64,000 bases of DNA from Acidimicrobiia bacterium (GTDB taxonomy: Bacteria > Actinomycetota > Acidimicrobiia > Spongiisociales > Spongiisociaceae): positions 1,799,469 to 1,863,468 of the forward strand of contig OZ246890.1 of assembly GCA_965231815.1 (NCBI GenBank), read 5' to 3'. Shown here piece after piece: positions 1-64,000 of the stretch. Within the stretch, counting starts at the first letter, position 1, and the number at the start of each line of letters is the position of its first letter. A program made the translations under genes and the position numbers. A model generated the notes under the pieces. That model saw only the letters and a list, made by a program, of their open reading frames with translations. It made no database searches and had not been told where the DNA came from.

Positions 1-63
1 ATTCTCCGACGGGCGATCACCTCACGGAACTCCATGTCTACCGTCGGCTACCGGAAACGGGGA

Positions 64-1110
64 TCAGGCTTCGGCGACCGCCGCGGCGATGCGGTCCCCG
101 AGTTGCTCGGTAGTGGCGCCCATGTCCGGCCCGCCCATCGCCTTGATCGTGGGTAGGACGTTAGCCACCCCCTGCTCCACAATGGCTGCCGAGTCAGGCT
201 CACCCAGATGGGCCAGGCACATGGCGACCGTCAATACGGCCGCCACCGGGTTGGCCCATCCCCGCCCGGCGATGTCCGGCGCCGAACCGTGGACCGGTTC
301 GAATAGAGACGGGAACCGGCCGTCGGGGTTCAGGTTCCCGCTGGCAGCGAGACCCATACCTCCCTGGATGGCAGCGCCGAGGTCGGTGACGATATCTCCG
401 AAAAGGTTGTCGGTAACCACCACATCGAACCGTTCCGGCGAGGTAACCATGTACAGGCACATGGCATCTACATGCACGTAGTCGGTCGCGACCTGCGGGT
501 ATTGTTCGGCTAAGTCGTTGAGGGTCCGGTACCAGAGGTCCCCGGCGTAGGTGAGGACGTTTGTCTTGTGACAGAGTGTCAGGTGCCCTCGTCGTGCGGC
601 GGCCTGCTCGAATGCGAACCGGGTGACCCTTTCCACTCCGAGGCGGGTGTTGATCGACTCCTGCAGCGCAACCTCGTGGGGAGTACCCTTGCGGATGGTT
701 CCGCCCGAACCGGTGTAGGCCCCTTCGGTGTTCTCGCGGGCGATCAACATGTCACAATGCTCCGGTAGGAGTCCGGCGATGGGAGTGGGGACACCGGGTA
801 TCAGCTTTACCGGCCGCAGGTTCACGTAGAGGTCGAAGTCGAACCTGAGTTTAAGGAGCAGGCCGCGCTCCAAGATTCCCGGCGGAACATCAGGTGTGCC
901 GACGGCGCCCAGCAGGATGGCGTCGTGTTCAGCCAACTCGGCCTGGACAGCGGGTGGGAGCACCTCACCGGTCCGTAGATAACGAGTGCCACCCAGATCG
1001 TAATGGTTGGTCTCGACCGTGAATCCACCCCGGTCGGCGGCCGCCGCCAGGGCTTTCAGACCCTGGTCGGTGACCTCAGGGCCGATTCCGTCACCGCCGA
1101 TCACCGCCAT
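64..1110 (-). CDS. leuB: 3-isopropylmalate dehydrogenase
   Basis: N-terminal [12 protein letters not shown] motif and typical LeuB body; start placed at Met before AVIGG, ORF extends to 1140. Confidence 0.9.
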
Positions 1111-1123
1111 GCGGTAGCGCCGA

Positions 1124-2647
1124 TCAGCCATTGACAGCACTTACGGCGCGGTTGAGGGCTTCGACGAAAGCGTGACCAGAACCTTCGACCACGTCGGTGG
1201 ACACCCCCCGTCCGCTATGGGTGGATCCGCCAACCTGTACTACCACGTTTACCTCCGCCATGGCGTCGGCGCCGGCCGTTACCGGAACCACACGATAGTC
1301 CAGCAGGCTGACGTCAAGGCCGAAAGCCTGCTTGAGAGCGTCAAAAGTGGCGTCAACCATTCCGCCGCCGGTTCCGGTGAACTCCTCGGTCTTGTGGCTA
1401 TCGCCGCTCTCGATAGTGACCGTCGAGGTGGGCGTGGTGTGGCTTCCCCCGCTCACGCTTATGGAAACCATCCGTACCGAGCCATCGGCTTGTGCATACC
1501 CCTGGCTGATGATCGCTCGCAGTTCTCGTTCGTTTATCTCGATCTTCCGGTCGGCCACGTTCTTGAATCGCCGGAAGGCTGCCGCGAACTCCTCGTCCTC
1601 CAACACGATGCCCAGCTTGGAGAGCGCATCTGCGAACCCGGCCCGCCCGGAGTGTTTCCCCAGGACGATCTGGCTGGTTGCTCCGACCGAGATGGGATCG
1701 ATGATTTCGTATGTTTCCCGATCCCGCAGCACCCCGTGCTGATGGATGCCCGACTCGTGGGCGAAGGCGTTCCGACCGACCACCGCCTTATTGAATTGAA
1801 CCGGATAGCCCGTTAGGCGGGATACCAGCCTGCTGGTAGGGACGATCTCTTCCGTGTTGGCGTCGACATCAACCCCGAAGTGGTCCCTCCGGGTTCGGAC
1901 GGCCATGATTATCTCCTCGGTGGAGGTGTTGCCCGCTCGCTCTCCTATACCGTTGATGGCGCCTTCGATCTGGCGGGCGCCCGCGTGGATCGCGGAGAGG
2001 GAGTTGGCGACGGCCAGACCAAGGTCGTTATGGCAATGGGTGGAGACGATAACGTCATCCCTACCCCCTAAAACCTCGTCGTATACCCGGCGTAGCAACT
2101 CCACGTAGTCCTCAGGTGTGGCGAACCCGACAGTGTCTGGGATGTTGATGGTGGTGGCGCCCTCCCGTACCGCGGCATGGCAGCACGCGATCATGAAGTC
2201 AGGGTCGGATCGGGTGGCGTCCTGAGGTGAGAACTCCACGTCGTGGGTGTAGCCGCGAGCTCGACGGACTGACTCGATGATCGAGTTCATAACCTCTCGG
2301 GGGGTCATCCGCAGCATCCGTTCCATGTGGATGGGAGAGGTGCTCTGAAAGACATGGATCCTGTGCCGCTCCGCATGACGCACCGCGTCGTAGGCGCGGT
2401 CGATGTCGTCGGGGTGGCACCGGGCCAGGGAAGCGATTACCGGACCCTTCACCTTTTTCGCGATCTGGGAAACACCGTAGAAGTCACCGTCGGATGCGGC
2501 GGCGAAACCGGCTTCGATGATATCTACTCGGAGCTTGGCCAACTGACGGGCGATGACGAGTTTCTCATCCGGGGTCAGCGCGATTCCCGGCGCTTGTTCG
2601 CCATCGCGAAGGGTGGTGTCGAAGATGATCAGCTTGTCTTGTGGCAT
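1124..2647 (-). CDS. leuA: 2-isopropylmalate synthase / citramalate synthase family (short form)
   Basis: [11 protein letters not shown] and [13 protein letters not shown] motifs; start taken at [15 protein letters not shown] extends to 2710; LeuA versus CimA not resolved. Confidence 0.85.
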
Positions 2648-2770
2648 GGGACTGCTCCGGTCTGCGTGTGGTCTGGAAGTCGGGCGGGATGGGGGAGGGT
2701 ACGCCTCCACAGCCCCTAACGGAGGCCGTGGAGGCCTGTTAGTGCCAGCAACTCGCGCAGAATCGGTCGA

Positions 2771-2886
2771 GGAGGGTGCTGAGAAACCCCGTACAAAGGG
2801 GTTCGCCGGCTAATCAAAGCACCCTGACCAGGTAGTTTCACCATACAGCCAACCCCGCTGGATTCGTTTTTCAGCATTCTCCTAGC
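2771..2886 (+). repeat. Interspersed repeat family A copy A1 (diverged, hybrid core)
   Basis: GGAGGGTGCTGAGAAACCCCGTACAAAGGGGTTC ... GTTTTTCAGCATTCTCCTAG with imperfect terminal inverted repeats; intergenic between ilvC and leuA. Confidence 0.7.
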
Positions 2887-2933
2887 AGAGGCGGAGAACC
2901 TGTGCCCTACCGCAGGCTTGGTGGAAGAAACCA

Positions 2934-3944
2934 TTAGCCGGGCGCCTTCGGAGTGAGGAACGGCATCAAGTCACGGAGCCGGGCGCCGACCTGCTCGATC
3001 TCATGGCTTCGTTCCCGTGCTCTGGTGTCGAGAAGCCGCGGAGCGCCTGCGCGGGCCTCGGTCATCCAGTTGCGAGCGAAAGTTCCGGACCGGATATCCT
3101 CCAGAACGTCCTTCATGACCTTGCGCGTCTCATCGGTAATGATACGGGGACCGGTGGAATAGTCTCCCCATTCGGCGGTGTCGGACACCGAATAGCGCAT
3201 CCACGTCAAGCCGCCCTCGTAGAGGAGGTCAACGATCAACTTCAACTCGTGAAGGGTCTCGAAGTAGGCGGACTCGGGTTGGTACCCGCCCTCGACCAGC
3301 GTCTCGTAAGACGCTTTGATCAACTCGGACAGACCACCGCACAGGATGACCTGCTCCCCGAACAGGTCGGTTTCGGTTTCTTCTTTGAAGGTGGTCTCCA
3401 GCACTCCGGCTCTGGCGCCGCCTATCGCCCATGCGTAGGAGAGGCCGAGTTCATGGCAGGCGCCGGATGAGTCTTGATGCACGGCTAGCAGGCACGGTAC
3501 GCCGGAACCTTCCGTGTAGGTGCGGCGCACTAGGTGTCCCGGACCTTTCGGGGCGACCATCAGAACGTCGAGATCTTTGTCGGGGCTGATCTCACCGAAG
3601 TGGATGTTGAACCCGTGGGCAAACATCAGGGCGTCGCCGTTTTGGAGGTGGGGGGCGATCTCCGCGTGGTATAGGTCGGCGGCGTGCTGGTCAGGTACCA
3701 GGACCATGACTACGTTCGCCCATTCGGAAACCTCCGCTACCGAGGCGACCGCGAGACCTTCGCCCTCGGCTTCCAACCGTCGCCGGGACGTCTCTCTGAG
3801 GCCGACCTTGACCTCCACGCCGGACTCCCGGAGGTTGAGAGCATGCGCATGGCCTTGGCTTCCGTACCCGATTACGGCCACCCGGCGGCTTGATATTACG
3901 GCCGGATCCGCATCGTGGTCGTAGTAGATGGAAGCCATGCTCAC
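2934..3944 (-). CDS. ilvC: Ketol-acid reductoisomerase
   Basis: [17 protein letters not shown] Rossmann motif and IlvC body. Confidence 0.9.
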
Positions 3945-3996
3945 CTTTCCCTGGTAGTCGAGCGAATACGGACTATGGAAACCGACTCGGCGGGCG

Positions 3997-4500
3997 TCAT
4001 CCCACCGCTTTCAGTTTCCGGACTTTGGGTTCACGGCGGATCCCGATACGTCCTGACTTGACCAGTTCCATGATGCCGAACGGGCGTACCAGATCCAGGA
4101 AGTCGTTGAGTTTGGAGGGTTTGCCCGCCATCAGCAGCGTGATCGAGTTGACGGCCACATCGACCGGAGTGGCGTTGAAGATCGAGGCGAGATCTATCAC
4201 TTCCCCGCGGCGGCCGGGAGTGGCGTTGATCTTGACCAGCATGATCTCGCGCTCGATTGAGGTGGCGGGATCGAGTTCGGTTATCTTCACCACGTTGACC
4301 AGTTTGTGGAGTTGTTTCTTGACCTGTTCGAGTTCCGCGGCCATGACTACGATGGTCATCGTCGATAGGCCGGCATCAGCGGTCGGGCCGACTGCCAGGG
4401 AATGGATATTGAAACCCCTCCGTGCCAGCAGCGACGCGACCCGGGCGAGGACGCCGGGTTTATCCTCCACCAGCACGCTCAGCACCCGATGATCCCTCAT
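3997..4500 (-). CDS. ilvN: Acetolactate synthase small (regulatory) subunit
   Basis: ACT-domain N-terminus [16 protein letters not shown]; position between ilvB and ilvC. Confidence 0.85.
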
Positions 4501-6197
4501 AGGTCTTCAGGTCCCGTTAGCACGACGTCGTTGGATCCTCCGGCGGGCACCATCGGGAATACCATCTCATCGCGATCCACCTCGAACTCCACGACCACCG
4601 ATCGGTCTTCGATCTCGAGCATCCGCTTGATCGTGTCGTCGACATCCTCGGGACGGTCGGCCCGCAGCCCCACGCATCCCATAGCTTCAGCAAGCTTGAC
4701 GTAATCAGGGAGGTGTCTGCCTAGGTCGGAGGATGAGAACCGTTCGTTGTAGAACAGGCGTTGCCATTGTCTGACCATGCCATGGGCGCTGTTGTTGAAT
4801 ACGGCTACCTTGATGGGGATCTTCTCTACCGAGGCGGTGATCAGCTCCTGAACGGTCATCTGGAAACACCCGTCACCGTCCACGGCTATCACCTGTTTAT
4901 CAGGTCTACCGGCCTTGGCGCCGATGGCTGCCGGGACTGCGAAGCCCATAGTGCCCAGACCTCCGGAGTTGATCCAGTGCCGAGGTTTGTCGAATCCCCA
5001 GTACTGCGAAGCCCACATCTGATGCTGGCCGACCCCCGAGACTACGATGGAATCCTTGTCGGCCAGTTCCCGCAGGCGGGTAAGCACGAACTGAGGTTTG
5101 ATCGGACCGTCCGGTTCCTGCTCGAACCGGAGAGGATGCGTGTCCTGCCATTCCCGGATGGTTCGCCACCATTTCCGTAGCCTTGGCTTCGGGGTATCAC
5201 CCCAGCGCTCGCAGAATGCTTCCAGTATGCGGCCCGCATCTCCTACGATCGGTACCTCCGGAGTACGCACCTTGCCTATTTCGGCCGGGTCTACGTCCCC
5301 GTGAATCACCTTGGCGAAAGGGGCGAAGGAGTTCGGATCGCCCGTGACCCGATCGTCGAAACGAACCCCGACCGCCACCAGCACGTCCGACTTTTGTATC
5401 GCTGTCGTTGCCGCGTATAGCCCGTGCATGCCGGGCATCCCGAGCGTATTCGGATGGCTGTCGGGAATGGCGCCTCTTCCCATCAGGGTGGTCACGACGG
5501 GCATATTGGTCATTTCGGCGAAGGCCAGGAGAGCAGCCGACGCGTTGGCCTTGATGATCCCACCCCCCACGTACAGGACGGGTTGCTCAGCGCCCTGGAT
5601 CATCCGGACGGCTTCTGCGATCCGGCGCGGATGCGGGTTGACGGTGGGGCGGTAACCGGGCATGGATACCGGACCGGGATCGCTCCACTGCAGGGAGGCG
5701 TTCAGTATGTCCTTCGGTAGGTCGACCAGGACGGGTCCGGGCCGCCCTGTCGAGGCGACATGAAACGCTTCGGCCAAGACCTGTGGAATCTCGTCGGGAT
5801 CGGAGACGAAGTAGTTGTGTTTGGTGGCCGGCATGGTGATACCGGTGGTGTACGCCTCCTGGAAAGCGTCATTTCCCACTGCGTTGGTCGGAACCTGTCC
5901 GGTGATAGCCACCATAGGAACCGAGTCCATCAGCGCATCGGCGAGTGGAGTCACGAGGTTGGTGGCGCCCGGCCCCGACGTGGCGATCGTCACCCCGACT
6001 TTGCCCGTTGCCCAAGCATATCCCTCCGCCATGTGTCCGGCACCCTGTTCGTGACGGGCCAGGATATGGCGAAAACCGGCCTCCAGCATCGGATCGTAGG
6101 CGGGCAGGATGGCGCCGCCGGGAATACCGAACGCTACCTCGACATCCAGGTATTCCAGAGCCTTGATCAGTGCTCCTGCACCGGTGATTGTGCTCAT
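4497..6197 (-). CDS. ilvB: Acetolactate synthase large subunit (TPP-dependent)
   Basis: 566-aa TPP enzyme with typical ALS N-terminus; 4-bp overlap with ilvN start. Confidence 0.9.
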   Translation of the reverse strand: MSTITGAGALIKALEYLDVEVAFGIPGGAILPAYDPMLEAGFRHILARHEQGAGHMAEGYAWATGKVGVTIATSGPGATNLVTPLADALMDSVPMVAITGQVPTNAVGNDAFQEAYTTGITMPATKHNYFVSDPDEIPQVLAEAFHVASTGRPGPVLVDLPKDILNASLQWSDPGPVSMPGYRPTVNPHPRRIAEAVRMIQGAEQPVLYVGGGIIKANASAALLAFAEMTNMPVVTTLMGRGAIPDSHPNTLGMPGMHGLYAATTAIQKSDVLVAVGVRFDDRVTGDPNSFAPFAKVIHGDVDPAEIGKVRTPEVPIVGDAGRILEAFCERWGDTPKPRLRKWWRTIREWQDTHPLRFEQEPDGPIKPQFVLTRLRELADKDSIVVSGVGQHQMWASQYWGFDKPRHWINSGGLGTMGFAVPAAIGAKAGRPDKQVIAVDGDGCFQMTVQELITASVEKIPIKVAVFNNSAHGMVRQWQRLFYNERFSSSDLGRHLPDYVKLAEAMGCVGLRADRPEDVDDTIKRMLEIEDRSVVVEFEVDRDEMVFPMVPAGGSNDVVLTGPEDL

Positions 6198-6248
6198 GGC
6201 AAGTTCCTTACGTGCTGGTTGCTGTGATCGGGACCTGGTTCGTCCTAG

Positions 6249-6341
6249 AAAAAAGCCCTCCGGTATGGAGGGCTTCTAGCGCACATGCCGCGGAGCGACG
6301 GTGCGCTACATAAGTACTAGAACGTGGCGGCCAACAGTCAT
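6249..6341 (-). promoter_or_regulatory. Candidate ilvB leader-peptide attenuator: 11-codon Val/Leu-rich leader ORF (6306-6341) plus GC hairpin and U6 terminator (6249-6273)
   Basis: On the minus strand, ATG ACT GTT GGC CGC CAC GTT CTA GTA CTT ATG TAG (MTVGRHVLVLM) is followed by GCCCTCC-ATACC-GGAGGGC and TTTTTT, ~50 nt upstream of the ilvB ATG. Confidence 0.45.
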
Positions 6342-6529
6342 GATTGGCGCGATTATGGAGGAAATGAGCCGAAATGTCAACCTGCTCGATTCCGTCAATG
6401 ACCAGCCGGGACGGCCATTCGGTCCGCTGCCGCCCTTAGAACGGGATCCCGACCCTGGGTCGGCTACGGGAATCTGCACAGCTTGGGCCGGTGTAGAACC
6501 ATCGAGCAGGATCGCTTTACGATAAGGCA

Positions 6530-7756
6530 ATGCAAACATGCAGGCGCGAAGACCTGACCCGAGTGGTCGACCTCGCGAGAAAGGTTCTGGCCGATCTGGA
6601 TCCCGACCAGGTTCCCGGCCGCCTGGCCGGAATTGTCGCACAAACCAGACCTGCGCTAGTGATACCGATGCAAAATCGATTGATTAACGAGGTTGACGGT
6701 AACGAGTGGCTTCGCAGGCGGATCGCAGAGGAGTTCGACGGGGGGGTAGATGCGGAAGACCCGCTGGAAAGAGCGGCATATCTGTTTCTCCACCGGCCCG
6801 ATGGTTGGTCGGATGACCTACGAGAGATATCCCAACGTTCACAGCTGGCGGAGCAAGCCACCCGCATCGAAGAGATGGCCAATTGCATCAACGACCTGAA
6901 GACGGAGCTGGAAGATTGGCGGAACCAAGCCAAGCGCAACCGGAAGCTGGCTAACGAGGCGGCTGCCGAGGCTGAGGCCAATCGTCGGGTGGCGGCCGCC
7001 CGGGCCGAAGCTCTCCGGCGTCAGGATGAGGGAAGTATCACGGCGCTGCGACGGGATAATAGGGTTCTCCGGGGAGACCTGGAAGCGTCGAGAACCGAGC
7101 AACTCGCGCTACGAGGTCGTCTGGATGAGGTCCGGGCTGAGCTTCAGCGAGAACGGCGAGCACCGCGATTGATCGATCGTCCGGCGGCGCCCAGTGCATG
7201 GGCGAGTTTGGATCTCGTCGACTCTGCGCGCTTCCTCGACGATATGGTGGAATCGTTTTCACCGGAGTCGTCCTTTAGCGAAACGACCGGGTCTGTTGAA
7301 GAACCGCTCGATCTCCCATCGGGGGTCTCCCCCGATGACCGCTCTGCGATCGAATGGCTGCTGACCATCGAACGTGATTTCGTGCTGCTGGTGGACGGCT
7401 ACAACGTAGGCTATCACCTGGATAACTCACGGTTCAGCTCACCTGATATCCGCCGACGGCTGGAGAACGACATAGCCAGGTTCAAGAACCTCGCGCGGGG
7501 AAGGCCCCGGGTGGTTCTCGTTTATGACTCCGATCAGACCGGTGTGACGACGCGCGATCCCGGGCCGTCAGGTATCGAGATTCGGTTTACACATACCGGC
7601 CATAGCGCCGACGACGAGATCCTGGCGGAGGCTGCGGACCTGGGTACGGCTGCGGTGGTGGTCTCGACCGATCGTCGGGTGCGGGAGGGTGCGGAGGAGT
7701 TCGGTTCTCTCGGGTTATGGAGTGAGTCCATGGCCGAGTGGATCCGCAACTCCTGA
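6530..7756 (+). CDS. NYN/YacP-like PIN-fold nuclease-domain protein with central coiled coil
   Basis: C-terminal LLVDGYNVG ... VVLVYD ... ADDEILAEA ... VVVSTDRRVRE matches the YacP/NYN pattern; Arg/Glu-rich coiled-coil middle. Confidence 0.6.
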   Translation: MQTCRREDLTRVVDLARKVLADLDPDQVPGRLAGIVAQTRPALVIPMQNRLINEVDGNEWLRRRIAEEFDGGVDAEDPLERAAYLFLHRPDGWSDDLREISQRSQLAEQATRIEEMANCINDLKTELEDWRNQAKRNRKLANEAAAEAEANRRVAAARAEALRRQDEGSITALRRDNRVLRGDLEASRTEQLALRGRLDEVRAELQRERRAPRLIDRPAAPSAWASLDLVDSARFLDDMVESFSPESSFSETTGSVEEPLDLPSGVSPDDRSAIEWLLTIERDFVLLVDGYNVGYHLDNSRFSSPDIRRRLENDIARFKNLARGRPRVVLVYDSDQTGVTTRDPGPSGIEIRFTHTGHSADDEILAEAADLGTAAVVVSTDRRVREGAEEFGSLGLWSESMAEWIRNS

Positions 7757-7820
7757 ACGTCAGGACCCATTCCGGGTCACCAGGGCATATTCGGGTAGAC
7801 GGGTAACGTCAGAGTGACTC

Positions 7821-8042
7821 TTACCCCCTAAAATACCGGTCTAGAAGGTTGACGAGCAACGTGATGACAACGCTCACAATCACCATTGATGTGATGGGAA
7901 CGAATACCGCCGACCGCTCTCCGACCCGGCGGATATCACCCGGAAGGTTGCCGAACCACGACAGCAAACCGAATCGGGTCGCCAAACCGACCAGAATAGC
8001 CACCGCGCCCGCCAGGATAAGTAGGTTGCTCAGTTGCCTCAA
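7821..8042 (-). CDS. Small membrane protein, DUF2905-like
   Basis: 73 aa, two TM helices flanking an LPGDIRR motif. Confidence 0.5.
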   Translation of the reverse strand: MRQLSNLLILAGAVAILVGLATRFGLLSWFGNLPGDIRRVGERSAVFVPITSMVIVSVVITLLVNLLDRYFRG

Positions 8043-8058
8043 TGGATCCCCCTGATGT

Positions 8059-9741
8059 TCAGCCGTCTGTCACGCATCCCAAGCTGGCTGATGACACGGT
8101 TCGGACGTACTTGGCGAGGGTTCCTCTCGTAGCCTTCGACGGGGGCGCCGTCCAGGCTGATCGCCTTCCGGCGAGTTCGGCGTCCGGTACGTGGAGGGTG
8201 ATGGTGCGGGCTGTGGCGTCGATCGAGATCCGGTCGCCCTGCTCTACCAGTGCCAGCGGGCCACCTTCCTGAGCTTCGGGGCTCACATGTCCCATGATGA
8301 ATCCATGGGACCCGCCGGAGAACCGGCCATCCGTGATCAGGGCGACGTCTTGGCCCAGTCCGGCGCCCATGATGGCCGAGGTGGGGGTGAGCATCTCCGG
8401 CATTCCCGGACCACCTTTGGGGCCCTCGTAGCGGATCAGGATCACTGAGCCGGGGGTGATCTCGCCCCGCTCGAGTGCTTCCAGCATGTCCTCCTCGCTG
8501 TCGTAGGGCAGGGCGACGCCGCTGAAGGACAGACCTTCCTTGCCGGTGATCTTGGCTACGGCGCCCTCGGGGGCGAGGTTCCCGCGGAGTATCTGGATGT
8601 GCCCTGAATCCTTGATCGGGCTATCCCAATCGGCGACCACCTGCTGACCCTCGGAGAGTGCAGGTAGGTCGGAAAGATTCTCGCGCAAGGTCCGTCCGGT
8701 GACGGTCATGCAGTCACCGTCAATGGCGCCCCGCTCCAGGAGCATGCGGAGCACCGCAGGCGTACCTCCCACCGTGTGAAGATCGGCCATTACATACTTC
8801 CCGGAGGGCTTGAGGTCGGCCAGGTAGGGAGTGCGGTCGCTGACAGCTTGGAAGTCCTCGATGTGTAGCTCCACACCGGCGGAGTGCGCCATGGCAATCA
8901 GGTGCAGGACCGCATTGGTGGAGCCGCCTAGGACCATGGTGACCGTCATGGCGTTCTCGAAAGCGGCTCGGGTCATGATGTCGCTCGGCTTGATGTCCTC
9001 CTCCATTAGCCGCCGCACCGCCGCTCCGGCCGCCAGACATTCGGCTGCCTTGCCGTCATCGAGCGCAGGCGTGGAGGAACTGTAGGGAAGGGACATGCCC
9101 AGTGTCTCGATCGCTACCGCCATCGTGTTGGCGGTGTACATCCCTCCGCAAGCGCCGGCCCCCGGGCACGCATTGCGGACGATATCGAGGCGGTCCGCCT
9201 CGTCTAGTCGTCCGGCGATGTATTCACCGTACGACTGGAAGGCCGAAACTATGTCGATCGGATTACCGTGACGGTCGGTTCCGGGCTGAATGGTTCCACC
9301 GTAGATCATCACCGACGGCCGGTTCAATCGGGACATCGCCATCACCGCTCCGGGCATGTTCTTGTCACAGCCCGGAATGGAGATGTTGGCGTCATACCAC
9401 TGGGCGCTCATTACCGTCTCGATCGAATCCGCGATCAGATCCCGTGACTGGAGCGAGTAGGACATGCCTTCGGTCCCCATCGACATGCCATCGGAGACCC
9501 CGATGGTATTGAAGCGCATGCCTACCAGCCCGGCCCGGGTAACCCCTTCCTTGACCAGGGAAGCCAGATGGTCGAGGTGCATGTTGCAGCTGTTCCCCTC
9601 GTACCACATGGAAGCGATTCCCACCTGGGCTTTGGACATGTCCTCCGTGGTGAGGCCGGATGCGTAAAGCATCGCTTGGGATCCGCCCTGCGATCTTTCC
9701 TGAGTTATACGTCTGCTGATGAGGTTGATGGGTTGTGGCAT
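8059..9741 (-). CDS. ilvD: Dihydroxy-acid dehydratase
   Basis: IlvD/EDD family N-terminus and full-length body. Confidence 0.9.
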
Positions 9742-9754
9742 GCTCCGATCTTAG

Positions 9755-9962
9755 CCCCGATTATTCATGGATGGAGGTTTGGGGGATGAGTGGAGTAGAA
9801 CCATATTCGCACCCTGACCAGGCAATACAGCTATCGGAGTTCCCCATTCGGGTCCGGTGTAGAGATTCACCTGTCGGGTGAACGGCGGGTTTCTCCTGAT
9901 ACTCGGGTTGAACAGGCGCTACATGCCTCGGTGTGTGGGAAACCTGAATAATCAGGGCTAGA
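9755..9962 (+). repeat. Interspersed repeat family B copy B1
   Basis: CCCCGATTATTCATGGATGGAGG ... GGTGTGTGGGAAACCTGAATAATCAGGGCTAG; near-identical copies at 43626 and 44975 and a reverse copy at 54099. Confidence 0.7.
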
Positions 9963-10250
9963 GCGTGCGGGGAATGGTCGGGACTGTCGCCCCGACCGTG
10001 TCGAGTAACGGCTCGGGAGAGTCTTCGGGCGGGCCGGAGTTCCCGACGGGTTACTCTGCTGGGGATGTGTACCGCACACCTGGATCGTTTTCGCTACTCC
10101 TGCCGGGGTTGTGGATGCGTGCCTATATGGTGACGTCGGTGAGAGCCGGATTCCTCCTTCAGCCCGACGTTCCTCATCCCTCATCGATCCGTCTGAAGTC
10201 TGTAGTGCCCGGGGCTAGCCTTTCCTCTGACCTTTGAGCTTTGTGAGATT

Positions 10251-13200
10251 GTGAAGGGAATGCGTGTGGTCGATATTCCCAAGTGCCCAAGATGTGACCA
10301 CGAGATGGTCTTGCGTACGGCGCGGAAAGGCGCGAGGGCCGGGAGCCGGTTTTGGGGGTGTAGCACTTTCCCGCGGTGCAGAGGAACGCGGAAGTATATC
10401 GGCAATGGTCGCGCGCATCCCCGGCGTGGTGTGAAGGTTGGGGTCGCTGGTCCGACCTCAACCTCAGATCAATCTCGCGAGACGTTCGTCCGGCGTTGCG
10501 GTTCGGGGTGTCCTGTACATGTGGCTTCCGAGGGGTTGGCTAATTCGCTGCGGAAGGCTCGTGTGGATTGGTCAGACGGCACCACATCGACCTATCGGAA
10601 GCTGGGGTGGAGCGCTGAGTACGCGACGGCGGGGGCTTCTCTACGATCGATAGGCCTCAACGGTGTGGCTGCCTTGTCCAACTGCTGGTTGGCGAGCGAC
10701 CGCGCCGGTAGTCTTCCGGATGAGGACTCTCTGCGCGTGCTGGGCGTGATGGGGAAACTCTTGCGCCGTGGCGTTGCGCCACCTCTACATCCTGAATCCG
10801 AACGGACATTGCTTAGTTCTGTCGGGCTAGACGATCTTCTCATATCCGGCCCCCTGCCGGGCGACGTGTCTCCCACACTCCGATCCGCGCACCGTGTGGA
10901 TCGAGCGGCATTCGACGCCATTCAAGGAGACCAGGTTGAGGTAGAGCGCGGCTTGGTCGAGTCTGCGGATGAGGAACGTCTGGTCAGTTGGATGATTGAG
11001 CATCACGCGTGGGCGGCACGCTGGCTGGTGCCGCAGGCCTCGTTCGACCGTTTACTACAGGCGGGAGGACATAGGAAAACGGGAAACCGTAGGTGCGACT
11101 TCCTCTGGGCGCCGCCCGGTGTTTCTCCAGTAGTGATCGAGGTAGACGGCGCTCAGCACGAACAGCAAGTGTTGGCTGATACAGAGAGGGACCGGCTCCT
11201 GCGGTCGATTGGTATTCGTACGATTCGTGTTCCTACTAGCGAGCTTCAGGATGGACACGGCCATGCCCTTGATCGGGTGTCGACCGTGGTTTCCCGTATC
11301 GGAGGACCAGCCACTAGACGGTATATGCCCGCCTCGGACACCGATGTGCGTCTGGTTTGGGGCGCGATCCAGGTCCATCGTTTCGTTCTGGGTTTGTGCG
11401 AGTCGCTACGACGGGGATTCCTACGCGGAGATACTTGGGTCGTCGAGGTCGAGGATCCCACGGGTACGGCTGTGGATCTGGTCGCCCCTTACTTGGAGAC
11501 TCTTTACGCGCTTGATCGCCTCTGGGCTACCAGTTCGGTAGCGCCTGAGCGGGTCCTGCTCACTACGCCCACCGGACCGATCCTCTTGCAGCGCACATCC
11601 GAGGGTCGATATGAACGTACAACGGTCGGGACGGAGGATCGGGCGAGAAGGCCGCAGGTGCGGATGCTTCTCCAATGCGACCTCACCTCTTGCCAGCCGA
11701 TTCCTGACGCAGATGTCACACCGACGGTTGTGCTCAGATCCACCGGTGTGCCCTTTCTGATGTCCGACCCGGGGACAGTCGCTACTAGGCGAGATCGTGT
11801 CAGCCTGGAGGGCGAAGGGGTGCGGGACGCCATGACGGCTCTCCTCCGGGCAGTGTTCGCCAAGCGCGACTTCCGTGAAGGACAGTACGAAGCGATCTGC
11901 GAGGTGATGGCGGGAAGGGACTGCGCCGTGCTTCTTCCGACCGGTGCCGGCAAGAGCCTCGTCTACCAGTTCGCCGGGCTGTTTCTTCCCGGCCGGTGTC
12001 TGGTGGTCGATCCCCTGGTAGCGCTCATCGAGGACCAAGTCGAAGGGCTACACCGCTACGGAATCGACCGTGTCGAGGGCATCACACACGACATAGTCAG
12101 CAGAGGTGACGCAAGTACAATAATGAAAGCGATCGCAGAAGCTGACGTGTACTTCATGCTGGTCGCGCCTGAACGTCTGCAGATACCGGACTTTCGCGAG
12201 ACGTTGCGGGAACTAGCGGCTGGGACACCGGTCAACCTAGCCGTTGTAGATGAAGCCCATTGCGTGTCCGAGTGGGGACATGACTATCGCCACTCGTATC
12301 TCAGCCTGGGCCGGGTCTTGCGTGTTTTGTGTGAGGACTCAGCCAAAGAGCCCCCACCGTTGCTTGCGCTCACGGGGACCGCCTCGCGGGCTGTGCTAAG
12401 AGATGTGCTGTTTCAGCTCGAGATTCGGCAGGTGTCGGACAACTCCATAGTACGACCTGAGACGTTCGACCGTCCTGAACTCAACTATCACGTAGTGTCC
12501 ATCGACGTCAACTACCGTATGCCTCGGCTTCGTAGTGAATTACGGAGGCTACCGGCTCTCTTCGGGGAGCCTAGGTCCGCGTTCTTCGAGCCGGCGGGCA
12601 AGAACACCTTCCCCGGTCTGGTCTTTGTACCGACCGTCAACGGCTTCCCTTCACTCGAGAAGATCACCAAACTGACGGAAGAGGTCATTCCCTCGGTCAG
12701 GATGTTCTCGGGTAAGGTGCCGCGGGGTTTCAATCAGACGCGGTATAAGTCCGAGAAGCGGAGGAATGCCCGTCTATTCATGAACAACTCATCTGTAGCA
12801 CTCGTGTCCACGAAAGCCTTCGGTATGGGCATCGACAAACCGGACATTCGCTGGGTGGTGCACCACATGCTTCCCGGTTCTATCGAGTCCTACTACCAGG
12901 AGGTCGGACGAGCCGGCCGTAATGGAGACCCGGCGCATTGTGTGTTGATGATTAGCGAGTACGACCCGAGTCGTAACCGACAACTGCTGGCCGAGGACCG
13001 CTCTTTGGAGTCTGCACGTGAACGGCACGGCCGCATTCGGCGGTCTGAGCGTGACGATGTGACCACTGCCCTGTTTTTCCATCTATCCAATTTCGCAGGG
13101 ATAGACACCGAAGTGTCCGTTCTCGTGGAGGTAGCGGCTGCGCTAGCGCCCGGGGCGGAACGCCGAAATATCGAGCTACCTTTCAAAGGGGATCGATCAA

Positions 13201-14102
13201 AGCGGGAACGAGCCCTTCACCGTCTCTCGATTCTGGGTGTGGTGAGCGACTATCTCGTCAGATTCAGAGCAGAGACCTTTGTAGTAACCGTTGCCGGAGT
13301 TAGGCCCGACACGGTCGGCGAAGCGTTGGAAGAGTTCGTCAGGCGTAGCCAGCCTGGACTGTTGACTGAGATCAAAGACCGCGTCGGACGGCACGACGAC
13401 CTCATGACTGCAATCGAGGGCTGTGGGCGTGAACTGATCAAGTTCGTATACCGCACCGTCGAGCAAACACGCCGCCGCTCCCTCAGAGAGATGTGGCTAG
13501 CCGCACACGCCGCCGCGCGGAGCAACAATCCCAACCGAGAGCTCCGCCGTCGAATACTCGACTACATGACCGAAGGTGATGTCACCCCTGTCATGCTCCG
13601 CCTGGCGGAAGAGTCCCATTTCAGGTTTTCCGACTGGGTATCGGCGTGGGAATCAATGGAGGGCGACTCAGACGCCCGGGAGTGGCGAGCCGCGGCAGCC
13701 CGTCTGCTCGGCTCCTACCCAACTCATCCCGGCCTGCTGGTGTCGCGGGCCCTACCCGAAGTTCTGTTGGACGACGGTGACCCGAATGAGTTCGAGTCGA
13801 ACCTGCGAGAAGCGTTTCAGTCGGCCAAGAGTGAGTATCAGGCAGACGAAGCAGACACTGTCGGCGCCGTCCGCCTGATTCTCGAACGCGTAATGGAGGA
13901 GCGCCCACTCTGGGGATCTGCCGTGGCCGGCGCGGCTTACTACGCCGGAGTGTCCGACGCAGACGATACCGACTCGTCGGCAACGACCCACACCTCGCGT
14001 GAGAGTTGGCCGATCGCGGCCTTCACTCTCGCCGAAGGCGTTGAGGTTGCTATCTCACTTACACGGGCAGTCCTGGACATCTATAGAGAGGACCGACAGT
14101 GA
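10251..14102 (+). CDS. Multidomain protein: topoisomerase-type C4 zinc finger + DUF559 (Vsr-like PD-(D/E)xK endonuclease) + RecQ-family SF2 helicase + unassigned C-terminal region
   Basis: N-terminal CPRCDHEM ... CSTFPRC; central PVVIEVDGAQHE ... DRLLRSIGIRTIRV (DUF559); helicase motifs LLPTGAGKSL, VVDEAHCVSEWGHDYR, VSTKAFGMGIDKPDIRWVVHHMLPGSIESYYQEVGRAGRNG; GTG start. Confidence 0.8.
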   Translation: MKGMRVVDIPKCPRCDHEMVLRTARKGARAGSRFWGCSTFPRCRGTRKYIGNGRAHPRRGVKVGVAGPTSTSDQSRETFVRRCGSGCPVHVASEGLANSLRKARVDWSDGTTSTYRKLGWSAEYATAGASLRSIGLNGVAALSNCWLASDRAGSLPDEDSLRVLGVMGKLLRRGVAPPLHPESERTLLSSVGLDDLLISGPLPGDVSPTLRSAHRVDRAAFDAIQGDQVEVERGLVESADEERLVSWMIEHHAWAARWLVPQASFDRLLQAGGHRKTGNRRCDFLWAPPGVSPVVIEVDGAQHEQQVLADTERDRLLRSIGIRTIRVPTSELQDGHGHALDRVSTVVSRIGGPATRRYMPASDTDVRLVWGAIQVHRFVLGLCESLRRGFLRGDTWVVEVEDPTGTAVDLVAPYLETLYALDRLWATSSVAPERVLLTTPTGPILLQRTSEGRYERTTVGTEDRARRPQVRMLLQCDLTSCQPIPDADVTPTVVLRSTGVPFLMSDPGTVATRRDRVSLEGEGVRDAMTALLRAVFAKRDFREGQYEAICEVMAGRDCAVLLPTGAGKSLVYQFAGLFLPGRCLVVDPLVALIEDQVEGLHRYGIDRVEGITHDIVSRGDASTIMKAIAEADVYFMLVAPERLQIPDFRETLRELAAGTPVNLAVVDEAHCVSEWGHDYRHSYLSLGRVLRVLCEDSAKEPPPLLALTGTASRAVLRDVLFQLEIRQVSDNSIVRPETFDRPELNYHVVSIDVNYRMPRLRSELRRLPALFGEPRSAFFEPAGKNTFPGLVFVPTVNGFPSLEKITKLTEEVIPSVRMFSGKVPRGFNQTRYKSEKRRNARLFMNNSSVALVSTKAFGMGIDKPDIRWVVHHMLPGSIESYYQEVGRAGRNGDPAHCVLMISEYDPSRNRQLLAEDRSLESARERHGRIRRSERDDVTTALFFHLSNFAGIDTEVSVLVEVAAALAPGAERRNIELPFKGDRSKRERALHRLSILGVVSDYLVRFRAETFVVTVAGVRPDTVGEALEEFVRRSQPGLLTEIKDRVGRHDDLMTAIEGCGRELIKFVYRTVEQTRRRSLREMWLAAHAAARSNNPNRELRRRILDYMTEGDVTPVMLRLAEESHFRFSDWVSAWESMEGDSDAREWRAAAARLLGSYPTHPGLLVSRALPEVLLDDGDPNEFESNLREAFQSAKSEYQADEADTVGAVRLILERVMEERPLWGSAVAGAAYYAGVSDADDTDSSATTHTSRESWPIAAFTLAEGVEVAISLTRAVLDIYREDRQ

Positions 14103-14674
14103 CCGATGGCAACATTGTCGAATTCGAAACCGTACACCGCCGCTTCGGGGAGGCCGTCGAAGCTCTCAAGCAGCTGTCCGAGCTGATGGGTGGGCTACGC
14201 CAGGCCGAAAAGGTGAAAGCGCGAACCGCGGCGACTATGTCCGACGCCTCCGATCGCCTTCGAGAAACGTCCGCAACCCTAGCGTCGTATTGCGAACTCT
14301 TGCGCTCGGCGTTGGCTTCAACGATTCAAGCCCTGCAGTCCGCCGAGAATCTAGCGACCGGGGCTGAGCTATCAGCGATCCGAACCGAGGTGGCCTCCAA
14401 TAAGGCAGCCCTTGCGCACCTAGTCGAGGCCGAAGATTCTCGCAACGTCAAGCTTGCCGACTTGGCTAACCGACAGAACACGATCGCCGACACAGTCGAG
14501 ACAATCCAGAATAGGATCGACGGAGCTCTCTCTCAGGCGCAACAATCTCGAGACAATGCCCTCTCCGAACTCACGGAAACCAAGAACCGACTCGAGATAC
14601 TCGAAATCCGCCTCAGCGGACTACCGCCCAAAATCCGCCGCAAGTACGACCTAGACAACCTTTCACCCTCCTAA
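14099..14674 (+). CDS. Coiled-coil protein, translationally coupled to the upstream helicase gene
   Basis: GTG start overlaps the upstream TGA (GTGA); 191 aa, heptad-like Ala/Leu/Glu/Arg-rich sequence, no catalytic motif recognised. Confidence 0.6.
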   Translation: MTDGNIVEFETVHRRFGEAVEALKQLSELMGGLRQAEKVKARTAATMSDASDRLRETSATLASYCELLRSALASTIQALQSAENLATGAELSAIRTEVASNKAALAHLVEAEDSRNVKLADLANRQNTIADTVETIQNRIDGALSQAQQSRDNALSELTETKNRLEILEIRLSGLPPKIRRKYDLDNLSPS

Positions 14675-14678
14675 CCCG

Positions 14679-15437
14679 ATGCTGATCGTCAGCGACGTTC
14701 ATGCCGCCTTCGCCGAGTTGGCCGCGGTGGCAGGCCTGGGAGAGCCGCTGCTGGTTTTGGGTGATCTGCTCAACTTCGTCGACTACCGCACCGGCGCCGG
14801 CATTGTTGGCGACGTATACGGGCGCGATCATGTGACGGAGTTCATCCGGAATCGCAAGAAAGGTGATTGGGATGCAAACCGACGCTTGTGGCGGAGGACG
14901 ACCGCCGGAAGGTCCGCGGAACTAGCGGCTCGAACCCGTGAGAGGGTGCTCGAGCAGTACGCAGCCGCTCGGCGTGCGCTGGACGGCGCCGACGCCTACG
15001 TAACGTTCGGGAACGTGGACTGGCCTGACGAGATGAGGGCGTGCTTGTCGAACGTCGCCCGGATAGTCGACGGTGAGGTGGTCGAGATCGAGGGTTACTC
15101 GGTGGGTTTTGCGGGCGGCGGGGTACCGACACCCGCCAACGCGCGGGGAGAGGTGTCACACGAGGCAATGGCCGAAAAGTTGGAGGGACTGGGTGCGGTC
15201 GACATACTCTGTACCCACGTAGCCCCTTCGATTGCTCCCTTGCAGCGAGACGTCATCACCGGTGTTCTGGAGCGATCGTCAACGGCGGTACTGGAGTACC
15301 TGCTCGCCTACCAACCGTCTTTCCACTACTTCGGAGACGTACACCAACCACAGGCGAACATGTGGAGGGTGGGCAGGACGCTATGCCGCAACGTGGGGTA
15401 TTTCCGCGCCACCGCCCGTCCGGTACGCCACGGCTAG
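14679..15437 (+). CDS. Calcineurin-like metallophosphoesterase
   Basis: DVH, GDLLN, GNVD, CTHVAP and GDVH metal-binding motifs; starts 5 nt after the previous stop. Confidence 0.75.
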   Translation: MLIVSDVHAAFAELAAVAGLGEPLLVLGDLLNFVDYRTGAGIVGDVYGRDHVTEFIRNRKKGDWDANRRLWRRTTAGRSAELAARTRERVLEQYAAARRALDGADAYVTFGNVDWPDEMRACLSNVARIVDGEVVEIEGYSVGFAGGGVPTPANARGEVSHEAMAEKLEGLGAVDILCTHVAPSIAPLQRDVITGVLERSSTAVLEYLLAYQPSFHYFGDVHQPQANMWRVGRTLCRNVGYFRATARPVRHG

Positions 15438-15763
15438 CCGCAGCCGCAGCCACCCCCGCCGCCGGCCGGGTTCTGGTTTATCACGCTGAATCCTTCACCC
15501 TGAGCGGTCTGGACGAAGTCGATTTCCACGCCGCGGACCGTTTCCCGAGCGGTGTTGGCCACGGCTACCTTGACGCCGTGGGCCTCTTCCACCTCGTAGG
15601 CGTCGTCGACCTCGGGCAGGAAGGCCAGACCGTAGACGGTTCGGCAGCATCCCTGGCCGGCCGGATAGACGTGCAGGTAAGAGCGGTCGACTTCCCCATC
15701 GGCAATCTCCAATACTTTCTCGGCTGCGGTAGAAGACAACGCCACCAGCGCTCCGTTACCCAT
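15434..15763 (-). CDS. erpA: Fe-S cluster insertion protein (HesB/IscA/ErpA family)
   Basis: LSSTAAEKVLEI ... GQGCCRTVYGLAF ... C-terminal GCGCG; start taken at MGNGAL. Confidence 0.8.
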   Translation of the reverse strand: MGNGALVALSSTAAEKVLEIADGEVDRSYLHVYPAGQGCCRTVYGLAFLPEVDDAYEVEEAHGVKVAVANTARETVRGVEIDFVQTAQGEGFSVINQNPAGGGGGCGCG

Positions 15764-15826
15764 TTCTAATCCCTTCCTTGGCGGTCTCGACGATCCTAGG
15801 ATATCTAAGCCGCCCATATTGACCCC

Positions 15827-16258
15827 GTGGCCTTACAGCCCATGTACTTCGAGCCCCGACAGATACTGAACTCCCAAGGCTATGCCGACCCTCCCGGTCC
15901 CGATAAGGGGGTTCTTCGCACCAGGTACATCGCCTTGGTGGAGGCCCGTCTTTACGATCGCAATGCTTCTGCCTTACAGCGCCAAGGGAGGCTGGCAACC
16001 TACGCACCATACGAGGGCCAGGAAGCGATCCAGATCGGAGCGGTAGCGCAGCTCCAGCCCGCGTGGCACCCCGATCATTCCTACGGTACGTCCGCCATCC
16101 TGTCGGTGGGGCGTTCCCATCCGAGACCGGTCGTAAGGGACGGTGCGGTTGCGATCGCTCACCAGTTTCCTCTGAGCCTTTCCTACGACCACCGCATAAT
16201 CGACGGAGCCGAGGGGCGCCGGTTCATGGCAGCGGTCACCGATGCATTGGAGAGCTAG
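15827..16258 (+). pseudogene. Deletion scar of a 2-oxoacid (branched-chain keto-acid/pyruvate) dehydrogenase operon: E1-alpha N-terminal fragment fused in frame to the E2 C-terminal ~50 aa
   Basis: ARLYDRNASALQRQGRLATYAPYEGQEAIQIGA (E1-alpha TPP region) followed by AILSVGRSHPRPVVRDGAVAIAHQFPLSLSYDHRIIDGAEGRRFM (E2 catalytic C-terminus) in a 143-aa ORF. Confidence 0.6.
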
Positions 16259-16260
16259 GA

Positions 16261-16372
16261 GGGTCCTGAAAAACGAATCTTACGGGGTTCGGCGGTTGGC
16301 AAACTGCCTGGTCATGGAGTTGTGGGTTAGCGGCCGAACCCCTTTGTGCGGGGTTTCTCAGCACCCTCCTAG
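16261..16372 (-). repeat. Interspersed repeat family A copy A2 (reverse orientation)
   Basis: Reverse complement matches A3/A4 almost exactly. Confidence 0.75.
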
Positions 16373-16439
16373 TTCCTCCGGTTGAGCGGTACCTCTTCGG
16401 AGGGCTCGAGGACGTTCCCGGATATCTATCCTTGCCGAC

Positions 16440-17477
16440 GTGAAGGTAGGGGTACGCAGATCAAGCAATGCCGGACGTAGGCCGAAGGATCCGTGGGCTC
16501 GGTTCAAAGCAGGGGTCGGTCTGCTGGCGCTGGTGCTGGCAGTGGGCACGGGCGGGTACATGGCGCTCGGACTCGGACTGCTCGATGCCCTCTACCAGAC
16601 GGTAATCACCATCTCGACGGTAGGTTATAGGGAGATAGGGGAGGTCGCGGAGCGGTACAAGGTGTTCACCGTCCTCCTGATCCTATTCGGTACCGGTACC
16701 AGTTTGTATACGTTAGGGGTGCTGATCGAGACCATGTTCGAAGGACGATTGGATAACCAGTTTCGGACACGCCGAATGCAGCGCAAGATCGATCGGCTGA
16801 GCGGCCATGTGGTCCTGTGTGGTTACGGTCAGGTGGGCAGGGCCATCGAGGGCGAGTTGCTCGACGCCGGGGAGGCCGTGGTGGCGGTGGATTCTCGTGA
16901 GCCCGAGTATCAGCAGTTTCCCGAAGACCACCGGATGGTCTTGGGAGACGCCACCGAGGACTCGATCCTCCTCCAAGCCGGCCTTGATCGCGCCAAGGTC
17001 TTGGTGGTGGCCCTGAACTCCGATGTCGATAACCTATTCATAACTCTTACCGCGCGGGCCATCAACCCGGAACTCTTCATAGTTGCCCGGGCCAATGAAT
17101 CGCTCACGCACCCGAAGCTGAGGAGAGCAGGCGCCGATCGAGTGGTTAATCCGCACCAGATCGGGGGTACGCGTATGGCGGCCCTCGTTTCCCATCCCGA
17201 GGTGGCGGAGTTTCTCGATGTGGTCATGCAGGATGGTGAATTCAAGGTACGGCTTGCTGAAGTTCCGATCACCGACGATTCACCGTTGGCTAATCGTTCG
17301 CTCGCGGAATGCAGGATCCGCACCAAGACCGGCGCTTCGGTGTTGTCGGTGCAGAGAGAGCAGAGTTATTTGACCAATCCAGACGGATCATTCGTTTTCG
17401 CGCCGGGGGACCTGCTTATTTCGTTGGGAACGGATGCGCAGTTGATCGCTCTTCGCGCTCAGGCGCGTGCAACTTGA
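16440..17477 (+). CDS. Potassium-channel family protein with RCK/TrkA-N and TrkA-C domains (MthK-like), non-canonical filter
   Basis: Pore helix and filter TISTVGYRE (canonical TVGYGD); Rossmann VVLCGYGQVGR. Confidence 0.8.
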   Translation: MKVGVRRSSNAGRRPKDPWARFKAGVGLLALVLAVGTGGYMALGLGLLDALYQTVITISTVGYREIGEVAERYKVFTVLLILFGTGTSLYTLGVLIETMFEGRLDNQFRTRRMQRKIDRLSGHVVLCGYGQVGRAIEGELLDAGEAVVAVDSREPEYQQFPEDHRMVLGDATEDSILLQAGLDRAKVLVVALNSDVDNLFITLTARAINPELFIVARANESLTHPKLRRAGADRVVNPHQIGGTRMAALVSHPEVAEFLDVVMQDGEFKVRLAEVPITDDSPLANRSLAECRIRTKTGASVLSVQREQSYLTNPDGSFVFAPGDLLISLGTDAQLIALRAQARAT

Positions 17478-17497
17478 GTCGTCCTGCTGAGCGGCGC

Positions 17498-18145
17498 TTG
17501 ACGGAGCGGGATCCCGGCCGAGTGCTATGGGCTCTTTGTCGGCCCCCGGTGCGATTACTTGCAGCCTGGCTCCCGTACTCCTCGGTCAGGAGGTGCCCAC
17601 CACCGGCAGGGGCGTATGTCGCAGTTATCAACCACCTTTCGCATCTGGATCCGCCGGTTGTCGCGCTGGCGCTTCGGCGTCCGATCAGATTCCTGGCGCT
17701 CGACGAACTCTGGGGTAATTCGGCAATGCTGGATTGGGTCTTGAATACCTTCGGGGCGGTTCCTTTCCCACGAGAAGGTAGGTATCCGGTCGGGGCACTC
17801 AGGCAAGCCGTCAAACACCTCCGATCCGGGCAAATCGTCGGAGTGTTCCCGGAAGGTCGAAGGGTGCGCGACTGGGGAGATGCGCCGATCACCAAGGGAG
17901 CGGCCTGGCTGGCGTTGCAGGCGAACGTCCCTCTGGTACCGGTCGCAATCCGGGGTACCCAGCATGCCATGCCGCTGGATAAGGTACGGATACGCCGAGC
18001 ACCGGTACGGGTAGTGGTCGGATGTCCCCTAGAGCCGATCCGGTTTGCGGATCTCCCGGATCCGGTAGCGGCCCTTACCCGGGCCGCGGCCTCAGCCCTC
18101 GATCAGGAGCTGCGCCTAATACGGGGAGGTGTTGTCGGCGACTAG
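17498..18145 (+). CDS. plsC: 1-acyl-sn-glycerol-3-phosphate acyltransferase
   Basis: NHLSHLDP and FPEGRR acyltransferase motifs; start uncertain (TTG 17498 or GTG 17522). Confidence 0.75.
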   Translation: MTERDPGRVLWALCRPPVRLLAAWLPYSSVRRCPPPAGAYVAVINHLSHLDPPVVALALRRPIRFLALDELWGNSAMLDWVLNTFGAVPFPREGRYPVGALRQAVKHLRSGQIVGVFPEGRRVRDWGDAPITKGAAWLALQANVPLVPVAIRGTQHAMPLDKVRIRRAPVRVVVGCPLEPIRFADLPDPVAALTRAAASALDQELRLIRGGVVGD

Positions 18146-18220
18146 TCCGTCCCGTTGGTTTCAGGTGGAGGGGATGCCCGAACGTCGGTGGGAGTGGTCA
18201 TTGCTATTATCAAGAATCGC

Positions 18221-18293
18221 GCCGGGGTAGCTCAGTCGGCAGAGCGGCTCATTCGTAATGAGCAGGTCAGGGGTTCGATTCCCCTCTCCGGCT
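18221..18293 (+). tRNA. tRNA-Thr (anticodon CGT)
   Basis: Cloverleaf folded by hand: acceptor GCCGGGG/CTCCGGC, anticodon stem GCTCA/TGAGC, loop TTCGTAA, T-arm AGGGG-TTCGATT-CCCCT. Confidence 0.9.
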
Positions 18294-18389
18294 CCGTACT
18301 ACTTCGGATTCGTCGTGATCTCGCGCCGTTTATCGTATGAATCGGCGGGGTATCAGAAGGGTGGGTGCAGTCGACCATGGCGCAGGACG

Positions 18390-18974
18390 ATGGCTGATAG
18401 GCAGAACTTTGAAAGGGATGCCTTGGTGCACGCCCATAGGCTCTATTCGGCGGCGCTGAGGATGACCCGGAACCGGGCCGATGCCGAGGATCTGGTACAG
18501 GAGACCTTCCTGAAGGCTTACCGTGGCTACGACGGGTTCACGGAAGGGACGAACCTCCGAGCCTGGCTCTACCGGATACTCACCAATACCTTCATCAACC
18601 GCTACCGGAAAGGTCAGCGCAGGCCTAAGGAGGTCGAACTCGACGAGGTGGAGGATCTCTATCTCTACCGAAGGTTGGCGCCCACGGTGTCCAACCGGGT
18701 GGCCCGTTCAGCGGAGGATCAGGTCTTCGAGTCGCTGGAGGGGGCGGATGTCAGGGACGCTATCGATAAGCTTCCGGGTCCGTACCGGATGCCGTTGCTG
18801 CTAGTAGGTTTGGAGGGATTCTCATACAAGGAGACCGCCGCCATGCTGGATATTCCCATCGGTACGGTCATGTCCCGGTTGCATCGCGGAAGAAAGATGC
18901 TGCAGAGGCTATTGTGGGAGCAGGCGAAGGAATACGGGATCGCCACTCCGACCGAGGACGCCGATGAAGGATAA
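18390..18974 (+). CDS. ECF (sigma-70 group 4) RNA polymerase sigma factor, SigR/SigH/SigE-like
   Basis: Region 2 [12 protein letters not shown] and region 4 [23 protein letters not shown]; followed by a ZAS anti-sigma gene. Confidence 0.85.
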
Positions 18975-19206
18975 GGACAGATGTATCCGGGCGCTCACAC
19001 GCGTCTATTCCTACCTGGACGGAGAGATCCGGACCATGCGCAGGGTGCGAATACGGCTGCACCTGCGGAATTGCATCAACTGCGAGCGGGTTTACGAGTT
19101 CGAGCGACGCTTTATGGGTTTCGTTCGTGAGCGTATCCGGGTTGAGGCGCCGCCGGAGGTCGTTGAGCGTATCCGGGTATCCATCCGCGACTTGAGACGT
19201 CGCTGA
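18964..19206 (+). CDS. Zinc-binding anti-sigma factor (ZAS family, RsrA/RshA-like)
   Basis: 80 aa with C7 ... HLRNCINC (H-x3-C-x2-C); overlaps the sigma gene end. Confidence 0.75.
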
Positions 19207-19215
19207 TCCGATAGC

Positions 19216-20157
19216 TTGATGAACCGGGTGGTTACCGCCCTTCGCGCCGGGATACGATCATCAACCACCGGGCTGTTCAGCCATGTCCCCTATCCGTTGC
19301 AAAATACCTTGGAGTACCAGGGAGATCACGGGGTGTGCGGTCCAGATTCGGCGTCGTGGCCGATCATCGGTGATGTTGCTGCGTTCATCGGCGGGATCCG
19401 TGCCTTGCTCGTGCAAAGCGCCCATCCTGAAGTGGTAGCCGGAGTCGCGGATCATTCCAACTATCGAGTGGATCCGTTAGGTCGTCTGTCCCGGACGGCG
19501 GCGTACGTCACCGCCACCACCTTCGGCGCCCTGCCTGAAGTGTGTGAGGCTATCGATCGGGTCAAGGTCGCGCACGCCGGCGTGGCGGGCAGGTCACATC
19601 GTGGGCGACCGTACGCGGCGTCCGTTCCCGCCCTCTCCGCCTGGGTTCACAACGTGCTTACGGATTCGTTCCTGGCGGCGTACCAGGCCTACGGCCCTCA
19701 ACCCCTCGCGACGGGCCAGGCAGACCGCTTCGTTCGTGAACAGGCCGTGATCGGTAGAATGCTCGATTCCCTTCCCGTTCCGGAGGATGCTCCCTCATTG
19801 AGTGCATGGGTGGAGGACCATCCCGACCTAGGCTCATCGCCGGGGATGGCGGCAACCGTGGAGTTCTTGAGGAATCCTCCGCTCGATCCGGTCCAGAAGG
19901 TGGGATACCGACTTCTCTATACGGGAGCGGTCGCGATACTCCCGGACCGGATCCGGCGAATCCTCGGACGGAAAGATCTTCCCGGATCCGCAACCGCCGC
20001 CCTGGTCACGGTCAGGTTCCTGAGATGGGCGATGGGTTCATCTCCGTCATGGAGGCTGGCGCTCATCAGAACGGGAAGAGAGGTTCCACCGGGCCTGTTC
20101 CGCAGGTCGGTTCCTCCGGCGATCGGTCGGGATGCCCGATTTCAGGGAGTTCCATGA
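19216..20157 (+). CDS. MpaB/DUF2236-family oxygenase-like protein
   Basis: Pattern resembles DUF2236 (IGDVAAFIGGIRALLVQSAHPEV). Confidence 0.6.
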   Translation: MMNRVVTALRAGIRSSTTGLFSHVPYPLQNTLEYQGDHGVCGPDSASWPIIGDVAAFIGGIRALLVQSAHPEVVAGVADHSNYRVDPLGRLSRTAAYVTATTFGALPEVCEAIDRVKVAHAGVAGRSHRGRPYAASVPALSAWVHNVLTDSFLAAYQAYGPQPLATGQADRFVREQAVIGRMLDSLPVPEDAPSLSAWVEDHPDLGSSPGMAATVEFLRNPPLDPVQKVGYRLLYTGAVAILPDRIRRILGRKDLPGSATAALVTVRFLRWAMGSSPSWRLALIRTGREVPPGLFRRSVPPAIGRDARFQGVP

Positions 20158-20249
20158 CGCGACCTCGACTTCGGGGGATTCACCCATCGCAGGGGCCGGT
20201 GATCTCAACCTACTTTCGGGCTCGATCCCGGCGATGGTACAGTTGAGTC

Positions 20250-20570
20250 ATGTCACGCGCGATCCGATCCCGGGAACACAACGCCGTGCTCATGCGGTGG
20301 CTGTTTGCCGTCCTCCTATTGATGTGGTTGGGCGCCTTGTCGGTTGCCCCTGCTTTCGGCCAGGAGGAGGAACCGGTCCCGCAACCGGTTGCCGAGGTTC
20401 CTGAGCCGGCAGTACCGGCGCCGGCGGAGCCCCCTGCCCAGCCTGATCCGGAATGGTCCTATAGATTCCTTGTCCCGGCCACGATGGTTCTCGGCGCGGG
20501 GGCTGTTGTGGGCGCCATAATCATGTACTTCGTGAGGGTCACCAAGAACCGTTACCGCGTTATCAGGTGA
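20250..20570 (+). CDS. Small secreted/membrane-anchored Pro-rich protein
   Basis: Signal-peptide-like LFAVLLLMWLGALSVAPAFG, Pro/Glu/Val-rich spacer, C-terminal TM. Confidence 0.35.
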   Translation: MSRAIRSREHNAVLMRWLFAVLLLMWLGALSVAPAFGQEEEPVPQPVAEVPEPAVPAPAEPPAQPDPEWSYRFLVPATMVLGAGAVVGAIIMYFVRVTKNRYRVIR

Positions 20571-20622
20571 GCCCGGACGGCGTACTCCGCTGCGCCTTGA
20601 TCAGACCGAACGGGTCCGAGCC

Positions 20623-21660
20623 ATGATCGAGGGCCGGTACCTGGAGCAGGCGATACGCACCGCCGGATGGCTGGTCGGTTCATACCCGCTCGCCGATGGC
20701 TACCACCGTCGGGTCATCGAGCAGGACGCTCCGACCATGCTGAGACGAGCTATCGGCATGGTGGAGGAGGAGACGGGCCTCACGGGGGTGGTCGAACCGA
20801 GAGTGGCGGTTATCGACCGGCTTCGATGGGTGGAGCGAAACCTGGCTTCCTTTGCCGTGCTCCTAGCGCCGACCGAGGCCGGGGTGGAAAAGAAACTGAT
20901 CGAGTCGGGGATGGGTGACCGGATATCCAAACGTATCGTGGCCTTGGAGTTCGGTGTGTTGCTAGGACTACTTTCTCACCGGGTACTCGGGCAGTACGAG
21001 CTGATGATCGTCTCCCCGGAAGCCGGCGATGAGGTCTGCTTACCGGCGCCCAACATTCTGGAGTTTGAACGCAGATTCCAGCTTCGGCCCAGCGAGTTCC
21101 GGTTCTGGGTCATCCTGCACGAGGCCACCCATCTGCTCCAGTTCGTGGGCGTACCCTGGCTGAGGTCCTACTTCCTCGAGCTCGCTTCTTCCCTGGTGTC
21201 CTCGGCCGAACCCGACGAATCGCGCATGTCGGTATTGCTCGGGCGCTTGCAGGAGTCCGGTCTCGGAGGAGTGCTCTCGCTTGACGAGAGCGGGCTTCCG
21301 GGTCTCATGGCAACTCCGGCCGAGTTGGATCGCTTGGACAGGGTACAGGCTCTCATGTCCTTGCTCGAGGGTCACGGGCACGTTGTGATGGACCGGATAG
21401 CATCCCGTCATCTTGTGTCTTGGCGCAGGATGTCCGCGTTGGTGATGCAGCGCAGGAATAGTCCGAGGGTGGCCGCTCTGCTGCGGCTAACCGGTCTTGA
21501 GATGAAGGTACGGCAATACGAAGAGGGACGGAGCTTCATTCTCGAGGTCGAGAAACGAGCCGGCTGGTCGGCGGTGAATCTGGCGTGGCAATCACCGGAG
21601 ACCCTTCCCACCAGGTCCGAGATACGAGCCCCCGAGTCTTGGTTGGCTCGCGTAGGCTGA
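20623..21660 (+). CDS. Zincin-like metallopeptidase-family protein (HEATH motif), conserved actinobacterial neighbour of tilS
   Basis: WVILHEATHLLQF zinc-binding motif. Confidence 0.6.
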   Translation: MIEGRYLEQAIRTAGWLVGSYPLADGYHRRVIEQDAPTMLRRAIGMVEEETGLTGVVEPRVAVIDRLRWVERNLASFAVLLAPTEAGVEKKLIESGMGDRISKRIVALEFGVLLGLLSHRVLGQYELMIVSPEAGDEVCLPAPNILEFERRFQLRPSEFRFWVILHEATHLLQFVGVPWLRSYFLELASSLVSSAEPDESRMSVLLGRLQESGLGGVLSLDESGLPGLMATPAELDRLDRVQALMSLLEGHGHVVMDRIASRHLVSWRRMSALVMQRRNSPRVAALLRLTGLEMKVRQYEEGRSFILEVEKRAGWSAVNLAWQSPETLPTRSEIRAPESWLARVG

Positions 21661-21689
21661 CCCATCTCGGGTCTTCGGTCGCCGAACGG

Positions 21690-22988
21690 GTAGATACCTG
21701 CCTGGGTGACCCGCACCTTCCGGTAATGGTGGCATTGAGCGGGGGCGCCGACAGTGCGGTGCTTGCATGGGCGATCCGGCAAACCGGTCGGCTAACCCGT
21801 GCCCTCCATGTGCATCACGGTTGGTCGGGGTCGGATCAGATGGAATCCGCCGCTCTCGGAGTGGCTTCCGAGCTCGGCCTCGAGGTCCAAACCGTGCGGG
21901 TTGACGCGACCGGTTCCGGTTCACCCGAGGACGAAGCCAGGCGAGTGCGCTACGAAGCCTTGCAAAGGGCGGTCGATGAGGGTGAGTTGATCGCCACGGG
22001 CCACACCCTCACCGACCAGGCCGAAACGGTGCTCGGCAACCTGATCTGGGGTACCGGTCTGGATGGGTTGAGAGGGATCCACCGGCGACGTAACAACCTG
22101 GTGCGTCCTCTCATCGGCGTTAGCAGAGCGGAAACCAGAGAGTTGGGATGCCTGCTGGGCCTTCCGTTCAGCGATGATCCGGCCAACCTCGATCATGCTT
22201 TCCGGCGGGTTCGGATACGGCAGGCGCTCGCGTCCTGGGAGAGGCGACTAACTCCCGGTATCACTGCGAGGCTTGCCGGCATGGCGAGCCTCGTCGAAGG
22301 GGACATCGAGTTGCTGGATCAACTGGCCGGCGAAGTCCGGATCGAACAACAGGCCGGCGCGGTACGCATTCCGGCCTCACTGCTCCGGACCCTCCCGCCT
22401 GCGCTGGCGGCGCGGGTGGTACGGCGGGCGCTCCGGATCCTGACCGCTGGATATCCGGGCTCCGGAAGTGACGTGGGGGCGGTGATGAGGACGGCTCGGG
22501 AGGGAATACCCGGCTGGGTCAGCGGCGCCAATCGGGTCACCCGGTCCGGCTCCTACGTGCAGATCGGCGGATCCCCGGCAGAGGATGACCGAGAGAGGGC
22601 TTGGGACATGACCGGCCCGGTTCGATGGGGAGAATGGACATGGGAGGCCAGGGAGATACCGCACCGTCCCGATGTTTTCCCGCTCTCGTCTTGGCGCCAG
22701 GTCTTCGACGGGAATCTGTTCATCGACGCCCAACCGGTGATCCGAAGAATCCTGCCCGATGACCGCTTGGCCATGAGCAGAGGTCACAAACGAGCCCTGA
22801 AGGCCCTAGCGGAGGTCGGCATACCTGTGGAGGACCGGTCGATCTGGCCCGTCCTGGAGGTGGATGGGCGCGTATTGTGGATTCCCGGAGTGCGAAGAGC
22901 CTACACAGGGTGGGTCACTTCCGATACCATGCGCTATGTTCTCATCTCAGCCATGCGGGAGACAAGGTGGAGGCCGGTCGGGTACTGA
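21690..22988 (+). CDS. tilS: tRNA(Ile)-lysidine synthetase
   Basis: PP-loop VALSGGADSAVLAW; upstream of hpt and ftsH; start approximate. Confidence 0.8.
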   Translation, partial: VDTCLGDPHLPVMVALSGGADSAVLAWAIRQTGRLTRALHVHHGWSGSDQMESAALGVASELGLEVQTVRVDATGSGSPEDEARRVRYEALQRAVDEGELIATGHTLTDQAETVLGNLIWGTGLDGLRGIHRRRNNLVRPLIGVSRAETRELGCLLGLPFSDDPANLDHAFRRVRIRQALASWERRLTPGITARLAGMASLVEGDIELLDQLAGEVRIEQQAGAVRIPASLLRTLPPALAARVVRRALRILTAGYPGSGSDVGAVMRTAREGIPGWVSGANRVTRSGSYVQIGGSPAEDDRERAWDMTGPVRWGEWTWEAREIPHRPDVFPLSSWRQVFDGNLFIDAQPVIRRILPDDRLAMSRGHKRALKALAEVGIPVEDRSIWPVLEVDGRVLWIPGVRRAYTGWVTSDTMRYVLISAMRETRWRPVGY

Positions 22989-23494
22989 TCAGCGAGGAAG
23001 ATATCGCGCAGCGGTTGCGTGGGATGGGTGAACAGATCAGCCGGGACTACGACGGTGAGTCCCTACTCGTGGTCGGTATTCTGAGGGGGGCCTTTATGGT
23101 GATGGCCGACCTTGCTCGACACATACGGGTACCGGCGGAGTTCGACTTCATGGCTGTCTCTTCGTACGGGTCGGCCACCAAGACATCGGGTGTCGTGCGG
23201 ATTCTCAAGGATCTTGATGAGGAGATAGCCGGTCGTCACGTTCTTCTGGTTGAGGACATCGTCGATTCCGGACTTACCCTCCACTACCTTCTCGAGACCC
23301 TTAAACTTCGTAGACCTGCTTCCATCGAGGTGGCGACCCTACTCCTCAAGCGAGACATGCAGCGTGTGTCATTGGATGTTCGATACATCGCCTTCACGAT
23401 CGGCCCCGAATTCGTGGTGGGCTACGGACTTGACTTCGATCAGAAGTATCGCAACCTTCCGTACGTAGGGGTTTTGGACCAGCACTCCGTGTAG
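22967..23494 (+). CDS. hpt: Hypoxanthine-guanine phosphoribosyltransferase
   Basis: PRPP-binding HVLLVEDIVDSGLTL; start approximate (GTG). Confidence 0.85.
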   Translation: MEAGRVLISEEDIAQRLRGMGEQISRDYDGESLLVVGILRGAFMVMADLARHIRVPAEFDFMAVSSYGSATKTSGVVRILKDLDEEIAGRHVLLVEDIVDSGLTLHYLLETLKLRRPASIEVATLLLKRDMQRVSLDVRYIAFTIGPEFVVGYGLDFDQKYRNLPYVGVLDQHSV

Positions 23495-23729
23495 CTAGTC
23501 CTGATGGTTCACGTTTCCGACCAACCGACTTATAGAAAGAGGTCCTTAACTAGCGTTACAATGACGTTCGGCACACTAATCGATACTATTAGTGGGACAA
23601 GTAAGGGTAGGCGACTATTAACCCGGCCAACTCACCGGGTCGTCATGATAGGCTCGACGGGCTCGTAAGATTGTGACTGAAGGACGCCGGTCTTTCTTCT
23701 CGGAGTTTCGCGCGTAACAGGACGAGAGC

Positions 23730-25676
23730 ATGAGGAATAGAACATTGAACAAGACCACCCGTACCATCATCGTCTACGGGCTCGTGGTTATGGCGTTGGT
23801 CCTGATGGGGCAACGTTTCCTGGGCCAGGCCAACGAGGCGGAGGAGATCGATCTGACGGTCTTCGATGAGGTGGTCAGGTCCGGAGCGGTAGCTGAGGTA
23901 TTGATCCTGGACCGATCCAACGTTATCGAGGGCAAGCTGGAACCGGGCGCCTCGTCACCCGGAATACCGGCCGAGTTCCGCGTGCGGTATACCGAGGAAT
24001 ACGAGGGGATCCTCACGGAGTTGTTGCTATCCAGCGAGGTAAAGGTTCTGATCGATCCCGAACCGCCGGGGTTCTGGGACCTGATTCTGGGCCTTCTTCC
24101 CTGGTTGCTGATCTTCGGGTTCATGATCTTCGTCATCCTGCAGATGCAGAGCGGGGGAAGTCGGATCATGCAGTTCGGCAAGGCGAAGGCCAAACAGGTT
24201 TCAAAGGACCAGCCTAAAGTCACTTTCGAGGATGTGGCCGGTCTCGAGGAGGCCATCGAGGAACTGGGGGAAATCAAAGACTTCTTGCAATCGCCCCAGA
24301 AGTTCCGGGCGATGGGGGCCAAAATCCCGAAAGGGGTCTTGCTGTACGGCTCTCCCGGAACCGGCAAGACCCTACTTTCTCGGGCAGTGGCAGGTGAAGC
24401 GGGGGTTCCGTTCTTCTCGATTTCGGGGTCCGACTTCGTAGAGATGTTCGTAGGAGTTGGCGCAAGTCGGGTACGTGATCTGTTCGAGCAGGCCAAGACG
24501 GCGGCGCCGGCCATCATCTTTATCGATGAGATCGACGCGGTGGGTCGGCACCGGGGGGCCGGATTGGGTGGAGGCCACGATGAAAGGGAGCAAACTCTCA
24601 ATCAGCTACTGGTCGAACTGGACGGTTTCGACGTCTCAAGCGGTGTGATCGTCGTTGCCGGCACCAACCGTCCTGACATCCTGGATCCTGCCCTGCTCCG
24701 CCCGGGACGCTTCGACCGCCAGATCGTAGTGGATAGGCCTGATCTCAGGGGTCGCCGAGCGATCCTCGATGTGCACGCCAAGGGAAAACCCATTTCCGAC
24801 GACGTTGACATGGAGGTGATAGCGCGGCAGACCCCCGGATTTACCGGGGCTGATCTCGCCAACCTGATCAACGAAGCAGCCCTCCTCGCCGCCCGACGAG
24901 ACAAGGAGCAAGTGGGGCCGCCGGAACTCGAGGAGGCGATCGAGAGGGTGATCGCCGGGCCCGAACGTAAGAGCCGGGTAATGACGGACAAGGAGAGGAA
25001 GGTCACCGCCTACCACGAGGGAGGACACGCGTTGGTGGGATTCGCTCTGCCGAACGCCGATCCCATCCACAAGGTCACGATTATTCCCCGCGGCCGGGCA
25101 GGCGGTTACACGCTCGCCCTCCCGACGGAGGACCGTAACTACCTGCGAAGGTCCGAACTCACCGACCAACTTGCCATGCTCATGGGTGGCCGAGCCGCCG
25201 AGGAGCTGATCTTTGCGGATCCGACCACCGGTGCTTCCAACGATATCGAAAAGGCCACCGAGCAGGCTCGCCGCATGGTGATGGAGTACGGCATGAGTGA
25301 CCATCTAGGCCCGATGAAGTACGGGAAGAGCCACGGTGAGGTATTCCTCGGGAGGGACTATTCGAGCCAGCAGGACTATTCCGACGAGGTAGCGGCCGCT
25401 ATCGACGATGAAGTGCGCGCCCTTCTCAACCAGGCTCATGAAGAGGCCAAGCGGATCTTGACCACCCACATCGATTCCCTGCATCGGATGGCTGGCCGCC
25501 TGCTTGACGTGGAGACCCTTAAGGCAGAGGAAATCACGGCTGTCCTACACGACGTACCGAAATGGGAGACCGTGGAGGGGGCCGGTCCACGCATCAAGGC
25601 CCCCCAACTAAGCCCTCTAGCCGTTGCCGAGGGAGTTGCCGCGGCGCGAGCTTCCGACTCTTCGCATTCCGGCTAG
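23730..25676 (+). CDS. ftsH: ATP-dependent zinc metalloprotease FtsH
   Basis: Walker [14 protein letters not shown] body, HEGGHAL zinc motif. Confidence 0.95.
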
Positions 25677-25678
25677 CA

Positions 25679-26262
25679 CCTTGCGCGGCTGGGAGATCGA
25701 CCAGCAAGCGATCGCGGATGCCATGCGCCGGATCCTGGAGGCGATCGGTGAAGATCCGGGTAGGGAGGGTCTTGCGGAGACACCGGAACGGGTGGCGCGT
25801 ATGTACGCGGAGATCTTCGCCGGAATGCATCGTGATCCTCAGGAGCACTTGTATCGGGTCTTCGTGGCCGACGAACATCAGGAGATGGTGCTGGTTCGTG
25901 ACGTGGTGTTCTATTCGATGTGTGAACACCACTTCCTACCCTTCCACGGCAGGACTCATGTCGCCTACGTTCCCGATGGTCGAGTTACCGGTCTTTCCAA
26001 GCTGGCCCGTCTGGTAGAGGGCTTTGCCCGTCGACCTCAGATGCAGGAAAGGTTGACCACACAGGTGGCTGATGCCCTGGTGGAGGTGCTGTCACCGCGC
26101 GGGGTCCTGGTAGTTGTGGAAGCGCGCCACCTGTGCATGGAGATGCGCGGGGTCAAGAAACCCGGCGCCATCACCCAGACCTCAGCGGTCCGAGGTCAGT
26201 TCCGCAAGAGTCATGCAACCCGGGCGGAAGCCTTGGCCTTGATAAACCGGGGGTGGGCTTGA
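25679..26262 (+). CDS. folE: GTP cyclohydrolase I
   Basis: [14 protein letters not shown] and [10 protein letters not shown] motifs; TTG start assumed. Confidence 0.9.
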
Positions 26263-26321
26263 GGCGGCCACGCTGGCATATCCGTGGAGCTGTCCTGGAT
26301 CCAAACCGGGAAACAATCATC

Positions 26322-27143
26322 ATGGGGATCGTCAACGCTACCCCTGACTCCTTCTCGGACGGGGGCCGATTCATGGAGGAGGAGGCTGCTGTCGCCCATG
26401 GCATACGGCTCTTCGAGGAGGGCGCTCATATCGTGGACGTTGGAGGGGAATCCACTCGACCAGGTTCCGCGCCGGTTCCCGAGGAGATCGAGTTGCGCCG
26501 GGTGATCGGGGTGGTGGCCCGTCTAGCCCGATCCGGAGTGCCGGTGTCGATCAACACGTCGAAGCCGAAGGTGGCGGCCGAGGCTGTCGAGGTGGGCGCC
26601 GCGGTGGTGAACGATGTCGAGGCGCTCGAACGGGAGGGTATGGTCGAGATATGTGCCTCTACCGGGGTGGGGGTCGTGTTGATGCACATGCAAGGCGCCC
26701 CTCGGACTATGCAGAGCAATCCTCACTACGACGACGTGGTAGCGGAGGTAGGGGATTACCTCGTAAGACGGATTAGAGTTGCGGAGGCTTCCGGCATCGA
26801 CCGCAAATCGTTGGCCATCGATCCCGGCATCGGATTCGGGAAGACGCTCACCCACAACTTGGCCCTCCTCAACGGTCTAAAGACGCTGGCGGCGGGAGGA
26901 GTGCCGGTTCTGGTAGGCGCTTCCCGCAAAGCGTTTCTCGGCGCCTTGACCGGGCGACCGGTGGAAGAGCGAGACGCCGTAACAGCGGTAGCCTCAGGGA
27001 TTTGTGTGATAAACGGAGCGTCGATCGTTAGGGTTCACGATGCTCGACTTACCCGCGACGCGGTTGCGCTCGCGGACGCGATGGAGCGAGCAAGGGAAGG
27101 AGACAATGAAGACCGGAATGAAGACCGGCTTGCAACCGCGTGA
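26322..27143 (+). CDS. folP: Dihydropteroate synthase
   Basis: MGIVNATPDSFSDGG ... DVGGESTRPG. Confidence 0.9.
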   Translation: MGIVNATPDSFSDGGRFMEEEAAVAHGIRLFEEGAHIVDVGGESTRPGSAPVPEEIELRRVIGVVARLARSGVPVSINTSKPKVAAEAVEVGAAVVNDVEALEREGMVEICASTGVGVVLMHMQGAPRTMQSNPHYDDVVAEVGDYLVRRIRVAEASGIDRKSLAIDPGIGFGKTLTHNLALLNGLKTLAAGGVPVLVGASRKAFLGALTGRPVEERDAVTAVASGICVINGASIVRVHDARLTRDAVALADAMERAREGDNEDRNEDRLATA

Positions 27144-27594
27144 CTTCGCCTGGGTGATCAAGGACAGGCTGGCCACCTCGGCGCGTCCGGGTGGGCAGGG
27201 CTTTCGGCACCGACGGGTACGTCGCCAGGAGGAAATCTCCTGGCTCCTCCAGAACGGGTTCACGTCGGTGGTGTCGCTGCTACCCGGCTCCCAGAATGTA
27301 AAGAACTACGAGGATGCCGGGCTTGGTGTATTCCGAGCGCCGGTCGATGCGGACTCCGAGCCGGAAGAGGTCGAACAGTCCTTCCACACGATCAACAATA
27401 TCCTATCCGTACCCAATTCTCGAGTGCTGGTGCATCGAGACTACGTCGACGACACGGTATCCGGTGTTCTGGCTGGTTATCTGGTCTATTCGGGACTCGT
27501 GAAGGATCAGAGGTTGGCGGCAATCGTTGTTCAAGAGATCGTCGGGCGACCTCTCGGACCCAACGCGCGGTCGCTCATACCGGAGCCCGACTAA
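27106..27594 (+). CDS. Dual-specificity-phosphatase-fold protein lacking the CX5R catalytic loop, inside the folate operon
   Basis: Fold-like pattern VLVHRDYVDDTVSGVLAGYL where DSPs have VHCxAGxxRSG; sits between folP and folB. Confidence 0.5.
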   Translation: MKTGMKTGLQPRDFAWVIKDRLATSARPGGQGFRHRRVRRQEEISWLLQNGFTSVVSLLPGSQNVKNYEDAGLGVFRAPVDADSEPEEVEQSFHTINNILSVPNSRVLVHRDYVDDTVSGVLAGYLVYSGLVKDQRLAAIVVQEIVGRPLGPNARSLIPEPD

Positions 27595-27609
27595 ACAGAG
27601 CGCCTTTCC

Positions 27610-27981
27610 ATGGTTGAAGACTCCATCACGCTTCTGGGGCTACGCATCCCGGCTCACCACGGGTTGCTGCCGGAAGAGCGGGTCGAGGGCCAGACCTTTC
27701 TGGTGGATGTGACGGCTTGGCTGGATCTCGCGGAGGCGGGTAAGACCGATGATCTCTCCCACACGCTCGACTACGGATCCTTGGCCGAAGCTATTCACCG
27801 GCGGGTGTCGGGCGAGCGATGGAATCTCATCGAGCGGGTAGCGACGCGGGTGTCTGATCTGGTGCTCGAGGATTGCCGGGTCAGTCGGGTGGAGGTCACG
27901 GTTCACAAACCGGAGGCGCCCATCGCGGTAGGGTTCGAGGACGTGGCGGTGACCATCGTCCGGAGCGCGCCACGAGCCTGA
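27610..27981 (+). CDS. folB: Dihydroneopterin aldolase
   Basis: ITLLGLRIPAHHGLLPEER ... TFLVDV. Confidence 0.85.
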   Translation: MVEDSITLLGLRIPAHHGLLPEERVEGQTFLVDVTAWLDLAEAGKTDDLSHTLDYGSLAEAIHRRVSGERWNLIERVATRVSDLVLEDCRVSRVEVTVHKPEAPIAVGFEDVAVTIVRSAPRA

Positions 27982-27988
27982 GGTCTGC

Positions 27989-28504
27989 GTGGTCCGGGCC
28001 GCTGTGTCGCTGGGTTCCAACATGGGAGACCGCCGCGCCGTCCTGGCTCGGGCGCTCAGCAGCCTTGAAGAGTTGGGCAGGCTGATCTCCGTCTCCGATC
28101 TGTACGAAACCGATCCGGTCGGGCCGATCGATCAGGCGTCCTTTTTAAACGCGGTGGCGGTAATGGAGACCGCTCTAGACGCCGAGACGCTGGTCGAGCG
28201 CCTCTTAGACATCGAGGTGCGGCTGGGCCGAGTCAGGGGTCGCCGCTGGGGGCCGAGGATTATCGATCTGGATCTGATCCTGCATGGCGACACCGTCATC
28301 ACGACGGAGACCGTATCGGTGCCCCATCCCCGCTACCGGGAACGGCGTTTTGTTCTGGAACCGTTGGTAGCGACCTGGCCGGACGCACGCGACCCCGACG
28401 GCACGCCGCTCGCCGATCTGCTGGCCTCGGTAGCCGACCAGAGGGTGGTAGTTCACAAAGGCGACGGTTACCAACTATCCGACTCCACCAAACCTAAGAT
28501 GTAG
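27989..28504 (+). CDS. folK: 2-amino-4-hydroxy-6-hydroxymethyldihydropteridine pyrophosphokinase
   Basis: VSLGSNMGDR ... IIDLDLILHGD ... PHPRYRERRFVLEPL. Confidence 0.85.
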   Translation: MVRAAVSLGSNMGDRRAVLARALSSLEELGRLISVSDLYETDPVGPIDQASFLNAVAVMETALDAETLVERLLDIEVRLGRVRGRRWGPRIIDLDLILHGDTVITTETVSVPHPRYRERRFVLEPLVATWPDARDPDGTPLADLLASVADQRVVVHKGDGYQLSDSTKPKM

Positions 28505-28513
28505 TGTTCAGGG

Positions 28514-30262
28514 ATGAACTTGACCAGCAGCAACATCGAGCGCCGACTGCACCTCGGCGAAGACAGCCGTTGGGAGTTCAAAGCGATTGTCTTCACCGGG
28601 ACAGCGGTCAAAGGCCCACGCCAGCAGGATCTTGCGGATGAATTGTCGGCGTTCGCCAACGGACGAGGAGGGTTCCTTCTGTGCGGCGTAACGGATGACG
28701 GCCGAGTGCAGGGGATGACGCGAGCGCAGATGGACGCTCTGGAGCGGGTGCTGGTCGAAGCGTGCATCTCGTCGGTAAAGCCCTCTATCGACGTGGAGAT
28801 ATCTCGAATGGAGGCTGGTGGCGGGTCGCTCTTGGTGGTTGAAGTTCCGCCGGGGTACGCCCAGCACGACAGCCCGGGCGGCTGCTACCGCCGGGTGGGC
28901 AGTTCCAAACGCAGGATGACCAGCGACCAGTGTCTCCGGCTCGCTCAACAGAGAGGACAGGCCCGGTTTGTATGGTTTGATCGGCAGCCGGTGCCCGGCA
29001 CGGGGATCGAAACCCTGACCCATAGGCTGTGGAAACCATTGATCAGCGCGACAGGCGCCGCGGACACCCTGACGGCTCTCCAAAACCTGCGCCTGCTGGT
29101 CGGAGACGACGGTGACGTGTTGCGGGCGACGGTAGCAGGGATACTGCTGTGTACCGATGATCCGCAACGTTGGTTCCCTAATGCGTCCATAATGGCCACT
29201 CTCTACTCGGGCCGTGATCGAGCCTCCGGGCAGCACGACGCGCAGGAGATCACCGGTCCGCTCCATGAGCAGATCGCCGGGGCGGTACGGTTCGTGTTGC
29301 GCAACATGCGAGTGGCTGCTCGCAAGACACCCGGACGGGTTGACATACCTCAATACAGTATCGAGGCGGTATTCGAGGCCGTGGTGAACGCGGTGGCGCA
29401 CCGCGACTATTCCGTTCAGGGACAACGGATCAGGCTGTCGATGTTCGCGGATCGGCTGGAGATCGACTCACCGGGCGCTCTTCCCAACGGCATGACCATT
29501 GAGAACATGGAGGTCAGCCAATCCACACGAAACGACGTCATTGCGTCGGTCTTCGGGCGGGTTGCCGTAGCCGGCATCCCCGGTTCGCAGAACCGTCAAT
29601 TCCTCATGGAACGCCGAGGTGACGGGGTGGCCGTCATTCTTAGGCGAACCCGGGAGACATCCGGTCGGGATCCGGTTTACCGGCTGATCGACGAGTCCAA
29701 CCTCGGGCTGACTATCCCGGCCGCCTCCCTCGAGTTTGTCCCGGCCCATGCCACCGTCTCGGTTCGATCCTCGGCCGGTCCTCTCCCCGGCGCTGATGTC
29801 CTGATCCTATTCCCGAACAACACCTGGAAACGGGCCGTGACCGGCGAGAACGGGGAGACCACCGTCGCGCTGTACACGACGCATCTGCCCATGAGGGTGT
29901 TCGTAGCAGCCACCGGCTACTCGGCGCATGTGGGTAAGGAATGGATTCCCGGCCGGGGTGGGATGGTTGTTGAGCTTGATGATCTCCCCGCCGGCGGGGC
30001 GGTAATCTTTCCGGAGGGAACCGGATATGTTCCGGGATTGGCAGGGCGATTGAACCCAATCCGCGATGGCCATGACAGAACCTACCTGTACGCGTCCAAC
30101 GTCGCAATCGAGCGGGGACGCCCGCAGCCGGCCCATTTCGTACTCGGGGAAGAACTAAGCCTCACCGACGCCGAAGGCCGGGAGGTGTTGGTTCGTATGG
30201 TTGACATAGCCGGTAGCTCGGCGCTGCTTGAGTACCGGTTTCCGGTTGCTAGCCCTGATTAA
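28514..30262 (+). CDS. Schlafen-like AlbA_2 (divergent AAA) + HATPase_c_4 domain protein with ~190-aa extra C-terminal region
   Basis: N-terminal EFK ... ELSAFANGRGGFLLCGVTDDG; central NAVAHRDYSVQGQRIRLSMFADRLEIDSPGALPNGMT. Confidence 0.7.
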   Translation: MNLTSSNIERRLHLGEDSRWEFKAIVFTGTAVKGPRQQDLADELSAFANGRGGFLLCGVTDDGRVQGMTRAQMDALERVLVEACISSVKPSIDVEISRMEAGGGSLLVVEVPPGYAQHDSPGGCYRRVGSSKRRMTSDQCLRLAQQRGQARFVWFDRQPVPGTGIETLTHRLWKPLISATGAADTLTALQNLRLLVGDDGDVLRATVAGILLCTDDPQRWFPNASIMATLYSGRDRASGQHDAQEITGPLHEQIAGAVRFVLRNMRVAARKTPGRVDIPQYSIEAVFEAVVNAVAHRDYSVQGQRIRLSMFADRLEIDSPGALPNGMTIENMEVSQSTRNDVIASVFGRVAVAGIPGSQNRQFLMERRGDGVAVILRRTRETSGRDPVYRLIDESNLGLTIPAASLEFVPAHATVSVRSSAGPLPGADVLILFPNNTWKRAVTGENGETTVALYTTHLPMRVFVAATGYSAHVGKEWIPGRGGMVVELDDLPAGGAVIFPEGTGYVPGLAGRLNPIRDGHDRTYLYASNVAIERGRPQPAHFVLGEELSLTDAEGREVLVRMVDIAGSSALLEYRFPVASPD

Positions 30263-30287
30263 ACAGGGCTAGCAAGCAGGGGTACGA

Positions 30288-31100
30288 GTGCGAATAGTTG
30301 TCGTAGGGCCCGGGCGGGCCGGAGGCTCGGTGGCGGTGGCGGCCCGGATGGCCGGTCACGATGTGGTCGGGGTATACGCCCGGAGAAAAGACGCCACCGA
30401 TGTCGCCGATCACCTCGGATTGACCACCACGCTGGTGGGAGAGACCATGCCGGAGGCCGATCTCATCGTGGTGGCGGTGTCCGATGACGCCATCCGGCCG
30501 GTGGCGAAGGAAATCTCGCCGGGTGCGGCGGCGGTCCCGAGGGCGGTGCATCTGTCGGGTCTCGCTTCCCTGGAAGTTCTGGATCCCTTGCGGCGGATAG
30601 GCTTGCAAGTCGGCGCCTTCCATCCTCTCCAAACCCTTCCCGATTGGCGCACCGGCGGCGCCTCCCTGAGCGGATCCTTCGTAGGAATAACGGCGGAAGA
30701 TGATCTTGCGGAGTTTCTCGATCGGTTGGCGGTCTCGCTCGGATGTAGCCCCGTGCGGATCTCCGAGGAGATGAAGCCCCTGTATCACGCGGCGTCGGCG
30801 GCGGCTTCCTACTACGTCGCTACGGCTCTGGCTATCTCCGAGGCGCTCTACTCGAAAGCAGGCGTGAACTTGGAAGTGGCCCGGCCCCTGACCGGGCACG
30901 CAGTGGGGAACGCGTTCGACTTGGGCGCTACGCATTCTTTGACCGGCCCGATTGTCAGGGGAGACATCGGCACGGTACGCGATCAATTGGAAGCTGTAGA
31001 CCAGCATGCGCCTCATCTGTCGGAGGCCTTCCGGGCCTTCGCTCGCGCCACGGCGGGGTTGGTAAGCACCGACGAGTTATTGAAGGATGTACTGGCATGA
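30288..31100 (+). CDS. Rossmann-fold DUF2520-like protein, conserved neighbour of panC
   Basis: MRIVVVGPGRAGGSVAVAA NAD(P)-binding N-terminus. Confidence 0.6.
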   Translation: MRIVVVGPGRAGGSVAVAARMAGHDVVGVYARRKDATDVADHLGLTTTLVGETMPEADLIVVAVSDDAIRPVAKEISPGAAAVPRAVHLSGLASLEVLDPLRRIGLQVGAFHPLQTLPDWRTGGASLSGSFVGITAEDDLAEFLDRLAVSLGCSPVRISEEMKPLYHAASAAASYYVATALAISEALYSKAGVNLEVARPLTGHAVGNAFDLGATHSLTGPIVRGDIGTVRDQLEAVDQHAPHLSEAFRAFARATAGLVSTDELLKDVLA

Positions 31101-31127
31101 AGGTGGTCAGGACCATGGCGGAGGCTA

Positions 31128-31243
31128 GGAGGGTGCTGAGAAACCCCGTACAAAGGGGTTCACCCGCTAACCCACAACTCCATGACCAGGCGGTTTGCCG
31201 ACCACCGAACCCCGTAAGATTCGTTTTTCAGGACTCTCCTAGG
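31128..31243 (+). repeat. Interspersed repeat family A copy A3
   Basis: CTAGGAGGGTGCTGAGAAACCCCGTACAAAGGGGTTCACCCGCTAACCCACAACTCCATGACCAGGCGGTTTGCC ... TTTTTCAGGACTCTCCTAG; between DUF2520 gene and panC. Confidence 0.75.
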
Positions 31244-31258
31244 GCTGAGAGGAGGGGA

Positions 31259-32092
31259 GTGGTCGGTCTGGTTCCGACCATGGGCTTCTTTCATGAAGGC
31301 CATCTCTCGCTCATGGAGAGGTCGGTGAGTCAATGCGACCTGACCCTGGTCACCATATATGTCAATCCGTTGCAGTTCGACGATCCGGGAGACCTGGCGC
31401 GATACCCCGTCGACCATGATCGGGATCTGGCTCTGGCCGATCAGGTAGGCGTAGATGTGGTGGTGGTTCCCGATGCGGACGAGATGTTTGCCGCCGCTCC
31501 GCTTACACAGGTGTCGGTGGCCGGTATCGGGAGTCGCTTGGAGAGTCGCTTCCGGCCCGGTCACATGACCGGGGTAGCGACGGTGGTCACCAGATTGTTT
31601 GCCGGGTTGCAGCCCGATGTCGCCTACTTCGGTCGAAAGGATGCGCAGCAACTGGCTATGGTGACCCGGCTGGGTTCTGACTTGGGCTTCCCCATACGGG
31701 TGGTCGGCTGCCCACTCATCCGGGAGCCTGACGGTCTGGCCCTATCGTCACGAAACATCCTGCTGGGAGATCGTCGAGAGGAGGCACTCGGTCTGTCGCG
31801 TGCTCTTATGAAGGCGGCCGCGATGTTCGAGGCCGGGGAACGAAGAGCCGAGTTCATCGAAGAGGCGGTACGAAGCTATCTCGATCCCACCGCGCTCGAC
31901 TACGTGGAGGCCTGTGACGCAAATACCATGGAGCGGGTAGCAAACGCCGAAGGGGAGGTCGTTCTAGCGATGGCTGCCCGGGTCGGTTCCATCCGCCTGA
32001 TCGACAATGTACGACTTCGCGCCGAGGGGAACTCGCTCGAAGCAGATCGCGGAGTGTGGTTGGACAGCCCTAGCGTGCTCTACAGTGCGTGA
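31259..32092 (+). CDS. panC: Pantoate--beta-alanine ligase
   Basis: VGLVPTMGFFHEGHLSLM; the listed ORF start at 31097 reads through repeat A3, so a GTG start after the repeat is assumed. Confidence 0.85.
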   Translation: MVGLVPTMGFFHEGHLSLMERSVSQCDLTLVTIYVNPLQFDDPGDLARYPVDHDRDLALADQVGVDVVVVPDADEMFAAAPLTQVSVAGIGSRLESRFRPGHMTGVATVVTRLFAGLQPDVAYFGRKDAQQLAMVTRLGSDLGFPIRVVGCPLIREPDGLALSSRNILLGDRREEALGLSRALMKAAAMFEAGERRAEFIEEAVRSYLDPTALDYVEACDANTMERVANAEGEVVLAMAARVGSIRLIDNVRLRAEGNSLEADRGVWLDSPSVLYSA

Positions 32093-32140
32093 GCAGGCTC
32101 CGGTGTCACCGGATAGCCGAGGTGTCCATATGGAGAATCG

Positions 32141-32920
32141 ATGTTTCTAGCGGTTGACGTCGGTAACACCCAAACCGTTATAGGGGTATTCGAGGGCACG
32201 CGGGTAGTGAGACAATGGCGGCTGTCCAGCGGTCGGGAACGCACCAGGGATGAGTTCTCGATCCTGTTGGGGGGGCTGCTGGCCACAGGCGGTTACCGGG
32301 CGGAGGATTTTGACGGAGCGGCGATGTCCTCAGTCGTGCCCCCGGTGGCTGCTGCGCTGCGGTTATCTCTCGAGGGCTTGGTAGGGACGAGGGTCCTGGC
32401 GGTGGGGCCGGGTATCAGGACCGGGATGGCGATACAGATCGACAATCCTAGAGAGGTCGGCGCTGATCGAGTGGTTAACTCGGTGGCGGTCAAGGAGCGT
32501 TACGGGACGCCGGCCGCGGTGGTCGACTTCGGTACCGCTACCACCTTTGATGTGGTCGACCGGGATGGCTGTTATATCGGGGGAGCTATCGCTCCGGGCC
32601 TCGAAGTGTCACTGGAGGCTCTGGTAAGCGCCACCGCAACTCTCCGAAGAGTCGATCTGGTCGAACCGAGGTCGGTGGTGGGGCGGAACACCGTCGAGGC
32701 CATCCAGAGTGGTCTCCTTTTCGGGTATGCGGGTCTGGTAGATGGCATTCTGGGTCGGATAATCGAGGAAATCGGCGGAGGTTCACCGGAAGAGAGCCCT
32801 TCCGTCGTTGCCACCGGTGGTATCGCGCCTGTGATCGTTCCGTACTGCAAGCTTGTCTCCACCCTGGATGAGACCCTTACTCTTGACGGTCTGCGTCTTA
32901 TCTGGGAGCGGAACCGGTGA
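32141..32920 (+). CDS. coaX: Type III pantothenate kinase
   Basis: MFLAVDVGNTQTVIGVF. Confidence 0.85.
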   Translation: MFLAVDVGNTQTVIGVFEGTRVVRQWRLSSGRERTRDEFSILLGGLLATGGYRAEDFDGAAMSSVVPPVAAALRLSLEGLVGTRVLAVGPGIRTGMAIQIDNPREVGADRVVNSVAVKERYGTPAAVVDFGTATTFDVVDRDGCYIGGAIAPGLEVSLEALVSATATLRRVDLVEPRSVVGRNTVEAIQSGLLFGYAGLVDGILGRIIEEIGGGSPEESPSVVATGGIAPVIVPYCKLVSTLDETLTLDGLRLIWERNR

Positions 32921-32951
32921 TCCGGCTCGACTGCGGTACCCTGCGACGGTC

Positions 32952-34481
32952 ATGAGCGATTCCTCGGGTATGCCGAATCAAGAACCAACAACGGGCTCGG
33001 AGCTAGCCGATCATCCCTTAACGTCCCAGCGCCTCGAAAAAGTGGCGCGACTGCGGGCTGAAGGGATTGATCCCTATCCGCTCGGGTATCAACGGGACGC
33101 CACCGCTACCGCGCTTCACGAACGATTCGCCGAGCTTGAACCCGATTCCCGCACAGGACATGTCGTGCAGGTAGCGGGCAGGCTGATGAACATCCGGAGG
33201 CTAGGGAGATTGCTGTTCGGCGTCATCCAAGACTATTCGGGCCGGATCCAGCTGTTCGTAGATCGGAGAGGATTGCGGGAGGCGGGATTCTCCGCATTCG
33301 GCGACCTTGACCAGGGTGATTGGATCTGGGCCAAGGGTGAGGTTATGACCACCCGCCGTGGTGAACTCAGCATCCACCTCGAAGGCTTTGCGCTTCTGGC
33401 GAAGGGCCTACGGCCTCTACCCGACAAGTGGCACGGGCTCCGAGACAAGGAACGCCGCTTCCGGAGACGGGAGCTCGACCTGCTGGTCAACCCGGAAGCC
33501 AGGCGCATAGCCGAGGCCCGTTCCGCCGTCGTGTCCGAGTTGCGACACCAGTTCGAAAGGCGAGGGTTTACCGAGGTGGAGACACCCGTATTGCAGGTAC
33601 TGGCCGGCGGCGCCCTGGCTCGACCCTTCCAGACCTATCACAATGCGCTAGGCATCGACATGTACCTGCGGATAGCTACCGAACTGCATTTGAAGCGGCT
33701 GGTGGTCGGGGGCATGGAGAGGGTGTTCGAATTGGGCAGGGTGTTTCGCAACGAGGGAATCGATTCCCGGCACAATCCGGAGTTCACCACCCTAGAGGCC
33801 TACCAGGCGCTGGCGGACTACCACGACATCATGCGGCTTATGGAGGAGATTATCCCGGCGGTGTCCGAGCGGGTGTTGGGTGACGCCCTTTTGGTATACC
33901 AGGGCCGTCAACTCGATCTCCGTCCGCCCTACCCTCGTCTTCCCTTGCTGGAGTTGGTCGGCCGAGCCTTAGGCATCGAGGTTGTGCCCACCATGGCGAC
34001 ACAGGACCTCCAGGATGCCGCTGCCCGCGCCGGGATAGAAGTCGACGGCCATCCGGGGTTCGGCAAGTTGGTGGAGCAGGTGTTCGATACCCTGGTTGCT
34101 CCCGGACTGTGGAACCCGACGTTCGTGATCGATCATCCGGTCGACATATCCCCTCTGGCACGCCGCCATCGTTCGGAAGACGGCCTCGTCGAGCGGTTCG
34201 AGCTCTACATCGCGGGAAGCGAATACGTGGACGCGTTCACCGAACTCAACGATCCTGTGGACCAGCGAGACCGGTTCGAGGCGCAGGCTGCGGCGCGGAG
34301 TGCGGGTGATCACTCGGCCCATCCCGTCGACCAGGATTTCCTACGCGCGTTGGAGGTGGGAATGCCCCCCACGGGAGGTCTCGGTATCGGTGTCGATAGG
34401 CTTGTAATGCTGCTCACCGACCAGACCACCTTACGAGAGGTGGTTCTCTTCCCGCATCTGAGGCCTGAGGCTTTGAGTTGA
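32952..34481 (+). CDS. lysS: Lysine--tRNA ligase (class II)
   Basis: OB-fold region VQVAGRLMNIRRLGRLLFGVIQD and class II core; start at MSDSS. Confidence 0.9.
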   Translation: MSDSSGMPNQEPTTGSELADHPLTSQRLEKVARLRAEGIDPYPLGYQRDATATALHERFAELEPDSRTGHVVQVAGRLMNIRRLGRLLFGVIQDYSGRIQLFVDRRGLREAGFSAFGDLDQGDWIWAKGEVMTTRRGELSIHLEGFALLAKGLRPLPDKWHGLRDKERRFRRRELDLLVNPEARRIAEARSAVVSELRHQFERRGFTEVETPVLQVLAGGALARPFQTYHNALGIDMYLRIATELHLKRLVVGGMERVFELGRVFRNEGIDSRHNPEFTTLEAYQALADYHDIMRLMEEIIPAVSERVLGDALLVYQGRQLDLRPPYPRLPLLELVGRALGIEVVPTMATQDLQDAAARAGIEVDGHPGFGKLVEQVFDTLVAPGLWNPTFVIDHPVDISPLARRHRSEDGLVERFELYIAGSEYVDAFTELNDPVDQRDRFEAQAAARSAGDHSAHPVDQDFLRALEVGMPPTGGLGIGVDRLVMLLTDQTTLREVVLFPHLRPEALS

Positions 34482-34598
34482 GCGCATGGCGCAGGAAAGG
34501 AGTCATGAGACCCCCGATCTTCACCGAAACCAAGAGCGCCGCATGACCCTCCGGGCGTTAGATGGAACCCGCGGAGGCGTTACGTTCCGTGTCGAGAG

Positions 34599-35510
34599 AT
34601 GGCCGTCTCCGTGTTGACGGTCGATTGCCACCTCCATCTGACCGAATCCGCCGAGCAGGCGCCCATCTGGTGGATGGAGGAACTGTACCGCCCGTACGGC
34701 GGCGACTACGTCTGGACGGACGGGGCGGCGATCGTTCGCATTCTGGACCGGGCGGGGGCCGACATCGGAATGGTCCAGGGTTCCGACATCCGCCGCACCA
34801 CCTTCCATCCCGACTTTCCGGATCAGCGTAATGTGTACGTGCCGAATGATTACACGGCCCGGCAGGTGGCCCGGTTTCCCGACCGGCTGATCGGTGTCGC
34901 CAACATCGACCCTTTGAGGGACGTACGAGCCGGAGTCATCGAGCAGCGTCGTTGCGTGGAAGAGTTGGGCTTCAAGTCCTCGAAGTTTTTGCCTACCTAC
35001 CAGAACTACTACATCGACGATCCGGCTGTGGCCCCCATGTTCGAAAGTTGCCTGGAACTCGACATAGTCGCCCATGTGAACACCGGTTACTCGCCGACGA
35101 TCACCGCGGCCCTCCGGTACGGACACCCGGAACGCCTCGACCGGATCGGGATTCGCTACCGCGACCTGCGGGTTCTCGTCTACGTCAATTTCCCGTATGT
35201 AGATGAGGGGATCGCGGTAGTGGCTCGCCATCCCAACTTCTACGCCGACATCGCCTACTTCGTCGGCGCCGGACCGGAGTCCCTCTTCGACGCCCTCGAC
35301 AAACTTCGGGGCTTGGATGCGCTCGATCGGGTGGTCTACGGCTCGGACAACAACGACAAGGACCGGACCGGAGGTGGGCAGAGGATCGGAACCCACCTGT
35401 TGGACGAGCTAAACGGAGTGGCCGAGCGCAGGGACCGAGAGCCTTTCGTGGCGGCGCAGATCGAGGGCATCGTGGGCGGTAACGCGCGGCGTCTTTACAA
35501 ACTGGACTGA
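34599..35510 (+). CDS. Amidohydrolase-2 family (TIM-barrel metal-dependent hydrolase/decarboxylase-like) protein, paralogue 1
   Basis: HxH motif VDCHLHL; close paralogue immediately downstream. Confidence 0.7.
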   Translation: MAVSVLTVDCHLHLTESAEQAPIWWMEELYRPYGGDYVWTDGAAIVRILDRAGADIGMVQGSDIRRTTFHPDFPDQRNVYVPNDYTARQVARFPDRLIGVANIDPLRDVRAGVIEQRRCVEELGFKSSKFLPTYQNYYIDDPAVAPMFESCLELDIVAHVNTGYSPTITAALRYGHPERLDRIGIRYRDLRVLVYVNFPYVDEGIAVVARHPNFYADIAYFVGAGPESLFDALDKLRGLDALDRVVYGSDNNDKDRTGGGQRIGTHLLDELNGVAERRDREPFVAAQIEGIVGGNARRLYKLD

Positions 35511-35514
35511 GCCG

Positions 35515-36435
35515 ATGCCCACCGTCGACGTTCTGCTGTACCTGACCGAAGCCCCTCGCCATGCGCCCGTATGGTGGATGGAGGAGCTCTACCGTCCGTA
35601 TGGAGGGGAATACCGCTGGACCGACGGCGCGACTCTGGTGGATCTTCTCGATCAGGCCGGAATCGAAGTAGGTCTGGCGCATGGTTCGGACATACGTCGC
35701 ACCACTTTCCATCCGAGCTTTCCGGACGAACACGATGTGCACGTGCCCAACGACTACACCGCAGCCCAGTGCGCCGCCTATCCGGGGCGGCTCTACGGAG
35801 TGGTGTGTGTGGATCCGTTGCGCGACGTTCGCCGGGCCACGGAGGAGATCGATCGTTGCGTTCGAGAATACGGGTTCCGCATGATGAAGCTCCTACCCAC
35901 CTATCACCATCACGATCCCGATGACCGGAGGCTGGCGCCCGTCTACGAGAAGTGTTTGGAACTCGACATTCCGATCCATACCCATTCGGGGTTCACACCG
36001 ATCATCAACGCTCCTATGCACCATGCCCGCCCGGTTCTGCTCGACGAACTCGGGATCCGCTACCGGGAGCTCAAAGTGATTGTCTATCTGGCATTTCCCT
36101 ACGTGGACGAAGGTATCGCGGTGGTGGCTCGCCATCCCAACTTCTATGCCGATCTGTCCTACTACGCCGGAGGGGATCCCCGCGATCTCTATGGGGTACT
36201 GAACAAACTAAGGAGCCTAGGAGCCCTGGATCGGGCGGTCTACGGGTCCGATAACAACGACAAACAGAAATCCGGCCCCGGCGGAGTGGCGTCCGGCATT
36301 TTCCGCAACGTGAACCGGGTAGCCCGTCAGGTGGGGGGTTCCGAACTCAGCGCCGCCGAACTCAAGGCCATCATGGGCGGCACGGCCTCCCGTCTCCTGA
36401 GAATCCCGGACCGCGTTTCCGCTACGGTTGAATGA
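35515..36435 (+). CDS. Amidohydrolase-2 family protein, paralogue 2
   Basis: Long collinear similarity to 34599-35510 (WWMEELYRPYGG ... FPYVDEGIAVVARHPNFYAD ... VYGSDNNDK). Confidence 0.7.
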   Translation: MPTVDVLLYLTEAPRHAPVWWMEELYRPYGGEYRWTDGATLVDLLDQAGIEVGLAHGSDIRRTTFHPSFPDEHDVHVPNDYTAAQCAAYPGRLYGVVCVDPLRDVRRATEEIDRCVREYGFRMMKLLPTYHHHDPDDRRLAPVYEKCLELDIPIHTHSGFTPIINAPMHHARPVLLDELGIRYRELKVIVYLAFPYVDEGIAVVARHPNFYADLSYYAGGDPRDLYGVLNKLRSLGALDRAVYGSDNNDKQKSGPGGVASGIFRNVNRVARQVGGSELSAAELKAIMGGTASRLLRIPDRVSATVE

Positions 36436-36455
36436 GTGTCTTATTACCCACGGGT

Positions 36456-37775
36456 CTATCTCGACGGGGTCGGCAAGACATCGAAAACCGTCGGTTCTGA
36501 CACGTTCGCTTCCAGAGCGGTGAGAGCGGTTTCCACCACCCGCCGTCGATGCTCGAGTTCGTCGGCCTCGTCGAGGCTCGGATCGCCGAAGGGGTGGGTA
36601 ACGGCGTTGCCCTGGACGATCCGCAGCACTCCGACCGATTCGGCGAGCGGAACCAGCGCGGTGACCAAGGCGGCCGGGATACCCTGATTCTCGATTGACT
36701 TTGCCAGCGTAGACCCGCTACGCGTGCCCGTTCCTCAGGTAGAGCCCACGATCACCGCCTGCACCCCGTCGTCAATCAGAGAGCGTCCCATCTCGGCGCC
36801 TATCCGGGTCATGTCCCGAAGGGATCCCATATTGCCGGTGGTGCTCAGCAGGTCGCCATGCAGGGTAAAGCGGCCCTGTTCTTCCAGCGAGCGGGCTGCA
36901 TCGAGCGGAACCTGACGGTCGGGGTCGAGGTTGGCGAAACTGGTGTCGATGCCGCCGTGTACCGACTCGAACTCACCTTCCCTGAACCCATCCTTATCGT
37001 GGATCGGGTAGGCATACCACTTGGTAGCCCATCCCGAAGGCAGCCGGTCGGGGTTGCCGGTCGGAACGATCCCCGCTTCGGTCACCAGCGCCAGCCGGAA
37101 GGGCGCGCCCGCCACGATGGGGTCGGACGGCTCGGCCGGCCCGTACCGGGGAAGGGGCCATTCTGTCTCGTACGGCGCCCCGCGCATCTTGGCGAGCAGC
37201 ATCTCGATCGCCCTCGTTGACCCTCTAACGGATTCGAACGTGTTGCGCCGGAAGCCTTTGGTGAGGGTTCCCTCCTCCTGTGCGGCGCCGAGGCGCCGGC
37301 CGCGGCCCAGTTTGGCCACCAGCCGCGCGAGCCCCTGCAGTGCGGCCCCCATACCGGCGGCGGTCTCGGCGGTGGAAAGAACGGGAACCGAGGCCCGGTA
37401 CTCGACGGCGCCCGGGCTATCGGCATGGAGCCCGGTCACGGACGGTATTCCGAGCCGGTCGGTCACGGCTTTGCAGACTGCGCCGCAGGCAAGACCGTAC
37501 CTACCGGATCCGAATCCCGGACCCGCCACCACGATATGGGGCTCGAATCCGGCTATCAGGTCTACCACCTCGTCTACCGCGGCCTCCCCGCGCTCGGCCA
37601 TGTAGTTGTCGCCGCAGATAACCGTGCCCACGATCCGCTCGTCATCTTCCAGCAGGCGGTCCAGGCCCCTACCCGTACCTACCGGTCCCGGTTGAGAGAC
37701 CGGTCCGCTCCCGGCACGGTCCTCCCCGCCGACCCCACCGAAGAACTGGTTTAGATAGTGGACGATCCTGATCAT
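36456..37775 (-). CDS. grdB: Glycine/sarcosine/betaine reductase selenoprotein B family, with in-frame UGA (Sec) at 36735-36737
   Basis: Motifs flanking the UGA AVIVGST-U-GTGTRSG and downstream GIPAALVTALVP ... RIVQGNAVTHPFGDPSL are conserved; two listed ORFs (36735-37775, 36456-36668) are collinear through TGA. Confidence 0.8.
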
Positions 37776-37782
37776 GGTCCTA

Positions 37783-39117
37783 TCAGTACTCCTCGCCGCG
37801 AATGCATGTGTGTCCGAACTGGTGCGTGCTTGCCAGCACGACCGCTAGCGGGGCTTCGAAGGCCCCCGCAGGATCGTTCTCGATCTGGATCAGGCGTTCT
37901 CCGCCGATAACTCGCTCCACGGACTCGAAAAGGACAGTCTCCTCGTAGTTCCCGGTGCTAACTATGGCATCCGCTTCCGGTACGAAGTGGACGAAGCCCG
38001 ACTCTCCCGGATTGGCGGCCATCTCCATCGACAGCATCGTTGTCGCTACTCCGCGTCGTTCTAGATTCCGGCAAACCATCATGGCATCGACCGCCGGATG
38101 TCCTCCCCCGGCGTAGTTGATCAGCGCCCCTTCCGCTCCCATCATTATCGCCAGGTTGGAGGCATGGTTGGCAAGTCGTTCCTTGGCGGCCCGCGTGTCG
38201 CCGTTGGTGAACAGCACCACTCCCCGGAATTCGATGTCCTTACCGTGACGAGCGTACAGATCCTCGATGATGGCGTGGTTCTGCACCGTATAGGTCAGTT
38301 CCCTCATGCAGGCGATAGCGTTCCAGCCGCACACCAGCGCCCCGTCGAGCAACTCGTTCGGATGGATCGGTGTGGGGAGATGTGCGCTGCCACCGATTGC
38401 GCCGGCGCCGGGGGCGATCTCGCCATGCAGAAAGGGGATGGCAAGTTGGTAAAGGTAGACGACTGCAGGCAGGTCTCGCACCCCTGAAGGAGCCAGATCG
38501 AAGGTGTCTACCCGGTCGGGTGTCTGACCGAGGGTGGCGGACGCCAAGTGCCTGGCGGCCTTTAGGCCGGCCAACCTGACCGCCCGATTGTATTCCACCG
38601 CCTCCGGAGTTCCCTCGAAGATGTTGTCAGGCCGGTCGCCGCTCTCGAGAAGGGAGCGGGTCGGTTCGCACGACACCACCACGTTGATGAGTTCGGAGAA
38701 GGGAGAGTACCTGGCGGTGGGGCCCGCCATGTCGAAGATCGCCTCTCGCCAGTAGCGGGGCTCTCCCGGCACCGGACGCGCCGTCTCGACGACCGATACC
38801 CCCTTGAGAGCATAGGTGGCGCCGGACCCGACCGGTCGGGGGCCGGTAAGGAGGCCCGAGAAGTCGGCGCCTTCCGGATCCACCTTGATCCGCGGCTCGA
38901 CCGCGTCGATGGCGTTTATGACCCTTACCGGGTCTCCCGGTCTGACGATACTTACCGATACAGAAGCAAAGTTGGGGTCGTCGGCCAGTATTTCCTCAAG
39001 TGCGTCTATGTCGATGGTGAGCACCCCGCCGGCCAACTCCGTGTGGGAGCCTTCCCTGACCTCGGTGACCTGGAAGGAGCCGATATCCAGTACCTGGCGG
39101 AGCGGGCCCGAGTTCAC
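37783..39117 (-). CDS. grdE: Glycine reductase proprotein GrdE-like (PrdA/GrdE family)
   Basis: DGALVCGWNAIACMRELTYTVQNHAIIEDLYARHGKDIE follows the proprotein family pattern. Confidence 0.75.
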   Translation of the reverse strand: MNSGPLRQVLDIGSFQVTEVREGSHTELAGGVLTIDIDALEEILADDPNFASVSVSIVRPGDPVRVINAIDAVEPRIKVDPEGADFSGLLTGPRPVGSGATYALKGVSVVETARPVPGEPRYWREAIFDMAGPTARYSPFSELINVVVSCEPTRSLLESGDRPDNIFEGTPEAVEYNRAVRLAGLKAARHLASATLGQTPDRVDTFDLAPSGVRDLPAVVYLYQLAIPFLHGEIAPGAGAIGGSAHLPTPIHPNELLDGALVCGWNAIACMRELTYTVQNHAIIEDLYARHGKDIEFRGVVLFTNGDTRAAKERLANHASNLAIMMGAEGALINYAGGGHPAVDAMMVCRNLERRGVATTMLSMEMAANPGESGFVHFVPEADAIVSTGNYEETVLFESVERVIGGERLIQIENDPAGAFEAPLAVVLASTHQFGHTCIRGEEY

Positions 39118-39175
39118 CGTGACGATCCCTTCACGACCAGGCGGTGGTCGGGACGTTCCGTGTAGACGACGCGCC

Positions 39176-40165
39176 TCATATAACCTGTGGCAGTCCGAGC
39201 ATCCGGCGTGCCTGAGCGGGGGTGGCGATCTCGCGGTTCATCTCTTCGGCGACGCGACGTATCCGGCTCACCAACTGCCCGTTGCCGCTGGCCTTTTCTC
39301 CCCGCCGGAAGTAGATGTTGTCTTCCAGTCCTACCCGCACATGGCCGCCGAGGAGGATTCCCAGGACGTTCATCGGGATCTGAAAGGGTCCGGTCCCGAT
39401 GACCGAGAAAAGGGCGCCGGACGGCAACTCGTTGATGAGCGACATGAGGTTGGCAGGGGTCGGGAAGGACGCCGTCTGCGCGCCGAGGACGAACTGGACC
39501 ATGTATGGAGGGGTGACATTCTCGTTGTATATGAGGTCTCGAAGTACCCAGTACTGGCCCGGGTCGTAGATCTCGAGTTCAGGCTTCATACCCCGTTCCA
39601 CGATTATGGACGCGTAGTGGTTGATCTCGCCGTAGGTTGTCCCGCTGCACATGTCGTATTCGATCGGCCCGCGGGGGTGCGGTAGGTGGGCGGGACGCTC
39701 CGGCATGGTGAAACTTGACACGAATGGACCGAGGTTGAGAGTCGCCACGTCGGGCGCCGGGTCGGAGAACAACGGGGAGTAGCGTTCTTCGGTGGTCAGA
39801 GTCGGACCACCACCGGTGCTGTTGTTGATTATCACGTCGGGGCACTGCTCGCGGATCATCCGGTTCACGCGCCCGTAGTCCTCCGGGTTCCCGCTGCACT
39901 GGCTCCAGTCCTGCGGGTCCCTGACGTGCACATGGATCTGTGAAGCTCCTGCTTCGTATGCCTGGCGCGCTTCCTCGGCTTGCTCCTCGGGTGTCTCCGG
40001 TAGGGCGGGATTCGACTCCTTGCCGTGGCCGCCTCCGCTTATGGCAGCGGTGATGATCAAGGGCGGAAACGCGCTACGGGCTGTTTTCCGCATCCAGAGA
40101 TACGGGTCACGAAAGTCCCAGGTTGCTTCGATTTCACCCATGTTGTCCCTTTTCGCGCCAATCAA
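39176..40165 (-). CDS. 3-keto-5-aminohexanoate cleavage enzyme family (BKACE/DUF849)
   Basis: PLIITAAISGG ... IHVHVRDP ... GLEDN TIM-barrel signature; start may be the internal Met at 40141. Confidence 0.7.
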   Translation of the reverse strand: MIGAKRDNMGEIEATWDFRDPYLWMRKTARSAFPPLIITAAISGGGHGKESNPALPETPEEQAEEARQAYEAGASQIHVHVRDPQDWSQCSGNPEDYGRVNRMIREQCPDVIINNSTGGGPTLTTEERYSPLFSDPAPDVATLNLGPFVSSFTMPERPAHLPHPRGPIEYDMCSGTTYGEINHYASIIVERGMKPELEIYDPGQYWVLRDLIYNENVTPPYMVQFVLGAQTASFPTPANLMSLINELPSGALFSVIGTGPFQIPMNVLGILLGGHVRVGLEDNIYFRRGEKASGNGQLVSRIRRVAEEMNREIATPAQARRMLGLPQVI

Positions 40166-40261
40166 CCGTCCGACCGGCTCCGTACGGTTTCGAGGAGTCG
40201 CCGACCGATCCGGTACATAACCTACCCTATTTCTTAGACCTTACCTGTCACGACGGGCTGG

Positions 40262-40621
40262 CTAGGAGGCGAGTGGTTCCAGCTTGGACAGCAGGTCCGA
40301 GACGTGCGCCAGGTAGTCCTCGACGGTTTCGCCGGGCAGCCAGCCTTCATAGAGGTTGGTGTGTAGGGCGCCTGCCAGGCCGAACGCGGTCCGAATGTCC
40401 CGGTCTCCGGTCTCGTCCGCTAGGCGGTTGACCACGCGCCATAGCTGGTGATGTCCACCGTGGGGCCATCCTCGGGCCTCGGCGATGCTCTTGACCATCT
40501 GAGCAGCGGCGCCCTAGCCCTTCTCGGAGGCTTGCAGCAGGTCGCCCTCGGCTAGGTAGGTCCGGGCTCTGGCCAGAAACTCCCGTCCGGTAGTGTTGTA
40601 GTATCTTGTCTTAGTAGTCAT
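40262..40621 (-). pseudogene. HEPN-like small protein disrupted by an in-frame TAG (probable TGG to TAG nonsense mutation)
   Basis: Minus-strand reading MTTKTRYYNTTGREFLARARTYLAEGDLLQASEKG-TAG-GAAAQMVKSIAEARGWPHGGHH; both halves in one frame separated only by the stop at 40514-40516. Confidence 0.45.
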
Positions 40622-41063
40622 GGGGATATCATATCGTAATTGTGGGTAAATGAAGCAGCCGGGCGACGGTGTTTCTCAACAGGTCGGCCGTCTCGTCTTC
40701 AGCCACGACCAGCGCGCCATAGCGCTCCATGTCGAGCCGGTTGGGCGCGTGGTGAGGGAACCGGGAACCGCATGTCGGTGTTGATGATGGGGGTCATTCC
40801 GGTGAAGAAGTGAACCGGGATGTCGAGTTTCCAAGGCCTTCTCGTAGATAGGATCGAGTCTACGGTCACTCTTGTGGTGCTCGCCGCGGCAGTCATCGAC
40901 CCGGAGCGCACCCGCCGCTGATCACGGGAACCAGTCGCATGGCGACCGTCCGGCGATTCGAGACCGGGCCGCACCTCGGTTGCGACTACCCTCCATACTT
41001 CGAGAAAATATGCGGACCCCCGTTGTGCTGCGGGTCCGGTCAGCCTGGAGACTGCAAGAGTTT

Positions 41064-42488
41064 ATGCGGGAACCCGCCATCCTCAATAGCGCCTACGCGC
41101 TGGCCCACGCTCCCGAACTGGTGCGTTATGGATCGAAACCCGTTCGCGAGATCCGTCGTGATCCGTCTCTCCTGCCGTCGATGACCGAGGGGCTGCGGCC
41201 CTGGAATGAGGTGATCGGGTATCCACCCAACCAGGTTTTCATCGGCAATCTGCAACCTCGCGACCTTGTTTCGATCCCTCGACCCTGGTACAGGAACCGG
41301 GTCGAGCATGCCGTCCCTTCCGGGCCTTTCGGGCGGATGATCACCCAAGCCGCGCTCTACGGGCTCATGAAGTTGTGTGATGACTTCGATCTGTTGACTA
41401 TCGACGAGAAGCTTGCCGAACAGGCCAGGCTGGAACTCATCGAGTTCGATCACCGTAGGGACCGGATCGTCGGCGCCGATCCGGCCGAGTTGAAGGAACT
41501 CCTCGACGGGGGTAGCGGTCTTCCGCTCTACCACGGCACTCGCGTCGCGGGTTTCATTCGTACGGCCCATGAACAGGACGCCTCGCTGGCGGCATCGGTC
41601 TTGCTCGAGAACCTGGCGTGCAAGGCGACCGCGGTCCTAGCGGTTTCCGATCTTCTGAGGTACGGCAGCCTTGCGCCCTCTCGGGTCGATTACCTGTTCA
41701 ACAGCGGTGAGGAGGCGGTCGGAGACCGCTACCAGCGGGGGGGCGGGAGCCTCTCGAAGGCGATCGGCGAAGTGGTGGGATGCGTGAACGCCACCGGGTC
41801 CGACCTCAAGGCGTTCTGTGCCGCTCCCGTCCACGCCCTTATCGCGAGCGGGGCGATGGTTGCCGCGGGACTCTACGATCACGTCGTGGTCCTCGGCGGC
41901 GGCTCGCTGGCCAAACTAGGTATGAAGTTCGCAGCCCACCTTCGCAACGGGGTACCGGTCATGGAGGACTGTCTGGCTTCCATGGCTTTCCTGGTAGGAC
42001 TCGCCGACGGAGACGCAATGCGGTTGCGGCTCGACCTGACGGGCAAGCATCCGATCGGCGCCGGGTCGTCCCCCCGCGCGGTATACGAGGCGTTGGTGAT
42101 CGAACCGTTGGCCAGGGTCGGTCTTGGCATCACCGACGTCGACAGGTACGCGGTGGAGATGCATAACCCGGAGATCACCGAACCGGGAGGGAGCGGCGAC
42201 GTTCCCAGAACCAACTACCGTACTCTCGGAGCGATGGCGGTGCTGCAGGGAGAGATCGGGAGAAGCGACATCAATCGTTTCGTGGCTGAACACGGAATGC
42301 CGGGCTTCGCTCCCACACAAGGCCACATTCCCGCCGGAGTACCCTATCTGGGCCATGCTCAGCAGGCTATGGATCGGCAGGAACTGGACAGGGCGATGAT
42401 CGTCGCCAAGGGAAGCCTGTTCCTGGGACGGATGACGCAGTTGGTGGACGGGGTCTCTTTCGTGGTTGAAAAGGAACGCCGTCCGTGA
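41064..42488 (+). CDS. GrdC-like protein (glycine reductase protein C component, PlsX/FA_synthesis fold), tentative
   Basis: ~475 aa, HVVVLGGGSLAKLGMKF pattern; sits directly upstream of grdA; start uncertain (ORF begins at 40872). Confidence 0.45.
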   Translation: MREPAILNSAYALAHAPELVRYGSKPVREIRRDPSLLPSMTEGLRPWNEVIGYPPNQVFIGNLQPRDLVSIPRPWYRNRVEHAVPSGPFGRMITQAALYGLMKLCDDFDLLTIDEKLAEQARLELIEFDHRRDRIVGADPAELKELLDGGSGLPLYHGTRVAGFIRTAHEQDASLAASVLLENLACKATAVLAVSDLLRYGSLAPSRVDYLFNSGEEAVGDRYQRGGGSLSKAIGEVVGCVNATGSDLKAFCAAPVHALIASGAMVAAGLYDHVVVLGGGSLAKLGMKFAAHLRNGVPVMEDCLASMAFLVGLADGDAMRLRLDLTGKHPIGAGSSPRAVYEALVIEPLARVGLGITDVDRYAVEMHNPEITEPGGSGDVPRTNYRTLGAMAVLQGEIGRSDINRFVAEHGMPGFAPTQGHIPAGVPYLGHAQQAMDRQELDRAMIVAKGSLFLGRMTQLVDGVSFVVEKERRP

Positions 42489-42526
42489 AGGCCGTAACGA
42501 CCGATGAGATGAAAGGAGTCCGACAC

Positions 42527-42979
42527 ATGGACTTGAAGGGCAAGAGCGTGGTGGCGATCGGTGAGCGGGAGGGGGTCAACGGACCCAGCCTCAAGCTGCT
42601 GGCCGAATCCGCCGGCGCCGATGTGGTGTTCAGCGTTACCCAGTGCTTCGTCTGAACGGCGGGGGGCGCCATGGACCTGGAGGATCAGGCGAACGTCAAC
42701 CGCCTGGCCGAGACCTCCGTCGGTGACGAGATGGTCGTGTTGCTCGGGCAACCGGACGCCAACAGCGCCGGTCTCTTCGCAGAGACGGTAACGAGTGGCG
42801 ATCCGACCTGGGCTGGTCCTTTGGCCGGAGTCCCGTTGGGACTTCCTGTTTATCACATACTGGAGCCGGAGATCAAAGAACAGATCGATGAAGAACTCTA
42901 TGACGAGCACGTTGGCCTGATGGAGTTGTCGGCCGATGTGGATGAGATAATCCACTGGGTGGCGATCTGCAGAGATTGA
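42527..42979 (+). CDS. grdA: Glycine reductase complex selenoprotein A, in-frame UGA (Sec) at 42653-42655
   Basis: SD AAAGGAG 8 nt upstream of the ATG; MDLKGKSVVAIGEREGVNGPS ... VVFSVTQCFV-U-TAGGAMDLEDQ ... GDPTWAGPLAGVPLGLPVYHILEPE. Confidence 0.85.
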
Positions 42980-43130
42980 GACCGTACTTCCTTCGATGCT
43001 CCGGCCCGCCTGCCCCGGCGTAGGCAGGGCAGCAGGCTAAGTGCCTTACCCGGCCCCGGGTTCCGGTGCCCGAACGTGTGCGGGACCCGCGGAGGATGAT
43101 CGAAGCTGTATTACCTGGTCAGGACGTGAC

Positions 43131-43246
43131 TAGGAGGTGCTGAGAAACCCCGTACAAAGGGGTTCAGCCGCTAACCCACAACTCCATGACCAGGCGGTTT
43201 GCCGACCACCGAACCCCGTGAGATTCGTTTTTGAGCACCCTCCCAG
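43131..43246 (+). repeat. Interspersed repeat family A copy A4
   Basis: Near-identical to A3; preceded at ~43105-43125 by an inverted fragment of the family B core. Confidence 0.75.
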
Positions 43247-43625
43247 TGTCCCGAGTCGGAAGTTCCGTGCACATCGCGAGTAACCACCCGGCCTGCTTCC
43301 GGCACAGACCCGGGTTAAGATCGCGAAAACCGAACTACCCGGATGGGACCCCTCTCAGTGGGACCCACCCCCGGCCGCCGCCTCCTCAGCGTCGAAACGC
43401 GTCCCGCTAACCCCTCGCCTTGCCAAACAGAGGCAAGGCAGAAGAAAACAAGCAAGATGATCCCAACCCCGGTCCGGTCGGTACCTGACCCAACCGTCGG
43501 TGCTTTACGGTTACCCACCAGTATGCAGACCGGGTATGACAGATTTCCCCGGCCGTCGGGTTACGCCCGTCGGAAAGATTTCGCGGTCTCCCGAACACAA
43601 GCGAAACAACGATTCACGACACTAG

Positions 43626-43832
43626 GCCCGATTATTCATGGATGGAGGTTTGGAGGATGAGTGGAGTAGACCATATTCGCGCCCTGACCAGGCAATACAG
43701 CTATCGGCGTTTCCCATCCCGGTCCTATTTAGAGATTCACCTATCGGGTGAACGGTGGGTAGCCCCCCAAAACTCGGGTGGAACTGGCGTAACATGCCTC
43801 GGTGTGTGGGAAACCTGAATAATCAGGGCTAG
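43626..43832 (+). repeat. Interspersed repeat family B copy B2
   Basis: Full-length B copy just downstream of the polyprenyl synthase gene. Confidence 0.7.
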
Positions 43833-43887
43833 GCCGCTTTGCCATTCATCGGCATAACCCCTGCCCCATGAAGGATCGGGGCCTGCC

Positions 43888-44883
43888 TCATCCGCTCGCC
43901 TGGTGGACCCGGTCGACCAGATAGGCGCCCATAGTCCGCAGCACGGAACGGGCGGTGACGTCAGGTAGGGAATCGATTGCTTCCGAGGCGGTATCGAGGC
44001 GCCGAACACACTGCTCCAGCACCCTGTCGATGTAACCACCCTCCCGGACCAGACCGATTACTTCTTCGACTGCACGATCCGAGTACGGCACGCCTTCCTC
44101 TAGGAGCTCGCGGACTCGGGCCCCGGTCGGACCTTCCAAGGCATAGAGAACCGGAAGGGTGTAGACCCCTTGACGAATGTCGCTTCCGGCGGGTTTGCCG
44201 ATTTGTTCATCGGTGGCTACCAGGTCGAGCGCATCGTCGGTTATCTGGAAGACCATTCCCAATTCCCAGGTGGCGGTTGATAGGGCCTCCACGAACTCCC
44301 GTGGAGCGTCGGCGGCGATCGCTCCCATCCGCGCGGCGGTCCTGATCAGGCTCGCGGTCTTGCCCTCCATGATCCGGTAGTGCTCGGCAGGGCCGTGTGC
44401 CAGGTCTCCGGTCAGGTGCAGCTCGAGTGCTTGTCCCTCCACTAGTTCCGTGTAGGTCCGCGCCAATAGCGCGACCGTCTCCAGGCCCAGGGTATCCGCT
44501 GCGAGCTCGGAGGCCTTGGCGATGAGGAAGTCTCCGGCCAGGATGGCCTGGGAGTTCTTCCATCTAACGTTCACCGAGAGGGTTCCCCGCCGGGTCTCAG
44601 CCTCGTCTATCACGTCATCGTGGTACAGCGATCCGACATGGATGAGTTCAACCGCCGCTCCGGCATCGACCAAGCGGTGGTCGTGGGAGGGTCCGAATTC
44701 CCCTGCGAGTTGGGTAAGGATAGGTCGAAAGCGTTTCCCGCCCGCCACCAGCAAGTGTTGGGTGATCTCGGTCAGGTAGGGATCGCCGGCGGCCGACACC
44801 TCTAGGAGGCGTTCCTCGACCAGTCCGATTCGATCCCACACCTCGGGTAGGTCGATAAGGTCCGGGAGAGTCAGGGTGGCCAT
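43888..44883 (-). CDS. Polyprenyl (geranylgeranyl/farnesyl) diphosphate synthase
   Basis: First Asp-rich motif LYHDDVID and second QITDDALD; start at MATLTLPDL; the listed ORF extension to 45189 runs into repeat B3. Confidence 0.8.
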   Translation of the reverse strand: MATLTLPDLIDLPEVWDRIGLVEERLLEVSAAGDPYLTEITQHLLVAGGKRFRPILTQLAGEFGPSHDHRLVDAGAAVELIHVGSLYHDDVIDEAETRRGTLSVNVRWKNSQAILAGDFLIAKASELAADTLGLETVALLARTYTELVEGQALELHLTGDLAHGPAEHYRIMEGKTASLIRTAARMGAIAADAPREFVEALSTATWELGMVFQITDDALDLVATDEQIGKPAGSDIRQGVYTLPVLYALEGPTGARVRELLEEGVPYSDRAVEEVIGLVREGGYIDRVLEQCVRRLDTASEAIDSLPDVTARSVLRTMGAYLVDRVHQASG

Positions 44884-44974
44884 TTCGTTTGCTCCGCCTC
44901 GGGAAAAGGTCTTCCCTATGCTAAAGACATGTGCATTGATCGCCACCATCGTCGGGTCGATCCACTTTGGCGTA

Positions 44975-45184
44975 ACCCCTATTTTTGATGGATGGGGGTT
45001 TGGGTATGGGTGGAGGAAGCCACAATAGCGTCCTGACCAGGCAATACACCTATCGGCGTTTCCCGTCCCGGTCCGGTGTGGAGATGCACCCGCCGGGTGA
45101 AACCGGTCGGTTCCTACTAAATAATCAGGTTGAACCGGCGATACATGCCGCGGTGTGTGGGAAACCCGAACGATCAGGGTTAAA
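44975..45184 (+). repeat. Interspersed repeat family B copy B3
   Basis: Full-length B copy between the polyprenyl synthase start and clpC. Confidence 0.7.
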
Positions 45185-45262
45185 GTCACTAATAGGAATC
45201 AGGAGGGCTTAAGCTTGTATCCTCGGAGGGGTAGAGTCATGGGTCCGGGGAGGTGTTAGGTA

Positions 45263-47752
45263 ATGTTTGAGCGTTTCACCGACCGGGCGCGCCGAGTGGT
45301 TGTCCTAGCCCAGGAAGAAGCCCGGTTGCTCAACCACAACTACATCGGCACCGAGCACATTCTCCTCGGGCTGATACATGAAGGTGAGGGCGTGGCGGCA
45401 CGGAGCCTTCAGAGTTTGGGCATCCGGCTGGACTCGGTACGTAGCCAGGTTGTGGAGACCATCGGACAGGGCCACCAATCTCCATCCGGACATATACCGT
45501 TCACACCTAGGGCCAAGAAAGTTCTCGAACTGAGCCTGCGTGAGGCTCTGCAGCTGGGACATAACTACATCGGCACCGAACACATCCTGCTGGGTTTGAT
45601 CCGGGAAGGTGACGGGGTAGCGGCACAGGTATTGGAGAAGCTGGGCGCCGATCTCCCCAAGGTTCGCCAGACGGTCATCCAGTTGCTATCGGGAGGGTCA
45701 TCCGACGAACCCACCCCGGCCGGCACGGCGCCCTCCACGAGAGGCTCCGCGGTATCCGGATCCACGGTTCTCGATCAGTTCGGTAGGAACCTCACCCAGT
45801 TGGCCGGGGAGCATGAACTCGACCCGGTGATCGGCCGGCACACGGAAATCCGACGTGTCATGCAGATACTCTCCCGGCGATCCAAGAACAACCCGGTCCT
45901 GATCGGCGAACCAGGTGTCGGCAAGACCGCCATCGTTGAGGGATTGGCCCAGCAGATCGTAGGGGGAGAGGTTCCGGACACCCTCACCTCAAAGCAGATA
46001 TACACCCTTGACCTAGGGGCTCTGGTCGCAGGCTCCCGCTATCGGGGTGACTTCGAGGAACGGCTCAAGAAAGTTCTCAAAGAGATAAACAGCCGAGGGG
46101 ATGTCATCCTGTTCATAGATGAGATCCATACCCTGGTGGGGGCCGGCGCCGCCGAAGGGGCTATCGACGCCGCCAGCATCCTCAAACCCATGCTGGCGCG
46201 AGGAGAACTACAAACGGTGGGCGCCACCACCCTCGAGGAGTACCGCAAGTACCTGGAGAAGGACTCGGCTCTCGAACGCCGCTTCCAACCCATTCACGTA
46301 GAGGAACCCACCGTGGCCGAAACAGTCCTGATACTGCATGGCCTGAAGGATCGTTACGAGGTCCATCATTCGGTCCGCTTCACAGATGACGCCATCAAGA
46401 TGGCCGCCAGCCTCGCCGATCGATATATATCCGACCGGTTCCTCCCCGACAAGGCGATCGACCTGATAGACGAAGCGGGTAGCAGGAATCGTATCTTCCG
46501 GCGGAGTTCAAGCCCGCAGCTCAAGCAGATCGACGACCAGCTGAGCGCAGTTCGTAACGACAAACTCAAAGCGGTCTCCGCCCAGCAGTTCGAGCAGGCG
46601 GCCAAGCTGCGAGATCAGGAGCGGGCGTTGCTCTCCGACCGGGTCCGTCGGAGCTCCGAGCTGGGAATCAGCACCAAGACCGACGACTGGGTGATCGACG
46701 AGGACGAGATCGCCGATGTTCTCGCCCAATGGACCGGGATACCGGTTCAACGCCTGACCGAGGAGGAGACTGCCCGTCTGGTCCATATGGAAGAGGAAAT
46801 GCACAAGCGGATCATCGGTCAACATGACGGGATTTCGGCGGTTAGCAGGGCGATCCGACGGACCCGGGCGGGCCTCAAGGATCCCAAGCGGCCCAGCGGT
46901 TCCTTCATTTTCCTCGGTCCCTCCGGGGTAGGTAAGACGGAGACGGCCAAGGCCTTGGCCGAGTTCCTATTCGGTGACGAGGACTCTCTAGTGCAGCTCG
47001 ACATGTCCGAATACATGGAGAAGCACACGGTGAGCCGACTGGTGGGGTCCCCCCCCGGCTACGTGGGGTATGACGAGGGCGGCCAACTAACCGAAGCTGT
47101 ACGCCGCAAGCCCTTCTCGGTCGTGCTCTTCGACGAGATCGAGAAGGCACACCCCGACGTTTTCAATACTCTGTTGCAGATTCTCGAGGACGGACGCCTC
47201 ACCGACGCGCAGGGAAGGACCGTGGATTTCAAGAACACGGTGATCATCATGACCTCGAACCTGGGTTCTCAGTCGCTTCGCAAGCGCGCGGTCGGTTTCC
47301 AGCATGAGAACGACGAGGTCGGTTACGAAAAGATGAAACAGAAGCTGACCGACGACTTGAAGCGCCATTTCCGCCCTGAGTTTCTCAACCGGATTGATGA
47401 AGTGATCGTTTTCCACCGGCTGACCGAGGATGAGGTCAAGCAGATCGTCGATCTGCTCCTGGTTCGGGACAGGGAGCAGTTAGCTACCCAAGCTCTCGAC
47501 TTGGTACTGAGCGACGCCGCCAAGAAGTTCCTGGTACGGAAGGGATACGATCGGGAACTGGGCGCCCGGCCCCTGAGACGCGCTATCCAGCGCTACCTGG
47601 AGGATCCTCTGGCCGAACAGGTGTTGTTGGGCGATTACCCGTCCGGCACCACCATCGTGGTTGATGCTAATCCGGAAGGCGAGAGCCTTATCTTCGAGAT
47701 GGTGGACACCCCGGACACGCCGCCGGTCGATCTGGTCGAATCCGAGTCATAG
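45263..47752 (+). CDS. clpC: ATP-dependent Clp protease ATP-binding subunit ClpC
   Basis: Duplicated Clp-N repeats, two AAA modules ([30 protein letters not shown]), UVR-like linker. Confidence 0.95.
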
Positions 47753-47865
47753 ACGTTCCGCATTGCGATTTACCGGCCCGCTCGCTTCTGCCCTGGTTCA
47801 GAACGCGGTAGACTGACCGGCACCTAGTATCCCTGTGGCGGGGTTCGATGAGGAGGAAGGGCACC

Positions 47866-48966
47866 ATGTTGTACACGAGAAACAGGCTGTTGATCTTGTT
47901 GATGGCTCTCGGGCTGCTGGTTACGGCATGCGGTGGCGATGATGATCCGAGTGTCCTCACCGCAACCCAAGTGACCTCCGACTCGCCCGACGCTCCTCCC
48001 CCTCCTGCTGCTGGTGAGGCGATCAGGGTTGGTTTGGTGTATGACATCGGTGGTAGGGGTGATCAGTCGTTCAATGATGCGGCAGCGATTGGTTTGGATC
48101 GTGCGGCGTCTGAGTTGGGTATTGAGTTCTCGGAGGCTTCGGCTAACGAGGATGGGACGAATCGTGAGGAGTTGTTGGCGCTGCAAGCTTCCGAAGGCGC
48201 TGACCTGGTGATCGGGGTGGGTTTCTTGTTCGGTGAGCCGATGGCCAATGTGGCGTCCGAGTTTCCCGATACGCACTTTGCGATTGTGGATTCGACGGTT
48301 GATTCTCCCAATGTGGCGGGGTTGATCTTTGCTGAGGAGCAGGGTTCGTTTCTGGTGGGTGTGGCTGCGGCTCTCAAGACCCGGAATGAGACTGTCGGTT
48401 TCATCGGTGGTGTGAACATTCCGTTGATCCATGCGTTCGAGGCGGGGTTCCTGGCTGGTGTCCAAGCTGTCAATCCGGATATCACGATCCTTTCGCAGTA
48501 CGTGACGGAGCCGCCGGATTTTGATGGTTTTAACGATCCTGCGGCGGGCCGGGTGGTTGCCCAGTCGATGTTCGAGCAGGGCGCCGATGTGATTTATCAC
48601 GCGGCGGGTGGTACCGGTGGTGGTTTGTTCCAGGCTGCGAAGGACTTTTCGGAGGCCAACGACACTCATGTGTGGGCTATAGGGGTTGACTCGGACCAGT
48701 ACTTGACCGCCGGTGACTTCCAGTCGTACATCCTGACTTCGATGCTCAAGCGGGTGGATGTGGCGGTGTTCAACACCATCCAGGCTGTCCAGAACGGTAC
48801 GTTCAATGCGGGCCCACAGGTTTTCGATCTCTCGGTCGACGGGGTCGGCTATTCCACGTCGGGCGGGTTCGTTGACGATATTGCTGCCGAACTTGAGGAC
48901 TATAAGCAGCAGATCGTGTCCGGGACGATTAACGTGAGTCCAGACCCGGCTGATTACCAGGGCTGA
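47866..48966 (+). CDS. BMP-family (PnrA-like) ABC transporter substrate-binding lipoprotein, probably nucleoside-binding
   Basis: Lipobox LLVTAC; SD GGAGG 9 nt upstream of the ATG; mature domain has G/T-rich codon usage. Confidence 0.85.
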   Translation: MLYTRNRLLILLMALGLLVTACGGDDDPSVLTATQVTSDSPDAPPPPAAGEAIRVGLVYDIGGRGDQSFNDAAAIGLDRAASELGIEFSEASANEDGTNREELLALQASEGADLVIGVGFLFGEPMANVASEFPDTHFAIVDSTVDSPNVAGLIFAEEQGSFLVGVAAALKTRNETVGFIGGVNIPLIHAFEAGFLAGVQAVNPDITILSQYVTEPPDFDGFNDPAAGRVVAQSMFEQGADVIYHAAGGTGGGLFQAAKDFSEANDTHVWAIGVDSDQYLTAGDFQSYILTSMLKRVDVAVFNTIQAVQNGTFNAGPQVFDLSVDGVGYSTSGGFVDDIAAELEDYKQQIVSGTINVSPDPADYQG

Positions 48967-49005
48967 TGATCAGGAGGATCCGGTGGATGTTCGACCGGTG
49001 AACGT

Positions 49006-50517
49006 ATGACCCTTGCTGTACACCTTGAAGGGATAACCAAGCGCTTTCCCGGGGTAGTGGCGAACGACAGAGTCAACTTGACGGTCGAATCCGGCGAGAT
49101 CCACGCCATATGCGGGGAGAACGGCGCGGGCAAGTCAACCCTGATGAAGATCATCTACGGGATGCAACCCCCTGACGAGGGCCGGATTGAGATTTTCGGG
49201 GAGGAGCGGCACTTCGGCTCCCCGAAGGAAGCCATCGACGCGGGTATCGGCATGGTCCATCAGCATTTCATGCTGGCGGACAACCTTACCGTCCTCGAGA
49301 ACGTCATCCTCGGAGCGGAGCCGTCCAAGGGGTCGCTGATAGATTTCTTGACCGCCCGAACCCGGCTCCGCGAGCTGGGAGATGCCTACGGGCTGGAGCT
49401 GGATCTCGACGATACGGTCGAGACTTTGGAAGTCGGCGAACGTCAACGCATCGAGATCATCAAGATCCTCTACCGCGGCGCCCGGATTCTGATCCTCGAC
49501 GAGCCCACCGCGGTGCTCGTACCTCAGGAAGTCGAAGAGCTGTTCCGCAACATGCGGGAACTCAAGGCGGAAGGCCACACGATCATCTTCATCGACCACA
49601 AGCTGGACGAGGTGTTGGAGATCGCCGATTCGATCACGGTTCTCCGTCATGGTCGCTCGGTGGCTACCGCTGATCCCGCCGACGTGACCGCACAGGATCT
49701 GGCCGAGTTGATGGTCGGTTCGGAACTCCCGACGCCGGGCGTACGCGTCTCGACGGTCACCGATCAGAGCGTGATCGAGGTGCGGGGCATCTCGGCGACT
49801 GACGAGGTCGGGGCGCCAAGACTGCGCCATGTGGACTTTTCCTTGCATAGCGGCGAGATCGTCGGCATCGCGGGTGTGGAGGGAAACGGTCAGGCCGAGT
49901 TGGTCGAGGCGATCCTAGGGATCTCGCCACTCACCTCCGGGTCGATCCGTATGCATGGTGAGGATGTGACGGAGTGGTCGGTACGCCAGAGGCGGGAGGC
50001 CGGTCTGGGTTACATTCCCGAGGACCGGCACCGGAGGGGTCTATTGTTACCGGCGCCGGTTTGGGAGAACAGTATTCTGGGCCATCAGACCAGGGAACGT
50101 TTCCTGAGTTCAGGATTGTGGATCGACGAGGATGCCTCCAAGGGACACGCGGCCGAGGTGGTCGAGCGCTTCGATGTGCGCACACCGGGCGTCACGACAC
50201 CCATTCACGCTCTGTCAGGGGGCAACCAGCAGAAGTTGATCGTCGGTCGGGAGATGTCGACCAAGTGCAATCCCCTGATCGCCGCTCACCCCACCCGAGG
50301 TATTGATGTGGGGTCGCAGGCGGCAATCTGGGAGGAACTTCGCCGAGCGCGAGGGGAGGGCCTGGGTGTGCTCCTGATCTCGGCCGACCTTGAGGAGTTG
50401 ATAGGGTTGAGTGACACGTTACTGGTCATGTTGCGCGGCGAGATCGTGGCCCGGCTCGATCCTGCGGAGGTCAGCCCGCGTGAGCTCGGGGCCTATATGA
50501 CCGGAGCCGCCGTATGA
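49006..50517 (+). CDS. ABC transporter ATP-binding protein with duplicated ATPase domains
   Basis: Two Walker A/ABC signature sets (GENGAGKST, LSGGNQQK). Confidence 0.85.
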   Translation: MTLAVHLEGITKRFPGVVANDRVNLTVESGEIHAICGENGAGKSTLMKIIYGMQPPDEGRIEIFGEERHFGSPKEAIDAGIGMVHQHFMLADNLTVLENVILGAEPSKGSLIDFLTARTRLRELGDAYGLELDLDDTVETLEVGERQRIEIIKILYRGARILILDEPTAVLVPQEVEELFRNMRELKAEGHTIIFIDHKLDEVLEIADSITVLRHGRSVATADPADVTAQDLAELMVGSELPTPGVRVSTVTDQSVIEVRGISATDEVGAPRLRHVDFSLHSGEIVGIAGVEGNGQAELVEAILGISPLTSGSIRMHGEDVTEWSVRQRREAGLGYIPEDRHRRGLLLPAPVWENSILGHQTRERFLSSGLWIDEDASKGHAAEVVERFDVRTPGVTTPIHALSGGNQQKLIVGREMSTKCNPLIAAHPTRGIDVGSQAAIWEELRRARGEGLGVLLISADLEELIGLSDTLLVMLRGEIVARLDPAEVSPRELGAYMTGAAV

Positions 50518-51644
50518 GCCGGATGCGGGCGATCCGAAGGGTCATGGGTCCGCCGGTGGGCGCCGTGCTGCTCGCACTCATTGTCGCCTCGGTGATCCTG
50601 TTCGTCTCCGGTGCGAACCCCTTTGTCGCGTTCGGCAACGTGATCGAGTACGGCACACGGTTGGAAACCCTCGTCGAGTCTTTCAACCGGGCTACGCCGC
50701 TTTACCTGTCCGGTATCGCGTTCGCCATCGCTATGAGGATGAACCTCTTCCAGATCGGTGTAGAGGGACAATACATCCTGGCTGCTTTCGTTGCCGCCTA
50801 CGTGGGGGCCGGCGTGGGTTCGTTGTTCCCTCCGCTGCATGTCCTGATAATCCTTGTCGTGGCGATGCTGGTGGGAGCGGCGTGGGCCGGTCTGGCCGGA
50901 TGGATGAAAGTGACCCGCAACGTCCACGAAGTGATATCGACTATCATGCTCAACGCCATAGCGGTGGGCGGCGTAGTGTCCTTCCTCTTGGGCCGGTGGA
51001 GTATCGAGAGTGCCTCCCTGGATACCCGTCTGGGAGACATTGCCACCACCGGCTGGTTCCCGAGCCTCAACCCCATCCTTGAGTTGGTCACCAGGGAAAT
51101 AAGACGCGTGGAGTTGACCGGCTTCATCCTTGTGGCGGCTGCGGTCGGTATCGGCTACCACCTCCTCGTCAACCGGACCCGGCTCGGGTTCGATCTCCGG
51201 GCTACCGGGACCAATCCATGGGCTGCCGAAGCCAGCGGGGTGCCACCCAAACGGACGATCGTTCTGGCGATGCTTCTCAGCGGTGCGGCGGCGGGCTTGG
51301 TGGGGATGGCCGACCTGCTCGGAGATCAGCATTTCTACAGTCTCCGGTTCCCTCAAGGTCTCGGTTTCGCCGGCATAGCGGTGGCTCTTCTAGGTCGCAA
51401 CCACGCGGTAGGGGCAGCCATCGCGGCGGTTGCCTTCGGCTGGCTCGAACGAGCCTCAGGGATACTGGAGGTCAGGGGTGATGCCCCGAGGGAGATAGTC
51501 ACCATAATGGTGGGTGTAATCATCCTGTTCGCGGTTATCGCCTACGCATTGGCGCAGCGCCGGGGACGGATCGAGGCAGCCGCGGCAGCCGCTGCACAGG
51601 TGACGGAAGCGTCAGGGCCGGATGCTGAGGAGGCCGACACATGA
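50514..51644 (+). CDS. ABC transporter permease
   Basis: Multi-TM protein; overlaps the ATPase stop. Confidence 0.8.
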   Translation: MSRMRAIRRVMGPPVGAVLLALIVASVILFVSGANPFVAFGNVIEYGTRLETLVESFNRATPLYLSGIAFAIAMRMNLFQIGVEGQYILAAFVAAYVGAGVGSLFPPLHVLIILVVAMLVGAAWAGLAGWMKVTRNVHEVISTIMLNAIAVGGVVSFLLGRWSIESASLDTRLGDIATTGWFPSLNPILELVTREIRRVELTGFILVAAAVGIGYHLLVNRTRLGFDLRATGTNPWAAEASGVPPKRTIVLAMLLSGAAAGLVGMADLLGDQHFYSLRFPQGLGFAGIAVALLGRNHAVGAAIAAVAFGWLERASGILEVRGDAPREIVTIMVGVIILFAVIAYALAQRRGRIEAAAAAAAQVTEASGPDAEEADT

Positions 51645-52924
51645 GTACAGTGCGCGAGCCGCCGCTGATCACCCTGCGGGACAACGTCATGCAGGGGAGG
51701 CGGCGATGGCTCGTATTCGGTCTTGGCGCCGTGCTGCTCTTGGCGGCCACTCAGATGTTTGCCAAGCAGGCTACCGACGATCTGACCTCGAGCGGGACTT
51801 GGGCCATAGCTCTTGCCTGGTCGGTTCCGATCCTCATGGCCGGACTGGGGGGCGTGTTCTCCGAGCGGGCCGGGGTGGTCAACATCGGCCTTGAGGGCAT
51901 GCTGATCCTGGGGACCTGGTTCGGGGCATTCGGCACGATGATCGGTGGGCCATGGTTCGGGATGCTCTTGGCGGCGGTCGCCGGTGGTGTGGGCGGTTTG
52001 ATAATGGCGACGGCCGCGGTCGGCTTCAACGTGGACCACATCGTTGCCGGGGTGGCCGTAAACCTCATGGCGCCCGGGCTGACCCGCTTTTTGTCCGACC
52101 TGCATTTCTCCGACCGGGGCGGATCGATCACGCAGTCGCCCAACATCAGTGGTGTCAGCAGCTTCAGCTTGCCGATCCTGGCGGGTGGAACCGTATTCGG
52201 GTGGAAGAGCCCTGATGTCCTGGGATCGATCGAGAATGCCGAGGTGTTCTGGTTATCGGATCTAGCCGGAATAGCGAGGGGTTTCGTATTCCAGATGTCC
52301 TGGTTGACGTTGATCGCGTTTCTCATACTGCCACTGTCGATTGTCCTGCTCTGGCGGACCCGCTTCGGTCTGCGGTTGCGGAGTTGCGGGGAGCACCCTC
52401 ACGCAGCCGACTCTTTAGGTGTGAACGTTTACAAGTACAAGTACTACGGGGTCGTGATCAGCGGAGCCTTAGCCGGGTTCGGTGGCGGGTTCCTCGCCAT
52501 ACAGCTATCCGGCCTGTACAAGGAAGGCCAAACCCAGGGCAAAGGGTATATCGGACTGGCCACCATGATCTTTGGGAATTGGAATCCGATCGGAACCGCC
52601 CGCGGCGCCATCCTCTTCGGCTTCACAGAGACGCTGCGACTGCGAGACGAGAGCGCCGCCCACGCGCTGCTCCTGCTGGTCGCTATCGCCGTCGGTCTGC
52701 TCCTTATCTGGCGCATTCTTCGCCGGAGTGGACGGCTGGGTACCGTGCAGTTGGCAATCGTCGCGGTAGCTGTCGGCTACTGGTATGCAAACTCGACCGG
52801 CGTACCTAACCAACTCCCCGCTATCACTCCCCACATAGCGGTGTTGGTGGTGCTCTTGTTCGCCACTTCACGTCTCCGGCCTCCTGCTGCTGACGGTCTT
52901 CCATTCCGTAAGAGCGACCATTAA
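51641..52924 (+). CDS. ABC transporter permease (second)
   Basis: Multi-TM protein; overlaps the previous stop. Confidence 0.8.
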   Translation: MSTVREPPLITLRDNVMQGRRRWLVFGLGAVLLLAATQMFAKQATDDLTSSGTWAIALAWSVPILMAGLGGVFSERAGVVNIGLEGMLILGTWFGAFGTMIGGPWFGMLLAAVAGGVGGLIMATAAVGFNVDHIVAGVAVNLMAPGLTRFLSDLHFSDRGGSITQSPNISGVSSFSLPILAGGTVFGWKSPDVLGSIENAEVFWLSDLAGIARGFVFQMSWLTLIAFLILPLSIVLLWRTRFGLRLRSCGEHPHAADSLGVNVYKYKYYGVVISGALAGFGGGFLAIQLSGLYKEGQTQGKGYIGLATMIFGNWNPIGTARGAILFGFTETLRLRDESAAHALLLLVAIAVGLLLIWRILRRSGRLGTVQLAIVAVAVGYWYANSTGVPNQLPAITPHIAVLVVLLFATSRLRPPAADGLPFRKSDH

Positions 52925-53053
52925 GGCCATCAGTTTCCAGTTTCTGGTTACAGGTTGCCAAGATATATTGCACGGCGTTGGACGGCGATAGTAAGTGCGG
53001 TGCCGTCGGCTTCCGGTCATGTTCCTCGGAAGCCGGCACCCGGCAACTGACAA

Positions 53054-53989
53054 CTATCCGGTAGTGGCGGTCTCGAACACCATCTGCTTGAAGCGGTGGT
53101 TGTCGATGGACCGAATCACCTCAACGTTGGGCGGTTCGCCGGTCACGTCCAGCGAGTCAACCACCGACATGCCCCGCGTAAGGGGGCTATCGGCCTCCAC
53201 CTCCACGTAGTGGCGGCTGGCTTCGGTTACCACGCCGTCCCTGTCCAGCGCGACGGCCATCGCTGCCGGATCGGGGAGTTCCATCCGGTCGGTGCCCGAC
53301 TGCCGCCGGGCGGCTGCCATGGCGGAGGTGTTGCAGTCCACGAAGAAGTGGGCGAGCGGGGTATCAAGGCGCTTCAGGTCCTTCCTTTCACGATGGTCGA
53401 ATCCGGCTTCACCCCGGCACAACTCCCAGGGCGCCAGCTCGATTGGAAGCCCCGAGGCGAAGACCCCGCGAGCGGCGTGTGGATCGAACCACAGGTTGAA
53501 CTCCGCGGCCGGGGTTACGTTGCCTACCGCGTTGACTGTTCCCCCCATCACCACGCACCTTCCGACAAGTTCCACGAGATCAGGTGCTTGCCGCAGCGCC
53601 ATCAGCAGGTTGGTCAGCGGACCCAAGGTCACCAATGTGCATCCCGGGTTATCTCTGATGGTGGTAACCAGAGCGGCTACTGCATCCACGGTTTCGGGTT
53701 TCCGAACGGGAGGGGGGTACCCCTGGTCGCCAAGTCCGTCCCGACCGTGGAACCAGGTGGCGAACCGGGCCTCGACAAGCAAGGGTTCCGCCGCACCCTG
53801 GAACACGGGTACGTTGGATCCGCACAACTCGGCGGTGAACAGGGCGTTGCGGGTGGCTTGTTCAACGGGACAGTTGCCGGCCACCGTGGTTAGGGCTAGC
53901 ACCTCGACATCGGGGTGTCGCAAGGCCATGGCCAGCGCCACCGCATCGTCTGATGCAGTGTCGGTATCGATGATCATTCGCACTTTCAC
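53054..53989 (-). CDS. Nucleoside hydrolase (inosine/uridine-preferring family)
   Basis: N-terminal IIDTDTASDDAVAL aspartate cluster. Confidence 0.85.
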   Translation of the reverse strand: MKVRMIIDTDTASDDAVALAMALRHPDVEVLALTTVAGNCPVEQATRNALFTAELCGSNVPVFQGAAEPLLVEARFATWFHGRDGLGDQGYPPPVRKPETVDAVAALVTTIRDNPGCTLVTLGPLTNLLMALRQAPDLVELVGRCVVMGGTVNAVGNVTPAAEFNLWFDPHAARGVFASGLPIELAPWELCRGEAGFDHRERKDLKRLDTPLAHFFVDCNTSAMAAARRQSGTDRMELPDPAAMAVALDRDGVVTEASRHYVEVEADSPLTRGMSVVDSLDVTGEPPNVEVIRSIDNHRFKQMVFETATTG

Positions 53990-54098
53990 CGGATTCTCCC
54001 TTCCCTGTTGACAGGATTCCGGCGGGTCAGCTCGACAATCCGGTGCTTCACCGCTCTTGTCAACCCGAACGTCACGAAACGGTTCGAGCCGACCACTC

Positions 54099-54304
54099 CT
54101 AGCCCTGATTATTCAGGTTTCCCGCACACCGAGGCATGTAACACCAGTTCCAACCCGAGTATACGGCGAAACCCACCATTCACCCGGAGGTGAATCTCTG
54201 CACCGGCCCGGGATGGGAGACACCGATAGTTGTATTGCCTGGTCAGGGGCGTGATTACGGCGTAATCGACTCATCTGTCAAACCCCCATCCATGAATAAT
54301 CGGG
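54099..54304 (-). repeat. Interspersed repeat family B copy B4 (reverse orientation)
   Basis: CTAGCCCTGATTATTCAGGTTTCCCGCACACCGAGGCATG ... CCATCCATGAATAATCGGGG. Confidence 0.7.
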
Positions 54305-54332
54305 GCTGAAGTAGGACTGATGGTTATCGTTC

Positions 54333-55550
54333 TCACCCGGATGGTGAGAGATCAACCCGCTCGTAGCCCCGGATCACAAATCCGTCCTCCCGCTCGGGTT
54401 CGGTAAGAAGAGCGAGGCGAGGCATGGCGATGGCGAGCCGTCCCAACGCGACCTCCAGTTCGAGCCGAGCCAGCGGCGCCCCCAAGCAGTAGTGAACCCC
54501 GCCGCCGAAGGATATGTGGTCGGAGTTTCCGCGGTCGATCCTGAACCGGTCAGGTATGTCAAATCGGCGGGGGTCGCGGTTAGCCGACCCGAATAGCAGC
54601 GCGATCTTGTCACCGGGTGGGATCTTCGTTCCGGCGATTTCGATTCCGTCGGCGATAGCGTAACGCTCGAACATCTGTAAGGGGGGATCGAAACGCAGCA
54701 TCTCCTCGATTGCCACGGCCGATGTCACGGCGCCGCCGGTGAGACGCAGCCACTCTCCTCCGTTCATCGCCGCGACTATCCCATTTCCCAGAGTGTTGAC
54801 TGTGGCTTCGTGTCCTGCATTGAGAAGAAGGACGATGGTCGAGATAATCTCGGGATCGGACAGCTTACCTTGCGCGGTCTCCGCGAAGCAGAGCGCGGTA
54901 ATCAGATCATCCCGGGGCTCTGCTCGCCGGGTGGCGATCAGCTCGGAAGCCCACTCCGAAAACTCTCGCGATGCGTTGACGGCCTCCCGGGCCTGGGAAT
55001 GCGTGGTATGTAGTTCGTACATCTTGACTATGGCGTGCGACCATTCCAGAAGCAGGTCGGCGTCGTCGAGGGGGGCGCCCAGCAGGGTGGCTATCACCCG
55101 AACCGAGTAGGGCTGCGCGTAGTCGGCCAACAGGTCGAAACGATCCCGGTCACGAAGTTCTACCAACAGGGAGTCCGCAATCTCGGTTATCGGGCCTCTT
55201 AGCGCTCTAACCCGCCGGGGGGTGAAGGCTCGGTTTACCAGGGATCGAATCCGGGTGTGCTCGGGCGGTTCGAGCATCAACAATGAGTGTCGCTCAACTT
55301 GGTAGTAGGGTTCCCAACCTTGCAGGTCCAGTTCCCTTATAGGCCGCAGATCGGAAGGGAGCGCGTGTCCCTGCCGGACCCGGCCGAGCCGACGATCCAG
55401 TTGAGCGGCGCGCACGTCCCGATGACGAGTAACCAACCATAGGTTCCATGCGTGGTCATAGTGGATCGGTCCTCTCTCGCGCAGGTCGTTGAGGATCGGG
55501 TAGGGGTCTCGGATGAAATCCGGATCGGCTGGATTGAAGAAGTCAGCCAT
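54333..55550 (-). CDS. Cytochrome P450
   Basis: Heme-binding FGGGVHYCLGAPLARLE, EXXR helix; start at MADFFNP. Confidence 0.85.
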   Translation of the reverse strand: MADFFNPADPDFIRDPYPILNDLRERGPIHYDHAWNLWLVTRHRDVRAAQLDRRLGRVRQGHALPSDLRPIRELDLQGWEPYYQVERHSLLMLEPPEHTRIRSLVNRAFTPRRVRALRGPITEIADSLLVELRDRDRFDLLADYAQPYSVRVIATLLGAPLDDADLLLEWSHAIVKMYELHTTHSQAREAVNASREFSEWASELIATRRAEPRDDLITALCFAETAQGKLSDPEIISTIVLLLNAGHEATVNTLGNGIVAAMNGGEWLRLTGGAVTSAVAIEEMLRFDPPLQMFERYAIADGIEIAGTKIPPGDKIALLFGSANRDPRRFDIPDRFRIDRGNSDHISFGGGVHYCLGAPLARLELEVALGRLAIAMPRLALLTEPEREDGFVIRGYERVDLSPSG

Positions 55551-56452
55551 TAACCGTTCGTGCCGACGGTCTCCAGCGTCGCCGCTTCTTGTACCCGTCC
55601 CCAAAAATACAGTTCTTCGATGGCCAACTCATCAAATGCCTGTTCCCCTCCGAGCGATTCCGACGCATAGGTAGCTGTCACGCGGATGGTGAGCTCCAGT
55701 GTGTGGTTAGTAGACGTCGTGATAGGCAGGGGTCGCTCATTGGTGTTGTCGATCTCGGCGACAAACGGAACCCCTGGTAGGTCATCGGTCTCGATCTCCA
55801 CTGCCCTCACCCGGTAGTTCCTGAGGAACTTCTCCTCGTTGCGGACGTTCTGGATCTGGACCGATTCGAGAGCCACCGGGCTCACAAAGGTGATGTCGAT
55901 CCAGGCATCTTCTCCTTTTAGGCCTGCGTCGTTCCAGTAGGTGTCCCTGTTGTCGATGAGGTTCTCGCATGCAAGGTTGGCGTTGTATTCGCTGGAACAG
56001 GTGATCGAGATCGGTGTGATCCGCTCCAGCGGTCCGATTGCTCGGGTAGTCGGAGTGGTGCTGGATCCGGTCGTTGCCGCATCTTCGGCGACGCTTTCAG
56101 GTGGTTCTTCATCGCCGCGAATCGCCTGGATAACCAAGGCTGCGACCACAACTAGGGCGATGACTACTACGATGATGCCCAGTGCTCGGCCACCGGCGGT
56201 AACCGATCGGAGGGGAGGGGCCGCTACGGCGATCTGTTGCTGTCCTAGCCTGGCGCCGCACTGTTCGCAATGGCGGTTCGAACTCCTCTGGTCCTCTCCA
56301 CAGGACGGGCAGGTCAGATAAGATTCCGCGGAAGACTGCACCGCCGCGTCGTCGGCGCCTTCCCAATCGTCGGGTTCCGTTAGTTCGAACTCCTCGAAGT
56401 CGATGCCCTCCAGCGGGTCGTCCCAGGAACCGTCCCCTCGGCCGTTGCTCAT
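55550..56452 (-). CDS. Membrane protein with N-terminal zinc ribbon, one TM segment and extracytoplasmic beta-sandwich-like domain
   Basis: CPSCG ... CEQCGARL then IIVVVIALVVVAALVI TM segment. Confidence 0.5.
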   Translation of the reverse strand: MSNGRGDGSWDDPLEGIDFEEFELTEPDDWEGADDAAVQSSAESYLTCPSCGEDQRSSNRHCEQCGARLGQQQIAVAAPPLRSVTAGGRALGIIVVVIALVVVAALVIQAIRGDEEPPESVAEDAATTGSSTTPTTRAIGPLERITPISITCSSEYNANLACENLIDNRDTYWNDAGLKGEDAWIDITFVSPVALESVQIQNVRNEEKFLRNYRVRAVEIETDDLPGVPFVAEIDNTNERPLPITTSTNHTLELTIRVTATYASESLGGEQAFDELAIEELYFWGRVQEAATLETVGTNG

Positions 56453-56756
56453 CGAATACCCATCTTTGCCGCTAATCTCCTCGCTGATGATAGTTGCAGG
56501 AGGGCGAGGATGATAGTTGCGACCATCAGTTCCGCGGCGTCATTCTCCGAGGGCATCAGGGTTGCAGAGCCATGGACGATCAGGTCCGAGTTGGGCGCCG
56601 TCGCGCTTCTCGTTCTTCTGGCTATCGGCCTGTGGCGACTGTTCCGGTCGGAGAAACGGTGACATCCCCGGTCCGTCAACGAAGATGTGTGGATAACTCT
56701 TGGATCTACCAGGATTTGGTTCGTCCGAGCCTCCGGCCATCTAGAATCATGCACCG

Positions 56757-57815
56757 ATGACCGAACGCGTTTCCCTGCTACGAATCCTTTCTCGGCTGGC
56801 TCCGGGCACCGCTCTGCGGACCGCGGTCGAGCGCATAATCCAGCAGGGCAACGGAGCTCTGGTGATACTGGGCTCGACCGCCGATATCGAAGCTGTTGCG
56901 TACGGAGGGTTCGTGCTTCGGGATTCCGAGTTCAGCCCTGCCCGGCTGGCGGAACTAGCCAAAATGGATGGAGCGACCATCCTTGATGACAGCGGGAGTT
57001 GGATATTGCGGGCTAACGCCCACCTACTCCCCGATCCGTCCATCAGAACCGATGAGACAGGCGCCCGCTTCCGTACCGCCGAGCGGATGGCCAAGATGTC
57101 CGAACGGCCGGTACTGGCCATCAGTGAGGAACGGGGTCAGTGCTTCGTATTCTACGGGGATCGTAAGCAGCGCCTCAGCAGTCCCTCCGAGTTGCTGGCC
57201 CGTATCAACCAGGAGTTCCAGACTCTGGAACACTTCAGGCGCCGGATGGTCCAGGCAAAAGAGAGGCTTACGCGATTGGAAGTCAATGACGAGGTGACCC
57301 TCGGAGATGCGATCGTGGTGCTACAGAGAACCGAGTTGGTTCGGCGCCTTGGTGAACGGGTAGAGCGTCTGGCTGTGGACCTGGGTGAGGAGGGTCACAT
57401 GGTCGACCTGCAACAGGCCGATCTGGTGACCGGTGTAGAGGAGTTGCGCGAGTTGGTGGCGAGGGACTATTTCCAGGAGAACGGAGATCGCGGGATGAGG
57501 GTCCTCAAGGTATTGGAGGATCGTCCATTGCAGGACATCTACGATACCGAGCGGGTCTGCAGGTTGTTAGAGGTGGAGGGCATCGGCACGCGAACACGAC
57601 CTGCGGGCTACCGGTTTGTGAATGGCATCCCCGGTATCCCACCGTCCGTCCACCAGGGTCTGGTGGACAACTTTCACGAACCGGGTAAGCTCATGCTGGC
57701 CTCTGAGACAGAGTTGAGCTCGGTGTCCGGAGTAGGGGAGACGATGGCGGCGACCATACGTCGCCATCTAGATCAGGTAGCGCGCCAGTACCGGCATACC
57801 GGAACCAACCATTAG
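56757..57815 (+). CDS. disA: DNA integrity scanning protein DisA (diadenylate cyclase family) with variant RHR motif
   Basis: DAC domain with DGATILDD; expected GTRHRTAER is TGARFRTAER; C-terminal HhH region. Confidence 0.8.
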   Translation: MTERVSLLRILSRLAPGTALRTAVERIIQQGNGALVILGSTADIEAVAYGGFVLRDSEFSPARLAELAKMDGATILDDSGSWILRANAHLLPDPSIRTDETGARFRTAERMAKMSERPVLAISEERGQCFVFYGDRKQRLSSPSELLARINQEFQTLEHFRRRMVQAKERLTRLEVNDEVTLGDAIVVLQRTELVRRLGERVERLAVDLGEEGHMVDLQQADLVTGVEELRELVARDYFQENGDRGMRVLKVLEDRPLQDIYDTERVCRLLEVEGIGTRTRPAGYRFVNGIPGIPPSVHQGLVDNFHEPGKLMLASETELSSVSGVGETMAATIRRHLDQVARQYRHTGTNH

Positions 57816-57889
57816 CCCTGATTGAGGTCGGCTCAACTTGTCGCCACGGGCGGCAATATAGATTCCTCTCGGGAGTTAGGATCAGATAG

Positions 57890-58774
57890 ATGATTGAAAC
57901 GCGGGTTGTTCGTAGTTCCGATGCCGCTGGTGGGTCGGATGGATCGGAGGGTGGTTTGGAAGAGACCGGAGAGGTGTCGGTTGCTCCGGCCCGTCAGGTT
58001 CCCAAGAAGGCAGCCGCTAAGAAAGCTGCCGCTAAGAAAGCTGCCGCTAAGAAGGCACCTGCCAAGAAGGCTGCCGCTAAGAAGGCACCTGCCAAGAAGG
58101 CTGCCGCTAAGAAGGCTGCCGCTAAGAGGGCTCCCGCCAAGAAGGCTGCCCCTAAGAAAGCTGCCGCCAAGAGGGCTCCCGCCAAGAAAGCGCCCGTGAG
58201 GAGGGCCCCACCCAAGCGCCGGAATCCGCGGTCACGCAAAGCTTCCCGGAAGTCGTCTTCAACCAATAGGCGGAAGATTTCATTCAAAGTAGGCGACAAG
58301 GTAGTCCATCCTCATCACGGAGCTGCGTTGATCACCAGACAAGTTGAACAGGAGGTCGTGGGCGAGAGTCGTTCCTACTTCGAACTCCAAGTTGCAACCG
58401 AACAACTCACCGTGTTCGTGCCGGTAACGTCGATGGATCAGATTATCCGGCCGGTGATCTCCAAGACCGCCGCTACCAAAGTGATGCGCATCTTCAAGGA
58501 AGACCCTCAGTCATCGGGAAACAACTGGAGTCGATGGTACAAGGTGCTCAACGAGAAGATGACCTCCGGCGACATCTACCAAGTGGCGGAGGTGGTCAGG
58601 GATCTGACCTATTCCCAGCACACCAAAGGTATTTCCCCGGCCCTCAAACGCATGCTGTCACGGGCACGGGTAACGCTGACCAGTGAACTCGCCTATGCCC
58701 TCAGTATCAGCACGGAAGAGGCGGTCGAGCGTCTTGATCGGGCTCTCCCCGATGCGGAGTCCGTAGGCGTTTAG
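57890..58774 (+). CDS. carD: CarD/CdnL-family RNA polymerase-binding regulator with ~130-aa N-terminal Lys/Ala-repeat extension
   Basis: [21 protein letters not shown]-interacting domain and [28 protein letters not shown]; N-terminal [10 protein letters not shown] repeats; followed by ispD-ispF-cysS as in mycobacteria. Confidence 0.8.
58005..58195 (+). repeat. Tandem 15-bp coding repeat (GCCGCTAAGAAAGCT-like, AAKKA pentapeptide) inside carD
   Basis: About 12 consecutive near-identical 15-nt units. Confidence 0.7.
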
Positions 58775-59056
58775 GGCTTGATCGTTCATGTTTCCGGCTC
58801 CCTTGTGTCCTGAGTCGGAGATTCATTGACGATCGCGATAACCATCCGGGTGCACCGGCAGGTTCGGGGGTCCGAGAACGCGAAAAACGCCGGAACGGTG
58901 ACCTCCAAACAGGGCCCGCCCCCGCCTCCACCTCCGAGGTCTCCTGAACGCGATCCGCTGAACCCCGTCGTCGGGGGAGACGGTCGAATTGTCCGCATTT
59001 TGATGATCCCTGCCCCGGTTCGTTCGGTACCGAACAACCCGAACCGGCGGTGTTTA

Positions 59057-59263
59057 ACCCCGATTTTTCATGCGAGGCGTTTGCCCCGGCGATTTGGCAG
59101 CCTGAATGGGCTCCTGACCTGGGATTACGGTGGACTTGACAGGCTCGTCGGGTTGACCGCGACCGTCACCCATGAGCTGTATACGAATGGAGCACGTAAA
59201 ACGGGCTTGACCTGGCGGTTTATGGGTGGGTGTGTCTGGAAACATGAAGAATCAGGGTTAAGG
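59057..59263 (+). repeat. Degenerate family B copy B5
   Basis: Ends CCCCGATTTTTCATG ... GGAAACATGAAGAATCAGGGTTAAGG match B termini at B-like length; interior strongly diverged. Confidence 0.5.
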
Positions 59264-59408
59264 CTATCCACCATTATGCAAACAGGGGGGGACACTTCCG
59301 GAATCCGACACCCGGAATCCGCGACCCAATCCGGAACACACCGGCTGGTCGGATCGATCCTTCCCCCGAGACGAGGCTTCCCGCAACACAAGCGAATAGG
59401 TACGTGCA

Positions 59409-60146
59409 GTGTCTGACCGGCGGATCGAGCGCGTTTGGGGTGTTGTGGTGGCTGCGGGAAGAGGTCGACGCTTCGGAGCGCCCAAACACACCATCCGCTT
59501 CAAGGGCAAGGCTTTGTGGGAATGGGCTCGCGATGCTCTCCTGCAAAGCGGGGCCGATCAGGTGGTCGTGGTGGGACCGGTGCCCGGCGGGGTAGAGGGT
59601 GGTCCGGAACGTCACATTTCGGTTGCCCGCGGCGTAGATGAAGTCGATCTGGCGGCAACCATCGTGGCCGTGCACGATGCAGCCCGACCATTCGCTCCGG
59701 CTCGTATGATCGCCCGCATGTATACCGTGATGAGGGAAGCACGAGCCGATGGTGTTATACCCGTTGTGACCATTCCCGATGCCTTAAAGCATGTCGACGG
59801 GGAGAGCGGTCGGGTAGTGAAGACCCTGAGCAGAGGCAGGGTCTTCGCGGCCCAGACACCCCAGGTGTTCCGTCCTGATGTTCTCCGGCGAGCGCACGCC
59901 CATTACGCCGGGTTGGACTATCCCGACCCGGCGCCCGATGACGCGGCCATGGTCGAGAGGATCGGAGGCCGGGTGGTTACCGTACCCGGTGACCGGTTAG
60001 CCATGAAGATCACCTATCCGGAGGACCTGCTGCTAGCCCGAACCCTGCTCGCCCGGAGTTCCCGACCCGCCGTTGGAGGAGGACAAGATGGGGAAGCTGA
60101 AGTGGATTGTCTTGGCGGAATCCATGTCCGAACCCCAGCTCCGTGA
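59409..60146 (+). CDS. ispD: 2-C-methyl-D-erythritol 4-phosphate cytidylyltransferase
   Basis: VVAAGRGRRFG N-terminal motif. Confidence 0.85.
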   Translation: MSDRRIERVWGVVVAAGRGRRFGAPKHTIRFKGKALWEWARDALLQSGADQVVVVGPVPGGVEGGPERHISVARGVDEVDLAATIVAVHDAARPFAPARMIARMYTVMREARADGVIPVVTIPDALKHVDGESGRVVKTLSRGRVFAAQTPQVFRPDVLRRAHAHYAGLDYPDPAPDDAAMVERIGGRVVTVPGDRLAMKITYPEDLLLARTLLARSSRPAVGGGQDGEAEVDCLGGIHVRTPAP

Positions 60147-60203
60147 GGGAATCCGGATAGAGAGGATGCTCGTGCCATCTAGATCCGCGGTCGATCGGAG
60201 GCC

Positions 60204-60710
60204 GTGATGGGAGCAGCCGTTCGGATCGGTTCGGGGTTTGACTCCCACCGGATCGGAGGAGCCCCACCCTTGAAGTTGGCCGGAGTCGTTGTGGACCGGA
60301 ACCAGGGGCTGGTCGCGACATCCGATGGAGATGTGGTTGCCCACGCCGTTGCCGACGCTCTACTAGGAGGGGCTGCTCTCGGTGATGTGGGAATGCTCTT
60401 CCCGTCCGGGGACGAGCGATGGCGCGGCGCCGACAGCATGGAGCTACTGGCCCGAGTGGTCGATAGTCTCGCCGCCGAGGGAATGGCGATCGGCAACCTC
60501 GATGTCACGGTGATTGCCGAACTGGTCCGGGTAGCTCCCCACCGAGAGTTGATGCGAAGTCGTCTCGCTTCCGTATTGAGAACGGATGTAGACCGGATAT
60601 CGGTCAAAGCCACCACTACCGACGGAATGGGCTCCATAGGTCGTGGGGAAGGCATCGCGGCCTCTGCGGTGGCGCTCCTCGTATCGGTCCCGACGGACGG
60701 CTCGTCTTAG
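60204..60710 (+). CDS. ispF: 2-C-methyl-D-erythritol 2,4-cyclodiphosphate synthase
   Basis: RIGSGFDSHRIG ... DGDVVAHAVADALLGA. Confidence 0.9.
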   Translation: MMGAAVRIGSGFDSHRIGGAPPLKLAGVVVDRNQGLVATSDGDVVAHAVADALLGGAALGDVGMLFPSGDERWRGADSMELLARVVDSLAAEGMAIGNLDVTVIAELVRVAPHRELMRSRLASVLRTDVDRISVKATTTDGMGSIGRGEGIAASAVALLVSVPTDGSS

Positions 60711-60840
60711 CAATACCCGCACCGGCGGGTAACCTTCTCCCAGTGATCCGATATGCCTGTTCCGAAACGCCCGTCCCACCTGCCGTACCCATGTTTGCAG
60801 GCGCCGTTACCATCACGGACAACGGAAGCGTGGGGGCCCG

Positions 60841-62244
60841 GTGACGACTTTCTATAACACCCTCGGTCGGCGACACCAGAGTTTCGAGCCCTTGGAGAAA
60901 GGTCGGGTCACTCTCTACGTGTGCGGGCCAACCGTTCAGTCTGCCCCCCATCTGGGGCACGGACGGAGCGCGGTCGCCTTCGACGTAGTCCGGCGTTACC
61001 TGGTCTGGAGAGGCTGGAAGGTTCAATACGTTCGCAACATCACGGACGTGGACGACAAGATCATCGCCAATGCCTCCCGTCTCGGAGTATCCACCGAGTC
61101 ATTGGCCCGGGACATGGCTGCCCGTTTCCGGGACGCCTACCGGCGGCTTAACGTTCTCGATCCGGACGTGGAGCCGGCGGCGACCGACCACATTCCTGAG
61201 ATGATCGAGATGATTTCCCGGCTGATAAGTCGAGGTTTCGCTTACAAGGGCGGTAAAGATGTCTACTTCCGGGTCCGGGCTCTCGACGGCTACGGGAAGC
61301 TATCGGGTCGGAACGTAGACGAGTTGAGGGCGGGTACGCGGATCGAACCGGGAGTGGACAAGGAAGATCCTCTTGACTTTGCTCTTTGGAAAGCCGCCAA
61401 GCCGGGTGAACCGTTCTGGCCTTCTCCGTGGGGTCCGGGGAGGCCGGGATGGCACATCGAGTGCTCGGCGATGTCCGCCAAGTATCTAGGCACACCGTTC
61501 GATATTCACGCCGGTGGCGCCGACCTGATCTTCCCTCATCATGAGAACGAGATAGCACAGACGGAGGGGGCATCCGGGCGAGGCTTGGCCCGCTACTGGT
61601 TACACAACGGAATGGTCAATCTGGGGGGAGCGAAGCTTTCCAAATCAACCGGACATGTGATCGACTTGGCCGAAGCCATAGCAACGTACGGAGGTCCGGT
61701 AGTTCGCCTGTTCTACCTACGGGCTTCCTACCGTTCTCCCCTGGAGTTCTCGACCGGGTTTCTCGAGGAGGCGGCGATCGGCCTGGAGCGGATCCGGTCC
61801 CTTCTACGGAGAGCGTCGCCGGTCACGGAACCCGGCGATGAGGCGACCCTGGAGCGCTTCGTGGCGGCTATGGATGATGACTTCAATACGGCTGAGGCGT
61901 TGGGAGTGCTCTTCGACGCGGTGCGGGAAGGGAACGCGGTGCTTGACCGCGGGCGGAAGGCCGATCCGTGGGCGTCCGCGGTGCGGGAAATGTGTGACGT
62001 ACTGGGAATTGATCTAGCCGAGGAAGGTCTGGAGGACTTGGAGGTACCTCTTGTCGAGCTCGCCTCCTCCTACGGATTTGCCACTGTGGACTCTTCGATC
62101 GCCCTCGATAACCTGCTCGGCTTGAGGGATAGGGCCAGAAGGGATCGGGACTGGGCACAGGCCGACGCCGTGCGCGATGGCTTGGCGGCGATCGGGATCC
62201 TGTTAGAGGATTCAGCCGATGGCACCCGCTGGTATCGGCGCTAG
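60841..62244 (+). CDS. cysS: Cysteine--tRNA ligase
   Basis: YVCGPTVQSAPHLGHGRS (HIGH) and KLSKSTGH (KMSKS). Confidence 0.9.
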   Translation: MTTFYNTLGRRHQSFEPLEKGRVTLYVCGPTVQSAPHLGHGRSAVAFDVVRRYLVWRGWKVQYVRNITDVDDKIIANASRLGVSTESLARDMAARFRDAYRRLNVLDPDVEPAATDHIPEMIEMISRLISRGFAYKGGKDVYFRVRALDGYGKLSGRNVDELRAGTRIEPGVDKEDPLDFALWKAAKPGEPFWPSPWGPGRPGWHIECSAMSAKYLGTPFDIHAGGADLIFPHHENEIAQTEGASGRGLARYWLHNGMVNLGGAKLSKSTGHVIDLAEAIATYGGPVVRLFYLRASYRSPLEFSTGFLEEAAIGLERIRSLLRRASPVTEPGDEATLERFVAAMDDDFNTAEALGVLFDAVREGNAVLDRGRKADPWASAVREMCDVLGIDLAEEGLEDLEVPLVELASSYGFATVDSSIALDNLLGLRDRARRDRDWAQADAVRDGLAAIGILLEDSADGTRWYRR

Positions 62245-62962
62245 GGTCGAAGGCGTTCACGCGGTCAGGGCGGCGCTGTCCGCCGAGCGGGTGACGCTGC
62301 TCTATGTGGAGCGCGGACGCCGCGATGCGGAGGTCTACGTCGAGGAGGCAAGGCGAACGGGTGCTCAGGCCAAGTTGGTGGACTCGGTCAAGAACCTGGC
62401 GGAAACGGACTCTCCTCAAGGCCTGGTAGCGAAAGCGCGGCCGATCCGGTTCCGGTCCCTTGATCGGATGCTGGCTGTGCAAGCGGGCCGGGTTTTGCCC
62501 GCTCTGCTCGTGCTCGACCATCTCCAGGACCCGAGGAATGTGGGAGCGATAGCGCGTTCCGCGTTCGGCGCCGGTATGACGGGAATGGTAGTCCCGCGCC
62601 GCCGCGCCGCTCCGGTCTCGGCGCTGGCTTTCAAGGCGGCGGCCGGCTCGTTCGAACGGCTCCCGGTGGCCTCCGTGTCCTCGGTGGCGGGAGTCGCCGA
62701 TCGGGCGTCCGGCGCAGGGGTGTGGACGGTAGGTCTAGCCCCGTCGGCTGACGTTCCCCTGTTCGGTCTGAGCCTCCTGGCCGAACCGGTGGCCATTTTC
62801 GTGGGATCCGAGGGCCGAGGTCTTGGCCGCCTGGTCGGCAAACGTCTCGATACCCTGGTCTCTATTCCGATGGCGGCCAGCGCCGCAAGCCTTAACGCAT
62901 CGGTGGCCGCCGCCCTCGCCTGTTTCGAGTTGGCTCGGATTCGAGAACGGTTCGGCGACTAA
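62219..62962 (+). CDS. rlmB: SpoU/TrmH-family 23S rRNA 2'-O-methyltransferase
   Basis: VLDHLQDPRNVGAIARSA and IFVGSEGRGL SPOUT motifs. Confidence 0.8.
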   Translation: MAPAGIGARVEGVHAVRAALSAERVTLLYVERGRRDAEVYVEEARRTGAQAKLVDSVKNLAETDSPQGLVAKARPIRFRSLDRMLAVQAGRVLPALLVLDHLQDPRNVGAIARSAFGAGMTGMVVPRRRAAPVSALAFKAAAGSFERLPVASVSSVAGVADRASGAGVWTVGLAPSADVPLFGLSLLAEPVAIFVGSEGRGLGRLVGKRLDTLVSIPMAASAASLNASVAAALACFELARIRERFGD

Positions 62963-63120
62963 CCGGCGACTGGCGACTGGCCGAGAAGACATCCGGTTTC
63001 AAATGTGTCCGAAGGACAGCAGAACGGCCAATCACGGCTAATCTAGATAGTGCATTGGTGAACCGACTGCAATCTGAACCGGTTCCGGTCCGGATGATCG
63101 GTTATCGGGAGGGAGAGAAG

Positions 63121-64000
63121 ATGCGAAAGCTAGCAATGTTGATCATGTGCCTTGCCTTGGTAGTGGTCTCCTGCGGAGATGGAGAGCAAGAATCGCAACA
63201 GACAACCACGCAGCCGGCTGAGGCCGTGACGACTACCGCGGCGTCCGGCGAGGGCGCATCTTTCGAAGCCGGCCCGTTGGGTGTGGTGGAGGTTGGTGTT
63301 GGTGAGGAGATTCAGGTTCGGTCGTTGAATGCTATTTCGGGGGATGTGGCGTTTTTGGGTCTTCCGAATCAGCGTGGGGTGGAGTTGGCTATTGCTGATT
63401 ATGGGCTGATTGCGGGTCGTTCGGTGTCGTTGGGTACGGGTTTGGATGATTTGTGTTCGCCTGAGGGTGGTCAGGCGTCTGCGCAGTCGGTGGTGGCGGA
63501 TCCGTCTGTGGTGGGTGTGATCGGTACTTCGTGTTCGGGTGCGGCGGTGGCGGCGGCGCCGTTGATTTCGGATGCGGGGATGGTGATGATTTCTCCGTCT
63601 AATACGTCGCCGGCGTTGACGTCGGATTTGGCTGGGACGCCGGGTTCGGCTTATCAGCCGGGGTATTTCCGGACGGCTCATAATGATTTGTTTCAGGGTC
63701 GGGCGGTTGCGTTGTTCGTTCGTAATGAGTTGGGTTTGAACAGGGCGGCGGCTATTCATGATGGTGATCCGTATACGCAGGGTTTGGCGCAGGCGTTTGC
63801 GGATGCGTTTGTGGAGTTGGGTGGTGAGGTTACGACGTTTACGGCGGTTAATAAGGGTGATACGGATATGACCGCGGTGTTGACTGAGGTGTCGTCGGGT
63901 GGTCCTCAGGCGGTGTTTTTCCCGATTTTCATGCCGGAGGGTGGTTTCATCGTTCAGCAGGTGGGTGGTGTGTCTGGTCTTGATGGGGTGGCGTTGATCG
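63121..64000 (+). CDS. Branched-chain amino-acid (LivK/LivJ-family) ABC transporter substrate-binding lipoprotein, 3'-truncated by window end
   Basis: SD GGGAGGGAG upstream of the ATG; lipobox VVVSCG; not in the ORF track because no stop falls within the window. Confidence 0.75.
   Translation, partial: MRKLAMLIMCLALVVVSCGDGEQESQQTTTQPAEAVTTTAASGEGASFEAGPLGVVEVGVGEEIQVRSLNAISGDVAFLGLPNQRGVELAIADYGLIAGRSVSLGTGLDDLCSPEGGQASAQSVVADPSVVGVIGTSCSGAAVAAAPLISDAGMVMISPSNTSPALTSDLAGTPGSAYQPGYFRTAHNDLFQGRAVALFVRNELGLNRAAAIHDGDPYTQGLAQAFADAFVELGGEVTTFTAVNKGDTDMTAVLTEVSSGGPQAVFFPIFMPEGGFIVQQVGGVSGLDGVALI

What the first reader, a model, noticed from the sequence alone, without database searches (positions are those of the whole stretch)
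57890..58774. CarD/CdnL fused to an N-terminal histone-H1/HU-tail-like AKKAA repeat domain
The C-terminal ~160 aa align along their full length with mycobacterial CarD. The protein begins with ~130 aa dominated by [10 protein letters not shown] repeats, encoded by about 12 tandem 15-bp units at 58005-58195. Such Lys/Ala tails occur on actinobacterial HU (HupB) and confer DNA binding. Myxococcus CarD instead carries a C-terminal HMGA-like domain. An N-terminal basic tail on CarD would be an independent, convergent way to tether this RNAP-binding regulator to DNA. The repeat array is also a likely site of length polymorphism.
Basis: partly seen in the sequence, partly recalled or inferred. Interest (0 to 1): 0.5.

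Follow-up and report, generated by a model that had tools for sequence, protein, structure and literature searches.

The report
CarD regulator with lysine-rich N-terminal tail
This gene encodes the housekeeping RNA-polymerase-binding factor CarD of an Acidimicrobiia-type actinobacterium with a translated, disordered, strongly positive Lys/Ala/Pro repeat tail at its front end; the tail is common in that group, varies in length between strains and probably holds the factor on DNA, though that has not been tested.

Summary
ORF 57890-58774 (+) encodes a 294-aa protein. Residues 131-287 align end to end with M. tuberculosis CarD (E 4e-30) and keep the Trp wedge and basic-patch residues. Residues 1-130 are an add-on in three parts: an acidic Gly/Ser leader (1-37), 13 (A/P)KKA(A/P) pentapeptides from 12.3 tandem 15-bp units (38-103), and an Arg/Ser-rich linker (104-130). 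The tail is translated. A stop codon lies directly before the ATG. The RBS and ATG are conserved in sister genomes. Every indel after the ATG is a multiple of 3, whereas upstream indels are not. Tail dN/dS is about 0.12. No conserved internal start exists. Repeat number differs between close relatives, in 5-aa steps within 90%-identity clusters. The architecture is not unique: most close homologues, labelled Acidimicrobiia, carry such an N-terminal tail. Other CarDs carry Lys/Ala/Pro tails at the C-terminus, and one alphaproteobacterial CdnL has an N-terminal one. A CarD with a C-terminal histone-H1-like domain is already published (Anaeromyxobacter). I found no paper on the N-terminal form. 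I rate it a new variant of a known kind; DNA tethering is the likely function but is inferred. Interest is moderate to low.

The parts
57890..58774 (+). carD coding sequence: 294 aa, 31.7 kDa, pI 10.6, stop codon included
   Evidence: ORF list. A 100% identical protein, P0001, exists in public data on a 4.08-Mb contig. Pfam domains. PDB sequence match.
57871..57881 (+). Shine-Dalgarno-like GGGAG (57871-57875) and AGGA (57878-57881), the latter 8 nt before the ATG
   Evidence: Read from the sequence. The stretch TCGGGAGTTAGGATCAG is identical in sister genomes L005 and L006.
57887..57889 (+). In-frame TAG directly before the ATG, which fixes the upstream limit of the ORF
57859..57864 (+). Candidate -10 hexamer TAGATT (TANNNT type); weak and inferred only
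   Evidence: Read from the sequence and conserved in L005/L006. The consensus promoter scan found no sigma-70 site in this region.
57890..58000 (+). Leader, codons 1-37: acidic, Gly/Ser-rich, net -4, fast-evolving
   Evidence: Charge. dN/dS 0.36-1.0. The N-terminal MIE(T/M/A) is conserved in P0002-P0005, P0013 and P0016. pLDDT about 47-52 with no secondary structure.
58001..58198 (+). Lys/Ala/Pro repeat block, codons 38-103: 13 pentapeptides (A/P)K(K/R)A(A/P), net +26, encoded by the 15-bp/45-bp tandem array
   Evidence: TRF. Unit table, with mismatches at codon positions 1/2/3 = 7/2/16. dN/dS 0.11-0.13. Predicted disordered.
58199..58279 (+). Arg/Ser-rich basic linker, codons 104-130 ([27 protein letters not shown]), net +13
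   Evidence: A similar [11 protein letters not shown] motif occurs in the closest relatives.
58283..58459 (+). RNAP-interacting domain (RID, Tudor-like), residues 132-190
   Evidence: Pfam PF02559, 51.2 bits. Modelled as a beta-sheet with pLDDT above 89. Foldseek matches to CarD in RNAP complexes 8hvr_H and 6edt_M.
58478..58738 (+). CarD C-terminal helical domain, residues 197-283
   Evidence: Pfam PF21095, 90.2 bits. Modelled as helices with pLDDT 86-96.
58526..58528 (+). TGG codon for W213, the equivalent of M. tuberculosis CarD W85 (minor-groove wedge)
   Evidence: Residue mapping from the alignment. W213 is invariant in the 40-sequence alignment A1.
56757..57815 (+). disA, the upstream neighbour (synteny marker)
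   Evidence: Pfam DAC + DisA-linker + HHH.
59409..60710 (+). ispD (59409-60146) and ispF (60204-60710), downstream neighbours as in mycobacteria; cysS follows at 60841-62244
   Evidence: Pfam IspD and YgbB. ORF list. Same gene order in L005/L006.

Best explanation
The gene is the syntenic, housekeeping CarD/CdnL orthologue (disA-carD-ispD-ispF-cysS) of an Acidimicrobiia-type actinobacterium. Its core should work like mycobacterial CarD. The RID docks on the RNAP beta-1 lobe, and the helical C-terminal domain places the conserved Trp (W213) and basic residues (K218, K246, K253, R254) at the upstream edge of the transcription bubble to stabilise the open promoter complex. A 130-residue, translated, intrinsically disordered extension with net charge +35 sits in front of the RID. 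The most likely role of its Lys/Ala/Pro pentapeptide repeats and Arg/Ser linker is sequence-nonspecific electrostatic binding to duplex DNA. That would keep CarD concentrated on the nucleoid and add contacts to promoter-flanking DNA, slowing its dissociation from initiation complexes. The 15-bp repeat array expands and contracts by slippage or unequal recombination, so tail length varies between strains while composition is kept by selection. Shown here: the anatomy, translation of the tail, selection on it, the polymorphism and the clade-wide distribution. Inferred: DNA binding and its effect on transcription.
For: Core identity. Pfam RID and CarD_C. Full-length alignment to Mtb CarD at E 4e-30. 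AF2 core pLDDT 84-96, with best Foldseek hits to CarD inside Streptomyces and Mtb RNAP promoter complexes. W85, K90, R118, K125 and R126 equivalents are invariant in 40 homologues. Mycobacterium-like synteny.

Tail is translated. A TAG stop lies immediately before ATG 57890. RBS and ATG are conserved in L005 and L006. Upstream indels are 1-2 nt, whereas all indels after the ATG are multiples of 3. Tail dN/dS is 0.11-0.13, against 0.05-0.09 in the core. Within the array, variation is concentrated at codon position 3 (16, against 7 and 2). The only in-frame alternative starts are TTG 57956 and GTG 57974, both upstream of the repeats, and GTG 58196, which is GCA in the sister genomes.

Tail is conserved as a feature. 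About 117 of the 133 homologues in which the core start was located have a basic N-terminal extension of at least 60 aa. Typical values are K+R about 0.3 and net charge +20 to +78. In the unbiased core-only search, 7 of the 10 closest representatives carry it.

Disorder. There is no secondary structure and pLDDT is about 50 over residues 1-130.

Analogy. PAKKA-type tails on HU/Hlp and Ku interact with DNA and alter DNA-binding behaviour (PMC3553676). Lysine repeats in Streptomyces TopA stabilise the enzyme-DNA complex (PMC5714199). The H1-like C-terminal domain of Anaeromyxobacter CarD can replace the DNA-binding HMGA-like domain of M. xanthus CarD (PMC2919716). Independent placement at the C-terminus in other CarDs (L003, P0169, P0171, P0250) and at the N-terminus in a Marinicaulis CdnL (L004) argues for a position-independent, generic polycation function.
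Against: There is no experimental evidence for DNA binding, and none that the tail reaches promoter DNA in the RNAP complex. I could not compute the geometry. The leader evolves almost neutrally. Some close relatives lack a tail altogether: P0139/L007 has stop codons just upstream and disA adjacent. So the tail is not essential for CarD function in this clade. In M. smegmatis Ku, removing the PAKKA tail increased DNA affinity (PMC3553676), so such tails modulate DNA binding rather than simply adding to it. Gene callers disagree on the start: short forms P0129 and P0132 are internal-start calls of the same genes. No proteomic or ribosome-profiling data were available.
Confidence: 0.6

Rival explanations
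1. The repeat region is not part of the protein. Translation starts internally, just before the CarD core, and the upstream open frame is a non-coding or leader tandem repeat.
For: Some database entries for orthologues are short internal-start calls: P0132 (161 aa, MNDKVVH...), P0129 and P0136. In L005 and L006 the Val codon of FKVGD is GTG. The leader has dN/dS near 1.
Against: In the window that codon is GTA, and no ATG/GTG/TTG lies in frame between 58196 and 58328. GTG 58196 is not conserved and has no SD-like sequence upstream. Tail dN/dS is about 0.12. All indels are in frame. Variation is concentrated at codon position 3. Lys/Ala/Pro composition is maintained across more than 100 divergent homologues whose repeat units differ. 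An internal start at V134 would remove the nearly invariant F132.
Confidence: 0.05
2. The tail is translated, but its main partner is not duplex DNA. It could bind RNA or polyphosphate, drive condensate formation with nucleic acids, or act as a regulated degron or modification platform (Ser/Thr phosphorylation in the Arg/Ser linker, Lys acylation) that tunes CarD level or activity.
For: The tail is a disordered polycation. The linker is Ser/Thr-rich. The tail is dispensable in some relatives and its length varies rapidly, as expected for a tuning module. From my own knowledge rather than any tool result here: mycobacterial CarD abundance is controlled post-translationally, and Lys-rich proteins bind polyphosphate.
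Against: No data here point specifically to RNA, polyphosphate or proteolysis. The characterised PAKKA/H1-like tails on bacterial proteins (HU, Ku, TopA, myxobacterial CarD) act on DNA (PMC3553676, PMC5714199, PMC2919716). These roles are also not exclusive of DNA binding.
Confidence: 0.2
3. The tail is a largely neutral by-product of repeat expansion, which is tolerated because disordered N-terminal extensions do not disturb the RID. It has no specific function.
For: There is rapid gain and loss of units between strains. Tail-less relatives exist. The DNA is low-complexity and prone to slippage.
Against: Purifying selection acts on the amino-acid sequence of the repeats (dN/dS about 0.12). 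Basic tails of 60-210 aa persist across a deep clade with 50-97% core identity. Tails were acquired independently at the other terminus and in another phylum.
Confidence: 0.1

Closest known systems
Mycobacterium tuberculosis / Streptomyces CarD (PDB 4KBM, 6EDT, 8HVR), the essential RNAP-binding open-complex stabiliser
   Same: The two-domain core (RID + helical CTD) aligns over its full length at about 41-42% identity. The Trp wedge and CTD basic residues are conserved. The gene neighbourhood is the same, with ispD/ispF/cysS downstream and disA upstream.
   Different: The characterised proteins are 160-162 aa with no extension; here 130 basic, disordered residues precede the RID. The Mtb R25 and R47 positions are Q154 and F176 here (mapping). 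That R25 and R47 matter for RNAP binding in Mtb is from my own knowledge. Core pI is 6.9 and whole-protein pI is 10.6.
Anaeromyxobacter dehalogenans CarDAd and Myxococcus xanthus CarD (CarD proper, myxobacteria only)
   Same: A CdnL-like RNAP-binding module is fused to a basic, low-complexity DNA-binding region. In CarDAd that region resembles histone H1, and it can replace the HMGA-like domain of M. xanthus CarD (PMC2919716). M. xanthus CarD also pairs an acidic stretch with the basic one, as the leader and repeats do here.
   Different: In myxobacteria the tail is C-terminal. It sits on a non-essential paralogue that works with CarG at ECF-sigma promoters, and a separate tail-less CdnL does the housekeeping job (PMC8156234). 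Here the tail is N-terminal and sits on the syntenic housekeeping orthologue. There are no AT-hooks. A CarG partner was not examined.
PAKKA / lysine-repeat tails of actinobacterial and Deinococcus DNA proteins (HU/Hlp/HupB/HupS, M. smegmatis Ku, Streptomyces TopA)
   Same: The same (P/A)AKKA pentapeptide chemistry, terminal position, rapid length evolution and predicted disorder. D. radiodurans HU carries its tail at the N-terminus (PMC3553676, PMC5714199).
   Different: Those tails are attached to proteins that already bind DNA through their folded domain. According to the myxobacterial literature, CarD/CdnL cores do not bind DNA on their own (PMC8156234). Here the tail would therefore supply most of the free protein's DNA affinity.
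Other tailed CarD/CdnL proteins seen here (uncharacterised)
   Same: Lys/Ala/Pro tails occur on syntenic CarD in another Acidimicrobiia MAG (L003) and in P0169, P0171, P0176, P0235, P0250 and P0254. There is an N-terminal tail of about 170 aa on a Marinicaulis (Alphaproteobacteria) CdnL, L004.
   Different: In most of these the tail is at the C-terminus. Core identity to the window protein is only 31-46%. Except for L003 and L004, their taxonomy is not known to me.

Membership tests
CarD/CdnL (CarD_CdnL_TRCF family, stand-alone RNAP-binding regulators) | N-terminal Tudor-like RNAP-interacting domain (Pfam PF02559) | tested here: met
   51.2 bits against a cut-off of 23, residues 132-190 covering the whole 57-position profile. 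Modelled as a beta-sheet with pLDDT above 89.
CarD/CdnL (CarD_CdnL_TRCF family, stand-alone RNAP-binding regulators) | Helical CarD C-terminal domain (PF21095) with the conserved Trp wedge and basic patch | tested here: met
   90.2 bits against a cut-off of 23.1. W213 = Mtb W85, K253 = K125, R254 = R126 and K218 = K90, all invariant in alignment A1.
CarD/CdnL (CarD_CdnL_TRCF family, stand-alone RNAP-binding regulators) | Fold equivalent to solved CarD structures | tested here: met
   Foldseek: 8hvr_H (E 7.6e-13, TM to target 0.78) and 6edt_M (E 5.3e-11, TM to target 0.77).
CarD/CdnL (CarD_CdnL_TRCF family, stand-alone RNAP-binding regulators) | Orthology to actinobacterial carD by gene neighbourhood (carD-ispD-ispF-cysS) | tested here: met
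   The mycobacterial gene order itself is from my own knowledge.
CarD/CdnL (CarD_CdnL_TRCF family, stand-alone RNAP-binding regulators) | Physical binding to the RNAP beta-1 lobe and stabilisation of the open complex | not testable with these tools
   This needs biochemistry. Note that the Mtb R25 and R47 positions are Q and F here.
Myxobacterial CarD proper (HMGA-type or H1-type) | C-terminal DNA-binding domain with AT-hooks, or an H1-like region, following the CdnL-like module | tested here: not met
   The basic region is N-terminal. The sequence has no RGRP AT-hook. The protein ends 7 residues after the last residue aligned to Mtb CarD.
Myxobacterial CarD proper (HMGA-type or H1-type) | Works with the CarG partner; coexists with a separate CdnL | not tested
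   Only 64 kb of the genome is available.
Histone H1-like / Hc2 nucleoproteins (Pfam PF07382, NCBIfam NF038052/NF038053) | Score above the curated family cut-off, indicating homology rather than shared composition | tested here: inconclusive
   Pfam HC2 scores 40.3 bits against a cut-off of 40 on a low-complexity segment. NCBIfam hist_H1_lk_Burk scores 46 against 80, and histone_lik_HC2 scores 29.6 against 135, so neither is met. I treat this as compositional resemblance only.
PAKKA-type lysine-rich low-complexity tails (HU/Hlp, Ku, TopA type) | Tandem (P/A)AKKA-like pentapeptides at a protein terminus, strongly basic and disordered | tested here: met
   13 units of (A/P)K(K/R)A(A/P). Net charge +26. 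No secondary structure and pLDDT about 50.
PAKKA-type lysine-rich low-complexity tails (HU/Hlp, Ku, TopA type) | Binds DNA or alters the DNA-binding behaviour of the host protein | not testable with these tools
   Needs EMSA with and without the tail.

The most novel reading that the evidence does not exclude
In this clade the polycationic tail, not the RNAP contact, is the primary recruitment route. CarD would behave as a nucleoid-associated protein pre-positioned on DNA, perhaps biased to AT-rich promoter regions of a 61% GC genome. It would engage RNAP only at promoters, compensating for weakened RID-beta contacts (the Mtb R25 and R47 positions are Q and F). Repeated independent gains of such tails at either terminus in Acidimicrobiia, Alphaproteobacteria and Myxococcota would then show that DNA tethering is a general, tunable control on CarD/CdnL activity, with repeat number acting as a strain-level tuning knob for global transcription.
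Probability: 0.15. Interest if true: 0.6.

Novelty: new variant of a known kind. Interest (0 to 1): 0.35.

Why it matters
CarD/CdnL is a global, often essential regulator of transcription initiation. Reviews describe it as a stand-alone protein of about 160 aa that lacks a DNA-binding appendage; only the myxobacterial CarD paralogue is known to have one. Here the housekeeping orthologue of a whole, poorly studied actinobacterial class usually carries a selected, length-variable polycationic tail. Tails have also appeared at the other terminus and in another phylum. These natural variants could be used to ask how much CarD function depends on DNA tethering. There is also a practical point for annotation: gene callers often truncate these genes at internal GTG codons, or label them 'histone H1-like repetitive region-containing protein'.

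Tried and rejected
Of 600 candidate stretches only 4 were confirmed as loci, so I could not map tail presence on named species.
2. An exact look-up of the window protein's contig failed because it is not on record. The cluster look-up gave no organism names. Placement in Acidimicrobiia therefore rests on the source names of homologues.
3. Literature searches for an N-terminal basic tail on CarD/CdnL found nothing relevant. The term 'CARD' is polluted by unrelated usages. The combination 'CdnL' + 'N-terminal extension' returned 0 papers. The PNAS 2009 paper on the H1-like CarD domain is not held, so I cite it through PMC2919716.
4. The consensus promoter and terminator scan found nothing at 57500-59500. 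The TAGATT -10 candidate is only my reading of the sequence.
5. I considered and rejected the minus-strand mirror ORF 57994-58299 (AAFLAAAFL...) and the +2 frame ORF 57894-58199 ([10 protein letters not shown]...). Both are by-products of the repeat. The selection pattern fits the carD frame.
6. I considered homology of the tail to Hc2/H1 families. The evidence is too weak and compositional.
7. Many long 'extensions' among the 50%-identity representatives turned out to be artefacts, such as frameshift read-through into ispD or over-long start calls in high-GC genomes. I did not count them as tails.

Full report
**1. What is in the sequence**

- The ORF 57890-58774 (+) is present exactly as reported and encodes 294 aa.
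- Tandem Repeats Finder reports a 15-bp unit in 12.3 copies at 58004-58188. It also reports the same array as a 45-bp unit in 4.2 copies.
- A 15-mer consensus with up to 3 mismatches occurs 13 times in the window, 10 of them in the array. Dinucleotide-preserving shuffles gave a mean of 1.45 and a maximum of 4.
- Read in the carD frame, the array gives 13 pentapeptides of the form (A/P)K(K/R)A(A/P).
- It is the only Lys/Ala/Pro-rich stretch in any frame of the 64-kb window.

**2. The folded part is a complete CarD**

- Pfam finds CarD_TRCF_RID at residues 132-190 and CarD_C at 197-283, both far above their cut-offs.
- phmmer against PDB sequences aligns residues 131/132-287 with residues 2/3-159 of M. 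tuberculosis CarD and the Streptomyces homologue, at E about 4e-30.
- An AlphaFold2 model built on 40 homologues has pLDDT 84-96 over residues 131-290. Its best Foldseek matches are CarD chains inside Streptomyces and M. tuberculosis RNAP promoter complexes: 8hvr_H and 6edt_M, TM to target 0.77-0.78.
- Residue mapping gives W213 = Mtb W85, K218 = K90, K246 = R118, K253 = K125 and R254 = R126. All are invariant in the 40-sequence alignment.
- The Mtb R25 and R47 positions are Q154 and F176 here.
- The gene sits between disA and ispD-ispF-cysS. The same order is seen in two sister genomes. I therefore treat it as the housekeeping orthologue, not an accessory paralogue. With only 64 kb available I could not check for a second copy in the genome.

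**3. The extension has three parts**

| Residues | Character | Net charge |
|---|---|---|
| 1-37 | acidic Gly/Ser leader | -4 |
| 38-103 | pentapeptide repeats | +26 |
| 104-130 | Arg/Ser-rich linker, [27 protein letters not shown] | +13 |

- The tail raises the pI from 6.9 for the core to 10.6 for the whole protein.
- The model shows no secondary structure and pLDDT about 50 over residues 1-130.

**4. Several independent lines say yes.

- An in-frame TAG (57887-57889) lies directly before the ATG, so the ORF cannot start further upstream.
- GGGAG and AGGA lie 19-15 and 12-9 nt upstream of the ATG. This whole stretch and the ATG are conserved in sister genomes L005 and L006, which are about 90% identical in DNA.
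- In that three-way alignment the intergenic indels are 1-2 nt. Every indel after the ATG is a multiple of 3: 24, 15, 30 and 3 nt.
- Nei-Gojobori dN/dS by region:

| Region | dN/dS |
|---|---|
| tail | 0.11-0.13 |
| core | 0.05-0.09 |
| leader | 0.36-1.0 (few sites) |

- Alignment of repeats may pair non-orthologous units. Even so, differences between units are overwhelmingly synonymous.
- Within the array, mismatches to the unit consensus fall 7, 2 and 16 times on codon positions 1, 2 and 3.
- The only in-frame ATG/GTG/TTG codons before the core are TTG 57956, GTG 57974 and GTG 58196. The first two lie upstream of the repeats. The third has no SD-like sequence upstream and is GCA in L005/L006.
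- The Val codon in FKVGD is GTG in the sister genomes, which is where some pipelines start the gene (for example P0132, MNDKVVH). In the window it is GTA.
- P0129 (184 aa) is an internal-start call of the same gene as P0041 (318 aa). The short database forms are therefore annotation choices, not evidence against the tail.
- The start MIE(T/M/A) recurs in more distant relatives: P0005, P0013, P0016, and inside the over-extended P0011.

**5. Distribution**

- A search with the whole protein gave 2013 hits. The core start could be located in 133 sequences (listed hits plus cluster members). About 117 of them have a basic N-terminal extension of at least 60 aa. The median extension is 117 aa and the maximum 211 aa, with K+R about 0.3.
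- That search is biased, because words from the tail help to select candidates. I therefore repeated it with the core alone against 1.84 billion 50%-identity representatives.
- Among the ten closest representatives, seven carry an N-terminal Lys/Ala/Pro tail: P0003, P0137, P0140, P0141, P0142, P0144 and P0146. One is a tandem double CarD. Two are tail-less: P0138 and P0139.
- P0139 is genuinely tail-less. In its contig, stop codons lie within about 10 codons upstream and disA ends 78 nt before the gene.
- Source names on homologues are 'Acidimicrobiia bacterium' or 'Actinomycetota'. I infer that the window (61% GC) comes from that class.

- Four proteins with 96-100% identical cores have total lengths of 294, 280, 275 and 269 aa. 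The differences lie within the tail.
- Inside three other 90%-identity clusters, lengths differ by -5, -20, -25 and -60 aa. These are whole pentapeptide (15-bp) steps.

**7. Tails elsewhere on the family**

- A syntenic CarD in another Acidimicrobiia MAG (L003, 46% identical) has no N-terminal tail. It ends in ...[18 protein letters not shown], immediately before ispD.
- P0169, P0171, P0176, P0235, P0250 and P0254 have C-terminal Lys/Ala/Pro tails of 53-131 aa.
- A Marinicaulis (Alphaproteobacteria) CdnL has an N-terminal tail of about 170 aa (L004).
- These cores are as distant from the window protein as tail-less M. tuberculosis CarD is, and the tails sit at opposite ends. Independent acquisition is therefore the simplest reading.

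**8. Comparison with what is known**

- Reviews describe CdnL as a stand-alone protein lacking the HMGA-like domain and not binding DNA by itself. They describe CarD proper as restricted to myxobacteria (PMC8156234).
- The 2010 census lists actinobacterial CdnL lengths of 137-301 and alphaproteobacterial lengths of 143-456, without comment (PMC2919716).
- The same paper states that Anaeromyxobacter CarDAd has a C-terminal domain resembling histone H1, and that this domain can be swapped with the HMGA-like domain of M. xanthus CarD without loss of function.
- An H1-like tail on a CarD-family protein is therefore not new in kind.
- What differs here is threefold: the N-terminal position, the host protein (the housekeeping orthologue), and the clade (Acidimicrobiia).
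- I found no paper describing this form. NCBI auto-annotation already labels one homologue 'histone H1-like repetitive region-containing protein' (P0081).
- PAKKA-type tails on HU/Hlp, Ku and TopA are the functional analogy. They contact DNA and change the binding mode, DNA end-joining or processivity. In Ku, removing the tail raised DNA affinity, so the effect is modulatory rather than simply additive (PMC3553676, PMC5714199).
- Homology of the tail to Hc2/H1 families is not established.

**9. Mechanism**

- Shown: an intact CarD core, and a translated, selected, disordered polycation of variable length in front of the RID.
- Inferred: the tail binds DNA non-specifically. This would raise the local concentration of CarD on the nucleoid and add contacts to DNA flanking the promoter once the RID is docked on the RNAP beta lobe, prolonging its residence on initiation complexes.
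- Alternatives are listed with their probabilities in the rival explanations: binding to RNA or polyphosphate, a regulatory or degron role, or a neutral repeat expansion.

**10. Verdict**

- The feature is a new variant of a known kind and is widespread rather than unique. Interest is moderate to low.

Noticed in passing
window 58771-59397: The carD-ispD intergenic region is about 627 bp here, but only about 93 bp in sister genome L005 (4840-4932), so there is a strain-specific insertion of about 530 bp. It has no Rfam match at E<=1 and only mechanical ORFs. It contains a 17-nt imperfect inverted repeat (58779-58795 / 59238-59254), a tandem CCGGAATCCG(A/C)(C/G)AC pair at 59298-59325, and a weak 57-nt similarity to window 43456-43508. 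Its nature is unexplained.
   Followed up: partly
homologues P0006, P0010, P0017, P0020, P0028, P0137 (not in the window): Some relatives encode two complete CarD cores in tandem in one polypeptide, joined by a short AKKPA-rich linker. P0137 (641 aa) has in addition a 288-aa Lys/Ala/Pro N-terminal tail. In the first core of P0137 (and of P0007, P0008 and P0012) the Trp-wedge motif reads DSDWRVWYK rather than SNWSRWYK; in P0006, P0010, P0017, P0020 and P0028 it reads DSWQRWYK.
   Followed up: no
L003 (Acidimicrobiia MAG) about 4000-4560; P0169, P0171, P0176, P0235, P0250, P0254: A different CarD subfamily, 36-46% identical, carries Lys/Ala/Pro tails at the C-terminus instead. In L003 the tail ends immediately before ispD.
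   Followed up: partly
L004 3608-4786 (Marinicaulis sp., Alphaproteobacteria): A CdnL homologue with an N-terminal Lys/Ala/Pro tail of about 170 aa plus a linker, and an Ala-rich C-terminal end. So tailed CdnL proteins also exist outside the Actinomycetota.
   Followed up: no
L001 about 3520-4000 (long-read MAG): The Lys/Ala/Pro repeat (MATKKTTTSSKAAPAKK...) is in a different reading frame from the CarD core downstream. This is most likely an assembly frameshift inside the repeat, and a warning that such arrays are error-prone in assemblies.
   Followed up: partly
window 58349-58351 and 58415-58417 (codons 154 and 176): The positions equivalent to M. tuberculosis CarD R25 and R47 are Gln and Phe here. 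From my own knowledge these two residues are implicated in the RNAP beta contact. V175 and P178, which flank the R47-equivalent position, are invariant in the 40-sequence alignment of this clade.
   Followed up: no
window 55550-56452 (-): The neighbouring ORF of 300 aa has an N-terminal zinc-ribbon-like CxxC...CxxC segment, a transmembrane stretch and a weak F5/F8 type C (discoidin) hit in the sister genomes. It is conserved next to a P450 gene upstream of disA.
   Followed up: no
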